A DNA stretch of 56,775 nt from Thermoproteota archaeon (GTDB taxonomy: Archaea; Korarchaeota; Korarchaeia; Korarchaeales; Korarchaeaceae), in NCBI GenBank assembly GCA_026986575.1, contig JALSOH010000001.1:1-56775 (forward strand), read 5' to 3'. A program made the position numbers and the translations under genes. Position 1 is the first letter of the stretch; every line of letters starts with the position of its first letter. Under the pieces are notes generated by a model. That model made no database searches. It had not been told where the DNA came from and saw only the letters and a list, made by a program, of their open reading frames with translations. This document shows positions 1-56,775 of this stretch, piece after piece.

Positions 1-3000
1 CCTTCCCTCAGAGCTATATCGCAAGAGGTCACGCACCAGTAGTAGGCCCCCTCATCGAGATCGAAGGTCCAGTTCATGGAGACATCCTGCCCACTAAGAT
101 CCTTACTCTCTTGGTAGACGATGGAGTTGCCTTTGTACACGGTTATCGTGGCATTCTTAACACCGGTATCGTCGTGGGCCGAGGCGAAGAAGGTCACCTC
201 CCCCTCCTCCACAGTCGACCCGTCGGCCGGAGAGGCAAGCATGACCACTGGCGGGGCGTCGTCCAGTATGATGAGGTTAGCCCTCACCCTCTCCTCCTTG
301 GCTGGATCGTTAGAGGACTTGGCCTCCACATAGTAATTGAGCACGCACCTATCCCTCGAGACGAGCGGCGTCACTGTTACGACGAGGTCCCTCTTCTCTC
401 CAGGATTCAGGGGTATCGAGTAACCGGAAGCTGAGGTAATCTCGTTCGTCACATTGCTGGCTCCATCGAAGACAACGGTCCTGACGGTGTTCCCGGGCGT
501 GATGATCCTGACCACTATGTTGTCCGGCTGATTGCCGTCGTTCTCCACCGTCACCACGTAGCTCACCGTCTCGGACGACTTCTGAGTCTGGGCAGCGTAT
601 TGGACCTCCCCTGTAGAGTCATAAACATCGTCCCAGAAGGTGGAACCGTTCGGGAACGTCACCATCAGGTCCGGCTGAGCCACGGGCAGGACGGTCAGGC
701 TAAGCACCGTCTCATCGTGGAAGATCTCGTCCGCGTAGTACGGATCCGTTGGATAATTAGTCTGCCAGTCGAGGTTGCTCGATCCCCTGATCACAACCTG
801 ATATGTGTTTGGAGGGGTCCTCCTGGGGACATCCATCAGGAACACCATCCTAGCTAGGCCACCGTGAGGGGTCAGGTCACCTGTGTCGGGGATCCCGTCG
901 CCACCAGCGTCGTATTCTGGGACCACGACATCCCAGACGCCATCCCCATTCGAGTCCTCAGCTAAGAGAACATCGTCACCGTTCTTCACCGAGAAATCGA
1001 AAGCCCCTATGGGGTCGTTCAATCCCTCGTCCCTGAGCAGCCTGATCCTGAAGGAGCCGGTATTCTCCATGATCTTGACGTTCCCCCTGTCGGTCTCGGG
1101 AGCGATGTTGATCCAGTTCTGCACGAAGCTCACCGTGACGTTGGTCAGCGGGCTGATCGAGACGGATCCCGAGTCAGGATCTATGAAGCCGCACGGCACT
1201 GGCCCGATGTTGAGGGTTAGGAAGGAGTCCGCGTGCACTATATCGTCTTTGTAATATGGGTCCGCCGGATAGTTAGTCTGCCAGTCGTTGTAGGAGGAGG
1301 CCCTGAACCTGAAGTCGTAGTTATCGCCAGCCAAGACCTCGTCCCTCGGGAGATACACCACGAACACTATCTTCACGGAACTGCCAGAGGCGACGGTGCC
1401 GGTGTCCGGAATCCCATCCGAGTACGTGTCGAGAGCGTCGTTCACGTATGTCCAGCCGTTCGTACTGTCACCATCCAAGTCGTAGGCTATTAAAACATCG
1501 TCGGCAAAGTTAGCCGGTTCAGAGTCGGACAGGCCCAGATCATCGTCTCCATTGACATCTAAGTATACGGAAATGTTCCTATCGGGATCAGACCTCACAG
1601 ATATGTCGTACACGTCATCTAGGGCTCCGGAGTTGTGAAAGCTGACCACGTAGTAGTACTTGGTGATGCTCTGATCGCACTTGGGCTGCACGGTTGAACT
1701 GGTGGACGCGGGATCGGCCGTGACGTAAAGGGGCGGGGGTTCAACGGTCAAAGTCATCGAGAGGGCGTCGACCCTGCAGTCATCGGGCAGGTCGTTTAGG
1801 TCCTCATCATCGAAGACATAGACGGTCGTGGAGAAGGTGCCCGTTGGGTCCCCAGGAGGCACGTCGATGGTCATGACTACATCGGTGGAATCTCCTGCAG
1901 CGAGGATGAAGTCGTTTGAGGAGAAACTCACGTAAGACGGATCTACTTGGCCTGCAGGGTCCACCATCAGCTTGACATGCTGAGCATCCTGCACGCCCAC
2001 ATTGGTCACATGTATGGTGACCTGGACGGGGTTGCCCTCGACCACCGTCACGCTGATGTCCTCAGGCGTGGCGTCCAATCCCTCGACTAGGAACTGGAGA
2101 CTGTCAGAGACATGGTATCCGTTATCGTAATCGGGAGGATCGCCCGGCCAAGCTATCACGGTCCACGTACCTCCGGCCTCGTCTAGCACCGAGGGTAGTG
2201 TGAACGTGCCGTGAAAGATTCCATCGCTAGCGACGTCATCGGGCGCGACTCCATCGTCTCTAAGGGTGACTGTGGTGATCACATTAAAGGAGGAGTCCCT
2301 TACCTCGGCCTTGAGGTAAGACCCGTCGCCGCTATTGAGGTAGAGGCCGACGTCCGATCTCACCTCGATTAGCGCAGTATCACCGCACTTCAGAGGCTGT
2401 GAAGGATCGGCCGCGTTCGTGACCGCGACCACATCCAGGCCGAAACCCTCGGGATCCCCGAGCTCGGCCGGGAGCCACGCGAGGACCTTCACATCGTCCA
2501 CGTAAGCATAAGTGCCGTATAAAGCGTCTGCCGTGTTACCTGCCTCAAAGTACACCCTCACAGTCTGTCCCGCGTAAGCTGAGAGATCGAAGGTGAAGCA
2601 CTTCCACGGTCTCTCCTTCCATCCAGTCCCTCCCGGAGGAGCGGTCTCCTCCACGAGAGTTTGAAGAACTGCGTTGGATGTGCTCCTTATCTGGGCCCTG
2701 AACCGGTCGTAGTTGGCGTAGTCGTAGGACACTATCCTCCTGCAGAAGGAGAGGGTCGCACCACTCGGCGGGATGGTGATCTCTTGGTAAACATAGCCAC
2801 CCATCTTATTGCTGGCAGCGCTAGGTCCATAGCCAGCGTAATCCCACCCTATCTTATAAGATTGGGCACCGGAATAAGCCACGCTTCCCCCCAAGTGGGG
2901 ATCGCTTCCGCTAACGACGGAATGAGCGGCCAGCGGGTGATCGACTCCTCCTTCTACCCAAGGAGCTGGATCCTCCGTGCCTGGTGGACTGCCCTCGAAG

Positions 3001-3491
3001 TCTCCATCACCAACTAGGTTGACAGGCGCCGGATCGGGGAAGTTGGGCTGCGGCTTCACGCCGTTCTCCTCGATGTCGAAGTATATGTAGTAAGTGACTG
3101 GTGCCGCGTCCTCAAGAACGAAGCTCACGTCCCCTCTCGCGTTACCAGAGTCGTCGTCACTTCCCATGTAATGTTCATCGTCGAACTTCTGTGAGGCTAT
3201 GAGATTCCCAGTTGAGGAGACTACTCTGATGGAGTTAGCGTCGAAGGTCCCTGATACCCCTAGTTCAGAGAGCAAGGACCCGAAGTCTACGGCAATCCTG
3301 ATGGAGTCCCCCGGGGATCCCGCAGATATTTGGACCGGAACCCTATAGTGCCAGTCGTGACCGTTGGAGACACCATCCGGATCCCACCAGGACGGAGAGG
3401 CGAGATCCCCCTTAAGAGTGACCGGTAGGGGGATTGAGAGGCATAATATTGACATAGTGACGAATACAAGAATTAACTTATCTTCATACAT
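1..3491 (-). CDS. Large secreted/surface multidomain protein, partial (C-terminus beyond window start)
   Basis: Translated by hand in segments. ATG at 3491 gives MYEDKLILVFVTMSILCLSIPLP (signal peptide), then WWDPDG..WHYRVPV (DUF2341-like), a jelly-roll/adhesin-like FDLSAYAGQTVRVYF segment, LRDDGVAPDDVASDGIFHG and repeated DGIPDTG motifs. The same frame reads LDEGAYYWCVTSCD at the window start. Absent from the ORF track because no stop falls in the window. Confidence 0.85.
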   Translation of the reverse strand, partial: MYEDKLILVFVTMSILCLSIPLPVTLKGDLASPSWWDPDGVSNGHDWHYRVPVQISAGSPGDSIRIAVDFGSLLSELGVSGTFDANSIRVVSSTGNLIASQKFDDEHYMGSDDDSGNARGDVSFVLEDAAPVTYYIYFDIEENGVKPQPNFPDPAPVNLVGDGDFEGSPPGTEDPAPWVEGGVDHPLAAHSVVSGSDPHLGGSVAYSGAQSYKIGWDYAGYGPSAASNKMGGYVYQEITIPPSGATLSFCRRIVSYDYANYDRFRAQIRSTSNAVLQTLVEETAPPGGTGWKERPWKCFTFDLSAYAGQTVRVYFEAGNTADALYGTYAYVDDVKVLAWLPAELGDPEGFGLDVVAVTNAADPSQPLKCGDTALIEVRSDVGLYLNSGDGSYLKAEVRDSSFNVITTVTLRDDGVAPDDVASDGIFHGTFTLPSVLDEAGGTWTVIAWPGDPPDYDNGYHVSDSLQFLVEGLDATPEDISVTVVEGNPVQVTIHVTNVGVQDAQHVKLMVDPAGQVDPSYVSFSSNDFILAAGDSTDVVMTIDVPPGDPTGTFSTTVYVFDDEDLNDLPDDCRVDALSMTLTVEPPPLYVTADPASTSSTVQPKCDQSITKYYYVVSFHNSGALDDVYDISVRSDPDRNISVYLDVNGDDDLGLSDSEPANFADDVLIAYDLDGDSTNGWTYVNDALDTYSDGIPDTGTVASGSSVKIVFVVYLPRDEVLAGDNYDFRFRASSYNDWQTNYPADPYYKDDIVHADSFLTLNIGPVPCGFIDPDSGSVSISPLTNVTVSFVQNWINIAPETDRGNVKIMENTGSFRIRLLRDEGLNDPIGAFDFSVKNGDDVLLAEDSNGDGVWDVVVPEYDAGGDGIPDTGDLTPHGGLARMVFLMDVPRRTPPNTYQVVIRGSSNLDWQTNYPTDPYYADEIFHDETVLSLTVLPVAQPDLMVTFPNGSTFWDDVYDSTGEVQYAAQTQKSSETVSYVVTVENDGNQPDNIVVRIITPGNTVRTVVFDGASNVTNEITSASGYSIPLNPGEKRDLVVTVTPLVSRDRCVLNYYVEAKSSNDPAKEERVRANLIILDDAPPVVMLASPADGSTVEEGEVTFFASAHDDTGVKNATITVYKGNSIVYQESKDLSGQDVSMNWTFDLDEGAYYWCVTSCDIALRE

Positions 3492-3643
3492 CGGTTGTAC
3501 AGGCCATCGGAATGATAAAAAATTTCCCCGAGTAGCCGACGATAACTTCAGGATGGACGTGTTTTTTACGATGCTCCGATAAATTTCTCAGTTAATACCG
3601 TTATATCTCAGTTTTCGTTTTGAGAGACGGGGGCCCGCATCTC

Positions 3644-3979
3644 TCACCACACCTTCACACCCACTGGTACCTCCTCTCCCACCGTTATCAGATGAACCTT
3701 CCCGTCCTCCTCCTCAGCTAGAAGGAGCATACCTCTGCTCTCTACCCCCATAAGTTTCTTAGGCTTCAGATTGAGTACGAATATCATTTTCCTGCCCTCC
3801 AGCTCCTCCGCCCGGTACTGATCCCCTATCCCAGTTACGATGGTCCTTTCCTCATTTCCGAAGTCCACCTCGAGCTTTATCAGCTTCTTGGATTTGGGGA
3901 CCTTCTCCGCTCTCTTTACGTATCCCACCCTTAGATCGAACTTCCAGAACTCCTCGACATCGTACATTTCACTCCCCAT
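3644..3979 (-). CDS. tRNA-binding OB-fold protein (Trbp111/CsaA/MetRS C-terminal-like)
   Basis: DLRVG..AEKVPKSKKLIKLEVDFG..RTIVTGI..NLKPKKLMGVESRGMLL signature. Confidence 0.9.
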   Translation of the reverse strand: MGSEMYDVEEFWKFDLRVGYVKRAEKVPKSKKLIKLEVDFGNEERTIVTGIGDQYRAEELEGRKMIFVLNLKPKKLMGVESRGMLLLAEEEDGKVHLITVGEEVPVGVKVW

Positions 3980-4080
3980 CGTGATCTCCCTCTCCCCAAA
4001 ACCTCTCTAGGCTTATCCCGTTCATGACTGAATGTACATGCGATTTGCTTTTATTGTTGATCTATGGTATAGTATAGTAG

Positions 4081-5448
4081 ATGAATAGCAGAGCCTTGAT
4101 CTCGTTGACGCTCATCGCATTGACTCTCCCGGCATCGTGGATGATTTTTGTAGGGAAAAATGGCTTCTATGAGGGGCTTTATGTTATAAAAGTGGGAAGC
4201 TTTCTGGTTGCTACCTCTTCCTTTTCGGAGCTTAAAAATAACCTCTTAGAAGAGGGAACTCTGTTTCTAACCGTAGATTCTTCAGGCAAGGTTAGCGGTT
4301 CATATAAGGTGAACGGAATGAAGCCGACTTCAATACTCGAGCAAGACGGAAAGATCGTCGTCCTCGGATACTTAGCAGGTTCAGGGAAGAAAAATGGAAT
4401 TATGATGACTTGGAGACCTGGTGATGACTTTCTGAATGGACTGATTATAAGGAACTCGTCTGTGACGCATTCTATGGCAAGGACAGACGGTGAATTAGTG
4501 CTGGTTGGTAGCGTTGAAATCTCCGATAGATGGTCGCCGTTCATCCTTAAGATGGGAGAAAGTGGTGTAGAGGAGGCTTTCACGATATCAGGATCAGAAG
4601 GTATAGAAGCTTACGACTCTGCTGTGAAGGAAGAATCTATAGCTCTAGTTGGGGCCTCATACTCTTCTCCCGGCATGGTAGTGGTCCTCCTTAGGGGCTC
4701 AAGAGTCGACTGGAGCAGGGAGGTTCTGTTGAAAGGGGCAAGGTTAGAACCTAACTCGATCTCTTTTGGTTCTAGTGATGGTACGATAGCTGTCGCAGGA
4801 ACTGCTTGGATGGGGGATCCAAAGAGGTCCGATGGATTCGTAGCTATCTTTGATGGAAACGGAACCCTACTCAATTTCCTACTTGTAGGGGGTAATGGTG
4901 GGAACCAATTATACAAGGTGGGGTGGGATCCTTATAGAGGCGAATTCATCGCGGTTGGAATGGGGGGTTGTTTCGTTGAAGGGGGATGCGATGTACTCGC
5001 GGTCAAAGTTGCTTCCAAAGGTGATCGCTCGACAGGCTTGAGACTGGGTACCACTAAGGTGGAGAAGGCCTCGTCAGTGCTTCCTTTAGAGGATTCCTAT
5101 GTAATAGCAGGAACCTCTGAAGGAGATGTCACCAGATCCCTCTTCTACAGTATGTTCGCGAGGATCTCTAAAGATGGGAGCGGATGCTTACCTAAGCGAG
5201 AATTCAACTTAGCGATGAGGCACGTGAAGCCCGAAGTGGGAGACCTTAAAGTGATCTTAACGAAGATGAACTTAGCCACAGAGAGTAAAAAACTGAAAGT
5301 AGAGGAGGTTCATTCGCTGGAGATATGGAATCCATGCTTCATCGATCCTTACTACCTAAGGGGGATTGCCATACTGATCATTGCTGTTGCTGCGATCTTC
5401 ATAACTATGGCTTACTTTTCAAAGAGGTTCATCGCTCAGGTCGAATAA
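4081..5448 (+). CDS. Membrane-anchored beta-propeller-like extracellular protein
   Basis: N-terminal hydrophobic signal, repeated 'IAVAG.T / D.F.A..D..G' strands, C-terminal TM helix. Confidence 0.6.
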   Translation: MNSRALISLTLIALTLPASWMIFVGKNGFYEGLYVIKVGSFLVATSSFSELKNNLLEEGTLFLTVDSSGKVSGSYKVNGMKPTSILEQDGKIVVLGYLAGSGKKNGIMMTWRPGDDFLNGLIIRNSSVTHSMARTDGELVLVGSVEISDRWSPFILKMGESGVEEAFTISGSEGIEAYDSAVKEESIALVGASYSSPGMVVVLLRGSRVDWSREVLLKGARLEPNSISFGSSDGTIAVAGTAWMGDPKRSDGFVAIFDGNGTLLNFLLVGGNGGNQLYKVGWDPYRGEFIAVGMGGCFVEGGCDVLAVKVASKGDRSTGLRLGTTKVEKASSVLPLEDSYVIAGTSEGDVTRSLFYSMFARISKDGSGCLPKREFNLAMRHVKPEVGDLKVILTKMNLATESKKLKVEEVHSLEIWNPCFIDPYYLRGIAILIIAVAAIFITMAYFSKRFIAQVE

Positions 5449-5573
5449 TGAATGTGCCTTGTCTCCGGGGGAAGGGAGACGTAAAAACGAGAACTGATGC
5501 TTAAAGCAGGAAATTAGAGGCATCATCCCTGTCCCTATTCTTCCTTCAATGTTCTCTCTCATTACATACAGAA

Positions 5574-6599
5574 CTAGTCCCCAGTCGCTAAGATAATTTT
5601 TCCGAACATTTCGCTTCTCTCCATCTTCTCATGGGCGAATTTAGCATCTTCTAGCTCTAAGACGCTATCTATCACGGGTTTCAGCTTTCCACGCTCGATG
5701 AACTTGAGCACCTCCATGAGCTCAGCCCGACTGCCCATATAAGCACCTATTATGGAGATCTGCTTCGCGAACACGTACCTTACATCTACCTCAGCCTCCG
5801 GTCCTGAAGTGGCTCCAACGCTGATGAGCTTTCCTCCCTTCCTTAGAACCTTCAGGTCTTTGGGCCATGTATCTCTCCCCACCGAGTCTATCACTACATC
5901 AACGCCCCCAGCTATCTCCCTGATCTTTGACACGACATCCTCCCTCCTGCGCTGTATTACATGATCGGCCCCTATCTCGTAAGCTTTCTCTATTTTCCAG
6001 TCGTCTCCAACAGTAGCTATCACGTTAGCGCCCAACATTTTCGCAATCTGTATGGACGAAATGCCGACTCCGCTCCCAGCGCCCCACACGAGGACCCACT
6101 GTCCCTCCCTCACGTCAGCCAATGTCCTTAACATGTGCCAAGATGTCAGGAAGACTAGGGGAACTGAAGCAGCTTCCTCGAACGTAAGGCTGGAGGGTTT
6201 GGGGAGAATGGCCCTCTCCGGATGAACCGTCAGCTCAGCATAACCCCCATCCACATGATAGCCGGGCATCGTGTATTCGGAGCATAGGCTCTCCCTCCCG
6301 CTCAGGCAGAACTCGCAGACGCCGCAGCCATAGCCGGGAGCCACTATCACCTCATCACCTGGCTTGAACCTTTCTACACCCACTCCCACCTCTTTCACCA
6401 CTCCGGAGATGTCTGATCCGAGGATTCGAGGTAAGACGACGCCTGGGAGGCCCTCCCTGACCCAAATATCCAAGTGATTTAGCGCTGTAGCTCTCACCTC
6501 AACTAGGACATCTCTGGGTCCCACCTCAGGGTCCCTGTAATCCTCTACGAGAGAGAGGACCTCCGGTCCACCATGCTCGAAGACGACAACCGCTCTCAT
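5574..6599 (-). CDS. Zinc-binding alcohol dehydrogenase / quinone oxidoreductase family
   Basis: GPEVL, GSDISG, structural Zn motif CGVCEFC..C, GAGSGVG nucleotide-binding loop. Confidence 0.9.
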   Translation of the reverse strand: MRAVVVFEHGGPEVLSLVEDYRDPEVGPRDVLVEVRATALNHLDIWVREGLPGVVLPRILGSDISGVVKEVGVGVERFKPGDEVIVAPGYGCGVCEFCLSGRESLCSEYTMPGYHVDGGYAELTVHPERAILPKPSSLTFEEAASVPLVFLTSWHMLRTLADVREGQWVLVWGAGSGVGISSIQIAKMLGANVIATVGDDWKIEKAYEIGADHVIQRRREDVVSKIREIAGGVDVVIDSVGRDTWPKDLKVLRKGGKLISVGATSGPEAEVDVRYVFAKQISIIGAYMGSRAELMEVLKFIERGKLKPVIDSVLELEDAKFAHEKMERSEMFGKIILATGD

Positions 6600-6730
6600 A
6601 ATACCCTCCTAATCACACCTCAACCACTAAATAGGATAGCTCCCCCGGAGACCGTCATCACTGATGGGAAGGAGAGAAGTTAGAGATATCTAAGTTTATA
6701 TATTTCATTTTACTATAGTAATTGGCTGAT

Positions 6731-7480
6731 ATGATGAATTCAAAAAATCTTCTAGTGGGGGCCGCGGCCCTTGCAGTCCTCGCTATCTCAGTATTCGTGA
6801 TAGCAAGGCCTTGGTCCCCGCTATATCCTCAGACACCGATTATGGGGGGCAGTTCTACCCAACCCGGGTTTCCGTCCGGTGGCATGGGAGGCCCGATGAC
6901 GGGCCAGCCCAGATCCGGCCCCGGGTCTGATATGGGGCCAGGAATGGGAGGACCTTGGGGAACCGGAGGTCCTTATACTGGAACCTACGCCGAAATCTCC
7001 ATGGACGACGCCATAGAGTCCTTCAGACAGTATATCAGAGGCATAGGATCCAATCTAGAGCTCTTGGAGGTAATGGAATTTCAACACAACTTCTACGCTG
7101 CTGTCAAGGAGAAGGACACTGGAATGGGGGCGTTCGAACTCCTCCTCTGGAAGGGGAATGGGAGAATAACTCCAGAGCCCGGACCTAATATGATGTGGAA
7201 CCTCAAGTACGGCATGAGAATGGCAAGGTCATACGGCGACTACGCTCCAACACTAGGTGAAGATGACGCTAGAGAGATGGCTCTAGCTTCCCTCCGAAAA
7301 CTGTTCCCCGGTAGCGAGGTGAACGTTGAGGAGGCTATACCTTTCTACGGATATTACACCTTCGACTACAGCGTGGACGGGAGGATGACGGGAATGCTCA
7401 GCGTTAACGCCTTCTCCGGCGAGATCTGGTATCATACATGGCATGGGTACTTCATAGGTATGAGGGAGGTCGAGGACTGA
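6731..7480 (+). CDS. Secreted Met/Gly-rich PepSY-like protein in the copper locus
   Basis: Signal/TM anchor, GMGGPM repeats, PEPGPNMMWNLKYG and WYHTWHG motifs, upstream of copB. Confidence 0.65.
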   Translation: MMNSKNLLVGAAALAVLAISVFVIARPWSPLYPQTPIMGGSSTQPGFPSGGMGGPMTGQPRSGPGSDMGPGMGGPWGTGGPYTGTYAEISMDDAIESFRQYIRGIGSNLELLEVMEFQHNFYAAVKEKDTGMGAFELLLWKGNGRITPEPGPNMMWNLKYGMRMARSYGDYAPTLGEDDAREMALASLRKLFPGSEVNVEEAIPFYGYYTFDYSVDGRMTGMLSVNAFSGEIWYHTWHGYFIGMREVED

Positions 7481-7617
7481 TGTGCTGGGGATGCGGTTGG
7501 GGCTGGGGAATGGGCTGGTGGGGATTCACTTGGTTCATCGGTCCCCTTATCCTGATCGGAGCTATAGCACTCCTGTTCTTCCTCTTGGGAAGGGAATCCT
7601 TGAGGAAGGAGCGCTAA
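7480..7617 (+). CDS. 45-aa CxxC, Trp/Gly-rich single-TM peptide (not in ORF track)
   Basis: ATG overlaps the upstream stop (TGATG); MCWGCGWGWGMGWWGFTWFIGPLILIGAIALLFFLLGRESLRKER*. Confidence 0.7.
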   Translation: MCWGCGWGWGMGWWGFTWFIGPLILIGAIALLFFLLGRESLRKER

Positions 7618-7655
7618 TCTTATTCTCTTTCTAATCAAGGGGAGAGTGTGGGCCT

Positions 7656-9716
7656 ATGGAGGATAATTCCCATCATCTACGTCATGGTCATGAGCACATC
7701 GGGAATGCTGAAGACGATCAGGTTCATGAGCATGATAAGATTCACTCCCACAATGACGGCCATGCGGATCACTCCTCCCACCATAAGCGGATGATGGAGG
7801 ATTTCAAGAGGAGGTTCGTAATATCCACCCTAATAACGGTACCCATCCTCATCCTCTCGCCCCTAGTTCAGAACTTCCTAGGAATAAAGGTGGAGTTCCC
7901 TGGGAGCAATATTCTCCTGTTCGCTCTCTCGCTATTCGTCTATCTGTACGGAGGGAAGCCCTTCTTGGCTGGAATGAGAGACGAGATGATGAAACGCTCC
8001 CCTGGCATGATGACGCTCATCGCACTGGCCATATCCGTGGCTTTCTTCTATAGCTCGGCCGTGAGCTTCGACCTTCAGGGAAGGACATTCTACTGGGAAC
8101 TGGCGACATTGATTGACATAATGCTGCTGGGCCATTACATAGAGATGAGGTCCGTTCTGGGGGCTTCGAGGGCGCTGGAGGAGCTGGTCAAACTCATGCC
8201 AACGGAGGCTCACTTGATCACGAATGGTGAGGTCAGAGATGTTCCCGTGAGTCATCTCAAGCCGGGAAACGTTGTTCTGGTGAAACCGGGAGAGAAGATA
8301 CCAGCAGACGGCATCGTCGTGGAGGGCGAGACGAGCGTGGACGAATCTATGCTGACGGGCGAGTCGAATCCCATCTACAAGGGCCCGGGAGATGAGGTGG
8401 TTGGAGGGTCGGTGAACTTAGAGGGATCGGTGAAGGTGGAGGTCAGAAGAACCGGGAAGGAGAGTTATTTGATGCAGGTGCTCGAGCTCGTGAGGAGAGC
8501 ACAGGAATCTAGGTCGAGGACCCAAGACTTAGCAAACAGGGCGTCCCGCTGGTTAACCATCATTTCCATAAGCGTGGGGACCGTGACGTTCTTGGCTTGG
8601 CTGTGGGCGGGCATGCCTCCCGTCTTCTCCTTGGAGAGGAGCGTTACTGTGATGGTAATCACCTGCCCCCATGCTTTGGGCCTAGCAATTCCACTGGTGG
8701 TCGCAGTTTCCACTTCCCTGTCGGCCAAGAAGGGAATACTCATAAGGGACAGGGAGGCGTTCGAGAGGGCAAAGGATGTGGATATTGTCGTTTTTGACAA
8801 GACTGGTACCCTCACGGAGGGAAGATTTGAGGTGACGGATGTGATCCCTCTAGGGCTTGAATGCGATGATACGCTCAGGCTCGCTGCATCACTAGAATCT
8901 AGGTCAGAACATCCCATAGCTAGGGGAATAGTGGAGAGGGCAGAGGAAGAGGGGTTGGAGCTAGAGGAAGCGAGCGAATTCAGGGCCATTCCAGGCAAGG
9001 GAGCTGAAGGTTTCGTAAACGGGAGGAGGATCGTGGTCGCCAGTCCAAAGCTCCTCGAAGAATTGGGTCTAGGCGACGGAATCGAGGTAGAGGATGTGAA
9101 GAAGGTCATGGGACAGGGGAAGACCGTGATATTCCTCGTAGTGGATGGAGAGCTAGCTGGGGCCATAGCTCTTGCTGACAGGATAAGGGACGAGTCGAAG
9201 GAGGCAGTATCCAAACTGAAAGAGAGAGGCGTCAAGGTCTACATGCTCACCGGAGACAACCAGAAGGTGGCTAAATGGGTCGCCGATGAGCTGGGACTGG
9301 ATGGGTACTTCGCTAAGGTTCTACCCCATGAGAAGGCCGAGAAAGTGGAGGAGCTGAAGTCCCTTGGAGTGGTCGCCATGGTGGGCGATGGAATAAACGA
9401 TGCTCCGGCTCTGGTCCAGTCGGATGTGGGCATAGCCATCGGAGCTGGGACTGATGTGGCCATCGAGAGCGCCGACATAGTACTGGTGAGGAACGACCCT
9501 AGGGATGTGGTGCAGGTAATGGACCTAGCTAGGGCGACCTACAGGAAGATGTACCAGAACCTGCTGTGGGCCACAGGGTATAACGCTCTGGCGATCCCTT
9601 TGGCAGCTGGGGTCCTCTATCCCATGGGGATCCTCCTGAGCCCAGCCGTGGGAGCGGTTCTCATGTCCCTGAGCACAGTGATAGTGGCGGTGAACGCCAA
9701 GCTCCTCGCTCCTTAA
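7656..9716 (+). CDS. copB: Copper-translocating P1B-3 type ATPase
   Basis: His-rich N-terminus, [32 protein letters not shown] and MSLST motifs. Confidence 0.95.
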
Positions 9717-9729
9717 TCCATTTATCCCT

Positions 9730-9890
9730 CAACTAAAGGAGATAACCCTTCTGCTAGGATCACTACGTCTGAGAGATCAATACTATCTCCGGTTCTCCTC
9801 GATCTGTAAACATCTTTCACTTCACATTGCTTGCTCACGCGCGAGGAAATTGTTGAGTGGGTGGAGAGATGCCTGTCAATTCAGCGCTGA
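9730..9890 (+). pseudogene. Degraded C-terminal fragment of a HEPN-domain gene
   Basis: Broken-frame pieces DHYV..SGSP..EEIVEWVERCL directly upstream of and overlapping an MNT gene. Confidence 0.4.
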
Positions 9891-10274
9891 GAGATATACT
9901 GAAGGAGAGGACAAGGGCTAGGAAAGAGGTCATAGAGAAACTCAGGGACTACGCCAAGAGACTTAGCGAGGACTTAGGCCAGGTGTCAGTGATACTCTTC
10001 GGCTCATTTGCTAGGGGAGGTTACAACCTGTGGAGCGACATCGATGTGATCGTAGTATCCGAGGGCTTCAGGGACATCAGGTTCGTAGAGAGGTGCGGGT
10101 ATAGGAGATCCCTCCGGTAACTTGAGCCTTATATGCTGGACCCCTGAGGAGTTCGAGAAGATGGTGAGGAAGCCTCCTCGGGGGAAGGCCCTCGAGCATT
10201 CCATAGTGATCTCGGACATGCACGGGGTGAGGGCGAGGCTCAAGTCAGAGGGGATAACCCCTGCTGAATATTAA
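9870..10274 (+). pseudogene. Minimal nucleotidyltransferase (MNT), frameshifted near 10095-10100
   Basis: ILFGSFARG..SDIDVIVVS motif; the expected C-terminus NLSLICWTPEEFEKMVRK continues in another frame to TAA at 10272-10274. Confidence 0.75.
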
Positions 10275-10359
10275 CAGGCAGCTGCCAGTGCTCGCATCGC
10301 CGCTAAAGGGATGTTCATTTCAAGGCCCAAGTTATATCTTTCCCTCACCTCAATGCGGG

Positions 10360-11463
10360 ATGACTTCAGAGGTCGTGTACTTCCTGCGCGAGCTCGTGAG
10401 GGTGAAGAGCTTCTCGGGTGATGAGGGCGAGTTAGCATCCCTGATAAAGGAGGAGCTGGGTAGGATCGGGATAGATAGGGTCTGGACCGACGAAGTGGGT
10501 AATGTGATAGCCGAGATACGGGGAGGAGACAACGGCCTCCTGCTCTTCGATGCCCACATGGACACAGTACCTGAGGGGGATCTGAGGAACTGGAGGAGGG
10601 ATCCCTTCTCCGCTGATGTGGTTGAGGGTCATGTATACGGCAGGGGCTCCGTCGACATGAAAGGCGGCCTCGCAGCTATGGTCCACTCCACTTCCTTGGT
10701 TGGAGAGGAAGATGCGGACTTGGTTTACGCATTCGTGGTACACGAGGAGGATCAGGAGGGCTTCGGGATAAGACATGTGATCGATTCCTTGGGTAAGAGG
10801 CCGGACCTCGTCGTGCTGGGTGAACCGACCTCCCTAAACTTATCTAGGGGACACAGGGGGAGGGCTGAGGTGCTCGTGACCCTGATGGGGAGGACCGCAC
10901 ACTCGAGCATGCCGGAACTTGGGGAGAACTGCCTCCATAAGATCTGCGCATACCTCTCCGAACTTCGGGACTTGGAGATGAACTCCCATCCCCTCCTCGG
11001 GGAGGGTTCGGTCGAACCTGTAGACGTGGAGGTCAGTCCGGGCACGATACCCGTCATCCCAGACAGGTGCATGATCCTCCTCGACAGGAGAACCGTCCCC
11101 GGAGAGACCAAGGAGTACGTGGAGGCCCAGCTGGGGGGCAGAGTTGTCAGGAGGAGACTGAGATGCTATACCGGTTACGAGGAGGATGTGGAGGCGTGGT
11201 TTCCTGCTTGGGTGAACGAGGATCCCTCCTTGGGAGGGCTCGCCCGCATACTGGGGGGTGAACTCATGGTGTGGAGGTTCGGCACCGATGGCTCCTACAC
11301 GGCCGGCGAGGCCGGCATACCTACGATAGGCTACGGTCCCGGCAATCAGGAGATGGCCCACCAGCCTAACGAGATGGTCCCGATAAAGGAGGTGGAGAGG
11401 GCGGTTAAGGGATATGCTGAGATCGTGAGGTGGTTCTCTAGTCTCCGACGTACCTCAAGGTGA
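10360..11463 (+). CDS. M20 family metallopeptidase/deacylase (ArgE/YgeY-like)
   Basis: DAHMDTV, GRGSVDMKG, HEE, GEPT, FGTDG, GYGPG..AHQPNE. Confidence 0.9.
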   Translation: MTSEVVYFLRELVRVKSFSGDEGELASLIKEELGRIGIDRVWTDEVGNVIAEIRGGDNGLLLFDAHMDTVPEGDLRNWRRDPFSADVVEGHVYGRGSVDMKGGLAAMVHSTSLVGEEDADLVYAFVVHEEDQEGFGIRHVIDSLGKRPDLVVLGEPTSLNLSRGHRGRAEVLVTLMGRTAHSSMPELGENCLHKICAYLSELRDLEMNSHPLLGEGSVEPVDVEVSPGTIPVIPDRCMILLDRRTVPGETKEYVEAQLGGRVVRRRLRCYTGYEEDVEAWFPAWVNEDPSLGGLARILGGELMVWRFGTDGSYTAGEAGIPTIGYGPGNQEMAHQPNEMVPIKEVERAVKGYAEIVRWFSSLRRTSR

Positions 11464-12595
11464 TGTCCCCGCTGGTCGAATGTGCCCACACGACGAACTC
11501 TTGGGATGACTCGGTACCGACTATCCCTCGGGCAAATCTCTTGGTTACGCTCGTGATGCTCCTATCCTCCCCGGAGTGGAGGAGGCGTATGCTCTCGAAT
11601 TTGACGTCACCACTCGTTGTCTCGGCCGTTACGTTCAGGAAGATGTCATCATCCTTACTCAGATCCAAGACGATGTCGCCACTAGTAGTATCGGTGAAGA
11701 AGCCCCTCGATCCGCTTATACTGGGGTAAACCCCATAACATGCATGCACGCGACCCATTATGTCTCCGCTGATAGTTTTGACATCGCCGGAGTGCCCGAT
11801 CCTCACATCGAGGTTCACATCCCCGCTCGTTGTCCTCACCTGTAGACTCGCATACGTTCCTTTAACGATCACATCCCCACTGACAGTCCTCAATTCAGCG
11901 TCTAATCCACCCGTCTCCATCTCTACATCCCCGCTGACGGACTCCACCATAGCTAGCGTGGTCTCACACCCTTTAGGTATGAGAATCTCCATGCGGAGCT
12001 CCGGCTTGTACACCGGGAAACCCACTAGGATCAGAGGCCTTTCATACTCCGTGTATATGCTGAGCTGGGAGGGCTCACCAACTGAATCGCTCTCCCAATA
12101 GGTCAAAGATATACTCTTCCTAATCTCCTCGACCAAATTGGCTGGAGCCATCATTTTCACGGTTAAATTGTCCTCATCACCGCTCATTATCCTTATGCTG
12201 AAGGGTACCGCCGTCACATTAAGTACCAGCGTGCCGTTGCACTTGAAGCTGCCTAGGGTTACGGTAGAGTGCGGCGCGGGCTCCGCGAACTTCATCCCCA
12301 AGGCCCTGCCTGCGTGAACAGAAACCGTCATGAACACCATTGACAGGGCTAGGGACACCAGCACGACGACTAGGACCTTGACCAACTCCCTTTTAACGGC
12401 AGACGCCCTCCTCATCAAGTAGCTGAGGGTCAGCAGTACCAGCCCCAAGCCTATCAAGATGGCCGCCTTGCCGTAGTCGGGTATGCTCCACCAGGGCAGG
12501 TACTCCAGCGATAGGACCAAGACTCCCACGAACAGGAAGAACTTTCCGGCGCCGAGCAGGGCCCTATTCAAGGAGATCACCTCCCTCACTACCAC
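11438..12595 (-). CDS. Membrane protein with DUF4097-type (adhesin-like) beta-strand repeats
   Basis: Three N-terminal TM helices followed by repeated T.SGDV motifs. Confidence 0.8.
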   Translation of the reverse strand: MVVREVISLNRALLGAGKFFLFVGVLVLSLEYLPWWSIPDYGKAAILIGLGLVLLTLSYLMRRASAVKRELVKVLVVVLVSLALSMVFMTVSVHAGRALGMKFAEPAPHSTVTLGSFKCNGTLVLNVTAVPFSIRIMSGDEDNLTVKMMAPANLVEEIRKSISLTYWESDSVGEPSQLSIYTEYERPLILVGFPVYKPELRMEILIPKGCETTLAMVESVSGDVEMETGGLDAELRTVSGDVIVKGTYASLQVRTTSGDVNLDVRIGHSGDVKTISGDIMGRVHACYGVYPSISGSRGFFTDTTSGDIVLDLSKDDDIFLNVTAETTSGDVKFESIRLLHSGEDRSITSVTKRFARGIVGTESSQEFVVWAHSTSGDITLRYVGD

Positions 12596-12992
12596 CGTTC
12601 CCTCGACCGTCTCCCGCCCCGTTCGACCTCAGTCCCTCTGTTCTCCCCTTGAGACCCAGCACCACCATCAGAATGCCCAAGAGGATCAGGGCCACGGGCC
12701 AGTTTACTTCGATCTGCGGGAACATCTCTTTGAGGAGCCAGTAAACGCCTCCGAGTATGAGGATGACACCAACTAACAAGGCGAAGTCGCCGTTCCCCTC
12801 CTCGCGCTCGACCCTCTCGTAACCGTACCTCCCTCTCACATAGGAGGCTGATACTAGGAGGGTGGTGAATATCGCCGCTAGACCGTGGTGGATCCACGCT
12901 AGGAGCACCACTAGCACAGCTATGCCACCTGAGGATAGGTGTCTCTCCATTGCCTCGCCTAAATCGGCCAGGAAGTCCACTACCTGTCCCAT
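12564..12992 (-). CDS. Small membrane protein (LiaF/DUF5668-like C-terminal hairpin)
   Basis: GVILILGGVYWLL..WPVALILLGILMV; overlaps the next gene. Confidence 0.6.
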   Translation of the reverse strand: MGQVVDFLADLGEAMERHLSSGGIAVLVVLLAWIHHGLAAIFTTLLVSASYVRGRYGYERVEREEGNGDFALLVGVILILGGVYWLLKEMFPQIEVNWPVALILLGILMVVLGLKGRTEGLRSNGAGDGRGNGGSEGGDLLE

Positions 12993-13077
12993 GTGGACAC
13001 CACTATGGATCTCAAACCTCAGCTAATAGAGATGGTTGAAGAGAAACGTTTGACGAGGGTCGTCTTCATCCTTGTAG

Positions 13078-13845
13078 CTAGCCCAGCACCAGACTAACGC
13101 CACCCACCGAGTCCAGCACGACCCTCCCGGCGAAGATGCCGACTGCTGCCACCACGAACGACTCGTTGGGATTCAACTTGAGGGAATGCCTAGCCGAGGT
13201 CATCAGTAGGTAGAAGAACCAGACGAGACACGCCTTGGGGACGGCGGAGGAGATCAGGTATGAGGGAACTCCCACCAGTTCGGCCACCGACTCGGGGTGT
13301 GCGACGATGAGGGACGATACGAAGAGGGGGAGGAGTGTTGCGGGGAAGGAGACTAGGAATCTGCCGTAATCTTCGGCATTGTACCCTACCTTGGCTCCGG
13401 CTAGGGAGAAGACCAGAGGGGAGAGGGCGTTTCCAATTAAGGATGGAATGCCAAAGTATCTGATCGTGGATAGAATTGCCGCCAAACCTATGAGCAGTGA
13501 TAGGGCTATGAAAGAAGGTTTAAGCTCGGCTAGAGCCCTGAAACCGATAAAGGGCCTCAGAATCAGATCCAAGGGCGATTCTACCCGGGAAGCGCCGATT
13601 GATCCCTCCTCGATGACGAGCATGGCCCTGTAGGCCCTCCACCCATCCTCAGTCAGTTCGTAGAGCCCCCTGTTGGAGGTTATGAGGCCCCTCATCTTCT
13701 CCAAATGGTGGTTGAGGGTGCCTGTCGTGAGGCCGGTCTTCCTGAGGAGGGAGGTATAGGTCTGGGGGCCCTCCTCGGCCAGCGATCTCAGGATGATCCT
13801 CCTAGTCTTATGCGCCAAGGCATGAAACAGTTTATCTTCTTCCAT
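13078..13845 (-). CDS. ArsR-type winged-helix regulator fused to a polytopic membrane domain
   Basis: LFHALAHKTRRIILRSL..TTGTLNHHL..YELTEDG followed by about 5 TM segments. Confidence 0.8.
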   Translation of the reverse strand: MEEDKLFHALAHKTRRIILRSLAEEGPQTYTSLLRKTGLTTGTLNHHLEKMRGLITSNRGLYELTEDGWRAYRAMLVIEEGSIGASRVESPLDLILRPFIGFRALAELKPSFIALSLLIGLAAILSTIRYFGIPSLIGNALSPLVFSLAGAKVGYNAEDYGRFLVSFPATLLPLFVSSLIVAHPESVAELVGVPSYLISSAVPKACLVWFFYLLMTSARHSLKLNPNESFVVAAVGIFAGRVVLDSVGGVSLVLG

Positions 13846-13886
13846 CCCGTCCGGAATTGGTGACGGAACTTAAAATGTTACTGGGG

Positions 13887-14162
13887 TCAGCTCGCAGGCA
13901 GGAAGGCGCCTAGGAGTAGCAGGGCCAGTATGGCGACTAGGATCCACCTGATAATCCCTGATATCTTGGCTATGAGGGTGACTAGCACGAGCAGCTCAAT
14001 TATCGTCGCGACCGCGCCAGCCACGGGTTCGCTCATCCCGACCTTGGTGAGGAGGGGGAGGAGCGTATCCTTCACTAGGGAGTCCATCCAGTTAGCTAGG
14101 CGGATCGGCAGTTCCTTCAGGAACTCTGTCAGATCGATGCTCATCATTCTAGGCTCTCCCAC
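13887..14162 (-). CDS. Small hypothetical membrane protein
   Basis: Two C-terminal hydrophobic helices, coupled to the upstream gene. Confidence 0.6.
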   Translation of the reverse strand: MGEPRMMSIDLTEFLKELPIRLANWMDSLVKDTLLPLLTKVGMSEPVAGAVATIIELLVLVTLIAKISGIIRWILVAILALLLLGAFLPAS

Positions 14163-14449
14163 CTGAAGACGTCCATAAATATGCAGGCCGTCGTCCTGAT
14201 GTTGAGGCTCCTCATTAACCTATAGATCAAGCCACCCGATAGCTGCCCGAGAAAGAAAGCTCCCACGAGAACTGGAAAGGTTATGAGAGCCCATCCGAGT
14301 CCCGAAAGGAACCTCAAGGCTATGACCATTATGACGGGAATATGTATCGCTAGAAACCACTGCCTGCTAGCTCTCCTCACGTGAGCTCTCCAGTAGCCGA
14401 AAGGGAGGTTCATCAGGAACACGACAAGAGCTAGCTGTGCAAGATCCAT
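14144..14449 (-). CDS. Conserved small membrane protein (NLPFGYWR..WFLAIH.P type)
   Basis: Motif and 3 TM helices; start taken at MDLAQL. Confidence 0.7.
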   Translation of the reverse strand: MDLAQLALVVFLMNLPFGYWRAHVRRASRQWFLAIHIPVIMVIALRFLSGLGWALITFPVLVGAFFLGQLSGGLIYRLMRSLNIRTTACIFMDVFRWESLE

Positions 14450-14740
14450 TTCGCATCCTGAATGGGAGGGGAATAGCATTAATTATACTTTCGCACGCCT
14501 TTCCTAGAGGATTGCACTCCTCAAGTTCTACCGATGGATAGTATCCACTCCCCCTCTTACCCTTCATCTCACATAACATAAGTTAGAGTTTTAGAGTATA
14601 AGATAAGAAGAGAAGAAGAGATGCTTAAGGCCCTGCTAGATCCCTTATCGATCTTGAATTTTGAAGGAATCGTTTACCGTGGCGCGCAAGGGTTAGTCAC
14701 CAGATTACCCGCTCGGGTAGCTCCGAGCTATAGGTGCTAC

Positions 14741-15352
14741 CTAAGTTTCTTTACTAACAATTCCCGAATCGTTCAAAGGCTTAAAAGGGGTCAATTCCCT
14801 TAGTGCTTCAACAACCCATATGCCTCTCTTCTCTGCCTCTCTTATGGATTCAGGAGTCGCCCAGAGAGTGTATATCACCGCAAGTATCTTCTTGTCCCTG
14901 ATGTCCGGGACCTTCCTCCTCACTTCCTCCACCAACCCCAAGATCCTCTTCACCAGACCCACGCCCAAGCGAGTGGTGACCTCTCCGATGACGCATAGGT
15001 CATCGGCACAACCGTAGATGTCCACCTCAAGTCCCTCGATGAAGAGTCTCCTCAGACTTATGTCGATGCCCTTCTCCCTCAACTTATAGGAAATGACCTC
15101 CCTAGCTTCCTCCTCAAGAGATATGCTCGTTCTGTCCATGTATGAGCGAATTTCCTTTATTTTCTCCACTATCTCGTTGAATTTCCTGTCGTGCTCGGCC
15201 AGCTTGGCGACTATCTCGTTGAATTTCCTGTCGTGCTCGGCCAGCTTCCTGAGGATCTCCTCCATCCCGAGGAGGCCAGCCACCGCATACTTGAACTCCT
15301 CATCCTCCCTGAGCAGGGTGAGGATCTTCCTCTTCAAGTCCCAGCTGCTCAT
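14741..15352 (-). CDS. Archaeal coiled-coil protein with C-terminal PD-(D/E)XK-like domain (DUF3782/paREP-like)
   Basis: LLREDEEFKYAVAGLLG, repeated LAEHDRKFNEIV, EVDIYG..IGEV. Confidence 0.75.
   Translation of the reverse strand: MSSWDLKRKILTLLREDEEFKYAVAGLLGMEEILRKLAEHDRKFNEIVAKLAEHDRKFNEIVEKIKEIRSYMDRTSISLEEEAREVISYKLREKGIDISLRRLFIEGLEVDIYGCADDLCVIGEVTTRLGVGLVKRILGLVEEVRRKVPDIRDKKILAVIYTLWATPESIREAEKRGIWVVEALRELTPFKPLNDSGIVSKET
15168..15247. repeat. 42-bp-period tandem repeat (two identical 38-bp units) encoding coiled-coil heptads
   Basis: actatctcgttgaatttcctgtcgtgctcggccagctt at 15168-15205 and 15210-15247. Confidence 0.95.
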
Positions 15353-15682
15353 TCATCTACCGATGGAAGGTGGTTAAGATGAAGTCAAAAACCTTTCGTT
15401 GAGCCTCCGCGCCTTGATTCAATGGATAGGTGCTGGATCCCCTTACCCCCTTAATCTTTATGGCCTCTTCACATCTGCATCAATTTCAATTGCATTCTTC
15501 CTTAAGATCCCTGGGACCCTCAAGATACCATTTAGTAGCTTTACGCCAACCTCTCAATGCTTTGCACGACTTTTCAACTTATAAGCTTTCGTATTTGCTG
15601 TAATTCATAAACCAATCGGACCTATAACCTGTTTCAGGGCTCAAATGAAGCGGTAAGGTTATACTCGATCCCCCCCCAAAAG

Positions 15683-15711
15683 TATTATAATGTAAACTTA
15701 CTTAGGTTAAC
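15683..15711 (+). promoter_or_regulatory. TATA box followed by an imperfect inverted repeat (candidate operator)
   Basis: TATTATAA at 15683-15690, then GTAAACTTACTTAGGTTAAC at 15692-15711 directly before ATG 15712. Confidence 0.45.
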
Positions 15712-16483
15712 ATGGGTACCAAAGTGAGGGTGCTGGCCTATCCTCGAGCTTGGCCCGTTCCATGGACCGGTTGGCCCCTAGTCCTCTCAACCTTAGCAAA
15801 GAGCCATCAGTGCGGCGATTCCGCTCGGATTCGCGGCACTTGTCTTAGAGAAGGATAAGATCGCCGTCCTTTCATTAGCCCTCATGGTCACCGGAACGGT
15901 GATCCTTTTCATCTCTAGGGGGAGGCGTGTAGAGATCTCTGACAGGTCTGTGATCCTAGTCTATGGGATCCTCAAGAGAGAAGTCAGGTTTTCCGACATC
16001 GGAGAGCTGTTGAGTGGGGGTGACCTGTCGGGTCTCCTCCTAGCTAGAACTCTTCCCAAGCTAGCGATATCGATGGTGATCTCGACACTGTCCGGGTGCT
16101 GGGCTCTGCATTGGTTCCTCGCCCGCGTCTGGGACACACCCCTCGCTGCAATAGCCTCCCTAGCTGGAGGGATGTCGCTCCAGTACTCCCTAATGATATC
16201 TACGATCTCACCTAGTGGGGGGAGGAAGTTCGGCTATGGGCATATCTTAGGAATGTCAGTTGGAGCCATTACATTAGCTTTATCCTTAATATCTCCAGAT
16301 GGGGTCAAGCTTACCTTGATGCTGATAGGTGGCAGCTCACTCCTCCTCTCACTCGCGTTCTCCGTAGCTCCTGGTAGGATGAAGGGGATAGTTCTGATAA
16401 GATCTGTGGACGGAAGCGTTCACCCACTTATCGCCCAGGACGGAGTTAAACTGATGGAAGAACTCACGCGCGCAGAATACTGA
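15712..16483 (+). pseudogene. Membrane protein (PH-like segment plus TMs), frameshifted near 15800; paralog of 16530..17351
   Basis: ATG 15712 gives MGTKVRVLAYPRAWPVPWTG; removing one A at gcaaagagcc joins it to RAISAAIPLG... in the frame of ORF 15884..16483. Confidence 0.6.
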
Positions 16484-16529
16484 AGAATCTCGGAGGGAGC
16501 TTTAGGATTGAGGGGGTCGGGGTCAGGAG

Positions 16530-17351
16530 ATGGGGACGTTGCCTGACTGTGAGGGAAGGGCCTCCTCTCCACCATGGACGGGAATAAGATCTCTGCTCTT
16601 CGCCGTAGGGGGAGCGATTTCATCAGGTGGAGTCGTTTTCTCCCTCCTATCGGCGATGCTCGGGGCTTCACTCTCGAGATCTCTCTCATATCTGACTCTC
16701 TCCCTGGGGATCGGGATCATACTCTTGGCCCTCAGCACTGCGAGGGTCTACTTGGAGGACTCGTACATATTGGTGAAGGGAAGGCTCCTTCCTACTGAGA
16801 GGTACCAACTGTCCTCATTGGTGGAGTTCATCGATCTGACCTCGGTCAAGTGGTTCGTGGCCCTTCGCAGGATACCCGGTCTCCTGATGAGTACTGCATC
16901 AAACCTGATGGCTACGACTGCCGCGTTCCTGTGGGCCTATTTGAAGGCATTACCTCCTACTTTAGCCGTTATAGGGGCTGTGCTCTCAGGAATATGCTTC
17001 GTGTCTCTGGAGATATCTGTGCTGATCTCCCCAAGCTTAGGAAGAAATCAGCTCGATAACCGCTTCATCGGGATATCTTCCCTAGCCACCCTGATTATGG
17101 GCATCTCTGTGTTGGTCCAAGGATTTCCCGGAAACTCTCTAGAGAGGATGGCCACGGCAGGCTCGATGACCGGAGTCGGCCTTGCGGGAATGATCAATGC
17201 CTTGCTGAGTAGATCGAGCACTTGGGGAAGGGTGTTCAGGCTTCGCTTCTCAGGAGGTCGATTGATCTACGTATCCCTCCCCTCCCTTGACGATGCAATT
17301 TCCTTCAAGAGAACTGTGATGGAGGCCATTAAGAATGCCGAGACTTCCTGA
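16530..17351 (+). CDS. Polytopic membrane protein
   Basis: MGT..PWTG start and about 6 TM segments; overlaps the downstream HTH gene. Confidence 0.7.
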   Translation: MGTLPDCEGRASSPPWTGIRSLLFAVGGAISSGGVVFSLLSAMLGASLSRSLSYLTLSLGIGIILLALSTARVYLEDSYILVKGRLLPTERYQLSSLVEFIDLTSVKWFVALRRIPGLLMSTASNLMATTAAFLWAYLKALPPTLAVIGAVLSGICFVSLEISVLISPSLGRNQLDNRFIGISSLATLIMGISVLVQGFPGNSLERMATAGSMTGVGLAGMINALLSRSSTWGRVFRLRFSGGRLIYVSLPSLDDAISFKRTVMEAIKNAETS

Positions 17352-17766
17352 TAGAATGGAGGAGGTCTGGACTCTGACAGCTAGGGGGTTGAGCGAAGCT
17401 GAAGCTGCAAGAAAGCTGGGGACGACGAGACAAGCGGTGAACAAGATGGTGAAGGAGGCTAGGGCCAGGCTAGCACACTGGTTCGTCGAGAAGGCGGAAT
17501 TCCTCAATTCCGATCTGATAAGGTTAGATTCTGTCAGGGGATTCGCTGTTCTGAGGAGTAGGCAACTCGGGCTGCGGGTCTACGTAATATACGTTCCTAA
17601 AAAGGGTCTCAGAGCAATCTTCGGGATGGAGCCCTTATGCCCAGGGAAGGACAGTGAGAGACACTGCAGAGAGATTGCAAGGGCTGCTGTGGAGTTGGGA
17701 CTTGTGGACGAATCCAGTTCCGATGAGGAGGTGATAAGGCAGCTGATCGGGCTCATGGAAAGTTAG
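17335..17766 (+). CDS. HTH DNA-binding protein (sigma70 region 4-like)
   Basis: GLSEAEAARKLGTTRQAVNKMVKEAR. Confidence 0.8.
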   Translation: MPRLPDRMEEVWTLTARGLSEAEAARKLGTTRQAVNKMVKEARARLAHWFVEKAEFLNSDLIRLDSVRGFAVLRSRQLGLRVYVIYVPKKGLRAIFGMEPLCPGKDSERHCREIARAAVELGLVDESSSDEEVIRQLIGLMES

Positions 17767-17882
17767 TATGCTCCCTACATGGAAGGTGAGGATAACCGGA
17801 CAGCGATTCTTGGGAGCTCGTTTCCCCAATAGCCTGACGATGCTCTTATTACCGCTGTTCACTCGACACATTGGTGGTTTGA

Positions 17883-18889
17883 ATGAGCCCCATGAAACCT
17901 AGACCGCCGTTCGGGAAGGTAGGTGCCTTTCTCTCTGATCTGAGGAGGAGACTGTACCTCTACGTCGTCATAGACATGATAATTGGGATCATCTTGGGAA
18001 ACTGGATGGAGGTCAGCGGACAGTTACTGAGGCACCTGAGCGTAGTGGCCGTCTTCCTGATGCTCTACCCCATGATGATCAGGCTGCCATGGAGAGACTG
18101 AAAGACTCCGCTAAGAACTTCCGGCTCATCGGAGCCTCCTTAATCTATGCTTACGGCATAGGGCCTCTAGTGGCTTACCTAGTGGCCAAGCATCTCCTAC
18201 TACCTTTTCCAGAGCTTTATGCTGCTCTGATCTTGGTGGGAACGATCCCTTGCAGTAATATGATCATAGGATGGTCTGGAATAGCCGGGGCCAGCGTCGA
18301 GGATGCGTTAATCGTTGCCGTAGTGGGCCTTCTCACAATACCCTTCCTCTCTCCCCTACTCACCGGGCTCTACCTAGGATCCCCCCTGCAGGTAAATCTG
18401 GCTAAGCTGTTCCTAGCCTTACTCGGCTACATATTAATGCCGATGGCCTTGGGTTACTACACTAGGAGGACCATTATCAGGAGGAAGGGGATGCCTTACT
18501 TCAAATCACTTGGACAGATCCTGCCGGGTTTCTCAGCTCTTGGAATCGTGCTGATAGTCTTCCTAGCTTCGCTTAAATCCTCCAAGATCGTGCTGAGGGA
18601 GCCCGTTATACTGGGGTTCATAGCGGTCTCGCTCTTGCTGTTCTACCTGATACAGACGATCCTAGCGCTCATCGGCCTCAAGATCCTGAGGTTCGGATAT
18701 GAGACAGGCTTCATATTCCTGCTGGCAGCAATTGCAAGGTCACAAGCTATATCCTTAGCTGTGGCGGCCACCTTCTTCGGCGCCCTAACTACCCTAGCGA
18801 TATCGTTCAAGCCCGTTCTGCAGGTCGCCTATATATTGATGCTCATCTATCCCATGGGTGATTGGCTCAGGAGGTTCATGAAGCATTAG
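17883..18889 (+). pseudogene. acr3: ACR3/bile acid:sodium symporter family transporter split by a frameshift near 18088
   Basis: LMLYPMM in ORF 17883..18101 continues as MERLK..PCSNMIIGW in ORF 18089..18889; one added base at ctgccatgg fuses them. Confidence 0.75.
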
Positions 18890-18920
18890 TTTTTAATGTG
18901 GAAGGATCAGGAGGGGAAAG

Positions 18921-20096
18921 ATGGAGCTATTAGTGATCTCGCCTCACTACAACACCTTCGTCAAGGGCGCTGTTGAAGCTCTAGCCCGGGAAGTAGAGTT
19001 CATTGAGGTGCTCGTCCACCACAACAAGCTGACGGACCTGCTGAGGGCCATACCCTTCGGGGGGTACTTGGACTACGCTAGGAGGTTCACTAGGGAGAAG
19101 CTTCTGAATACGGAAGGGAAGCCCGAAAACGTGAGAATACACTTCATCTCTAAGCCTTACTTCCCTCCCAGCTCGAGGAACCCTAGGGTTGGTGATATAT
19201 TTGCCAAGGAGATGCTCGAAGTCGTTAGGAAGGAGAGAATAGAGGCTAATCTGATCCACGCCCACTTCGTTTGGCCCCCTGGATACATAGGGGCCAAGTT
19301 GAAGGAGGTTCTAGGCCTCCCTCTCGTGATCACCGGGCACGGATATGATGTCTACGACCTTCCCTTCAGAAGCGAGGAGTGGAGGGAGAGGGTGAGTTGG
19401 ACCCTCTCGAGGGCAGACGCGGTGACAACGGTGAGCGGCTCCAACAAGAGGATACTAGTGGATGAGCTGGGATTGAGGGAGGGGGCGGTTCACTTGGTGC
19501 CTAACGGGGTGAGTCGGATCTTCAGACCGATCAGCAGGGAGGAGGCTAGGGAGAAGCTGGGGATCCCGGTGGAGGGTAAGGTGATCCTATCCGTGGGTAG
19601 CCTGATAGAGGTCAAGGGTCACGAATACCTGATCAGGGCCCTTAAGATCGTGAAGGAACGGGGATACAAATTCTTCGCATATCTGGTGGGTGAGGGACAC
19701 CTCAGGGGCAGGTTGGGGAAGCTCATCTCCTCCTTGGGCTTGGAGGAGGTGGCGCTGGTGGGTCCCAAGCCGCACAACGTGATCCCACTGTGGATGAACG
19801 CTGCTGACCTGTTCGTCCTCCCTAGCCTGATGGAAGGCCTGCCAACAGTGATGCTTGAGGCCCTTGCCTGCGGGACCCCCTTCTTGGGGACGAGAGTTGG
19901 GGGAATACCTGAAGTGGTGAGGGAGGGAATCGGCATCCTTGTGGAAGCAGGTCGTCCCGATCTGCTGGCGGACGCGATCGAGGAGGCGCTGGAAAGGGAG
20001 TGGGACCGAGAATCTATTGCTAGGTACGGGAGCCAGTTTTACTGGGACAGGATAGCCGCGAAGTACATCGAGATATACGAGAGGGTAATGGGTTGA
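18921..20096 (+). CDS. Glycosyltransferase family 4
   Basis: IHAH, TGHGYD, VPNGV, KGHEYL, FVLPSLMEGLP..LEALACG.P. Confidence 0.95.
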   Translation: MELLVISPHYNTFVKGAVEALAREVEFIEVLVHHNKLTDLLRAIPFGGYLDYARRFTREKLLNTEGKPENVRIHFISKPYFPPSSRNPRVGDIFAKEMLEVVRKERIEANLIHAHFVWPPGYIGAKLKEVLGLPLVITGHGYDVYDLPFRSEEWRERVSWTLSRADAVTTVSGSNKRILVDELGLREGAVHLVPNGVSRIFRPISREEAREKLGIPVEGKVILSVGSLIEVKGHEYLIRALKIVKERGYKFFAYLVGEGHLRGRLGKLISSLGLEEVALVGPKPHNVIPLWMNAADLFVLPSLMEGLPTVMLEALACGTPFLGTRVGGIPEVVREGIGILVEAGRPDLLADAIEEALEREWDRESIARYGSQFYWDRIAAKYIEIYERVMG

Positions 20097-20104
20097 CCTT
20101 CTCT

Positions 20105-20519
20105 AAGCTTCCTCGCACATCACCACATTCACACCGTGCTCCTCAAGATCTCCCCTCGTCCTTCAGTGATCCTCATCGCATGTCAGAAGTTTCGACGGCC
20201 TAACGGAGGTAGCTATGAGGAGACCCATGTCGGGATAGGTCTCTCCCCTTATCAGCGAGCCTGCCTTGAGCTGAGCAGCCAGTCTCACACCCTCCTCGTC
20301 TAGAGGATAGACGCTCATCCACTTGAGCAGGGAATCGACCCAGAGGATATCCCTATAGTCACCTCTCTCCCTGAGGCGGTAGGCTCCCATCAAAAGCTCG
20401 TAGAGTGAGAGGATCGATACCCTCACATCTCCAGCGTCCTCACTCTCCTTCCTGAGGAGATCAGCAAATTTACCCTTCCGCAGTTCAAGCAGGAAGGAGG
20501 TATCCACCAGGAGCCTCAT
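20105..20519 (-). pseudogene. vapC: VapC PIN toxin, probably ending at a premature stop (20163)
   Basis: LLVDTSFL..YEL..DMGLLIAT..LLTCDEDH*; the reading continues as ..DLEEHGVNVV after the stop. Confidence 0.6.
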
Positions 20520-20655
20520 ATTCTCGCCCTAAAATCTTTCCTAACCCTCCTCACTATGTCCTCAAGTTCAGGGGGAGGGTGGAGCCGAACAGATCTCGAT
20601 TATCTTCCTCACCCTCCTTTCAATGTCTCTCCTTATCAGTTCGTCAATCACATTG
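20516..20655 (-). pseudogene. Remnant of the cognate VapB antitoxin
   Basis: VIDELIRRDIERRVRKII..ELEDIVRRVRKDFRARI* overlaps the vapC start; frame broken and no 5' end found. Confidence 0.5.
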
Positions 20656-20789
20656 GAGAATCTTCAATGGAACCGACGGTGTGGAGGCGATAAACCCCTC
20701 GAATTCGTGGAAAATTGCTTGCAGATCGTCCGTGCCTCAGCGATCATCTCTGCCCTCCATCTTTAAGTTCCTTCACCGCTCATGTCCAT

Positions 20790-22412
20790 GTGCTATTCAG
20801 GGAACTGGCCGAGCTGGCGAGGAGAATAGCTTCCACATCATCGAGAAGGGAAAAGGTGGCGATAGTAGCGGAACTCATAAGGAAACTGGATCCCGAGGAG
20901 GCTTACAAGGCCCTCCTCATCTTGACCGGGCGCATTTTCCCTCCCTCTGATCCTAGGGAGTTGAATGTGTCTTGGGCTACTCTCTGGAAGGTCGTCAGCG
21001 AGCTCACGCGAAGAGGTGAGCCAAAAGGCGTGGATGTCGGTGAACTAGTGGAGTCCATGCTCAAGTCCCGAGATAAAAGGCAGACCATCCTCTTCGAGGA
21101 ACCCCTGACAATCGAAGAGGTATACAGCCTATTGGAAGCTATAGCCGAAGCTGAGGGGCCCGGATCGAAGGGAAAGAAGGAGTCAATACTCAAGACTCTA
21201 TTCTCTAGGATGGAGCCGGAGGAAGCTTGGCTTCTGGCCAACGCCATAATCGGAGAGACTAGGCTGGGTCTGAGCGAGGGTCTCCTTATCGATGCCATTG
21301 CTCACGCATATCGGCGCAGGAGGGAGGATGTTGAGAGGGCCACTATGGTGCTGGGCGATCCTTACGAGATCGTGAGGAGGGGAGGGAGGCTGGAGTTCAA
21401 ACCCGTGGTCTTCCGCCCGTTGAGGCCCATGCTGGCCCAGAGGGCTGAGGGCGTGAGGGCTGCGATAACCGAACTAGGGAAATGCGCGCTGGAGTACAAG
21501 CTGGACGGGATCAGGGTTCAAGTCCACGTGAAGGGCGAGGAGGTGAGACTCTTCAGCAGGAGGCTAAGCGATGTAACGAGAAGCGTGCCCGATGTGGTGG
21601 AATCGGTAAGATCAGGAGTTAGGGCCGAGGAAGCTATCTTGGAGGGAGAGATAATAGCGGAGAGGGATGGAAGGCCCCTTCCTTTCCAGATGCTCATCAG
21701 AAGGTTCAGGAGGACGAATTTCGACCCCAAACTGTTAGAAGAAATACCGCTAAGGCTCTATCTGTTCGATCTCCTCCTCCTTAACGGCGAAAGCTACTTG
21801 GAGAGGCCCTACGTGGAGAGAAGGGCCAAGCTGGAGCAGGTGGTAAGTGAGCCCCTCAGACTGGTCCAGTCGATAGTGACGTCAAACCCAAGGGAGGGGG
21901 AGAGGTTCATGAAGGAAGCCTTGGAGAGGGGGCATGAGGGGATCATGGCTAAGAGGCTGGACTCCCCTTACGTGCCAGGGGTGAGAGGGAGATTCTGGCT
22001 CAAAGTCAAAGAGGTGCACACGCTCGATCTGGTCGTAGTGGCGGCGGAGAGGGGATACGGGAGGAGACATCGCTGGTACAGCGACTACTACCTTGCTGTG
22101 AGGGATCCTGAAACGGGCGAGTTCTTGGTGGTGGGAAAGACATTCAAGGGACTTACTGACGAGGAGTTCGAGTGGATGACCCGCAGGCTGGAGGAGCTGG
22201 CTGTGGAGAGGGAGGGTAAGCTGATCAGGGTAAGGCCGGAGATAGTCGTCGAGGTAGCCTTTAACGAGCTCCAGAGGAGTTCAAAGTACAGGAGCGGATT
22301 CGCGCTAAGATTTGCGAGGATATTGAGGATAAGGGATGACAAGGCGCCGGACGAGGTGGACACCTTGGATAAGGTGAGGGAACTTTACGAGAAGCAGGGG
22401 AGAAAACTGTAA
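20790..22412 (+). CDS. lig: ATP-dependent DNA ligase
   Basis: EYKLDGIRVQVH, EGEI, FDLL, EGIMAK, WLKVK, ALRFARILRIRDDK; start taken at GTG (MLFRELAEL). Confidence 0.97.
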   Translation: MLFRELAELARRIASTSSRREKVAIVAELIRKLDPEEAYKALLILTGRIFPPSDPRELNVSWATLWKVVSELTRRGEPKGVDVGELVESMLKSRDKRQTILFEEPLTIEEVYSLLEAIAEAEGPGSKGKKESILKTLFSRMEPEEAWLLANAIIGETRLGLSEGLLIDAIAHAYRRRREDVERATMVLGDPYEIVRRGGRLEFKPVVFRPLRPMLAQRAEGVRAAITELGKCALEYKLDGIRVQVHVKGEEVRLFSRRLSDVTRSVPDVVESVRSGVRAEEAILEGEIIAERDGRPLPFQMLIRRFRRTNFDPKLLEEIPLRLYLFDLLLLNGESYLERPYVERRAKLEQVVSEPLRLVQSIVTSNPREGERFMKEALERGHEGIMAKRLDSPYVPGVRGRFWLKVKEVHTLDLVVVAAERGYGRRHRWYSDYYLAVRDPETGEFLVVGKTFKGLTDEEFEWMTRRLEELAVEREGKLIRVRPEIVVEVAFNELQRSSKYRSGFALRFARILRIRDDKAPDEVDTLDKVRELYEKQGRKL

Positions 22413-22436
22413 ATTTGTGATCAGTTCCCCTACCCT

Positions 22437-22772
22437 ATGAATCCCAGAGGATTCCTGAAGGATCTATCCCTCCTCTTGGGAATAGGTTACTTGGTTCAAG
22501 ATGTATTACTCATTCTGGTGTTCGGAGGGGCTCCTTGGTGGCTACTCGCCGAGAACATACTTCTCGGTTTAGCCTACCTTGTCTGGGGATACTTTAGGCT
22601 GGGGAGGTACCCTGAGATTCCCTTGGTCTGGGTAGCTGGCTGGAATGCCGCTAGAGTGATAGATGCAGCGTTGGATCTCTCTAGACCCATGTACTTCACG
22701 ATATCTCATGCCCTACTTGTGATCCTAGCTGTAATAGTTGGGATCTTGGCTTGGTACTCGCTGAGGGGTTGA
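22437..22772 (+). CDS. Small 4-TM hypothetical membrane protein
   Basis: Hydrophobic ORF with host-like codon use. Confidence 0.65.
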   Translation: MNPRGFLKDLSLLLGIGYLVQDVLLILVFGGAPWWLLAENILLGLAYLVWGYFRLGRYPEIPLVWVAGWNAARVIDAALDLSRPMYFTISHALLVILAVIVGILAWYSLRG

Positions 22773-22888
22773 TTGGAGTGCCCCCAGCATTCTACCCAAT
22801 ATTGATGCGGAAATCACATCATCCAACACTGACCACCTCACTAATCGGGGGCGATTTTCCCGAGAAGACGATGTGGACAGCTCCAATC

Positions 22889-23830
22889 TCATTCAACGAG
22901 GTCTTCCCCACTATACCTATAATAATAGGAGAATTCTTGGAGGTGTTCGCTGTACCACTCTATGGTTCTCCTCAGACCGCTTTCCAAGTCGACTTTAGGC
23001 TCGTACCCTATCAAGTACTTCATTCTCCCATTTGCCCTTACGTCGAGAGGATCGAGTGGTTCGCCCCTTCTCATGGGTAAATGGACTATCTGAGATGAAC
23101 TTCCCGTCAGCTCAATGATCCTCCTAGCTATATCGAGTACCCTTACCGATTGAGCGCTACCTATCTCGACCACTTCATCCGGCTCAGCTACGTACGACCT
23201 TACGATAGCCTGAACCACATCATCGATGTATATAGGATCCATGGTCTGCTCTCCCGTTCCGAAGATTTCAACTGGTTCGTTTCTGAGAGAGGCTATTATG
23301 AAGTAGGAAATCGCCTTCCTGTACTCATTGAGATACTCACCAGGCCCATAAACGTTGAAGGGCCTTGTTATGATGGTCTTCAACCCATAGACCTCTTTAT
23401 ACATGTTCAAATACCTCTCAGCATTTTCCTTTGTAATAGTGTATACGTTATTCCTCCATACATTAGGTTTAGATGTGAATAATATCTTTTCCAAATCACA
23501 CCTCCTCATCCCCTCTAAGATCCGAAGCAATCCAACTACATTGACCATTTCCGCTTCTACTACCCTATGAAATAGCTCCGTGGTTCCGAGGAGCCCAGCT
23601 AGATGAAAAACACCCCCCACCTCCTCACGCCTGAACAGATCCTCGAAATCGTAGCTCAAAATATCTTCCCTGATGAACCTAATACCGGGATCCCCGAAGT
23701 CGAGGGGCCTCTTATCCATGGCAATGACCTCGAAGCCCTCTCCAACTAACGATTTTACTAGGTGTCTACCGATGAACCCAGCCGCTCCAGTGACCAGTAC
23801 ACATTCTTTGTACCTTGATGATGGGATAAT
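22889..23830 (-). CDS. NAD-dependent epimerase/dehydratase (extended SDR); 5' end lacks a canonical start
   Basis: In-frame VLVTGAAGFIGRHLV lies upstream of the track start (23719); HLAG, YxxxK (YTITK), RPFNVYGP. Confidence 0.85.
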   Translation of the reverse strand: MIPSSRYKECVLVTGAAGFIGRHLVKSLVGEGFEVIAMDKRPLDFGDPGIRFIREDILSYDFEDLFRREEVGGVFHLAGLLGTTELFHRVVEAEMVNVVGLLRILEGMRRCDLEKILFTSKPNVWRNNVYTITKENAERYLNMYKEVYGLKTIITRPFNVYGPGEYLNEYRKAISYFIIASLRNEPVEIFGTGEQTMDPIYIDDVVQAIVRSYVAEPDEVVEIGSAQSVRVLDIARRIIELTGSSSQIVHLPMRRGEPLDPLDVRANGRMKYLIGYEPKVDLESGLRRTIEWYSEHLQEFSYYYRYSGEDLVE

Positions 23831-23898
23831 CTCTCCCTCTATGCCTGTTTGAGATGGGAATTTATTAAGTAGGATAGTAACATCTCTGCAGAGTGACT

Positions 23899-25057
23899 GT
23901 GAAGATACTCATTGTTAACAACGGGATGATATATCCGCACACCATTGGAGGAGCTGAGATATTCGCCCACTCTATCTAATCACTTGGTCAGACGAGGATA
24001 TGATGTCACCTTGCTCGGATACAGCAAATCACATCAAGACCTAGATGCTGGCTCACTCAGGAGGGAATACGCTCTAGCGACATCTCCCTCATTAGGGAGG
24101 TTCATCGACAGGTTAGCCCTGCCTCTTCACGTGAGTAACCTAATAAGGAATTTGAGCTCTAAGGACTGCTCAATAGTACTCTCCATAATGCTGCACTCCT
24201 CCCTTCTCGGATACATGTTGGCTAGGAGACTTCGGCCTAAATGCCACATAGTCAGCTTCTCAGGGGGAGATGCTGCTATATCATCAATGACAGGAATTTG
24301 GCTGGAGAACATGAGAATGGATTACTATCTCTATTCAAAACTCGCAATAACCCTGAACAATCCGACTTCTGTGTTTATCGCTACTACTAAGCTCATGAAG
24401 AGACAGATGATTAAAGCCGGAGTAAAGAGAGGTAGAATAGTCGTGATACCGAGGTTTGTGGAAGAGAGGTTTTTCCGTGTGGATCCAACCGAGAGCGTAT
24501 TGGAAGGAAACGATATCGTTTACGTGGGGAGATTCTCTGAGGAGAAAGGTATCAAAATTCTTCTAAAAGCGTTCGAGATAGTCGCTAGAAAACTCCCCGA
24601 TGCCAAGTTGAGGCTGATTGGAGAAGGACCTCTTTTGGGCTTCATATTGAGATACGTCCGTGATAAAGGGATTCAAGAAAAAGTGGAGATAACTGGTAAA
24701 GTGCCATACGAGGCTGTCCACACGTACCTCACGAACTCAACGTTATTCGTCCTCCCCTCTCTTAACGAGGGCCTTCCAAACGCGTTAATCCAAGCTATGG
24801 CAGCTGGTCTACCGATCGTCGCATCTAAGGTCGGCAGCATACCCGAGGCCGTTAGGAACGGCATAGATGGCTTATTAGTGAAACCGGGATCACCAAACGA
24901 GCTAGCAGAAAGTATAGCTAGAATCCTAAAAGATAGGGAGTTGGCTTTAAAATTAGCTAGAAATGCAAAATCCTCCGCAGAACGTTACAGAGCAGACTAT
25001 ATTATTGAAAAATACACCAGATTATTCGAGGCGTGTTCGGAGGTTTCCAATAAATAG
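23899..25057 (+). pseudogene. Glycosyltransferase family 4 with a frameshift near 23968
   Basis: GTG 23899 gives MKILIVNNGMIYPHTIGGAEIFA then a stop; the rest (TLSNHLVRRGYDV..EKG..EGLPNALIQAMAAG) is in the frame of ORF 23945..25057. Confidence 0.8.
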
Positions 25058-25367
25058 TGAACTAAATCATGGTATCTCTCTAAAAGCTTGGGAAGTTAAT
25101 GGGGTTAATGTATCAATTCCTAGCCTGACAAATTGGCCACATTCAAGAATTAAGGCAAGTAAAATCAGTATCAAAGCCATTATCTACCATACGGTATGAA
25201 TAATCGCCTTTAACGATCCATTTGACCCCCACTACGCTGCAAAAGGAGATTATGAATTGGTGTTATTTACGGAGTGAGTAACGTATTGATCAGGTGGGCG
25301 GAACTTAAGAATCCCCTTCATCACCTAGTCCGCACAGCTTTATTTTCCCCTTATCCAAAGCCATGAG

Positions 25368-26246
25368 ATGAGGGTATTGAGAATCGAGATAGTGGGAGGA
25401 GAGGGCCTCATCTACTTGGCAACGAGGATCTCTAGGAAGGTGGGAGGCCCTGAAGAGATAGCTGAGGAGCTGAAGGACGAAAGAAGGGTGAGGAGGCTCC
25501 TTACCAACATAGTAAGGGCGGGACACCTATCCGTCTTGGAGCACTCCTTGGTGAGGATGTGGATAGATGCTAAATGGGACGAGATGACGAGACTGCTTTT
25601 CCACTATAAGTATGTCGAGGCCAGCAACCGGGATGACGGAATACTCCTGTCCCTGAATCCTCGAACAGCGCTGGAAATGCTGGAGGATCCACGCACCTCT
25701 TCCATAGCTAGGGAGGCCCTGAAGACCACCCCGATAGTAGCAGAGGCAGCTGGCATACACGTGGATATGAAACCCCTCTTAGATGTGGAGATGAAGAGAG
25801 TTAGCGAGGATCCCCCGGTCTACGCCTTCAACAGCTCCGGCCACGAGGACCCCAAGCATGGATTTTACTCATTCTGGACGGAGATGTCCCGCGTCGCCTC
25901 GCACCAGTTCGTGAGACATCGCAGGCTGAGCTTCACCCAGCGTTCAGGAAGGTACACCAAGCCTGACGGGTTCGTGTTCCCCAGAACCGTCGACGAGGAG
26001 GCCTTGGAGGTGATGAGGAGACACGCGCAGCTCAGCTACGAGGTCTATTTGAGGCTCCTAGAAATGGGCGTAAAGAGGGAGGATGCCAGATACGTGCTCC
26101 CCGCAGCTTTAAAAACTGCTCTATTCGTCAGCGGGAGACAGTCAGACTGGCATCACTTCCTGGAGTTGAGGACCGATGTCCACGCGCAGGATGAGATAAG
26201 GAGGTTCGCCCTTGTGGTGGCCGATGTTATGGGGTGGGAGCGCTGA
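25368..26246 (+). CDS. thyX: FAD-dependent thymidylate synthase
   Basis: GHLSVLEH, SRVASHQFVRHRRLSFTQRSGRY, EDARYVLP, HAQDEIR. Confidence 0.95.
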   Translation: MRVLRIEIVGGEGLIYLATRISRKVGGPEEIAEELKDERRVRRLLTNIVRAGHLSVLEHSLVRMWIDAKWDEMTRLLFHYKYVEASNRDDGILLSLNPRTALEMLEDPRTSSIAREALKTTPIVAEAAGIHVDMKPLLDVEMKRVSEDPPVYAFNSSGHEDPKHGFYSFWTEMSRVASHQFVRHRRLSFTQRSGRYTKPDGFVFPRTVDEEALEVMRRHAQLSYEVYLRLLEMGVKREDARYVLPAALKTALFVSGRQSDWHHFLELRTDVHAQDEIRRFALVVADVMGWER

Positions 26247-26325
26247 AGCTGGAACACTGAGATTCTCATTGCAAGGACTTGAGTCCCTCCCCAAAAATTA
26301 GTGACCTTATCTAGTGTCGTGCGAT

Positions 26326-26742
26326 TTAATCGGATTCCGACTCTTCAACGGGATCTATCCTCTCCAGCCCTGGGATGCTATCGTAGGCCCTGTCAAAGGA
26401 TATGATCTTGCCATCCAGATAGAGGGCTGTAGCTGCGTAGTGGGAATCGAAGAAAGAGAGCCCGAATTCCTGCCTGAGTTTTACACTGGTTATGACGGTT
26501 TCAGGCGTAAGCGGGATGAAACTTACGTTTGGCAGCGAGAGGAGAGCAGACATCACTTGGAGGAGTCTGTCCTCCAACTTCTGGGATTTGTATATGAGCT
26601 CTATCTCTATGAGGGTAACTCCGGAGATATCCAGTTTCAACCTGCCTTCCTTCAGTTTATTGAAGATCTTCTCTGCGATATGATGTTTCTCGTCGTTCTC
26701 GTTCATGTAGGCGAAGATCACATCGTTCTCTATGAGAACCAC
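26326..26742 (-). CDS. vapC: VapC PIN-domain toxin
   Basis: LIENDVI..E..LSFFDSHYAATA..IISFDRAYD. Confidence 0.9.
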   Translation of the reverse strand: MVLIENDVIFAYMNENDEKHHIAEKIFNKLKEGRLKLDISGVTLIEIELIYKSQKLEDRLLQVMSALLSLPNVSFIPLTPETVITSVKLRQEFGLSFFDSHYAATALYLDGKIISFDRAYDSIPGLERIDPVEESESD

Positions 26743-26972
26743 TATGCTTCAGCCTCCCTCTCCGCTAAGGTCTCAGCCTCCTTCCTCAGCTCCTTGAAGG
26801 ACTTTTTAGTGTTGAAAGATCCCTTGAGTACTTTGAAAGGATCCTCTGGAATGGGCACTATCTCTATTCTATCGCCTAGGCTGATTAAAAGCACCTTTCT
26901 TCCTCTGAGGATCCTCCTCATCCTCTTCGGAATGGTGATCCTGCCCTTCTCATCGAGTTCCACTATACTCAT
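26742..26972 (-). CDS. vapB: AbrB/MazE-type antitoxin
   Basis: MSIVELDEKGRITIPK; translationally coupled to vapC. Confidence 0.9.
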   Translation of the reverse strand: MSIVELDEKGRITIPKRMRRILRGRKVLLISLGDRIEIVPIPEDPFKVLKGSFNTKKSFKELRKEAETLAEREAEA

Positions 26973-27197
26973 AATATGGCAGTAAAGTGGGAGCATAAAA
27001 ATATAGATTTGGATGGGTGGGGTCTAATCCTGTTAGTAAGAATATGGATCCCACTTTACTTTGAGCTTCATAGGGGGATCGACGCTGAGCGCCGTGGGTA
27101 GGCGGAAAGGTACGTATGGAGTAAATGCCCAGCTGGTAGAGGGTCGCTGTTCGTTGCTATACTGTCGAGCGTTCTGCCTCCACGATTAAACTGGGGA

Positions 27198-27599
27198 TTA
27201 GGATATCCCTCCGACAACCTCTATTTCTAGGGGGCTTAGTCCCTTACTCAGAATGTCCCTATCAAATGTCACGAACCTGTCGGCCCCGATCATCTTAGCT
27301 AGGGTGACGTGCATGAGATCAAGGGTCTTCAGTCTGAGCTCCTCGGAGAGCGAGATGGAGAGATCGAGGGCCTCGTTGAAGTTGACCTCCTCAATTCTAG
27401 CTTTAGACCTCCTTATCGCGTATTCGGCCAGCGGTACGGGATCGTCAGATAGCCTAGAGAAGACCGAGTATATCTCCACAACCACCAGCTTCGATATAAC
27501 CGGATCTCTAAGATATTTCTCCAGTTTAACCGCCCTCTGGTGATTCACATCGCTCTTCACAGCAAGAGAGATGATGTAACTCGTGTCTAGGTAGTCCAC
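27198..27599 (-). CDS. vapC: VapC PIN-domain toxin
   Basis: YLDTSYI..VE..LKTLDLMHV..FVTFD. Confidence 0.9.
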   Translation of the reverse strand: MDYLDTSYIISLAVKSDVNHQRAVKLEKYLRDPVISKLVVVEIYSVFSRLSDDPVPLAEYAIRRSKARIEEVNFNEALDLSISLSEELRLKTLDLMHVTLAKMIGADRFVTFDRDILSKGLSPLEIEVVGGIS

Positions 27600-27850
27600 C
27601 TGTTCCTCTCCCTCCTCACGAACTCGGCCAGATCCACCGGTCCCAAATCTATCCCTCCCTCCTCCTCGTACTCCTTGACTTTCTCCTCTACCTTCATGGT
27701 CTTACGGATCTCAGGGAGAATATCTTTCACGCCCCTCTCTAGAAGGATGTTCAGAGCATCGTTTCTACTCTTGGCCAGCCCTAGCCTCACCATTTTCTCG
27801 GCTATGGCCAGAATCCTGTGACTCACCCTTACACCGACGACCTTCGACAT
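27587..27850 (-). CDS. vapB: RHH-like antitoxin
   Basis: MSKVVGVRV..MVRLGLAKSRNDAL; overlaps vapC. Confidence 0.75.
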   Translation of the reverse strand: MSKVVGVRVSHRILAIAEKMVRLGLAKSRNDALNILLERGVKDILPEIRKTMKVEEKVKEYEEEGGIDLGPVDLAEFVRRERNRWTT

Positions 27851-28104
27851 GTGTACCACCACGTATACTAATTGGCAATATAAAAAGGATGCTGAGAATG
27901 GAGGAGAGGGATGCGCGACGCCTCTTACCGCGCGCTCAGAAGGCCTGAGAAATATAAACAATGTTTCCAGCGAAAACCATTAGTTGGAAACAAGCTTTGG
28001 CAACGATCATCATGCAGGATATCCTTAAAGATTATCTGGAAACACTTAAGGTCTGGAGAAAGGCTAATTGGCAAGTGAAGCTATATTTGACATGAGTGTA
28101 AAGC

Positions 28105-28299
28105 TTGTCCAAGGTTGTTAGGGTAAGATATGAGAAAGGCGTATTGCGGCCTCTTGATGATGTTGAGTTTAGAGAAGGTGAGGAGCTGGATGTCATAATT
28201 GTTCGAAAGAATTTCAGTGGGTTCCGAGAGGAGGCAGGCAGATACAAGTTCAGGGTCGACCGGGATGTTGTTGAGGAGTTCATAGAGGAGAGGAGGTAG
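28105..28299 (+). CDS. DUF104/AF2212-like antitoxin
   Basis: SKVVRVRYEKGVLRPLD..EGEE. Confidence 0.85.
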   Translation: MSKVVRVRYEKGVLRPLDDVEFREGEELDVIIVRKNFSGFREEAGRYKFRVDRDVVEEFIEERR

Positions 28300-28314
28300 A
28301 TATCTAGAGATATC

Positions 28315-28642
28315 CAGGCTGCCGTAGTAGATACTAGTGTCTTTGCAGACTACTACTTTATTTTATCCTGGAAAGCCGGAGGAGACACGAAAGAGCAAGA
28401 ACGATTCTAGACAAGCTGTCTGGTCTAGGCTTACCAGTCTCGCGCGCGTGGAAATAGCCCTTCTTACTGGTTGTAGGGCAGTTGACGCATACTACATAGC
28501 AACAACTAATCACGTCAATGCCGCCCTAATTACTAACGATAGAGTCATGAAATATAATGCCTTAAAAGTTGGAGTCGAGGCCTACTACTTGCTAAGCGAC
28601 AACGACTATAGCACACTCATAAGCAAACTAATAGTCAGTTAA
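28315..28642 (+). pseudogene. vapC: PIN toxin with internal deletion/frameshift
   Basis: AVVDTSVFADY in one frame; GCRAVDAYYIAT..LITNDR in another. Confidence 0.7.
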
Positions 28643-28691
28643 CCTAGCTAGAACGAATTCATCGTCATAATACGGATGCACTATCGATGGG

Positions 28692-28744
28692 TGGTGGGCC
28701 CGCCGGGATCCGGGGCCCGGGGCCTCCTGCTCCGAAGGCCGGCC
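28692..28744 (-). repeat. Degenerate 3' half of tRNA-Arg(TCG), candidate att-site remnant
   Basis: Minus strand GCCGGCCTTCGGAGCAGGAGGCCCCGGGCCCCGGATCCCGGCGGGCCCACCA: anticodon arm (TCG) through acceptor end with CCA, T-loop mutated, no 5' half. Confidence 0.75.
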
Positions 28745-28927
28745 CTTAAAAACTAATGTCCCACTGATTGATGAGAAACTGGGACAGATACGATAAGAAT
28801 TCATACTCGTTTTCTAGTATATGGGACGATGCCGTTAAGTATCGTTATCCTGACGCTATGTCAAGCATTTTTTGGGAAACAGTTATAGACGATTGTGTTC
28901 TTCCCGGTAATTGTGTAGCTTCTCTTC

Positions 28928-29428
28928 TTACGCCTCCCCTATATCACTTAATAGTTTGTTTACGAGGTCATCACTAATATAGAACCCTTTCTCTCTAAGC
29001 CTTTCTATAAACGGTTTGACTTCCCCTATTACGTCTTTTAGCTTCATAGCCTTTAAAACTCCTAGTGTGCCAATGATTTCTAAGCCTAGTCTTCTCGCCA
29101 CCTTCCTACCCTTGAGATCATCTATTATCAGTAAACTGTTTTTCTCCAAGGCCAGTGTTATAGCTTCAGCCTCGCCTTCATCAACGATAGTCTTTAACAC
29201 AAGTACAAGCCTACTATCACGAGGCTCCTCCACAGATAGAAAGCTTAAGCTCTGGAAATACTCTTTCTCTTTAACGCTAAGCTCCCGCATAACACTTGGT
29301 GGGACCGTTATTCTTTGGAATAAAAGATTGAGCTTCTCTAGCAACTCTGCATGTTTAAGAGCTATGAGGGGAGATGTGTTAGAGACTGCAATACTAGCTC
29401 CTCGCTTCTCTAGCAGTGTATTCGGCAA
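28928..29428 (-). CDS. DUF3368-type PIN-domain protein
   Basis: VSNTSPLI, VPPSV..EL, DEGEAEAI.LA, IDDLKGR..A..LG..IIGTLGVL. Confidence 0.9.
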   Translation of the reverse strand: MPNTLLEKRGASIAVSNTSPLIALKHAELLEKLNLLFQRITVPPSVMRELSVKEKEYFQSLSFLSVEEPRDSRLVLVLKTIVDEGEAEAITLALEKNSLLIIDDLKGRKVARRLGLEIIGTLGVLKAMKLKDVIGEVKPFIERLREKGFYISDDLVNKLLSDIGEA

Positions 29429-29657
29429 TCCTTAGCTCCTCCTTCAACTCCTCCTCATCCAGGTTAATTATGCTGACCTTCCTCCTCGAGAGCTCTTTCA
29501 TAAAATCCTCGACACAGAGCCCAGCAAGTTCGGCAGCCTGCATGAGAGTAAGCCTAGCCTCCCGGTAAAGCTCAACAGCTAAGAGAAGCCTAGCTTCATA
29601 CTCATCAATACTAATGTGCTCAGGTATATTTATCCTCAAAACCTTAGCGCCACTCAT
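29394..29657 (-). CDS. UPF0175 family HTH antitoxin
   Basis: LAVELYRE..LTL.QAAELAGL..EDF..EL. Confidence 0.85.
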   Translation of the reverse strand: MSGAKVLRINIPEHISIDEYEARLLLAVELYREARLTLMQAAELAGLCVEDFMKELSRRKVSIINLDEEELKEELRIAEYTAREARS

Positions 29658-29752
29658 TTCGCACTATCCCTTTAGCATACATAATTCATCAACCTTATTA
29701 AGGTGCTATAGCATAGCAAGGATAAATTTGCCAAGGATTTCGACGAAAGAGA

Positions 29753-30060
29753 ATGCTTAAGAAGACTAAACTGTATATACTATCAGATCATGGCTTAACC
29801 TTATACAAACAGAGATATCTACTTCCAGTTATCGACTCTTTATCGACTCTATTCTGTCAGCAGGTGGAGAAAGAGGAGCCTTCTATAAAGAACCAGATGT
29901 AGGTGAAGTCGAGAATGAGATTAGGAGAAGAGGGATTTCAGCAGATGTATTTAGAATAGAGGAGCTAGAATACTTCAAAGGTGAAATAAATCCTAGGTGT
30001 CATGAAGACTACGGGTATGTAATAGTGGTTGCGTCGCGCGCGATAATTCATGTCATGTAC
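29753..30060 (+). pseudogene. C-terminal fragment of an alkaline-phosphatase-superfamily gene broken by an 11-bp duplication
   Basis: LYILSDHG motif; TTATCGACTCT is duplicated in tandem at about 29829-29850; removing one copy restores AGGERGAFY..YGYVIVVA. Confidence 0.55.
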
Positions 30061-30232
30061 ATGAATTTACATCTGCTAACAGCGTTGTTTGGTATAATTA
30101 ATTGGTCCCTAATCAATAGGGAAGATTGCAATGCACCACACCAGAGACGTAACACAAAATCCTACGCTTCGAGCATTTCTAGAAGAAGTCCTTGAGATAT
30201 CAACTTTTTACTATTTAGGTTGCTATTAGGTG

Positions 30233-30284
30233 CGGCAAGCCCGCCGGGATTTGAACCCCGGGACCTCCGACTCCGAAGGCCCGG
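30233..30284 (-). repeat. Second degenerate 3' half of tRNA-Arg(TCG), candidate att-site remnant
   Basis: Minus strand CCGGGCCTTCGGAGTCGGAGGTCCCGGGGTTCAAATCCCGGCGGGCTTGCCG: intact GTTCAAATC T-loop, no D-arm or 5' half. Confidence 0.8.
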
Positions 30285-30437
30285 ATATAAAACCACGTTT
30301 CCAGAGGGAACCATCAAATGGAAATAACTTTCACAAGCAGTTATCACTCGCGAATATCATCATTGATAATCTGGAAACATCTCTCTGGGGATAAAGCTAA
30401 TTGCTCTGACATATAGAGTATAAGTGGTGACTAGAGC

Positions 30438-30662
30438 TTGTCCAAGGTTATTAGAGCCAGGTATGAGAGAGGTGTGCTGAAGCCGCTGGAACCATTGGAG
30501 CTCATGGAGGGTGAGGAAGTACAGGTTATCTTGAAGACTAGTGATGACTCTCTTACCAAGAGGCTCTATGGTGTAGCAAAGAAGAGGAGGCCGGGCCTTA
30601 CAAGGAGCGAGTTCCTTGAGGTCATTGAGGAGATAGAAGATGAAGATATTCGCGGACTCTAG
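30438..30662 (+). CDS. DUF104/AF2212-like antitoxin
   Basis: SKVIRARYERGVLKPLEPL.L.EGEEV. Confidence 0.85.
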   Translation: MSKVIRARYERGVLKPLEPLELMEGEEVQVILKTSDDSLTKRLYGVAKKRRPGLTRSEFLEVIEEIEDEDIRGL

Positions 30663-31074
30663 CGTCATCCTCGCGTTCCTGGCTGGTCAAGACGAGAGGG
30701 CTTATAGTGTTATTGAAGAGATAGAAAACCATAGGGCCACAGGCTTCATCAACGCTATAGTAGTAGATGAGGTTATCCATGGGTACCTAAGACTCGCATC
30801 AGGGCTCAGCTCAAAACGAATAAGACAACTATTAACGAAAAGGGACAAGAAACTCATCGAACTAATAAGCAATGACGTGGAGCCAGTTCTGGGGCTATTC
30901 ATAACCCTATCAATCGCATTATTCCCTGACGAAATAATCAGTACCATTGAAGAATATGGGCTCATGCCAGCCGACTCCGTAATAGCATTAACATGCAAAC
31001 ACCATGGAATAAACATCATAGCGACATTCGATGAAGACTTTAAGCGTGTTCCATGGCTCAAAGTAGTCCCTTAG
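30640..31074 (+). CDS. vapC: VapC PIN-domain toxin
   Basis: FADSSVI..DE..YGLMPADSVIALTC..IATFDEDFKRV. Confidence 0.9.
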   Translation: MKIFADSSVILAFLAGQDERAYSVIEEIENHRATGFINAIVVDEVIHGYLRLASGLSSKRIRQLLTKRDKKLIELISNDVEPVLGLFITLSIALFPDEIISTIEEYGLMPADSVIALTCKHHGINIIATFDEDFKRVPWLKVVP

Positions 31075-31444
31075 ACCAACTTTAGCTAATTTGGCTCCGA
31101 GCTAGAATTCTTTAGAGTAGACCTTGGATAGCCGGGAGGGCTTACGGGATGAGGTTGTGCAATAAACGCTTTCTGTATGTCATAGTAGCGTGGTTTTGGA
31201 TGTTTATTGGTTTTGGCGTCACTAGCTTTTCATTAGCTCGTATCAAAGGTGTAGAGTTCACCTTTGAGCATATTATCAACCTTATAGTAGTGACCCCTAC
31301 TTAGCAGTTTACGGTGAGATAGCTAGTGTGGGGGGATTACCTCTTCTCATCTCTATCTTATGTGGAGACGGTTTCACAATGTATGGTTTTAGGAGAAAAG
31401 GAATGCGCGTGTGTGAAGCTATATATGACATGAGGTGCGGGAGA

Positions 31445-31645
31445 TTGTCCAAGATTGTTAGAGTGAGATATGAAAAGGGGGGTCTTAAGCCTTTAGAGAA
31501 GCTAGACCTTCCTGAGGGCGAAGTATTGATTGTGAAGTTTATTAGAGCACGACTAGCGGAGAAAGTGTTTGGCTCCATAAAAGTTGATAAGGAGGCTCTC
31601 GAGCACATTCTGAGGGAAGCTGAAGATGAGTTCGGTGTTTATTGA
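31445..31645 (+). CDS. DUF104/AF2212-like antitoxin
   Basis: TTG start, SKIVRVRYEKGGLKPLEKLDLPEGE. Confidence 0.8.
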   Translation: MSKIVRVRYEKGGLKPLEKLDLPEGEVLIVKFIRARLAEKVFGSIKVDKEALEHILREAEDEFGVY

Positions 31646-31875
31646 CAGTAATGTAGTGATTAGATATTTTGCTGGCGATAGAGTGGCTAAGAGTCTCTTA
31701 GAACCGCGCGATTATATGAGAAGGATATAGCTAGCTTAGGCCAGGCCCGTAGGATAGCAAGATTATCCGAATAGGACTTTCTAGATCTACTAGCAAGGGA
31801 AGGAATACCAATACATTACGGCGAGGAAGAGTTGAGGGAGGATCTGAAGTTCGCCAAGAGGCTTGCAGGGAAATG
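31626..31875 (+). pseudogene. Truncated PIN 5' end fused to a UPF0175 remnant
   Basis: MSSVFIDSNVVIRYFAGD.. abuts RLYEKDIASLGQARRIA.LSE*DFLDLLAREGIPIHYGEEELRED. Confidence 0.65.
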
Positions 31876-32241
31876 CGCACGCGGGAAAAATTCTTCAGAC
31901 TTCTCTATAAGCACTATTTCAATGAAATTCGCAAAATGAAAATAGATTTTACCAAAAGAGGTGATATCTGTGGAAAATGATAATAAAAAACGTGGTGCTG
32001 ACTACATCATCTTGAACAAATTACCTGTTACCATTATACATTTACGCATAGTCCCAACACAGTATATCTACCGAGTAAAGGATCTAAATGTGCTTGGAAT
32101 AATGAGAGGTATCCTATCAGCGTGTTTATTATATTCAATCGCGCGATCTATGAAGGTGACTCAGTACGTGTGGAGAAATAACTCCATCGATAGATTCCTT
32201 CTCAATAGCCTTTGCAATAACCTTGAAACGTTAAGAGTGAC

Positions 32242-32949
32242 TTAAATCTTGAAACCCTTCGCTACCTGAGTAAATAGAATTAATAAGAGATTGGGCATCA
32301 CTGTAGCGACTAAGATCTTAAGATTGCTTACTTCACGCTTACTGATTAACCTGAATCCAAGAGCGTACAGAGAGACAGCTAGTACTTCAGTCCCCTTTCC
32401 GACTACTGGGAGCATATCTTGGGGGAGAGGGATCGAATACATTATGAGGTAAAGTATGTAGACCATGTACGCAATGGAGTTTACTTGGAAAAGGTTGCTG
32501 AGGCTCAAGTCCACCAGTAGGGAAAGAGCAATTAAGTATTCTACGAAGGTGATTAGAACGAGCCCCCCGAACTGGCTCAGAAAGCTCGTTAATATGAGTA
32601 GAATTGTAACCAGCTGTGGTGGAGGAGTAGCTGTCGAATGCGATAGAAGATGCGATTCGAAGTAAGAGACAGCACTGAGGGAGACTAAAGTGCTTACTGC
32701 GGCAGCTAGGGCGAGGGCGGATGTAGTCCCATAGCTTAGTCTCATTATCCTGCCATTCGAAGGTCTCTCATATTTTATTACTACACACACCAAACTTGCT
32801 GCAAGTCCTACGATCAGAGATGATATCTCTGCAATCCCGGGATCTATGAGAGCACCTGAGTAAAGCAGGAGGAAGTAAGTAGTGATCGAAATAGCGAGGA
32901 GCACGAGATATGGAATATAGTCTTGAGGCTTACCTAAGATGAGGAGCAA
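32242..32949 (-). CDS. Polytopic membrane protein (possibly Yip1-like), last gene of the candidate bacteriocin operon
   Basis: About 7 hydrophobic segments; overlaps the SpoIIM gene by 16 nt. Confidence 0.65.
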   Translation of the reverse strand: MLLILGKPQDYIPYLVLLAISITTYFLLLYSGALIDPGIAEISSLIVGLAASLVCVVIKYERPSNGRIMRLSYGTTSALALAAAVSTLVSLSAVSYFESHLLSHSTATPPPQLVTILLILTSFLSQFGGLVLITFVEYLIALSLLVDLSLSNLFQVNSIAYMVYILYLIMYSIPLPQDMLPVVGKGTEVLAVSLYALGFRLISKREVSNLKILVATVMPNLLLILFTQVAKGFKI

Positions 32950-33503
32950 CCTAGTACACCTGGTGTGATGAACGTTTCAATGCAGCACGCTAATAGAAGC
33001 AGTGAATAGGCCATAATTAGGAGTCTAACCGATAATTCTATCTCCCAGTGATCTGTTCCGCTTCCGTAATGCTTCTCTCCACCTCTACTTATTAGCCTCT
33101 TGAGGAGGACTCCACTCATCCTGCGGGATATATCTGAAGACAAGATGAACGAAGAGATCTCCGGTATGCCGTGGGGGACAACACCCGCCAACAATCTACT
33201 GAGTCCAGATCCTGCTATGGTATATCCATGGTTCACCCCTTGGGCGAACAAGATTAGATAGGATAGGAAACCGTAGGATATAATACCTGAAATAAATATT
33301 GCCATGAAGATGGAGGTATTGGCCTCTAGAATCATAATAGCATTGGCTTTCCTACAGTAGAGGTGGGATGTTGGTCCTTTATGCGTGGCGATCCCAAAAA
33401 TCAGACCTAAGATATAAAAGAGAGCGGGGAGGATGGTCCATTTTGAAACGAGCTTCTCTTGTAAATCTTTGCGAGTGTTTCCTAAGTTTAGTACTCTAAG
33501 CAT
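32934..33503 (-). CDS. SpoIIM / DUF95 family membrane protein
   Basis: I..AN..I, QG..G, hallmark PHGIPEI, C-terminal LLLACCIETFITP. Confidence 0.85.
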   Translation of the reverse strand: MLRVLNLGNTRKDLQEKLVSKWTILPALFYILGLIFGIATHKGPTSHLYCRKANAIMILEANTSIFMAIFISGIISYGFLSYLILFAQGVNHGYTIAGSGLSRLLAGVVPHGIPEISSFILSSDISRRMSGVLLKRLISRGGEKHYGSGTDHWEIELSVRLLIMAYSLLLLACCIETFITPGVLGCSSS

Positions 33504-33714
33504 ATCCCTTCACCTTGCCAGATCGGGCTTTCCTTTTACTTATCAGAAGCGTTACACCTGAGTAGGAGAATCCAACGATCAACCAGACAGCTGTGAGGAG
33601 GATGTCTCTATTTAAGGCGTAGACTACCGCGAGAATAAAGATCAGGGAAGGGAACAGTACGAACAGCAGAAGCTTCTTTATTGCACTAGAAAAATTCGAG
33701 AGGTGTATGGTCAT
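33496..33714 (-). CDS. Small 2-TM protein with cationic tail (candidate immunity protein)
   Basis: MTIHLSNFSSAIKKLLLFVLF..LLISKRKARSGKVKGYA; alternative ATG at 33732 overlaps the precursor stop; 3' end overlaps the SpoIIM start. Confidence 0.65.
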   Translation of the reverse strand: MTIHLSNFSSAIKKLLLFVLFPSLIFILAVVYALNRDILLTAVWLIVGFSYSGVTLLISKRKARSGKVKGYA

Positions 33715-33728
33715 GGCCCCCCTAAAGT

Positions 33729-33980
33729 TCATAGTGAGGCGGTCACCCAGATCGCAGTCCATGCAAGCATCTGCCAGCCGCACCAAGAGGTCATTGCCAG
33801 CCCCCAGTACCACTCTAGATAGTGCGCAGCCAATCCTCCTACAGCAGCTCCTGCTCCAAGAGATGCCACCGCGTTTCTACTGTAATAATACGTCACCTTT
33901 GATGGACTCTCAGCGAGCAGAACTGGAGAGATCATTATTAGAACGGCCAGAAAGAGGGGAGATATACGAAATCTTCTCAT
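33729..33980 (-). CDS. Candidate bacteriocin/archaeocin precursor peptide (83 aa)
   Basis: GGTGAGG RBS before ATG 33980; signal-like MRRFRISPLFLAVLIMISPVLLA, then ASLGAGAAVGGLAA and a 6-Trp hydrophobic C-terminus; first gene of the SpoIIM operon. Confidence 0.65.
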   Translation of the reverse strand: MRRFRISPLFLAVLIMISPVLLAESPSKVTYYYSRNAVASLGAGAAVGGLAAHYLEWYWGLAMTSWCGWQMLAWTAIWVTASL

Positions 33981-34015
33981 ATACCTCACCTCTATTAAGG
34001 TTAATAATGCTACGC

Positions 34016-34031
34016 ATATATTTAAATTTTT
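34016..34031 (-). promoter_or_regulatory. BRE/TATA promoter of the candidate bacteriocin operon
   Basis: Minus strand AAAAATTTAAATATAT about 40 nt upstream of ATG 33980. Confidence 0.6.
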
Positions 34032-34127
34032 GTTCCATGCACCAGGTATGAAAGGATTATCCTATCCCATTAAGTCCTCTGAACATTACAGGAAACGATT
34101 AATACCTAGAAAGGGCCTCCAATCAAG

Positions 34128-34499
34128 ATGGTTAAAAGGGATGAGTATCTATATCTATTGAGAAGATCTGAAGAATTTCATGAGATAGTTCTGATGAAAA
34201 CAGACAAAGGTTTTCTAGGATCAGCTGTTTTGAACTTGGAATAATCATTACAGCTATTCTTAAAGGCGAAATTACCGGAAAGTGGAGTAGACTATCCTCG
34301 AACCCATAGTGTGCGTAGACTCCTAGAGCTCCTAGCAGAGATCATGAGCGCACCCCTCTCACAAAGGATCAATCGACTAATAGGTGATTACTCGCTGGAA
34401 TTAGCGTTGCTGGAAGATACTTACATCACCTTCAGATATGTACCTAAGGAATTCCGTAAAGATGAGGTCCTAAAGCTAAAGAGAGCCGTGGTGGCATAG
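34128..34499 (+). pseudogene. HEPN-domain gene with internal stop, 3' end truncated
   Basis: MVKRDEY..AVLNLE*SLQLFLKAKL..DYPRTHSVRRLL..LEDTYITFRY. Confidence 0.75.
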
Positions 34500-34810
34500 T
34501 GGGAATCGAAGAAAGAGAGCCCGAATTCCTGCCTGAGCCTGACACTGGTTATGACAATTTCAGGAGTGAGTGAGATGAAACCTACGTTTGGGAGCGAGAG
34601 GAGAGCCGACATCACTTTGAGAAGTTCCTCCTCCAGCTTTTGAGATTTGTATATGAACTCCAACTCCAACAGGGTCACTCCAGAGATATCTAGCTTCAAA
34701 TTACCTTTCTTCAGTTTGTGGAATATCCTCTCGGCGACTTGGTGGTTCTCGTCGTTCTCATTCATATGGGCGAAGATCACGTTATTCTCTATGAGAACCA
34801 CGATTCTCAA
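34421..34810 (-). pseudogene. vapC: Copy of vapC (26326..26742), C-terminally truncated and running into HEPN antisense sequence
   Basis: Near-identical to the first copy up to FFDSHYATTAL; lacks IISFD. Confidence 0.8.
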
Positions 34811-35030
34811 CCTCCCGCTCTGCTAAAATCTCGGCCTCTCTCCTCAGCTCCTTGAAGGACCTTTTTGTGGTGAAGGATCCCTCGAGCACTTTGAAAGGAT
34901 CTTCCGGAATAGGAACTACTTCTATCCTATCGCCTAAATTTATTAGGAGCACCTTCATTCCTCTGAGGATCCTCCTCATTCGCTTCGGAATGGTGATCCT
35001 GCCCTTCTCATCGAGTTCCACTATATTCAC
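34782..35030 (-). CDS. vapB: AbrB/MazE-type antitoxin, copy of 26742..26972
   Basis: GTG start, NIVELDEKGRITIPKRMRRILRG. Confidence 0.8.
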   Translation of the reverse strand: MNIVELDEKGRITIPKRMRRILRGMKVLLINLGDRIEVVPIPEDPFKVLEGSFTTKRSFKELRREAEILAEREVENRGSHRE

Positions 35031-35214
35031 AGTGGAAAGGAGAGGAGAAGTGGGAGCATAAAAATGTAGACTGGAATTGGCGGGCCGGGCCTCGATGATA
35101 AGGCACAGGCGCTCGCTCTGAACCTGAAATGGGCCCATGAGCTCGATGCTCGCGCGAGTTTAACTGGTCTCTCTAGTGGTTCGCATCGCACTTAACAGCT
35201 GGGTCAGAGATTAA

Positions 35215-35485
35215 GTAACTCGAAACTAGATAGTCAAACTGCTTCTCTCCTCACGAACTCGGCCAGATCCACCGTCTCAAATCCACCCATCCTTCTTCCC
35301 GCACTCTTCGAATTTCTCCTCAACATTCATGGCATTACGGATCTCAGGGAGAATACATTTGGTCCCTCTGTATAGAGGGACTTTCAGAACTTTCATTTCT
35401 ACTCTTGGCCAGCCCTAGCCTTACCATTTTCTCGGCTATGGCTGGAATCCTGTGGCTCACCCTCACACTGACAACCTCGACATGT
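35215..35485 (-). pseudogene. Decayed copy of antitoxin 27587..27850 and the first codons of its PIN partner
   Basis: Shares ctcacgaactcggccagatccacc, ctactcttggccagccctagcct and accattttctcggctatggc with the first copy; several indels. Confidence 0.8.
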
Positions 35486-35552
35486 GCGCTATCTCCCAAA
35501 TTAATACTAAAATTTAGCCGTGATAGGATGTAACGAGAATGGAGATGAAGGC

Positions 35553-35867
35553 ATGCTGAAGGAAATTCTATTTTACTTTCTTTTCATAATACCGTTAGTC
35601 GTGTACTTCTCAGGGATATACAGGGCCAAAACTCAAAGGATGATGCTATCGATAGCAGCCTTTGTACTCGTTTCTACCTTCATCATACTGTTCGAAGAAA
35701 TCCCGGCACCCGCGCGATGGATACTACTTAGCGTGATCTTACTGACGCTTCTCTATCACCTAATCGTCCCGATACTGTTGAAAACGGGGGTGATAAAAGG
35801 GATGGATAGGTCGACTCCGCCCGCGCGGGAGATGTCTCCGGGGTCCTCAAATATACAGACCGGTTGA
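35553..35867 (+). CDS. Small 3-TM hypothetical membrane protein
   Basis: Hydrophobic ORF. Confidence 0.55.
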   Translation: MLKEILFYFLFIIPLVVYFSGIYRAKTQRMMLSIAAFVLVSTFIILFEEIPAPARWILLSVILLTLLYHLIVPILLKTGVIKGMDRSTPPAREMSPGSSNIQTG

Positions 35868-35952
35868 GATCAGTGAAGATCGGATAAACGCTCAGCACTC
35901 AGAGGACCACTGATGATATAAAGAATGGGAGAAACCAGCCTTGGGGTGTCTC

Positions 35953-36462
35953 ATGCCCTCAAACGACAGTGAACTAAAGCTCCTGTACAGGGGCAGGGTT
36001 GTCACTCTTGAGGTGAGGGAGGTCGACGGCAGGATCCGGGAGGTGGTGGGCCACCGTGGTTCGGTATCCATCCTCCCTGTAGATGGGGACAGGGTCTTCC
36101 TGATTAGACAGTATCGCTACCCTCTGGACGATTACATATGGGAGATCCCCGCAGGCACCCTCGAGGAAGGAGAATCACCCGAGGAGTGCGCTATCAGGGA
36201 GCTGGAGGAGGAGACCGGCTTGAAGGCGGGGAAGATAGAGAAGATGTTCGAGGCTTACTTGGTTCCGGGTTACGGGACTGAGAAGATGCACTTCTTCCTA
36301 GCCACGGAGCTCTCGAGGGGGAAGATGCACCCCGAACCCTCGGAGAGGATAGAGGTCCATGAGCTTCCCGTGAGTAGAGCCATCGACATGATCAGGAGCA
36401 ACGAGATCTCCGATGTGAAAACCATAGCCGCCCTCTTGTGGTACTGGGGGATGAGGGGATGA
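35953..36462 (+). CDS. NUDIX hydrolase (ADP-ribose pyrophosphatase-like)
   Basis: LIRQYRYP..WEIPAGTLEEGE..CAIRELEEETG Nudix box. Confidence 0.92.
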   Translation: MPSNDSELKLLYRGRVVTLEVREVDGRIREVVGHRGSVSILPVDGDRVFLIRQYRYPLDDYIWEIPAGTLEEGESPEECAIRELEEETGLKAGKIEKMFEAYLVPGYGTEKMHFFLATELSRGKMHPEPSERIEVHELPVSRAIDMIRSNEISDVKTIAALLWYWGMRG

Positions 36463-37814
36463 GGGAAAACACCTTGAACTTCATGGTCCGCAGGCTGCCT
36501 AACGATCTGGAGGTCTTGGTAAGGGAAGGGAGACATTCGGAGGCAAAGCGAAGAATAAAAGAGCTTCTCAAATCTGCTGAAGGAAGGTACAGAAAGAGGT
36601 TGGAGTTCGAGATGGACAGGCTGAGGAGGTGGCCACTCCAATACCCATACGGTGAGGAGGGGGCCTACAAGGTAGCGGCCGAGAGGGTCGAAGGGCTGAC
36701 TCCTGAAGAGTTCAAGCGCCTGCTCTCATCAGGATGCGTCGATTACATAAGGCTAGATGGCGAGATCAGGATCTTCGAGAGGTTCCTCCCCAACATGGTC
36801 TGGCTATGTCCCGAGCTTAAAGGGAGGTATAAGGAGGAGAACGGCACCAAGGCGAAAGCCAGGGAGGCGTTGAAGGAGAGGGCAGTGGAGGTGTTGAAGG
36901 GAGAAGCTACCCCCCTGATATTTAGAGTGAGGGCGGAATTGCGGGTTAAGGGAGATGCCGTCCCTAGAGGTGAGAGAGTGAGGATATGGCTCCCCATACC
37001 TAGGATAAGCTCCCTCCATCCTAAGGTGAGGGTGCTGTCCCACAGCGGTGAGCCCTACATTTCCAGCGAGGACCACCCCCAGAGGACGGCCTACTTCGAG
37101 GTGACCAGCTCTGAAGATGGGACCAAGGTCTGGTTGGAGTACGAAGTCGAGGCTGTACCCCGGGCACCTGATTCACGGGAGATAAATGAGCTGGACGGGA
37201 AGCCTCAACCCCACCATCTGGAGGAGGGGATACCTCATATCACCTTCTTCGAGGAGTTGAGGGATTTGGTCAACTCTCTGATAGCAGATATTGACGATCC
37301 GCTCGCGAGGGCGAGGAGGATCTGGGACTGGGTCATCGACAACATCGCCTACACCTACGTCCACGACTACGCTCTCTTCGACGACATAAGCCGGTTCATC
37401 TTCCAAAGGAGGAGAGGCGATTGCGGAGTTCAAGCGATCCTTCTTATAACGATGCTCCGAATAGCTGGAATCTCTGCGAGGTGGCAGTCGGGGTGGTACG
37501 CGAACCCAGTCAGGTGGGGAATGCACGACTGGGCCCAGCTCTACATCGAACCCCTCGACTGGATCTACATGGATCCCAGCTTCGGTCATCCCAGAGAGGG
37601 GGAGGAGTGGAGGAGGGACTTTTACTTCGGGGGGATAGAGGGCTACAGGCTAGCGTTCAACTCCGAGGTGAACTACCCTTTCGACCCGCCCAAGGAGCAC
37701 TTCAGGTCTGATCCCGTTGATAATCAAAGGGGTGAGGCCGAGTGGGACGGTGGGAACTTGTACTACGATGTGGTGGACACGAGGCTGGAGATACTGGATG
37801 TCAGGCGGCCCTGA
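36459..37814 (+). CDS. Transglutaminase-like domain protein
   Basis: GDCGVQA, GMHDWAQ, DPSFG (Cys-His-Asp triad region). Confidence 0.88.
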   Translation: MRENTLNFMVRRLPNDLEVLVREGRHSEAKRRIKELLKSAEGRYRKRLEFEMDRLRRWPLQYPYGEEGAYKVAAERVEGLTPEEFKRLLSSGCVDYIRLDGEIRIFERFLPNMVWLCPELKGRYKEENGTKAKAREALKERAVEVLKGEATPLIFRVRAELRVKGDAVPRGERVRIWLPIPRISSLHPKVRVLSHSGEPYISSEDHPQRTAYFEVTSSEDGTKVWLEYEVEAVPRAPDSREINELDGKPQPHHLEEGIPHITFFEELRDLVNSLIADIDDPLARARRIWDWVIDNIAYTYVHDYALFDDISRFIFQRRRGDCGVQAILLITMLRIAGISARWQSGWYANPVRWGMHDWAQLYIEPLDWIYMDPSFGHPREGEEWRRDFYFGGIEGYRLAFNSEVNYPFDPPKEHFRSDPVDNQRGEAEWDGGNLYYDVVDTRLEILDVRRP

Positions 37815-37861
37815 TGCTGGTCCCCGACAGTATCTATTTATTGATATCATGATATCAATTC

Positions 37862-38086
37862 ATGATGTCATCGCAGGTGCTCGTGAGGCTGGATAAATCC
37901 TTAGCTGAGGAACTGGACAGGATGGCCAAGTCCTTGGGTATGAGCAGGGCTGAACTGGTCAGAATAGCCCTCAGACACTTCTTAAGGACGGGAAGAGGCG
38001 ATCTAAAGACGAAGCAGATCAGGGGATTGATCAGATCCAAGTTGAGCCTGGAGGAGTTGGAGGAGATATATCAGGTGGGCAGATGA
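37862..38086 (+). CDS. vapB: CopG/RHH antitoxin
   Basis: VRLDKSLAEELDRMAKSLGMSRAELVRIAL. Confidence 0.85.
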   Translation: MMSSQVLVRLDKSLAEELDRMAKSLGMSRAELVRIALRHFLRTGRGDLKTKQIRGLIRSKLSLEELEEIYQVGR

Positions 38087-38547
38087 GCGCCCTCATCGAC
38101 TCATCAATATTTCTTCATCTGCTGCTTGACGGTGATAGGGCCGATGAAGCCGAGGTTCTCCTCAGCTCAGTCGAGGAAGGGGCCTTAAGGGCTTATACCA
38201 CCACTCATGTCCTCGAGGAGGTGTCTTTCAAACTGTTGCTGGGTAAGGGTAGCGAGTTGGGGGAGACCAGCTTCTGGGGCTTCAAGAAGAGATTCGCTAA
38301 GGATAAAGAGTTCAGAAAATCATGTTTGGAGGCATTAGAGACCTTCAGAGACTATATCTCCTCTTTAAGAGGTCTGACGATAGAGGAAGTTACTTTGGGA
38401 GATTGGGAGAGGTCAGTGGAGATCTGCAGACACGGCTTGCTCACCTCGGACGCCCTCCTCGCGGCCGTCGCCTTGAGGCTCAAGGTGCCCGTCTATACCT
38501 TCGATCATGATTTCAAGAGGGTCCCGGGATTAGAGGTGAGGCCCTGA
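38083..38547 (+). CDS. vapC: VapC PIN-domain toxin
   Basis: LIDSSIF..LEEV..GLLTSDALLAA..YTFDHDFKRV. Confidence 0.9.
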   Translation: MSALIDSSIFLHLLLDGDRADEAEVLLSSVEEGALRAYTTTHVLEEVSFKLLLGKGSELGETSFWGFKKRFAKDKEFRKSCLEALETFRDYISSLRGLTIEEVTLGDWERSVEICRHGLLTSDALLAAVALRLKVPVYTFDHDFKRVPGLEVRP

Positions 38548-38821
38548 TACTGGAAAGCGGGTGAGAGACCGGAGATTGGGTGAATAGGTATCGACAACTC
38601 CCAATATACCTCTTTACGGTAAAGTCCGTTTCACCCGTGACCCCTCGGAGCGTGATTGAGCTGGGGCCTCTTCGTGAGCCCGGATGTGGAACGGGATTCT
38701 GCTGGCTCGTTCAAGCGGAGTACCCATTTATCTCGAGCTGTTGGATGGGCACTACGCGCTAATCCGACTCTCTAGACGGATACCCTGATATTAAAGCTCT
38801 AGTTGGTGTCGATGGCTCAGG

Positions 38822-39043
38822 ATGAGGATCATAACGATAAAGTGCGCCAAGTGCGGCAGTAAGGTGCTTAAATACCAGAAAATGGGGAAGGGGAGGCTAT
38901 GGAGGTGCTGGAAAGGGAGAATAATCGAGGACCGCAGTGTGCGTCAGGGAGATGTAGTCAAGTGCACCTGCGGGAACGTCATAGGCTTTGACAAGGGCGG
39001 ATACATCAGGATGAGGCAGAGTTCCTTCACTCTATCATCGTGA
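38822..39043 (+). CDS. Small zinc-ribbon protein
   Basis: CAKC..KYQKMGKG.L.RC..CTCG. Confidence 0.75.
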   Translation: MRIITIKCAKCGSKVLKYQKMGKGRLWRCWKGRIIEDRSVRQGDVVKCTCGNVIGFDKGGYIRMRQSSFTLSS

Positions 39044-39078
39044 GTTATAGTAAGGAGGGAGTTGCGGCTTCGAACTCG

Positions 39079-39741
39079 TCACTGCAGAAAGCCCATCAGG
39101 CTTGTCCTCCTTCTCTCGTCCAGCAGGTTCTGCATGGTGGCCCACTTCCACCTTATCTGATCCTTGGGGAATGGATAACCACCGAGGACTTTTAGGAGGA
39201 ACTCCTTCGTCCTCCGATCCCCCGGATACCCCGATCCGAAGTCATAACAGGCTCTTTCCTTGAGCTCATCGACTCTCCTGTCCCTCTCGACCTTAGCAAG
39301 TATTGAGGCGGCCGCCACGTGTACGAACCTCTTGTCCGCCTTGTTCTCAGCCCTCACCCTCACCGACATCCCTCCAAGCTTGGACTTGAGGACGCGCTTG
39401 AACCTGTCCGTGTTCCTGCCGGGGGCATCCACTATCGCCAGGCTGGGCCTCAGTTCCCGGATTATATCGGCCATCACTTCCGCCTCCAAGAGGTTGAGTC
39501 CATTCTCGGACACGGCTTCATCTATCCTCTTCGGTTCCACGACCCTGAGCACGTAGGCCTCGGCCAGCTCCTTAATCACAGGTTCAAACTCTTCCCTTCT
39601 CTCAGGTGTTAGGAGCTTGGAATCCTTCACCCCCATAGCTCTGAGCTTCCTAGCAGCGCTAGGCGTCAAGACGACCCCTGCCACCACCATGGGTCCTATC
39701 ACTGGCCCTCTACCAGCTTCATCCAATCCTGCAGTTGGCAT
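39079..39741 (-). CDS. rnhB: Ribonuclease HII (copy 1)
   Basis: GLDEAGRGPVIGP, KDSK, VDA, AAASILAKVERD, GSGYPGD. Confidence 0.96.
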   Translation of the reverse strand: MPTAGLDEAGRGPVIGPMVVAGVVLTPSAARKLRAMGVKDSKLLTPERREEFEPVIKELAEAYVLRVVEPKRIDEAVSENGLNLLEAEVMADIIRELRPSLAIVDAPGRNTDRFKRVLKSKLGGMSVRVRAENKADKRFVHVAAASILAKVERDRRVDELKERACYDFGSGYPGDRRTKEFLLKVLGGYPFPKDQIRWKWATMQNLLDERRRTSLMGFLQ

Positions 39742-39922
39742 GATCGAGAAAGGTGGTCCTCAGCAACTAAAAAGGATCTCGTTTGAACATAATCTCTCTT
39801 AACAGCCTGTTCGTTATCCAGACGAACCTTGATCGGTAAGCGATAAATCGGGAGTGCTTCCGCAAGCTCAAGCTGGCGGTCATACGTAATGTATTATAAG
39901 GTAAAGTGACGGTTGAGAGCGC

Positions 39923-40078
39923 GTGATACCATCTCTGACTTATGAAGAGTTCGTAAAGTGGCTGAAAGAGGCCGGAAAAACCAGATCCTTCTGGACCAGG
40001 CCGATAGACGATATATCACTCGAGACAGCCGACGGGGAGATATCCTTCCGTGTAGTCTGGGCCACTAGGGAGAGGTAG
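39923..40078 (+). pseudogene. 5' fragment of a paralog of the GNAT gene at 51119
   Basis: VIPSLTYEEFVKWLKEAGKTRSFWTRPI vs MPPFTPNEFIDWLREAGKTRTFWTKPI. Confidence 0.75.
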
Positions 40079-40291
40079 AGGAATGGAGGAGGGACTTCTA
40101 CCTCGAGGGGATTGAAGGTTACAGGCTAGCATTCAACTCTGAGGTAAATTATTCTTTCGATCTGCCCAAGGAAACACCTCAGGTCTGATCCTGTTGATAG
40201 TCAAAGGGGCGAGGCTGAGTGGGATGAGGGAAACCTCTATTACGATGTGGTAGACGCGAGGCTGGAGATATTGGAAGTGAGGAGATCCTAG
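40078..40291 (+). pseudogene. 3' fragment of a paralog of the transglutaminase gene (about 37602-37814)
   Basis: EEWRRDFYLEGIEGYRLAFNSEVNY..DPVDSQRGEAEWD.GNLYYDVVDARLEILEVRRS*, with a 1-nt frameshift. Confidence 0.85.
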
Positions 40292-40462
40292 TCCGTTGAT
40301 CCTCAGCCCTAAAGTTTTCTACCCTCCTCTTGAGATTTAAGGATCTCAGAAAACGCAGATCGTCTATTGCAGTTATGCTCGTGGGATCCTCCGATTGACA
40401 GCGTAATCCTGTGAGACCCTGTACTCAAAAGAGATTATAAGGCGATCAAAGAGGTTGGTAAT

Positions 40463-41962
40463 ATGCGAGCGCGTAAGCGAAAGGACTTAAAGCGAATGAG
40501 GACTGTCCGAATCATACTGCTACTTATAATTCCTGTTATACTCCTAAGTGCTTCTGTGATTGGGGTTCACTCCGATTCCGACGAGGACGAGGGTGAACAC
40601 GGCAGTTGGATCATGATAAGCTCCGAACTGTGCACAACCTGCCATAAAGAGGTGACCATCTCGGTAAAGGAAATGGCCACCCTTGGATGTTCGTCTTGCC
40701 ATTACGGGGATCCTGGTACAACATCTATCGAGCTCGCACACAAGAACCTCATCTCCAATCCCCTAAACAAATCTGTATTAAGCAAGACCTGTGGACAATG
40801 CCACAGGCTCTCCAGCGATGATGTTAGGAAGTTCATATACGGGTATAGGAGAATGCATCCCTCTACTGGAGAAATTGTTCTGGCAAATCTGACAGGAGGT
40901 GGGTCGGAGAGCTGCCTCAATTGCCATCAGAATATCACCATAGGCATAAGTGGCATGAAGAATCTAACCTGCACTGTGTGCCACGGAGGAGACCCCAGCA
41001 GCCTCGAAAAGGATTTAGCCCACTCCGGACTCATAATAGATCCGCTAGAACCGGGTATTGCGGACAAGACCTGTGGACAATGCCATTCTAGCTCGGTATA
41101 CGGAACCAGAATAGAGATACACCCTAGGAGTGCGCAGCAACTAGGAACGACTACTATGTCCTCTACCACTTCCTCTACCACTGAAGTAACCGCGAGAGTG
41201 GAGTCGCCTACCATCGATGGCATAGTGTCTGATGGCGAATACAGCGCCAAATTCGACTTAGGAAAGGTTACGGTATACACTAGGACAGAGGGCGACGTAG
41301 CCTACATCGCTGTTGTTGGCAAAACCACTGGATGGGTAGCAATAGGCTTCGGAGCTACGGAGGGGATGAAAGATGCAGACATCATAATCGGCTGGGTATC
41401 GGGAGGGAGGACTCATGTGCTAGACTCGTACTCGACTGGGAAAACTGGTCCTCACAAACCAGATACGTCGCTTGGGGGATCAAACAATATCCTCGAATAC
41501 GCTGGCAGTGAGGTCAACGGCATAACAACGATAGAATTCGCTAGGAAGCTGGTAACAGGTGATCAGTACGACAAGCCCCTCAGGATCGGAACTAACGCAG
41601 TGATCTGGGCTATAGGGGATTCTGATGATCCTAAGGATATACATGTGGAGAGGGGAAGCGGTACCATCGTTTTGAGAAAGGCCGCACCCACCACGTCGAG
41701 TGAAGTCGTAACAGAGACTCCAAGGGGAAGCACTGCGAGTGCAGCGCTTGAAACAAAGACACTTACCCTAACATATACTGAGTTCAAAGAGCAACTGGAG
41801 ACGGTTACAGAGGTGAAAACAGTCACGGTCACTGAGACCGTAACGGTGGGAACTTCAACACTGAATCAGGGAATATATCATCTCACGAGTCTGCTGGGAA
41901 TCCCGGTGGCGATCGTAATCGCGATGGTTCTGGTCGCCTTCGCGAGGGGGAGATCCCAATAA
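40463..41962 (+). CDS. Surface-anchored hexaheme cytochrome c - DOMON domain fusion
   Basis: Signal peptide; CxxCH x6 (CTTCH, CSSCH, CGQCH, CLNCH, CTVCH, CGQCH); DOMON GWVAIGF..GMKDADIIIG..IEFARKL.TGD.YD..IWA.G..IH; Thr-rich linker; C-terminal TM. Confidence 0.88.
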   Translation: MRARKRKDLKRMRTVRIILLLIIPVILLSASVIGVHSDSDEDEGEHGSWIMISSELCTTCHKEVTISVKEMATLGCSSCHYGDPGTTSIELAHKNLISNPLNKSVLSKTCGQCHRLSSDDVRKFIYGYRRMHPSTGEIVLANLTGGGSESCLNCHQNITIGISGMKNLTCTVCHGGDPSSLEKDLAHSGLIIDPLEPGIADKTCGQCHSSSVYGTRIEIHPRSAQQLGTTTMSSTTSSTTEVTARVESPTIDGIVSDGEYSAKFDLGKVTVYTRTEGDVAYIAVVGKTTGWVAIGFGATEGMKDADIIIGWVSGGRTHVLDSYSTGKTGPHKPDTSLGGSNNILEYAGSEVNGITTIEFARKLVTGDQYDKPLRIGTNAVIWAIGDSDDPKDIHVERGSGTIVLRKAAPTTSSEVVTETPRGSTASAALETKTLTLTYTEFKEQLETVTEVKTVTVTETVTVGTSTLNQGIYHLTSLLGIPVAIVIAMVLVAFARGRSQ

Positions 41963-42248
41963 GCTTTTTTTATCTCCCCACTAGTCCGAATTCTTAACAG
42001 ATAGGGTTGACTATGTGCCGTCTCGCCACTAGTGTGTGTCCTCGAGAGTATCCAAGTATTTCTTCCGTGAAAAAAGTGATCTGGTCCTTTTAATGAGCAG
42101 CGGAGCTATATTCCCTAAGGACGATAATTCCCGGAGTCTCACAAAGGGAGGAGACCATTCACTTTATCTGCGAATGTGGATTGAAGGGAAAACGCCCAGA
42201 GACCATTCGGCCACTTAAATTAAATTGTAGTACCATGGTTATAGCAAC

Positions 42249-43268
42249 GTGCTGAGTACGGGTTTGCTCAGGTACTCTAGGCAATTGTCCCTGAAGGTAA
42301 TTGGGATTGAAGGGCAGAGGAAGCTCCGAGAGGCGAGTATTGCAATAGTTGGTTGTGGCGCTCTTGGATCTCACTCTGCAGAGTTGCTGACTAGAATGGG
42401 CGTTGGGAGACTCAAACTGATTGATAGAGATGTGGTAGAGCTGGAAAATCTCCATAGGCAGTACTATACCGAGGAACATGCCAGAAATAGTCATCCCAAG
42501 GCCATAGCACTCGCAGAGAGGTTGTCTAAAGTCAACAGCGAGGTGGAGATAGGGCCCGTAATTGCTGATGTAAATTCCAGAAACGTCGTCTCGTTAATCA
42601 CTGATGTCGATATTGTCGTGGACGGGACCGACAACTTCGAAACGCGATTTCTCCTTAATGATGCCTGCATCAAACTTGGGAAACCCTGCGTATTCGGTGC
42701 TGCAGTGGAAACTTACGGAATGGTCTATCCAGTTCTCCCCAGTGGACCATGCTTGAGGGACCTCATGGACTCCCCACCTCCCCCCGGATCAGTGCCGACG
42801 TGCGATGTAGTTGGCATACTTCCCACGGTAGCCTCGATGGTGTCTAGTCAGCAGATAACAGAAGTCCTAAAGATATTACTAGGTAAGGCAGAGACAGGGA
42901 AGGTCCTATTCTTTAATCCCTGGGAAAGGATCTTTGATGAGATCAAAGTGGCTAAAAGAGATGATTGCCCCTCATGCGCTCTCTCCAAGTTCGAGTACCT
43001 GTCTAAAGAGGTTAAAGACGCTGAGCTATGTGGGAGGAGTTCCGTCCACCTGAGTTCCAGGGGACCTGTCGATATCAGGTCTCTGTATCAGAGACTAACC
43101 AGCCTGCAAGACCTACAAGACGAACTTCGACTGAAACTATCTGCTTATGCCCTCTACATCAAAGGTAGAGATTTTGAGATGATCTTATTCCCTGACGGGA
43201 GAGCGATCGTTAAAGGGGCGGATCTCAATAGAGCGAAGTCCCTTTACGCAAGATATGTGGGGATATAG
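42249..43268 (+). CDS. ThiF/MoeB/E1-like adenylyltransferase
   Basis: RYSRQ, VGCGALG, DRDVVE.ENLHRQ, DGTDNFETR, TCDVVG, CPSC. Confidence 0.92.
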   Translation: MLSTGLLRYSRQLSLKVIGIEGQRKLREASIAIVGCGALGSHSAELLTRMGVGRLKLIDRDVVELENLHRQYYTEEHARNSHPKAIALAERLSKVNSEVEIGPVIADVNSRNVVSLITDVDIVVDGTDNFETRFLLNDACIKLGKPCVFGAAVETYGMVYPVLPSGPCLRDLMDSPPPPGSVPTCDVVGILPTVASMVSSQQITEVLKILLGKAETGKVLFFNPWERIFDEIKVAKRDDCPSCALSKFEYLSKEVKDAELCGRSSVHLSSRGPVDIRSLYQRLTSLQDLQDELRLKLSAYALYIKGRDFEMILFPDGRAIVKGADLNRAKSLYARYVGI

Positions 43269-43291
43269 AAGTGGATGGGTACTCAGAGGGG

Positions 43292-43768
43292 TTAAACTAG
43301 GTTAAGATCGACGACAGGGCTACCTTTTCTTACATTTAGCCCCTTCAATACCTCTAAGGGAGTTGGATGTTCTCCCTCAAGAAACTCCACATGCCTCTCA
43401 CAACCATCGCAGAGAATGACGTGTTTACTGGTTTTTGGTGGGAGCAGCTTGCCTGTAAGCCCCGCTCTCACGACATCCTCTTTAGTCACCTTGTCACAGT
43501 CTCTCCAAGGTACAACGCATATATTGCTGTTCTCGTAATCAACTAGAAGCGCTGGCACGAGCTTGCAGCCCAGCTCCCTGAGCGCTTGCACCCTGTGATG
43601 TCCGTCTATAACAATTAGGTTCTTTTCATCCACTAATATGGGTCTCACAAGTACCCCGCTTCTTCTGAGCTCCTCTTTGAGCTTCTCCACCCTATCACGC
43701 TCAACTAACTCATGTGCTCTTAGCCTGTCGATCTCTATAAGCACGATTCGACTCATACGCCTCATCAT
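43292..43768 (-). CDS. ParB/Srx-fold protein, SerK/SbnI-like free serine kinase candidate
   Basis: LRAHE, PILVD, IDGHHR, LPPKTSKH; divergent from cysteine synthase. Confidence 0.7.
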   Translation of the reverse strand: MMRRMSRIVLIEIDRLRAHELVERDRVEKLKEELRRSGVLVRPILVDEKNLIVIDGHHRVQALRELGCKLVPALLVDYENSNICVVPWRDCDKVTKEDVVRAGLTGKLLPPKTSKHVILCDGCERHVEFLEGEHPTPLEVLKGLNVRKGSPVVDLNLV

Positions 43769-43803
43769 TAACTATAGTAATAAATAAATGTATCTAGGTT
43801 CAG

Positions 43804-44760
43804 ATGGGTACGATGTACGCGAGCGTGTTGGACCTCATAGGGAAAACCCCCCTCGTGAGAATAAACAGACTGAATCCGAATCCCAAGGTGGAGATTTACG
43901 CTAAATTGGAAGGACTCAATCCCGGAGGTTCAGTTAAGGATAGGATTTGCGTGAAGATGATAGAAGAAGCTGAGAGAAAGGGTGAGCTCACTAAGGAGAA
44001 GGTCATCTTGGAGCCCACCTCTGGCAACACGGGCATAGGGCTAGCGATGGTGGCAGCCGTCAGAGGATACAGATGCATCTTAGTCATGCCCGCCAGCGTA
44101 AGTATAGAGAGAGTGCTTATGTTGAAGGCTCTTGGAGCTGAAGTGGTACTCACACCACCAGAAAAGGGGACCGATGGAGCGATACTAAAAGCCCGGGAAA
44201 TATATCAGAACGATCCATCGCGTTACTTCATGCCAGACCAGTTTGATAACCCAGCAAATCCCTTGGCCCACTACGAGACGACTGGTCCGGAGATATGGAA
44301 CGACACAGGCGGTAAAGTGACCCACTTGGTGGCTGGTCTCGGTACGAGCGGTACCCTCATGGGAGCGGGTAGATACCTCAAGGAAAGGAATCCAGACATT
44401 CAAATAATAGCGGCAGAGCCGGAGATGGGTCACAGAATACAGGGACTGAAGAATATGAGGGAAGCCGTCGTCCCAACAATATACGATGAGTCCTTCATAG
44501 ACAGAAAGATAGAGGTGAAGACTGAGGACGCATATGAGTGGGCGTTACGTCTCACTAGGGAAGAAGGCATATTCTCAGGACAGTCATCTGGTGCCGCGAT
44601 GTATGCTGCCGCAGAGGTGGCGAAGGAACTGGAACACGGCTTAATTGTCGTCGTTCTACCGGATATGGGATTCAAGTACCTCTCTTCGCCCCCCTACTAC
44701 GACGAAGAAATAGTTGAGAAGGTAATGGAAGCCAGAAAGGGGCTCGTGGTGAAGATCTAA
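43804..44760 (+). CDS. cysK: PLP-dependent cysteine synthase (O-acetyl/O-phosphoserine sulfhydrylase)
   Basis: KLEGLNPGGSVKDR, EPTSGNTG, QFDNPAN, GLGTSGT, GQSSGA. Confidence 0.92.
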   Translation: MGTMYASVLDLIGKTPLVRINRLNPNPKVEIYAKLEGLNPGGSVKDRICVKMIEEAERKGELTKEKVILEPTSGNTGIGLAMVAAVRGYRCILVMPASVSIERVLMLKALGAEVVLTPPEKGTDGAILKAREIYQNDPSRYFMPDQFDNPANPLAHYETTGPEIWNDTGGKVTHLVAGLGTSGTLMGAGRYLKERNPDIQIIAAEPEMGHRIQGLKNMREAVVPTIYDESFIDRKIEVKTEDAYEWALRLTREEGIFSGQSSGAAMYAAAEVAKELEHGLIVVVLPDMGFKYLSSPPYYDEEIVEKVMEARKGLVVKI

Positions 44761-44857
44761 GTGGAGTAACCCCCCTTATTCGATAGATGTGCACCTAACG
44801 GCTATCGCTCGAAACCCTAGTGCTCATCACATCCGATATGGGTTTTGGGGAGCCCTA

Positions 44858-44914
44858 GGGATCGAGATAAGCCTTTACACTGAAAGACCGATGAAGCGCG
44901 CGCGGTGAACTGAG
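44858..44914 (+). ncRNA. Possible C/D box sRNA
   Basis: Intergenic CTGA (44880), CGATGA (44889) and CTGA (44910) with 12-15 nt spacers; box C is non-consensus. Confidence 0.3.
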
Positions 44915-44939
44915 TGGGAGTAGCGACCTCCTCTCACGA

Positions 44940-45602
44940 CTACTCCATGAAATCCGTTAAGCTCGCCCTCCTCCTCTCATTTAGTAGGTTCTGCATGGTG
45001 GCCCATTTCCACCTTATCTGATCTTTCGGAAATGGAAAGCCACTGAGCACTTTTAGGAGGAACTCCTTCGTCCTCGGATCACCCGGGTACCCTGATCCAA
45101 AGTCATAGCCAGCCCTTGCCCTGAGTTCAGCCACCTTCCTGTCTCTCTCGACCTTAGCAAGTATGGAGGCGGCAGCCACATGAACGAATCTCACATCCGC
45201 CTTGTTCTCAGCCCTCACCCTTACAGGCACTCCTCCCAACTTGGATTTTAGGATACGCTTGAACTTGTCCGTATTCCTACCGGGGGCATCCACTATGACC
45301 ATGCTAGGCTTTAATTCCAAGATTATCTCAGCCATAACCTCCGCTTCCAAGGCGTTTAGCTCATTTCTCGTTACAGCGTCATCTATCCTCTTGGGCTCAA
45401 CCACCCTGACAGCATACGCATCTGCCAACTCCTTTATCATAGGTTCGAGCTCCTCCCTTCTCTCTGGAGGGAGGAGTTTGGAATCTCTTACCCCCATCCT
45501 CTTCAGCTTCTTAGCTGCATCGGGCGAGAGTATAACCCCAGCAATCACCATAGGTCCTATCACTGGTCCTCTGCCCGCTTCGTCGAGCCCTGCTGTCGGC
45601 AT
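44940..45602 (-). CDS. rnhB: Ribonuclease HII (copy 2)
   Basis: Same catalytic motifs as copy 1; closely similar protein. Confidence 0.96.
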   Translation of the reverse strand: MPTAGLDEAGRGPVIGPMVIAGVILSPDAAKKLKRMGVRDSKLLPPERREELEPMIKELADAYAVRVVEPKRIDDAVTRNELNALEAEVMAEIILELKPSMVIVDAPGRNTDKFKRILKSKLGGVPVRVRAENKADVRFVHVAAASILAKVERDRKVAELRARAGYDFGSGYPGDPRTKEFLLKVLSGFPFPKDQIRWKWATMQNLLNERRRASLTDFME

Positions 45603-45650
45603 GATCGAACTCAACATCCTACTGAAACTAAAAAGGGATCCGGTTTAGAG

Positions 45651-46607
45651 CTACACCTTGTGACAGGCCACCCAGTGACCCGATCCCACCTCCATCAGTG
45701 CGGGCTCCTCCTCAGCGCACCTCTCATCGGCCAGCGGGCAGCGTGGGTGGAACCTGCATCCAGAAGGCGGGTTCCTGGGATCCGGGGGCTCTCCAGGTAA
45801 TATCTCATCAGGAGCCTTCGCATTTGGAGATGGCTCGAGGACGCTGGCTAAAAGACCCTTGGTGTAGGGATGCATGGGGTTGCCGAATATCTCCTCAACG
45901 GAGGCCATCTCCACGATCTTGCCCGCATACATTACGGCCACCCTGTGGCTGATGTTCCTCACTACTGCTAGGTCGTGGCTTATGAATAGGTAGGCAATAC
46001 CCCTCTCTTCCTGGAGCGATTTCAATAGCTTGAGTATCTGGGCTTGCACGCTCACATCCAGCGCGGAGGTCGGTTCATCCAGCACAATGAACTTGGGCTC
46101 CGGGGCTAGGGCCCTAGCTATGGCTATCCTCTGCCTCTGACCCCCGGAGAACTCATGCGGATACCTGTATAAATGGTCCCCACTGAGTCCCACTCTCTCT
46201 AGGAGGCGCCTAACCATCTCATCTCTTTCCCTCCTGCTCGACACCATGCCGTGTATCTGAAGAGGTCTCCCCACTATATCAGCGATCCTCATCCTTGGAT
46301 TCATGCTGGACATGGGATCTTGATATACAATCTGCATCTCTTTTCTCAATGGTCTGATATCCTTAACAGCCGTCACATCCCTACCATCGAACAGTATGCG
46401 GCCGGATGTAGGTTCGATAAGCCTGAGCACAGTTTTTCCGACCGTAGTCTTGCCGCTGCCAGATTCCCCAACCAAGCCCAGTGTCTCTCCTGCATTCACG
46501 GAAAACGAGATGCCATCAACTGCTCTAACGACCTCCTTCTTCCTCAAGAAGCCCCCGGAGATGTAATGCTTAACCAGATCCTCCACGACGAGAAGCACGA
46601 TCACCAC
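45651..46607 (-). CDS. Oligopeptide/dipeptide ABC transporter ATP-binding protein (DppF/OppF-like)
   Basis: [37 protein letters not shown]. Confidence 0.93.
45659..45774. repeat. 116-bp exact direct repeat, copy 1 (copy 2 at 46627-46742)
   Basis: tgtgacaggccacccagtgacc...catccagaaggcgggttc is identical at the 3' ends of both ATPase genes. Confidence 0.95.
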
Positions 46608-47569
46608 CTCCCTGACCCAGAGACCCTGTGACAGGCCACCCAGTGACCCGATCCCACCTCCATCAGTGCGGGCTCCTCCTCAGCGCACCTCTCATCGGCC
46701 AGCGGGCAGCGTGGGTGGAACCTGCATCCAGAAGGCGGGTTCACTAGGCTGGGGACGGATCCCGGTATTGGCTCCACTTCACCGCCGCTCACTTTGGGGA
46801 CAGCTCTAAGCAGGCCCTGCGTGTAGGGATGCATGGGGTTAGAGAAGATCTCTTCCTTGCTTGCCATCTCCACGATCTTGCCCGCATACATTACGGCCAC
46901 CCTGTCCCCGACAGCGGCGGCAACGCCCAAGTTGTGCGTGATGAAGATGAAGGATGCCTCCACCTGACTCTTGAGCTCCGCTATGAGCCTGAGTATCTGG
47001 GCTTGCACACTTACATCCAGCGCGGAGGTCGGTTCATCCATTATGACAAGATCGGGCTCCAACATGAGGGAGGATGCGATTAGAACCCTCTGCCTCATTC
47101 CACCGCTCAGCTCGTGGGGATAGCTGCTAAGGACCTTTTCAGGTCCCGGGACCTTCACCTTACCCAACCACTCCCTGGCCAAGGAGAGAGCATCCTTCTC
47201 GGTTCCCCCCCTATGAGTTAAGTAGATGTCTCTCATGAACTTCCCGATCGTAAACACGGGATTCAGGGCGGTCATAGGCTCTTGGAATACTATGGTTATC
47301 CTGTCCCCCCTGAGCCTTCTGAATTCCTCCTCCCTAAGGGAAGTGAGCTCTTTATTTAAGAACCGGATACTCCCATCAACTCGCGCTGTCTTCGGTAATA
47401 GGCCTATTATGGACAGGGCTAACGTTGATTTTCCGCTCCCTGATTCGCCTACGATGGCCAGAGTCTCCCTCCTACCCAGTGAGAGAGTTACACTGTCGAC
47501 TGCCTTGACGGTTCCTTCATCCGTGTGGTAGCTAACCCTCAGGTCATGGACCTCTAAAAGCATAGTCAC
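46601..47569 (-). CDS. Oligopeptide/dipeptide ABC transporter ATP-binding protein (DppD/OppD-like)
   Basis: [35 protein letters not shown]. Confidence 0.93.
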   Translation of the reverse strand: MTMLLEVHDLRVSYHTDEGTVKAVDSVTLSLGRRETLAIVGESGSGKSTLALSIIGLLPKTARVDGSIRFLNKELTSLREEEFRRLRGDRITIVFQEPMTALNPVFTIGKFMRDIYLTHRGGTEKDALSLAREWLGKVKVPGPEKVLSSYPHELSGGMRQRVLIASSLMLEPDLVIMDEPTSALDVSVQAQILRLIAELKSQVEASFIFITHNLGVAAAVGDRVAVMYAGKIVEMASKEEIFSNPMHPYTQGLLRAVPKVSGGEVEPIPGSVPSLVNPPSGCRFHPRCPLADERCAEEEPALMEVGSGHWVACHRVSGSGRW

Positions 47570-48420
47570 ACCTCCATCTTCGGATTGAGGACATCGTTGA
47601 GTCCGTCCCCGAGCAGGTTGAAGCCGAGGACTGTAATGAAGAGAGCGATGCCCGGGAAGATCCAGACGTGCGGAGCCGTGACGAGGTACGTGCGCGCGTC
47701 ACTCATCATCTGTCCCCACTCCGGGATTGGAGGTTGAACTCCCAAGCCGAGAAAGCTCAGACCTGCTGCTGTAAGTATGGACGCCGCCGTCCTAAGGGTG
47801 GCGTGTACTACTATCGGAGCTAACGAGTTCGGGAGTAGGTACCTAGCGAATATAGAGGCATTGCTCTCACCAATAGCTCTCGCTGCCTCCACAAATTCCA
47901 TCTCCTTCGCTTGGAGGGCCGATCCTCTCATTATTCTCACGAACTGGGGGAAGTTGTAAAGGGCCACAGCCACTATTACATTCTCCAATCCTGGACCAAC
48001 TATGGCGGCCACGAACAACGCTAGGAGGATGTCGGGAAAGGAGAGCATCACATCCACGATCCTAGTCACGACCTCGTCGATCCATCCCCCAACATAAGCT
48101 GATAGGCCGCCAACGAGGACACCAGCGATCACGGCTATGAAGACGCTGACTGTAGAAACTATGAGGGAGGTTCTAGCACCCCATATGACCCTGCTGAGGA
48201 TGTCCCTGCCAGCAAAGTCCGTCCCGAACGGGTACTTCGAGCACGGAGGCAAAAGGCTGTCCCTCAAATTCCCCTTAGTGGGATCGTAGGGAGCTATGAA
48301 AGGAGCCAATAGACCCATGAGAACGAAGGTAGCGACTATAATCCCTCCAACCCTTATGTTCCTGTTTCTGAGAGCCTTTCTCAAGGTCTTCTTGGTCGAA
48401 GGATCCAGCTCCACCAACAT
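47566..48420 (-). CDS. Peptide ABC transporter permease (DppC-like)
   Basis: FGTDFAGRDILSR, EAARAIG, LSFLGLG..PEWG. Confidence 0.93.
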   Translation of the reverse strand: MLVELDPSTKKTLRKALRNRNIRVGGIIVATFVLMGLLAPFIAPYDPTKGNLRDSLLPPCSKYPFGTDFAGRDILSRVIWGARTSLIVSTVSVFIAVIAGVLVGGLSAYVGGWIDEVVTRIVDVMLSFPDILLALFVAAIVGPGLENVIVAVALYNFPQFVRIMRGSALQAKEMEFVEAARAIGESNASIFARYLLPNSLAPIVVHATLRTAASILTAAGLSFLGLGVQPPIPEWGQMMSDARTYLVTAPHVWIFPGIALFITVLGFNLLGDGLNDVLNPKMEV

Positions 48421-48424
48421 GAGA

Positions 48425-49354
48425 TCACCTCAACCTTATCCTCGGATTTATGAACGCGTAGAGTATGTCCACTGCCGTGTTTATCACCACGAAGGTCGTC
48501 GCCACTACCAGAATTCCTGCTTGGACTATTGGGTAGTCCCTAGCGAATATCGCATTGACGATCAGCCTGCCCAAGCCTGGGAAGCTGAAGACTGTCTCAG
48601 TCAGAACGGCTCCCGCCATCATGTAACCGAAGATGAGGCCAGCGACGGTCACCACGGGGATCAACGCATTTCTCAGGGCGTAGACGTATATCACGAGCCT
48701 GTCAGGGAGGCCATACGCCCTCGCCGTCCTGATGTACTCTTGGGAGAGGACCTCCAGCATACTCGCTCTCGTGGCCCTGCCGACGTAGGCAGCTCCCACG
48801 AGTCCGAGGGTGAGGGAGGGGAGTATGAGGTGCTTGAAAGTGCCACTCCCGCCACTAGGAAGCAGCCTGAGCCAGACGGAGAAGATCTCTATGAGAATGA
48901 GCCCGAGCCAGAAGACGGGCATTGATATACCGAGGAGTGAGAGGGAGGTGACAGCTTGATCCCTCACAGTGTTCGGCCTGAGCGCCGCATATATTCCCAT
49001 CAGGACGCCTATCACAAGCCCGAAGCCCATGGCTAGCACGGATAGGGTCAACGTATTCAGGTAAGCCGGCCAGAGAAGCTCGCTTACCGTATGGCCCGTG
49101 AACAGGGACTTACCAAACTCGCCCTTAAGGGCGTTACTCATGAATATGAGGTACTGTTCCCAGAGAGGCTTGTCTAGACCCAGCCTCCTCCTTATCATTT
49201 CAACCTCCTGTATTGTCGCCTCTGGAGGAGCTAGGAGTTGGGCTGGATCTCCAGGTAACATGTGAATCATTAGGAATACGATCACGCTGACCCCTAGCAG
49301 GGTGGGAATCGCGAGGATAATCCTCCTGATGACGTATCGGGCGAGGTCAGACAT
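48425..49354 (-). CDS. Peptide ABC transporter permease (DppB-like)
   Basis: PGDPA, LGLDKP, YIRTARAYG, ETVFSFPGLG, RDYP. Confidence 0.93.
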   Translation of the reverse strand: MSDLARYVIRRIILAIPTLLGVSVIVFLMIHMLPGDPAQLLAPPEATIQEVEMIRRRLGLDKPLWEQYLIFMSNALKGEFGKSLFTGHTVSELLWPAYLNTLTLSVLAMGFGLVIGVLMGIYAALRPNTVRDQAVTSLSLLGISMPVFWLGLILIEIFSVWLRLLPSGGSGTFKHLILPSLTLGLVGAAYVGRATRASMLEVLSQEYIRTARAYGLPDRLVIYVYALRNALIPVVTVAGLIFGYMMAGAVLTETVFSFPGLGRLIVNAIFARDYPIVQAGILVVATTFVVINTAVDILYAFINPRIRLR

Positions 49355-49390
49355 TGGAAAAAGGGGAGGAAGGACTAGTTAAAAAGATGT

Positions 49391-50944
49391 TCAGCCACCG
49401 GAGCCGAAGTAGGCGTACTTGGTCAGGATTACCTCCGTGGGTATGTAGTAAAGGGACTTTATGTCCTTCTTGTAGACTACGACGTCTCCCGGATTGTATA
49501 TTGGTATGGCAGGCAAGTCATCCAGCAGTATCTCCTGTATCTGCTTCGTGTAATCGACTATCTTATCTCTAGGAGCATGCTCTGCCTTCTTTATTAGTTC
49601 ATCCACCTTGGGGTTGCTGTAGAACCACAGGTTGAACTTCGGAATGCTCTCACTCAGGAAGAGCGGCCTGAATACTCCTATATACTCTCCAGTGCTGGGA
49701 GCCCATCCTATGAGGAAGAGATCTCTCTCGGGGCTCGCGTCTTCGGGCTTCTTTAGCAACTCAGCCACATAGCTTCCCCACTCCCACACTCTTAACTTGA
49801 TCTTCAGACCTATAGCCTCCAAGTACTGGGCTATGGCCTGAGCGGCCTCGTAGTCACCGGGATATCTTCCCTTGGGCGTCCACAGGTTGAGTTCCAGGCC
49901 TTCGGCTCCAGCCTCCTTGATGAGCTGCTTGGCCTTCTCGAGATCGTATTTCAGCTTACCAGTGTCGTAGAACCCTATGAGTTCCTCGGCTATGACGCTC
50001 TTAGCCGGCCTACCTACGCCATGAAGTATCTTCTCTACTATGGCATCCCTATCTATGGCGAGACTTATGGCCTGTCTCACTCTCTTGTCTTGGAGCCTCG
50101 GGCTCCTCATGTTCGCCCCTATGTAGACGATCCTGATGGTCCTCGTGACGTTCACATTGAGATCAGGGTTTTGCTTGAGTCTCTGCACGTCTATGGCTGG
50201 GACCCTTATGGCCACATCTGCATCGCCCGACTCGACCATTTGGACCCTAGCTTCGTCCTCCGGGACTACGAGGAACTTTATGCCTGCCAGCTTAGGGGTC
50301 CCTCCCCAGTAGTTAGGATTCGGCTCCAGCTCTATGTAGGTGTTGGGCTTCCACTCCTTCAACTTGTAAGGACCAGTTCCCACGGGGTTATGCTTCAGAT
50401 CGACGCCCTCCTTTATGGCCTTAGGGCTGATCATCATGCCCGCCGGGTGGCAAAGCAGGTTGAGGAAGGTAGCTACGGGCTCCTTTAGTATGATCCTAAC
50501 AGTGTATTCGTCTACCACCTCAACCTTATCTATGAAGGGGACGAGCCTATTTCTGTTGGCCAGCTCTTTATTGTTGAACAGCCTGTCGAAATTGGCCTTG
50601 ACGGCCTCGGCATTGAAGGGGGTACCATCTTGGAATTTAACCCCCTTCCTCAAGTAGAACGTGTAGACTTTACCATCAGGGCTTATCTCCCACCTTTCAG
50701 CCAGCACCGGCTTTATGTTGAGCTTATCGTCGTACTCCACCAACCCTTCGTAAATATTGTCTATCACGTAGATGCTGGGGTTATCGGGGACATCGTGGGG
50801 ATCCAAAGTGACGATATCGGTGCCCATTGCCACCTTCAGTACCTTCCTCTCAACAGGAGTTGGCTTAGGAGCCATAAATAGTACGGCTGCGGCCACAATG
50901 ATGATGACGACCACGGCCGCAAGGGCCAAGGTCTTGGCATTCAT
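49391..50944 (-). CDS. Peptide ABC transporter substrate-binding protein (family 5)
   Basis: N-terminal TM anchor, LDPH, LAERWE.S.DGK.YTF.LR.GV.F.DG, PVGTGPY, VRQAI. Confidence 0.93.
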   Translation of the reverse strand: MNAKTLALAAVVVIIIVAAAVLFMAPKPTPVERKVLKVAMGTDIVTLDPHDVPDNPSIYVIDNIYEGLVEYDDKLNIKPVLAERWEISPDGKVYTFYLRKGVKFQDGTPFNAEAVKANFDRLFNNKELANRNRLVPFIDKVEVVDEYTVRIILKEPVATFLNLLCHPAGMMISPKAIKEGVDLKHNPVGTGPYKLKEWKPNTYIELEPNPNYWGGTPKLAGIKFLVVPEDEARVQMVESGDADVAIRVPAIDVQRLKQNPDLNVNVTRTIRIVYIGANMRSPRLQDKRVRQAISLAIDRDAIVEKILHGVGRPAKSVIAEELIGFYDTGKLKYDLEKAKQLIKEAGAEGLELNLWTPKGRYPGDYEAAQAIAQYLEAIGLKIKLRVWEWGSYVAELLKKPEDASPERDLFLIGWAPSTGEYIGVFRPLFLSESIPKFNLWFYSNPKVDELIKKAEHAPRDKIVDYTKQIQEILLDDLPAIPIYNPGDVVVYKKDIKSLYYIPTEVILTKYAYFGSGG

Positions 50945-50948
50945 AGGG

Positions 50949-51018
50949 GAAGCGACGCTTCGCGACACTTAAAAACGTTCCATGCGGCGACCGGAGAGGT
51001 CCTCTCTTAGCCCCGGTC
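50949..51018. promoter_or_regulatory. Two 13-bp perfect palindromes flanking a TATA-like box in a divergent promoter region
   Basis: GAAGCG-A-CGCTTC at 50949-50961; minus-strand TTTTTAAG at 50968-50975; GAGAGG-T-CCTCTC at 50994-51006. Confidence 0.45.
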
Positions 51019-51118
51019 TTTACTCGATAGCTCTACTACCTAAGTTGTAAATCGGTTTCCTCATAAAGTTCGAGATTCGCAACGCACGTTATAAGGGGTC
51101 ATGATACGAGGTGATGTG

Positions 51119-51829
51119 ATGCCACCCTTCACACCGAACGAATTCATAGATTGGCTGAGAGAGGCCGGAAAGACGAGAACCTTCTGGACAAAGCCCATAG
51201 CCGAAATCTCATTTGAAAAGTTGGGAAACATGCACTTATTCAGGATCGGGTGGCTCTCAAGAGGGAAAATAGAGTATACTCAAATGATCATCGCACCACA
51301 ATTGGAAAAACACCACTGGACCGGACGGAGTGAATCGATACTCATTCTACCTAAGGGTTCCGAACCACCCGAATACGATCAGCACTCATGTGTTTACTTA
51401 TGGGAGTTGCCATCCCGTACCTTAGAACCCAATACTGATGTAAAAGTGGAGAAGTACGAAACTTGGAGTTCCCAAAGCGTTTTCAGGGAGATACAGAGGA
51501 GGAGTTGGGGTTTTTACGTTCTACCTCGAAAGGGGGATCACTTAGTTCTGGTGGCGATTCTCTCGGGAAGGCCCGTGGGCCTCACATATCTCAATGTTAA
51601 GAACTTCAACTTAGATTACGGAGTTCATGTCGTCAGGGATAAGTGGAGAAGGAGGATTGGCACGAGACTCCTAGTGGAGGCCATGGATTTAGCCAAAGAG
51701 ATGGGTTCCAAGTACCTCACTATGTTTAGATGGCTCAGGAGGAAGCTGGATTCGAGAGACAGAGCAGCTATCTCCTTTTACGAGGCAAACAATCCCAGAT
51801 GGTCCTACATGACCTATCGAATGTTATGA
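51119..51829 (+). CDS. GNAT family N-acetyltransferase
   Basis: VHVVRDKWRRRIGTRLL (motif A), AISFYE. Confidence 0.8.
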   Translation: MPPFTPNEFIDWLREAGKTRTFWTKPIAEISFEKLGNMHLFRIGWLSRGKIEYTQMIIAPQLEKHHWTGRSESILILPKGSEPPEYDQHSCVYLWELPSRTLEPNTDVKVEKYETWSSQSVFREIQRRSWGFYVLPRKGDHLVLVAILSGRPVGLTYLNVKNFNLDYGVHVVRDKWRRRIGTRLLVEAMDLAKEMGSKYLTMFRWLRRKLDSRDRAAISFYEANNPRWSYMTYRML

Positions 51830-52446
51830 GCGGCACTTATCGTCAGACCATGGATCTCTAGATAATCTCCCGAGGCCCTCTCGCTGAACCTCACTATCCT
51901 AGCATCCCTCAGGTGGGAGACAGCGCCCAACACCGATTTCCTAAATTCCGTCTTAGAGAAACCCCACCCCTCCAGTACTTCGGATACCTTGGATAGAGGG
52001 ACAACTTCCCCTGCATCCGCTATTTCAAAGAAGGCCCTCTCTATCGCAGCTGCCAGAACTTCCCTCCTTCCCCTTTCGGTAAGTCCTCTTTCCGTAACCA
52101 ACCCCATTTCCATGGCAAATTTGACCCCAAATTCAACCCAGGGACCCTTCCTGATAGGTAAACCCACCAATAAGGACCACATCACCCAGAAGAATATCTC
52201 ATTCCTGAGAAAAGATTCTAAGAGATCCCTTCTCTCCCCCAATCTATAGAAGAAAAGCCTTCTCCCCCTCTTAACCCTCTCGACTATTCCCAAGGAAACT
52301 AGGAAGGCTAGGGCGGATCTCACCCTCCATTCCTTCAGTCCCGTCAACGTCAAAACTCTTCTAAGATTAACCCATGTATCTCCTAAAGTGGTCAAGACAG
52401 CTCTTATGGAGTCAAGCCCCGGGTACTTGTAGCTGGGGAGATCCAT
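51814..52446 (-). CDS. Hypothetical winged-helix protein
   Basis: TGLKEWRVRSALAFLVSLGIVER, GLVTERGLTERGR. Confidence 0.55.
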   Translation of the reverse strand: MDLPSYKYPGLDSIRAVLTTLGDTWVNLRRVLTLTGLKEWRVRSALAFLVSLGIVERVKRGRRLFFYRLGERRDLLESFLRNEIFFWVMWSLLVGLPIRKGPWVEFGVKFAMEMGLVTERGLTERGRREVLAAAIERAFFEIADAGEVVPLSKVSEVLEGWGFSKTEFRKSVLGAVSHLRDARIVRFSERASGDYLEIHGLTISAAHNIR

Positions 52447-52490
52447 TCAACACCTTATCTTACACCTTAATGAAGAATAAATCCCTTGCT

Positions 52491-52997
52491 CTAGCTCAAT
52501 AGTTCATCCAAGCCACTAGATTTGGAGAATCTCTTGACTACCTCCTCGAAGTGATCTCTTACAGGTAAGTAAACCTTTTCATAGAATTTCCTCTGATCTA
52601 GTAGTACCTCCTTGGGAAATGTCCTGAGATAGTTAATCGCTGCGCTCCATGCCTCTTCATATGGAGTCACCGCGTCTATTCTCTGGGCTATCTGCCTGTC
52701 ATAGTCCTCAGGCCTCTGCACCTCCTCACCAATAGTAAATAATCCTCCCTCGGAGACGTAAGCTGCCTCATTTCCTATTTTCTCAATGTTCCTAGCTGCT
52801 GGTGGCATAGACGGAACTGTTGCACCGGCGGCATATCTCCTCCCAGGTCTTCCACCGGATCTCTTCGCCCAAGCATAGAATATCGCCCTGTTAAGACCGA
52901 AAGACTTCGCTCTCTCTAGATCTCCTTTGAGCAGGTAATATCTAGCAGCTTGAAGGAGACCCATCACCTGGAATCTCCCTATCTTCCCCCTAGGCAT
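52491..52997 (-). CDS. Conserved hypothetical protein
   Basis: IGRFQVM.LLQAAR..AKSFGLNRAIFYAWAK; host-like codon use. Confidence 0.7.
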   Translation of the reverse strand: MPRGKIGRFQVMGLLQAARYYLLKGDLERAKSFGLNRAIFYAWAKRSGGRPGRRYAAGATVPSMPPAARNIEKIGNEAAYVSEGGLFTIGEEVQRPEDYDRQIAQRIDAVTPYEEAWSAAINYLRTFPKEVLLDQRKFYEKVYLPVRDHFEEVVKRFSKSSGLDELLS

Positions 52998-53064
52998 CGT
53001 GCGTACCATCCAGAAAGCTGTAAAAAAGTTCCTGATAAGGAGATAATGGGGCTCGTCGTGATCC

Positions 53065-53433
53065 TCAGTACTTGACTCCTGCCGAGGGTATCTCTATGTA
53101 TTTGGCCACCAGATTGCCACCTTCGTCCTCGACCTCCATGACCACTTCTTGGCCCGTATATCTCCTCAGCTCTTCCAGAACCTCGAACCACTTCATGGTC
53201 CTCTCCCTGTACCACCCATGCACGCTGACCTTCACTTCACCTTGAGAAGTCTGCACAGTCACGTAGTAGTCACCCACCTCACTCAACACACCCCTTATCA
53301 CGGAGGTCTGGTTCTTCTCTCCATGCACCAGTTTGCTCTCCGTCCCAGCCACTTCCGGGTACCAGAAGGGGAAGGTGGCTATCACCATAGCGAGAGAGAT
53401 AACGGACAAGAACCTAACCGCCTCCCAACTCAT
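53065..53433 (-). CDS. Membrane-anchored small OB-fold-like protein
   Basis: N-terminal TM and a beta-rich C-terminus. Confidence 0.6.
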   Translation of the reverse strand: MSWEAVRFLSVISLAMVIATFPFWYPEVAGTESKLVHGEKNQTSVIRGVLSEVGDYYVTVQTSQGEVKVSVHGWYRERTMKWFEVLEELRRYTGQEVVMEVEDEGGNLVAKYIEIPSAGVKY

Positions 53434-53437
53434 GCCA

Positions 53438-53707
53438 TCACCCCAGCAGCCTTTTGGTCAGCACCCTCAGCGTCCTATAGTTCAGATCCACATGTATGAG
53501 CGCAGAGCCGGCCATGACGAACCCGATCACCGTGTGCCAGTACTCCCAGTCGGCCTTCGTCATGAACCATATCAGGGCTTCACTGCTCCCCCTCCCAGAG
53601 GGGGCTATGTAGAGAGCTATTCCGCTCAGCAGCAGGAAGGCTCCCATGACCAACTGGGATATGCTGACCACTGACCTGACTTTGAGCTTTATAGCGGTCA
53701 GATCCAT
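53438..53707 (-). CDS. DUF4405 family 2-TM protein
   Basis: LSGIALY.AP.G..W...HT..G....IH..LN. Confidence 0.75.
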   Translation of the reverse strand: MDLTAIKLKVRSVVSISQLVMGAFLLLSGIALYIAPSGRGSSEALIWFMTKADWEYWHTVIGFVMAGSALIHVDLNYRTLRVLTKRLLG

Positions 53708-53866
53708 ACAGACCACCTCCTATACACCTCAACCCCCATTCTCGTAGCTCCTCCAGACTCATCCACTCGTCAGAATATATTACGGGTACGGACAAATCGT
53801 CCTTCCACTTAAGGAGCTGAGAAAGGTTTTCTTTTAGACGGACAAGACAACAGGGGAGAGAGATAG

Positions 53867-54334
53867 ATGCCGCCACCCATTAAGGGACACTCAAGGGGAT
53901 CACCTCCCATAAGCAGGGAGGAGGCTGAGAGGGCTATAGAGACGGTGAGGGAGATCCTGCATCTCCTCGTAGCCGGACCTGCGCTGGTCAGGGGAGGTCC
54001 GGAAGGCTGGCACGTGGACGTCCCCGTAATGTATCAGGGGTACGCCCTAGACAGGATTCACTTAGACGTCGATAAAATGGAGCCATCCCCCAAGGGCAGA
54101 CCGGCCAGATCGTCGCGTGAAGTGGACCCAAATGAGATCAGGGGTAAAGCGGAGGAGATAGTTAGCGAACTTAGGGTGGTCGACGCTGCTGAATACAGGG
54201 AACCCGAGAAGTGCTGGGTCGTGCCCCTCGCATGGGGGCCGTACCTAGTGGCCCATGTGAAGATATCCAGCGATGGAAGGGAAGTAGTACCTGACTACGG
54301 CCTGACGGAGGAGGTAAGGAGATACGTTTACTAG
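53867..54334 (+). CDS. Conserved hypothetical protein (PepSY-like)
   Basis: VPVMYQG.ALDRIH..PSPKG.P, AEYREPE.CW.VPLAW, VPDYGLT. Confidence 0.65.
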   Translation: MPPPIKGHSRGSPPISREEAERAIETVREILHLLVAGPALVRGGPEGWHVDVPVMYQGYALDRIHLDVDKMEPSPKGRPARSSREVDPNEIRGKAEEIVSELRVVDAAEYREPEKCWVVPLAWGPYLVAHVKISSDGREVVPDYGLTEEVRRYVY

Positions 54335-54365
54335 CCTCATCAGGCGGTTCCTCCTGCGGGAGAAG

Positions 54366-55418
54366 TTGCTAACCACTCTCATCCTAGTCTACGTCCTCCT
54401 GCTCATCCTAGATCCGAGCTTCCTCTACAGGTCTCCATCCTACGTGAACTTGGAGGCCATATCTCTAATCCTCTCCTTCATGCTCGTGTCCAAGCTCATG
54501 GACATCTCAGGGGTCTTCTCGAGGGTCTCCACGTGGATCCTCTCCTTGAGGGATAGGAAACGCATCATCCTGCTTCTGATCACCTCCGAGCTGGTAGCCG
54601 CCCTACTCATGAACGATACTGCCCTCTTCTTTCTTATTCCGCTTGTCGTCACTCTCTACAGGATAACCGGTGATGACCCCTCGGACATGCTCGTCCTCGT
54701 CACCATAAGCGCTAACGTGGGTTCTGCGCTTACACCCTTTGGAAACCCTCAGAACATCATAATCTGGAGTCATTTCCACATACACGCGATCTCGTTCCTA
54801 CGCGTGTCCTTCCCCTTCTTTCTCCTGTCCTCTATTTTGCTGATCATCTTCTCCCTGAGACTTTCTGGCGAGGGTGAGGGGTTGGCCAGAGTGGTTCCCA
54901 TAAGGATGGACCTCAAGTCAGCGATCTCGGCCGTGCTCCTCTTGGCTGTTAACTTGGTGCTTGCTAGCTATGGATATTACCTCATGGGAGTGGTGGTCTC
55001 CCTGCTGATCTCCCTGATGGTCAGGAAGGAGGTGATCGGAGGGGTTGATGTCCCTCTTCTAGCCATATTCACCTTTCTCTTCATGGATTTCGGGCAACTC
55101 TCCCACGTTTTGGGATCGATGGGGGTCATACCCCACCTAGATGGGGTAGCACTGCTGGCCACCTCGGCCCTGCTCAGTCAGGTGATCAGCAATGTATCAG
55201 CCACCATAACACTGCTCAACCACACGACGGATTGGAGATCCCTCTTGGTGGGCGTAAACCTAGGGGGGACTGGCTTCATAGTCGGATCCATGGCCAACTT
55301 CATCACCCTGAGGATAGCGGACCTGAAGCTGTGGAAGTTCCACAGGATAGCGGTCCCCTTCTTCCTCGCATCCGCGGCGGTGTTCATCTGCTTGGCTTGG
55401 ACCGGGATTTACCCTTGA
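54366..55418 (+). CDS. ArsB/NhaD/SLC13 superfamily permease
   Basis: MNDTA, ANVGSALTPFGNPQN, SQVISNV, GGTG..GSMAN. Confidence 0.88.
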   Translation: MLTTLILVYVLLLILDPSFLYRSPSYVNLEAISLILSFMLVSKLMDISGVFSRVSTWILSLRDRKRIILLLITSELVAALLMNDTALFFLIPLVVTLYRITGDDPSDMLVLVTISANVGSALTPFGNPQNIIIWSHFHIHAISFLRVSFPFFLLSSILLIIFSLRLSGEGEGLARVVPIRMDLKSAISAVLLLAVNLVLASYGYYLMGVVVSLLISLMVRKEVIGGVDVPLLAIFTFLFMDFGQLSHVLGSMGVIPHLDGVALLATSALLSQVISNVSATITLLNHTTDWRSLLVGVNLGGTGFIVGSMANFITLRIADLKLWKFHRIAVPFFLASAAVFICLAWTGIYP

Positions 55419-55455
55419 GTCTTAAATAGAAGATAGAGGAGGAATCACGATATCG

Positions 55456-56016
55456 ATGCAGGCGATCCCCCCGTCTTTGGCACTGACCATATCGGTCCTG
55501 AACTTGGCGGCAGCCCTCATAGCAAGCTATCTCTCGCTCCAAGCCTGGAAGGCCCGGAAGATGGGTGTTCCGGGCATGGGAATGATATTCGGATCCTTCT
55601 CACTCATGGTGGTCTCGTTCGTATCCTCAGCCAGCTTTTCAGCGACCCTCTCATCCCCTCCTCACGCCCCGCCCAAGGTCTGGCTCTCCAGTTTGGCTGC
55701 CAACCACTGGTTCATCGCGATACAGCTCTCCTTCACACTGAGTTACCAGCTGCTGGCGGTCAGGGTCACAGCACCCACCAAGAGGCTTTTCTCACTCGTG
55801 CCCCTCCTTCCGGCCATGATAATTCTTTACGTGGCCCTAGTCTCTTATGGTCGGGCCTCCAAGCACGCCACTGCTGCCTACTTGGGGCTCGGTGCCTCAC
55901 ACATCATGACCTTCCTCTCACTCATCTACGCCAAGCCTTGGTTGCTAATCGCTGGAGAGATGGTTAGACCCATTGCCCTGCTTCTGCTCATCCCCGTGCT
56001 CAGGGTGGAAGGGTGA
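55456..56016 (+). CDS. Polytopic membrane protein
   Basis: Multiple TM segments; GTGA overlap with the downstream HTH gene. Confidence 0.65.
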   Translation: MQAIPPSLALTISVLNLAAALIASYLSLQAWKARKMGVPGMGMIFGSFSLMVVSFVSSASFSATLSSPPHAPPKVWLSSLAANHWFIAIQLSFTLSYQLLAVRVTAPTKRLFSLVPLLPAMIILYVALVSYGRASKHATAAYLGLGASHIMTFLSLIYAKPWLLIAGEMVRPIALLLLIPVLRVEG

Positions 56017-56282
56017 GGGGGAAGTACCGCTCCCAAGCAGCTATAGTCATGGATGTGCTGGAGGCCATATCGACCAATCCGGGAATAGCTCCCACGAGGC
56101 TCGGTCAAGAGGTCAATGTCCCCTATTCGAGGTTGACGGAGTACTTGAGGTTATTAATGGAGAAGGAGCTCATCTACAAGGGAGAGAAGGGCGGGCTATA
56201 TCTAAGCGAGAAAGGATTCAGGTACCTGACCGAGATGCGGAGGTTCAGGAGGATATTCTCCTCATTGGGACTCATGCTCTGA
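56013..56282 (+). CDS. Small archaeal winged-helix regulator
   Basis: YRS...IVMDVL..PTRL...NVPY.RL..YL..L..LSEKG..YL. Confidence 0.85.
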   Translation: MRGKYRSQAAIVMDVLEAISTNPGIAPTRLGQEVNVPYSRLTEYLRLLMEKELIYKGEKGGLYLSEKGFRYLTEMRRFRRIFSSLGLML

Positions 56283-56385
56283 TCTGATCAGATCAAATCA
56301 AACCTGTCTAAAGGACAAATCTGAAGAGCAGCCTGCGTGATGAATGTTCAACAATGATTTAATTTCTTTAGCCTACATTCAGCGA

Positions 56386-56775
56386 GTGATAGCGTTCGGT
56401 CCCGTTCCATCTAGGAGGTTCGGCCTCTCCTTGGGCGTGAACAATATCCCACCCAAGCACTGCACCTACTCGTGCATCTACTGTCAGATAGGCAGGACGA
56501 TCCACATGGACATCAGGAGGAAGGAGTTGTTCTACGATCCCCGAAGGGTGGTTGAGGAGGTGGTGAGGAAGGCAGAGGAGACCAAGCCCGAGATCGTGAC
56601 GTTTGTACCCGACGGGGAGCCCACTCTAGACCTCCATCTAGAGGAGGAGATAAGGGGGATAAAGGAGGCTCTGGACATACCGGTGGCCGTCATAACGAAT
56701 TCTTCCCTCCTCTTCTTGAAGGAGGTCAGGGAGGCCCTCTTCTTAGCGGATGCGGTGTCAGTAAAGGTGGATGCC
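56386..56775 (+). CDS. Radical SAM protein, partial (runs off window end)
   Basis: Translated by hand: MIAFGPVPSRRFGLSLGVNNIPPKHCTYSCIYCQIG (CxxxCxxC), DGEPTL, ITNSSL. Confidence 0.9.
   Translation, partial: MIAFGPVPSRRFGLSLGVNNIPPKHCTYSCIYCQIGRTIHMDIRRKELFYDPRRVVEEVVRKAEETKPEIVTFVPDGEPTLDLHLEEEIRGIKEALDIPVAVITNSSLLFLKEVREALFLADAVSVKVDA

What the first reader, a model, noticed from the sequence alone, without database searches (positions are those of the whole stretch)
32242..34031. Candidate archaeal circular-bacteriocin-type (archaeocin) operon: precursor, immunity-like peptide, SpoIIM/DUF95 and membrane protein
Seen: four tightly coupled or overlapping minus-strand genes behind one BRE/TATA and a strong RBS. 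They encode an 83-aa hydrophobic Gly/Ala/Trp-rich peptide, a 72-78-aa 2-TM protein with a basic tail, a SpoIIM/DUF95 protein (PHGIPE) and a ~7-TM protein, in a visibly AT-richer island among toxin-antitoxin modules. Established: bacterial head-to-tail cyclised bacteriocin clusters (AS-48, circularin A, carnocyclin, gassericin A types) combine a hydrophobic precursor, a DUF95/SpoIIM protein, a small cationic membrane immunity protein and further membrane proteins. Inference: this is an antimicrobial-peptide maturation/export system of a thermophilic archaeon with a precursor I cannot assign to a known family. Caveat: the ABC ATPase usual in such clusters is not in this window.
Basis: partly seen in the sequence, partly recalled or inferred. 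Interest (0 to 1): 0.88.

Follow-up and report, generated by a model that had tools for sequence, protein, structure and literature searches.

The report
Archaeal SpoIIM peptide cassette, bacteriocin-like
A real, conserved four-gene membrane cassette in a hydrothermal-vent archaeon pairs a small leader-bearing hydrophobic peptide with a SpoIIM/DUF95 protein, much as bacterial circular-bacteriocin clusters do, so it is a testable candidate for a new archaeal antimicrobial peptide system, though nothing shows yet that the peptide is secreted, cyclised or toxic.

Summary
Four coupled minus-strand genes (32242-33980) sit behind one BRE/TATA and encode an 83-aa leader-plus-hydrophobic peptide, a 72-aa cationic 2-TM protein, a SpoIIM/DUF95 protein (Pfam E 1.3e-17) and a 235-aa multi-TM orphan. 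All four are under purifying selection (dN/dS 0.11-0.28 against a 90%-identical copy). The same gene order recurs at about 26-34% protein identity in a third genome of the genus. The cassette lies in an AT-rich, toxin-antitoxin-filled variable island that four relatives lack.

The bacteriocin reading is partly supported. Of the 12 stand-alone SpoIIM genes in the genus, 10 follow a small leader-bearing peptide gene. Sister cassettes add an ABC transporter or an M48 peptidase. Another archaeal phylum has similar cassettes whose peptides have a conserved leader and a variable core. The only plasmid match to the SpoIIM protein lies in a Bacillus thuringiensis circular-bacteriocin cluster.

Against it, no peptide matches a known bacteriocin family. 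This cassette has no ATPase, protease or large membrane protein. Phylogeny is unresolved, and no expression or structure data could be obtained.

DUF95 cassettes in archaeal "dark matter" islands were already described by Makarova et al. (2014/2015). This is a new variant of a known kind.

The parts
34016..34033 (-). BRE/TATA-like promoter element (ACAAAAATTTAAATATAT), about 40 nt upstream of the ORF1 ATG
   Evidence: Read directly. It is conserved in the G019 copy. No archaeal promoter tool was available.
33987..33993 (-). Shine-Dalgarno-like GAGGTGA, 6 nt before the ORF1 start
   Evidence: upstream 25 nt. It is conserved in G019.
33729..33980 (-). ORF1: an 83-aa pre-peptide. It has a basic N-terminus plus a hydrophobic leader (about residues 1-23), a conserved ExPS...YYYxR junction, and a 60-aa Gly/Ala/Trp-rich core of two hydrophobic helices that runs to the stop codon.
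   Evidence: dN/dS 0.11, core 100% identical in G019; G003 homologue, E 7e-6; family found in 3 of 43 genomes, always with the cassette.
33496..33714 (-). ORF2: a 72-aa protein (78 aa from the ATG at 33732). It has 2 TM segments and a strongly cationic tail (SKRKARSGKVKGYA), which makes it immunity-like or an accessory protein.
   Evidence: 61-aa core, dN/dS 0.28; pI 10.5. G003 has two positional analogues with basic tails but no significant similarity (E 0.35).
32934..33503 (-). ORF3: a stand-alone SpoIIM/DUF95 protein, 189 aa, with the PHGIPE motif
   Evidence: PF01944, E 1.3e-17; dN/dS 0.23; G003 homologue, E 3e-8; 28.6% identity, 44 bits to the DUF95 of a B. thuringiensis circular-bacteriocin cluster.
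32242..32949 (-). ORF4: a 235-aa multi-TM protein (6-8 hydrophobic segments) with a TTG start. It is an orphan family, and its Yip1-likeness is a lead only.
   Evidence: dN/dS 0.13; only two distant relatives among 1.84 billion representatives; syntenic in G003; next to a SpoIIM in an unrelated MAG; Atlas lead to Yip1; no Pfam match.
27853..35914 (.). Variable AT-rich island of toxin-antitoxin genes that carries the cassette. It is absent from four relatives, where the flanks are adjacent.
   Evidence: G011:C71, G020:C59, G007:C33 and G010:C101 join the thyX side to the NUDIX side with 139-206-bp gaps; Pfam; GC.

Best explanation
This is an accessory, horizontally variable membrane cassette built around a stand-alone SpoIIM/DUF95 paralogue. 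It makes and handles its own small peptide, and it most likely works like the DUF95 core of bacterial head-to-tail-cyclised bacteriocin systems.

Proposed mechanism, with each step marked shown or inferred:
1. One transcript from the BRE/TATA at about 34.03 kb gives four translationally coupled products. The overlaps and SD motifs are shown. The single transcript is inferred.
2. ORF1 is made as an 83-aa pre-peptide. Its basic, hydrophobic N-terminal leader takes it into or across the membrane by the general Sec/YidC route, which would explain why no dedicated ABC exporter is present (inferred).
3. The DUF95 protein ORF3, together with the multi-TM ORF4, removes the leader at or after the conserved ExPS...YYYxR junction and releases the 47-60-aa Gly/Ala/Trp-rich core, possibly ligating its ends (inferred by analogy; the bacterial mechanism itself is unsettled).
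4. The small cationic 2-TM ORF2 protects the producer (inferred from its position, size and charge).
5. The product acts on the membranes of competing cells (inferred).

The cassette is one of at least five such peptide-plus-SpoIIM cassette types in this genus.
For: Shown:
- ORF3 is SpoIIM/DUF95.
- All four genes are under purifying selection, and the ORF1 core is invariant at the protein level despite 8 synonymous changes.
- The four-family synteny is kept at about 26-34% identity in G003:C57. SpoIIM plus ORF4 are also adjacent in an unrelated MAG.
- ORF1 and ORF4 occur only with the cassette, in 3 of 43 genomes each.
- Genus survey: the core gene is an RDD-SpoIIM fusion. Stand-alone SpoIIM genes occur in 4 of 21 genomes (12 loci). 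Of these, 10 are preceded by an 81-103-aa ORF with an N-terminal hydrophobic leader and a Gly/Ala-rich core that runs to the stop codon. One locus is cut by the contig end and one is degenerate.
- Type B adds an ABC ATPase (PF00005, E 1.6e-30) and a permease. Its peptide is conserved from the predicted leader junction to the last residue, with a 70-76-aa cationic core.
- Types C and E, and a cassette in another phylum, add an M48 peptidase. M48 peptidases are also reported in some bacterial cyclised-bacteriocin clusters (PMC8659200, passages).
- In another archaeal phylum, 8 SpoIIM genes in 4 genomes, plus one in G052, follow an 88-108-aa peptide gene and a small TM gene. Across the 10 aligned peptides the leader averages 54.5% pairwise identity and the core 22.3%.
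- Among 72,556 plasmids the only tblastn hit to ORF3 is the DUF95 of a B. thuringiensis circularin/uberolysin-type cluster. The gene after that DUF95 is a sub-threshold Yip1 match (E 0.0066), and ORF4's nearest Atlas clusters are Yip1-named (0.85-0.86).
- The cassette lies in a variable island with empty sites in four relatives. Decayed copies exist.
Against: - No peptide of any cassette type matches a bacteriocin family in Pfam, NCBIfam or PDB sequences.
- This cassette has no ATPase, no peptidase and no large (about 500-570 aa) membrane protein. These were needed for production in one bacterial knock-out study (PMC13463998, passages).
- After a signal-peptidase-type cut, the ORF1 N-terminus would be hydrophilic (ESPSK). 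The G003 homologue has no clear small residue at -1. The leader may therefore be an uncleaved membrane anchor, which would make ORF1 a 3-TM membrane protein.
- ORF2's likeness to immunity proteins rests on size, charge and position only (not significant).
- Within the genus the leader is not more conserved than the core.
- The careful tree leaves ORF3, the B. thuringiensis DUF95, the RDD fusion and the housekeeping forms unresolved, and it warns that the ORF3/Bt join is a meeting of long branches.
- The partner TM proteins of the cassette types share no detectable homology.
- SpoIIM proteins are common in archaea in housekeeping contexts (PMC5898192, section 3.3).
- The loci sampled in the other phylum were picked by me from multi-copy genomes and are not a random sample.
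Confidence: 0.42

Rival explanations
1. This is a resident membrane complex of the arCOG01996 'dark matter' type. ORF1 (3 TM, leader uncleaved) and ORF2 are small integral subunits that assemble with the DUF95 protein and a Yip1-like protein. The complex would serve membrane-associated defence, exclusion, membrane remodelling or vesicle formation. No peptide is released.
For: - Makarova et al. described 3-4-gene cassettes of a DUF95 paralogue with a Yip1-like protein and small, fast-evolving 3-TM proteins in variable islands of Euryarchaeota. They read them as defence or membrane-remodelling complexes (PMC4158269, passages; PMC5898192, section 3.3).
- ORF1 has three hydrophobic stretches, and the ORF4 Atlas lead points to Yip1.
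- No exporter or protease lies in this cassette.
- The G003 leader has no canonical cleavage site.
- The island is full of toxin-antitoxin and defence-type genes.
Against: - It does not explain why sister cassettes recruit M48 peptidases and an ABC exporter.
- It does not explain why the peptides in another phylum have a conserved leader and a variable core.
- It does not explain why the type B peptide has a 70-76-aa cationic, partly amphipathic core that is not TM-like over its first 45 residues.
- No PADLOC defence family matches.
- No relative was found on viral contigs.
Confidence: 0.33
2. This is a membrane-toxin addiction or abortive-infection module. ORF1 is a small pore-forming toxin kept in check by the co-expressed membrane proteins. 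It would stabilise the island or kill infected cells, like the toxin-antitoxin pairs around it.
For: - It sits among at least five PIN/HEPN-type toxin-antitoxin modules in a variable island.
- ORF1 is small and hydrophobic and has a Gly-zipper-like stretch. The Atlas nearest clusters include Gly-zipper families, but at chance-level scores of 0.75-0.82.
- Decayed copies exist.
Against: - Four genes with a SpoIIM protein is not a known toxin-antitoxin architecture.
- ORF1 has an export-type leader.
- There is no match in PADLOC.
- The neighbouring TA genes differ between G000 and G019, while the cassette block is shared on its own.
Confidence: 0.1
3. This is a housekeeping envelope function, such as the lipoprotein-biogenesis-linked or cell-division-linked role proposed for archaeal SpoIIM (arCOG01994) with the 7-TM AliA protein.
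For: SpoIIM next to a 7-TM protein is a known archaeal pair (PMC5898192, section 3.3; PMC12462473, passages). I saw such pairs in the other phylum, with 282-295-aa proteins before tandem SpoIIM genes.
Against: - The cassette is present in 3 of 43 genomes and absent at empty sites in four relatives.
- The genus already has a core RDD-SpoIIM fusion.
- ORF4 is an orphan with no similarity to those 7-TM proteins, and ORF1 has no lipobox cysteine (sequence).
- Copies decay.
Confidence: 0.04

Closest known systems
Bacterial head-to-tail cyclised (circular) bacteriocin gene clusters. Example seen here: the circularin A/uberolysin-type cluster on B. thuringiensis plasmid p81952, NZ_CP015254.1.
   Same: Both have a small precursor gene first, with a long hydrophobic leader and a Gly/Ala-rich core of about 60-70 aa that ends at the stop codon. 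Both have a DUF95/SpoIIM protein (28.6% identity to ORF3, 44 bits) followed directly by a multi-TM protein, which is sub-threshold Yip1 in Bt and a Yip1 lead for ORF4. Both have a small cationic 2-TM protein (58 aa, pI 9.7 in Bt; 72 aa, pI 10.5 here).
   Different: This cassette has no ABC ATPase and no 568-aa membrane protein. The precursor has no similarity to Bacteriocin_IId or any other family. The core is near-neutral and Trp-rich. The gene order differs, with the small cationic protein second rather than last. The host is an archaeon. Cyclisation and activity are untested.
Archaeal arCOG01996 (DUF95/COG1300) cassettes of 'dark matter' islands (Makarova et al. 2014, PMC4158269; 2015, PMC5898192)
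   Same: Both are 3-4-gene cassettes of a DUF95 paralogue with small, highly diverged membrane proteins and a Yip1-like protein. Both lie in variable islands, occur in several copies per genome, and sometimes sit next to antimicrobial-peptide-type ABC transporters.
   Different: Those cassettes were described for Archaeoglobi, Methanococci and Thermococci, whereas this one is in a MAG titled Thermoproteota. I could not test arCOG membership because no arCOG library is available and supplements are closed. In the passages I read, the published reading is a defence or membrane-remodelling complex, not a leader-core peptide system.
Housekeeping archaeal SpoIIM forms: arCOG01994 with the 7-TM AliA protein (arCOG02177), and the RDD-SpoIIM fusion that is the core gene of this genus
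   Same: They share the same Pfam domain and the PHGxxE-type motif.
   Different: Those are near-universal single genes with no adjacent small peptide. None was seen next to the tandem SpoIIM pairs or in L001. ORF3 is accessory and peptide-linked.
B. subtilis SpoIIM of the DMP engulfment complex
   Same: Same Pfam family. The NCBIfam equivalog gives only 24.1 bits against a cut-off of 100.2.
   Different: It scaffolds the peptidoglycan hydrolases SpoIID and SpoIIP. Archaea have neither these enzymes nor murein (PMC5898192, section 3.3).
Known archaeocins (halocins, sulfolobicins); names recalled, not tested here
   Same: They are ribosomal antimicrobial peptides or proteins of archaea.
   Different: To my knowledge none involves a DUF95 protein or head-to-tail cyclisation. 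This is recalled, not checked.

Membership tests
Circular (head-to-tail cyclised) bacteriocin gene cluster | A SpoIIM/DUF95 protein encoded in the cluster | tested here: met
   ORF3 matches PF01944 at E 1.3e-17.
Circular (head-to-tail cyclised) bacteriocin gene cluster | A precursor under about 110 aa assignable to a circular bacteriocin family (Bacteriocin_IId, BacteriocIIc_cy, TIGR03651) | tested here: not met
   ORF1 gives 0 families in Pfam and NCBIfam at E up to 1. The A2 profile against PDB sequences gives only chance hits.
Circular (head-to-tail cyclised) bacteriocin gene cluster | An adjacent small ORF with a leader and a 58-70-aa hydrophobic core ending at the stop codon | tested here: met
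   ORF1 is 83 aa. The core is 60 aa if the leader ends at residue 23, and it is conserved in G019 and G003. The cleavage site is inferred, not shown.
Circular (head-to-tail cyclised) bacteriocin gene cluster | A transporter or ABC ATPase in the cluster (required with precursor and SpoIIM in PMC8659200) | tested here: not met
   There is no ABC_tran match within 12 kb. None lies beside the G019 or G003 copies either.
Circular (head-to-tail cyclised) bacteriocin gene cluster | A large multi-TM maturation protein (about 500-570 aa) | tested here: not met
   The largest cassette protein is 235 aa. The Bt cluster has one of 568 aa.
Circular (head-to-tail cyclised) bacteriocin gene cluster | A small cationic 2-TM immunity protein | tested here: inconclusive
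   ORF2 fits by size, charge (pI 10.5) and TM count. It has no sequence similarity to anything, and its function is untested.
Circular (head-to-tail cyclised) bacteriocin gene cluster | A covalent N-to-C peptide bond in the mature product, and antimicrobial activity | not testable with these tools
   This needs mass spectrometry and bioassays.
Pfam PF01944 SpoIIM / DUF95 / COG1300 (ORF3) | Profile match above the gathering score over the whole domain | tested here: met
   64.6 bits against 26.9, profile positions 3-163 of 163.
arCOG01996-type DUF95 cassette (Makarova 2014/2015) | [quoted passage not shown] | tested here: met
arCOG01996-type DUF95 cassette (Makarova 2014/2015) | Assignment of ORF3 to arCOG01996, and of its partners to arCOG02054 and arCOG09673 | not testable with these tools
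   No arCOG profiles are on hand, and the supplementary tables are closed.
Yip1 (PF04893) for ORF4 | Profile match to the Yip1 domain | tested here: inconclusive
   Pfam gives no Yip1 match (ORF4 itself no family at E up to 1; Yip1 in 0 of the 7 members of A3 at E up to 10). hhalign against the Bt Yip1-like protein gives no hit. The Atlas gives Yip1-named clusters at 0.85-0.86 with 178-182 shared features and a structural TM-score of 0.50/0.61. This is a lead only.
Known anti-phage defence systems (PADLOC) | Any protein matching a PADLOC model | tested here: not met
   None of the 4 proteins matches at E up to 1.

The most novel reading that the evidence does not exclude
The cassette makes the first head-to-tail cyclised (or otherwise DUF95-matured) antimicrobial peptide of an archaeon. 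The pre-peptide would enter the membrane through a Sec-type leader, and a minimal DUF95 plus Yip1-like pair would mature it without any ATPase or large membrane protein. If so, the DUF95/Yip1-like pair is the ancient catalytic core of circular-peptide maturation shared by bacteria and archaea. The widespread archaeal 'dark matter' DUF95 cassettes would then be a large, unrecognised reservoir of leader-core peptide systems.
Probability: 0.15. Interest if true: 0.85.

Novelty: new variant of a known kind. Interest (0 to 1): 0.62.

Why it matters
To my knowledge no ribosomal cyclic or DUF95-matured peptide is known from archaea. The role of DUF95 in bacterial circular-bacteriocin maturation is also still unsettled (PMC13463998 and PMC7132975, passages).

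A minimal archaeal cassette would be a simple system for finding out what DUF95 does. It consists of a peptide, a small cationic protein, DUF95 and one multi-TM protein. It has sister cassettes that add a protease or an ABC exporter, and relatives in another phylum whose peptides have a conserved leader and a variable core.

It would also give a concrete, testable function to a class of archaeal 'dark matter' cassettes that has stood uncharacterised since 2014. If the peptides are active they would be thermostable membrane-active agents from vent archaea.

Tried and rejected
Homologue searches
- The word-based search of 5.8 billion proteins found only the own 90% clusters for ORF1, ORF4 and ORF3.
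- HMMER of ORF4 against 1.84 billion representatives gave two distant relatives only.
- Metagenome and genome contig scans with the ORF4 alignment gave one and two loci.
- The viral contig scan with the SpoIIM alignment found nothing.

Structure
- Complex prediction for ORF3 plus ORF1 returned 'no answer' (score 0.00). This is neither support nor evidence against.

Expression
- No RNA holder was listed.
- Read laying on three DNA runs showed only identical contigs of the cassette in a second study and no informative variants inside the genes.

Family and profile tests
- Pfam, NCBIfam and PDB-sequence searches of all peptides and partner proteins gave no bacteriocin, Yip1 or other family.
- PADLOC gave none.
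- hhalign between the partner TM proteins of cassette types A, B and C, and of ORF4 against the Bt 182-aa protein, found no homology.
- Leader and whole-peptide HMMs from the other phylum did not match this genus's peptides (0-5 bits).
- The Atlas search for ORF1 gave only chance-level scores.

Phylogeny
- A quick tree put cassette types A, C, D and E, the other phylum's cassettes and the Bt DUF95 on one side (SH-aLRT 87).
- The careful tree did not keep this. Only types D and E grouped with the other phylum's cassettes (80/99, not starred). ORF3, Bt, types B and C and the RDD fusion were left unresolved, with long-branch warnings. I do not use the tree as support.

Readings rejected
- The bacterial promoter and terminator scan does not apply to an archaeon.
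- A type IV pilin or class III signal peptide for ORF1 was rejected by eye: there is no G/A/S before the hydrophobic stretch.
- A lipoprotein was rejected because there is no lipobox cysteine.

Other limits
- Supplementary tables of the Makarova papers, which list arCOG neighbourhoods, could not be seen. They may already list cassettes of this lineage.
- No paper reading archaeal DUF95 cassettes as circular-bacteriocin-like turned up in searches. The terms combined circular bacteriocin(s), DUF95, SpoIIM, archaea/archaeal, cyclization, head-to-tail cyclized and genome mining. The library holds open-access papers and bioRxiv only.


Full report
**What is there**

The minus strand between 33980 and 32242 carries four ORFs.

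- ORF1 (33980..33729, ATG, 83 aa) has a basic N-terminus, a 17-residue hydrophobic stretch and then a 60-aa Gly/Ala/Trp-rich part with two hydrophobic helices that runs to the stop codon. G+A is 23% and there are 6 Trp.
- ORF2 (33714..33496, 72 aa, or 78 aa from the ATG at 33732 that overlaps the ORF1 stop) has two TM helices and a basic tail, with pI 10.5.
- ORF3 (33503..32934, 189 aa) is a SpoIIM/DUF95 protein. Pfam PF01944 gives E 1.3e-17 and 64.6 bits against a cut-off of 26.9. It carries PHGIPE.
- ORF4 (32949..32242, TTG start, 235 aa) has 6-8 hydrophobic segments and no family.
- The ORF2 stop and ORF3 start overlap by 8 nt. ORF3 and ORF4 overlap by 16 nt.
- A BRE/TATA-like ACAAAAATTTAAATATAT lies about 40 nt before the ORF1 ATG, and GAGGTGA lies 6 nt before it. 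AGGTG motifs also precede ORF3 and ORF4 (read by eye).

**Are the genes real?**

One genome of the same genus, G019, holds a 2.3-kb block that matches window 32175-34494 at 90.5% identity.

- dN/dS across it is 0.11 (ORF1), 0.28 (conserved 61-aa core of ORF2), 0.23 (ORF3) and 0.13 (ORF4).
- In ORF1 the three amino-acid changes all lie in the leader, and the 60-aa core is identical despite 8 synonymous changes.
- A 3-nt indel keeps the ORF3 frame.
- The N-terminal extension of ORF2 is not conserved. G019 starts at an ATG where G000 has ATA.

**How widely is it found?**

The four proteins are close to orphans.

- The word-indexed search of 5.8 billion proteins returned only their own 90% clusters.
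- HMMER of ORF4 against 1.84 billion representatives found two relatives: a 104-aa fragment at 48% identity and a 233-aa protein at 34% identity, E 8.5e-4.
- The 233-aa protein sits in G003:C57. Reading upstream on the same strand gives a SpoIIM (E 3e-8 to ORF3), two small TM proteins with basic tails, and an 81-aa homologue of ORF1 (26% identity over the full length, BLASTP E 7e-6). That homologue has the same plan: a basic hydrophobic leader, a conserved ExPS...YYYxR junction and a hydrophobic core ending at the stop codon.
- An unrelated MAG has the SpoIIM-ORF4 pair, with both genes frameshifted and the upstream part cut by the contig end.
- G003 also holds two decayed copies.
- In the 43 genomes held for the phylum, the ORF4 family and the ORF1 family each occur in 3 (G000, G019, G003), always together.

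**Setting**

- The cassette lies in an island (about 27853-35914) with 44.3% GC against 52.9% for the genome. Only 0.4% of 8-kb genome windows are as low.
- The island is filled with PIN, MraZ/AbrB-like, UPF0175, AF2212-like and HEPN genes.
- In G011, G020, G007 and G010 the thyX side and the NUDIX side are adjacent, with gaps of 139-206 bp. The island is therefore a variable insertion site.
- G000 has a further 4.2 kb of toxin-antitoxin genes between the shared PIN gene and the cassette, relative to G019.

**The same pattern elsewhere in the genus**

A PF01944 search of the 21 genomes of the genus shows two kinds of gene. One core gene per genome is an RDD-SpoIIM fusion of about 475-500 aa. 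Some of these are split by contig ends. Stand-alone SpoIIM genes occur in only four genomes: G000 has 4, G003 has 5, G020 has 2 and G019 has 1, giving 12 loci.

I listed same-strand ORFs for all 12. Ten are preceded by an 81-103-aa ORF with an N-terminal hydrophobic leader and a Gly/Ala-rich core that ends at the stop codon. One (L051) is cut by the contig end, and one (L052) is a decayed type A copy without ORF1.

The cassettes fall into five types.

| Type | Composition | Where seen |
|---|---|---|
| A | This finding | G000, G019, G003 |
| B | Peptide, SpoIIM, 197-aa TM protein, ABC ATPase (PF00005, E 1.6e-30), permease | G000, G020, G003 |
| C | 81-aa peptide, M48 peptidase (E 3e-22), SpoIIM, 199-aa TM protein | G000, G020, G003 |
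| D | Peptide, 136-aa TM protein, SpoIIM | G000 |
| E | Three small TM or leader proteins, SpoIIM, M48 peptidase | G003 |

- The type B peptide is conserved from the predicted leader junction (S|M-x-V-W-x-G-T-Y-V-R-T) to its last residue, while the leader varies. Its 70-76-aa core is cationic (pI 9.7-10.9) and is not TM-like over its first half.
- Type B peptides also occur only with their cassette, in 3 of 43 genomes.
- The partner TM proteins of types A, B and C share no detectable homology.

**Another phylum**

In the phylum of the MAG that carries the frameshifted type A pair, 65 of 81 sampled genomes have PF01944.

I fetched 20 loci, chosen by me from genomes with several copies or tandem genes, so this is not a random sample. 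Of 27 SpoIIM ORF rows, 9 rows (8 genes in 4 genomes) follow an 88-108-aa Gly/Ala-rich peptide gene and a 90-166-aa TM gene. The other 18 rows have no such peptide, and at least ten of those are tandem SpoIIM genes behind a 282-295-aa multi-TM protein, which is the housekeeping pair of the literature. G052 itself has a peptide-M48-SpoIIM cassette.

The ten peptides share a leader (…W-N/D-E-E-V-x-K-W-L-A-V-G-M-V-L-A-M-V-G-L-A-V-M-P) with 54.5% mean pairwise identity. Their cores have 22.3% (45 pairs). This is the pattern expected of leader-core precursors. It would also fit a conserved first TM helix. These peptides have no significant similarity to those of this genus and match no Pfam family.

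**Link to real circular-bacteriocin clusters**

- tblastn of ORF3 against 72,556 plasmids gave a single hit (E 6e-3, 28.6% identity over 60% of ORF3). It is the SpoIIM gene of a B. thuringiensis plasmid.
- The annotation and Pfam show a cluster there: a circularin A/uberolysin-family precursor (107 aa; Bacteriocin_IId E 0.0015, below cut-off), a 568-aa membrane protein, the DUF95, a 182-aa membrane protein (Yip1 E 0.0066, below cut-off), an ABC ATPase and a 58-aa cationic 2-TM protein.
- Pairwise, ORF3 scores 44 bits with this DUF95. It scores 37-42 bits with its own-type homologues in G003, 32 with the RDD fusion and 35 with a housekeeping form from another phylum. All lie in the twilight zone and do not discriminate.
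- ORF4's nearest Atlas clusters are Yip1-named (0.85-0.86; 178-182 shared features; structural TM-score 0.50/0.61). Neither Pfam nor hhalign confirms this.
- The precursor of the Bt cluster also has a long hydrophobic leader. A signal-like leader therefore does not argue against a bacteriocin-type precursor.

**What does not fit or could not be shown**

- No peptide matches a bacteriocin family.
- Type A has no ATPase, peptidase or large membrane protein.
- The tree is unresolved.
- Structure prediction was off, and the complex prediction gave no answer.
- No RNA run holds the locus.
- ORF1 cut at a signal-peptidase-like site would begin with a hydrophilic ESPSK. The G003 homologue lacks a canonical site. 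An uncleaved anchor therefore remains possible.

**Literature**

- Makarova et al. described archaeal COG1300/DUF95 paralogues (arCOG01996) as frequent genes of 'dark matter' islands. They occur in 3-4-gene cassettes with a Yip1-like protein and small, fast-evolving 3-TM proteins, sometimes near SalXY-type ABC transporters. The authors read them as membrane-associated defence or membrane-remodelling systems (PMC4158269, passages; PMC5898192, section 3.3 read in full).
- The housekeeping arCOG01994 pairs with the 7-TM arCOG02177, now called AliA (PMC12462473, passages).
- Bacterial work treats SpoIIM/DUF95 as class-defining for circular bacteriocins. It lists the precursor, a large membrane protein, DUF95, an ATP-binding protein and a small cationic 2-TM immunity protein, and it notes M48 peptidases in a few clusters. 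The DUF95 mechanism is left open, with secretion, leader cleavage or both proposed (PMC13289728, PMC13463998, PMC7132975 and PMC8659200, passages).
- I found no paper that reads archaeal DUF95 cassettes as circular-bacteriocin-like. The supplements were closed.

**Verdict**

The cassette is best seen as a new, minimal variant of the DUF95-centred small-peptide cassettes of archaeal variable islands.

| Reading | Odds |
|---|---|
| Produces, processes and tolerates its own leader-bearing hydrophobic peptide, working like a bacteriocin system | 0.42 |
| Resident membrane complex with small subunits | 0.33 |
| Addiction or abortive-infection module | 0.10 |
| Housekeeping role | 0.04 |
| Unknown | Remainder |

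Head-to-tail cyclisation specifically is possible but unsupported by any direct evidence. I put it at about 0.15.

Noticed in passing
window 34128-34499 (+): A HEPN-domain gene (Pfam E 5.6e-10 on the part after the stop) carries an in-frame TAA at 34242-34244 in this genome. The G019 copy reads CAA there and is open. The gene is therefore probably a fresh pseudogene in G000. It belongs to the block shared with G019.
   Followed up: partly
window about 30237-30285 (-): A fragment that looks like a tRNA 3' half (T-arm GGTTCAAATCC plus acceptor) lies inside the island. ARAGORN calls no tRNA there. The same 40 bases occur two to four times in every genome of the genus at 85-93% identity. It may be an attachment-site remnant of an integrated element.
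   Followed up: partly
G000:C4:149462-151794 (L004/L059): The type B cassette in the same genome has a 103-aa pre-peptide with a 70-aa cationic core, a SpoIIM, a 197-aa TM protein, an ABC ATPase and a permease. It is the closest archaeal look-alike of a complete circular-bacteriocin cluster that I saw. It is also present in G020 and G003.
   Followed up: partly
G000:C4:162820-166284 (L005) and G000:C6:404525-407911 (L002): Two further peptide-plus-SpoIIM cassettes lie in the same genome. Type C has an M48 peptidase, and type D has a 94-aa His-rich peptide. Types B and C lie only 15 kb apart on C4.
   Followed up: partly
G003:C57 (L023, L048, L051): A type C cassette is followed directly by a type A cassette on the same strand. 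The type A copy there has its ORF2-like gene duplicated (102 and 111 aa).
   Followed up: no
L095, L096, L097, L102, L103, L105, L064 (genomes G117, G125, G066, G077, G052): This is a family of SpoIIM-linked pre-peptides in another archaeal phylum, with a conserved leader (…WN/DEEVxKWLAVGMVLAMVGLAVMP) and variable Gly/Ala-rich cores. Some genomes hold two or three cassettes within a few kb. One locus (L096) has an extra peptide gene downstream.
   Followed up: partly
L053 5455-6003 (B. thuringiensis plasmid NZ_CP015254.1): The 182-aa 'hypothetical protein' that follows the DUF95 gene in an annotated circular-bacteriocin cluster gives a sub-threshold Yip1 match (E 0.0066, profile positions 32-167 of 173). 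This hints that a DUF95/Yip1-like pair is shared by bacterial clusters and the archaeal cassettes.
   Followed up: partly
G000:C4:793699-797181 (L001) and the orthologues listed: The core SpoIIM gene of the genus is a 460-500-aa fusion of an RDD domain (E 4.7e-14) with SpoIIM. It occurs once per genome.
   Followed up: no
window 46065-47497 (-): Two adjacent ABC ATPase genes (ORFs of 342 and 365 aa) lie here. They are 12 kb from the cassette and by size look like an importer pair. They were not examined further.
   Followed up: no
L025 1-300 (G003:C38): The decayed type A copy lies next to sequence that translates like a tRNA gene read-through, which suggests insertion beside a tRNA. This was not checked with ARAGORN.
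   Followed up: no
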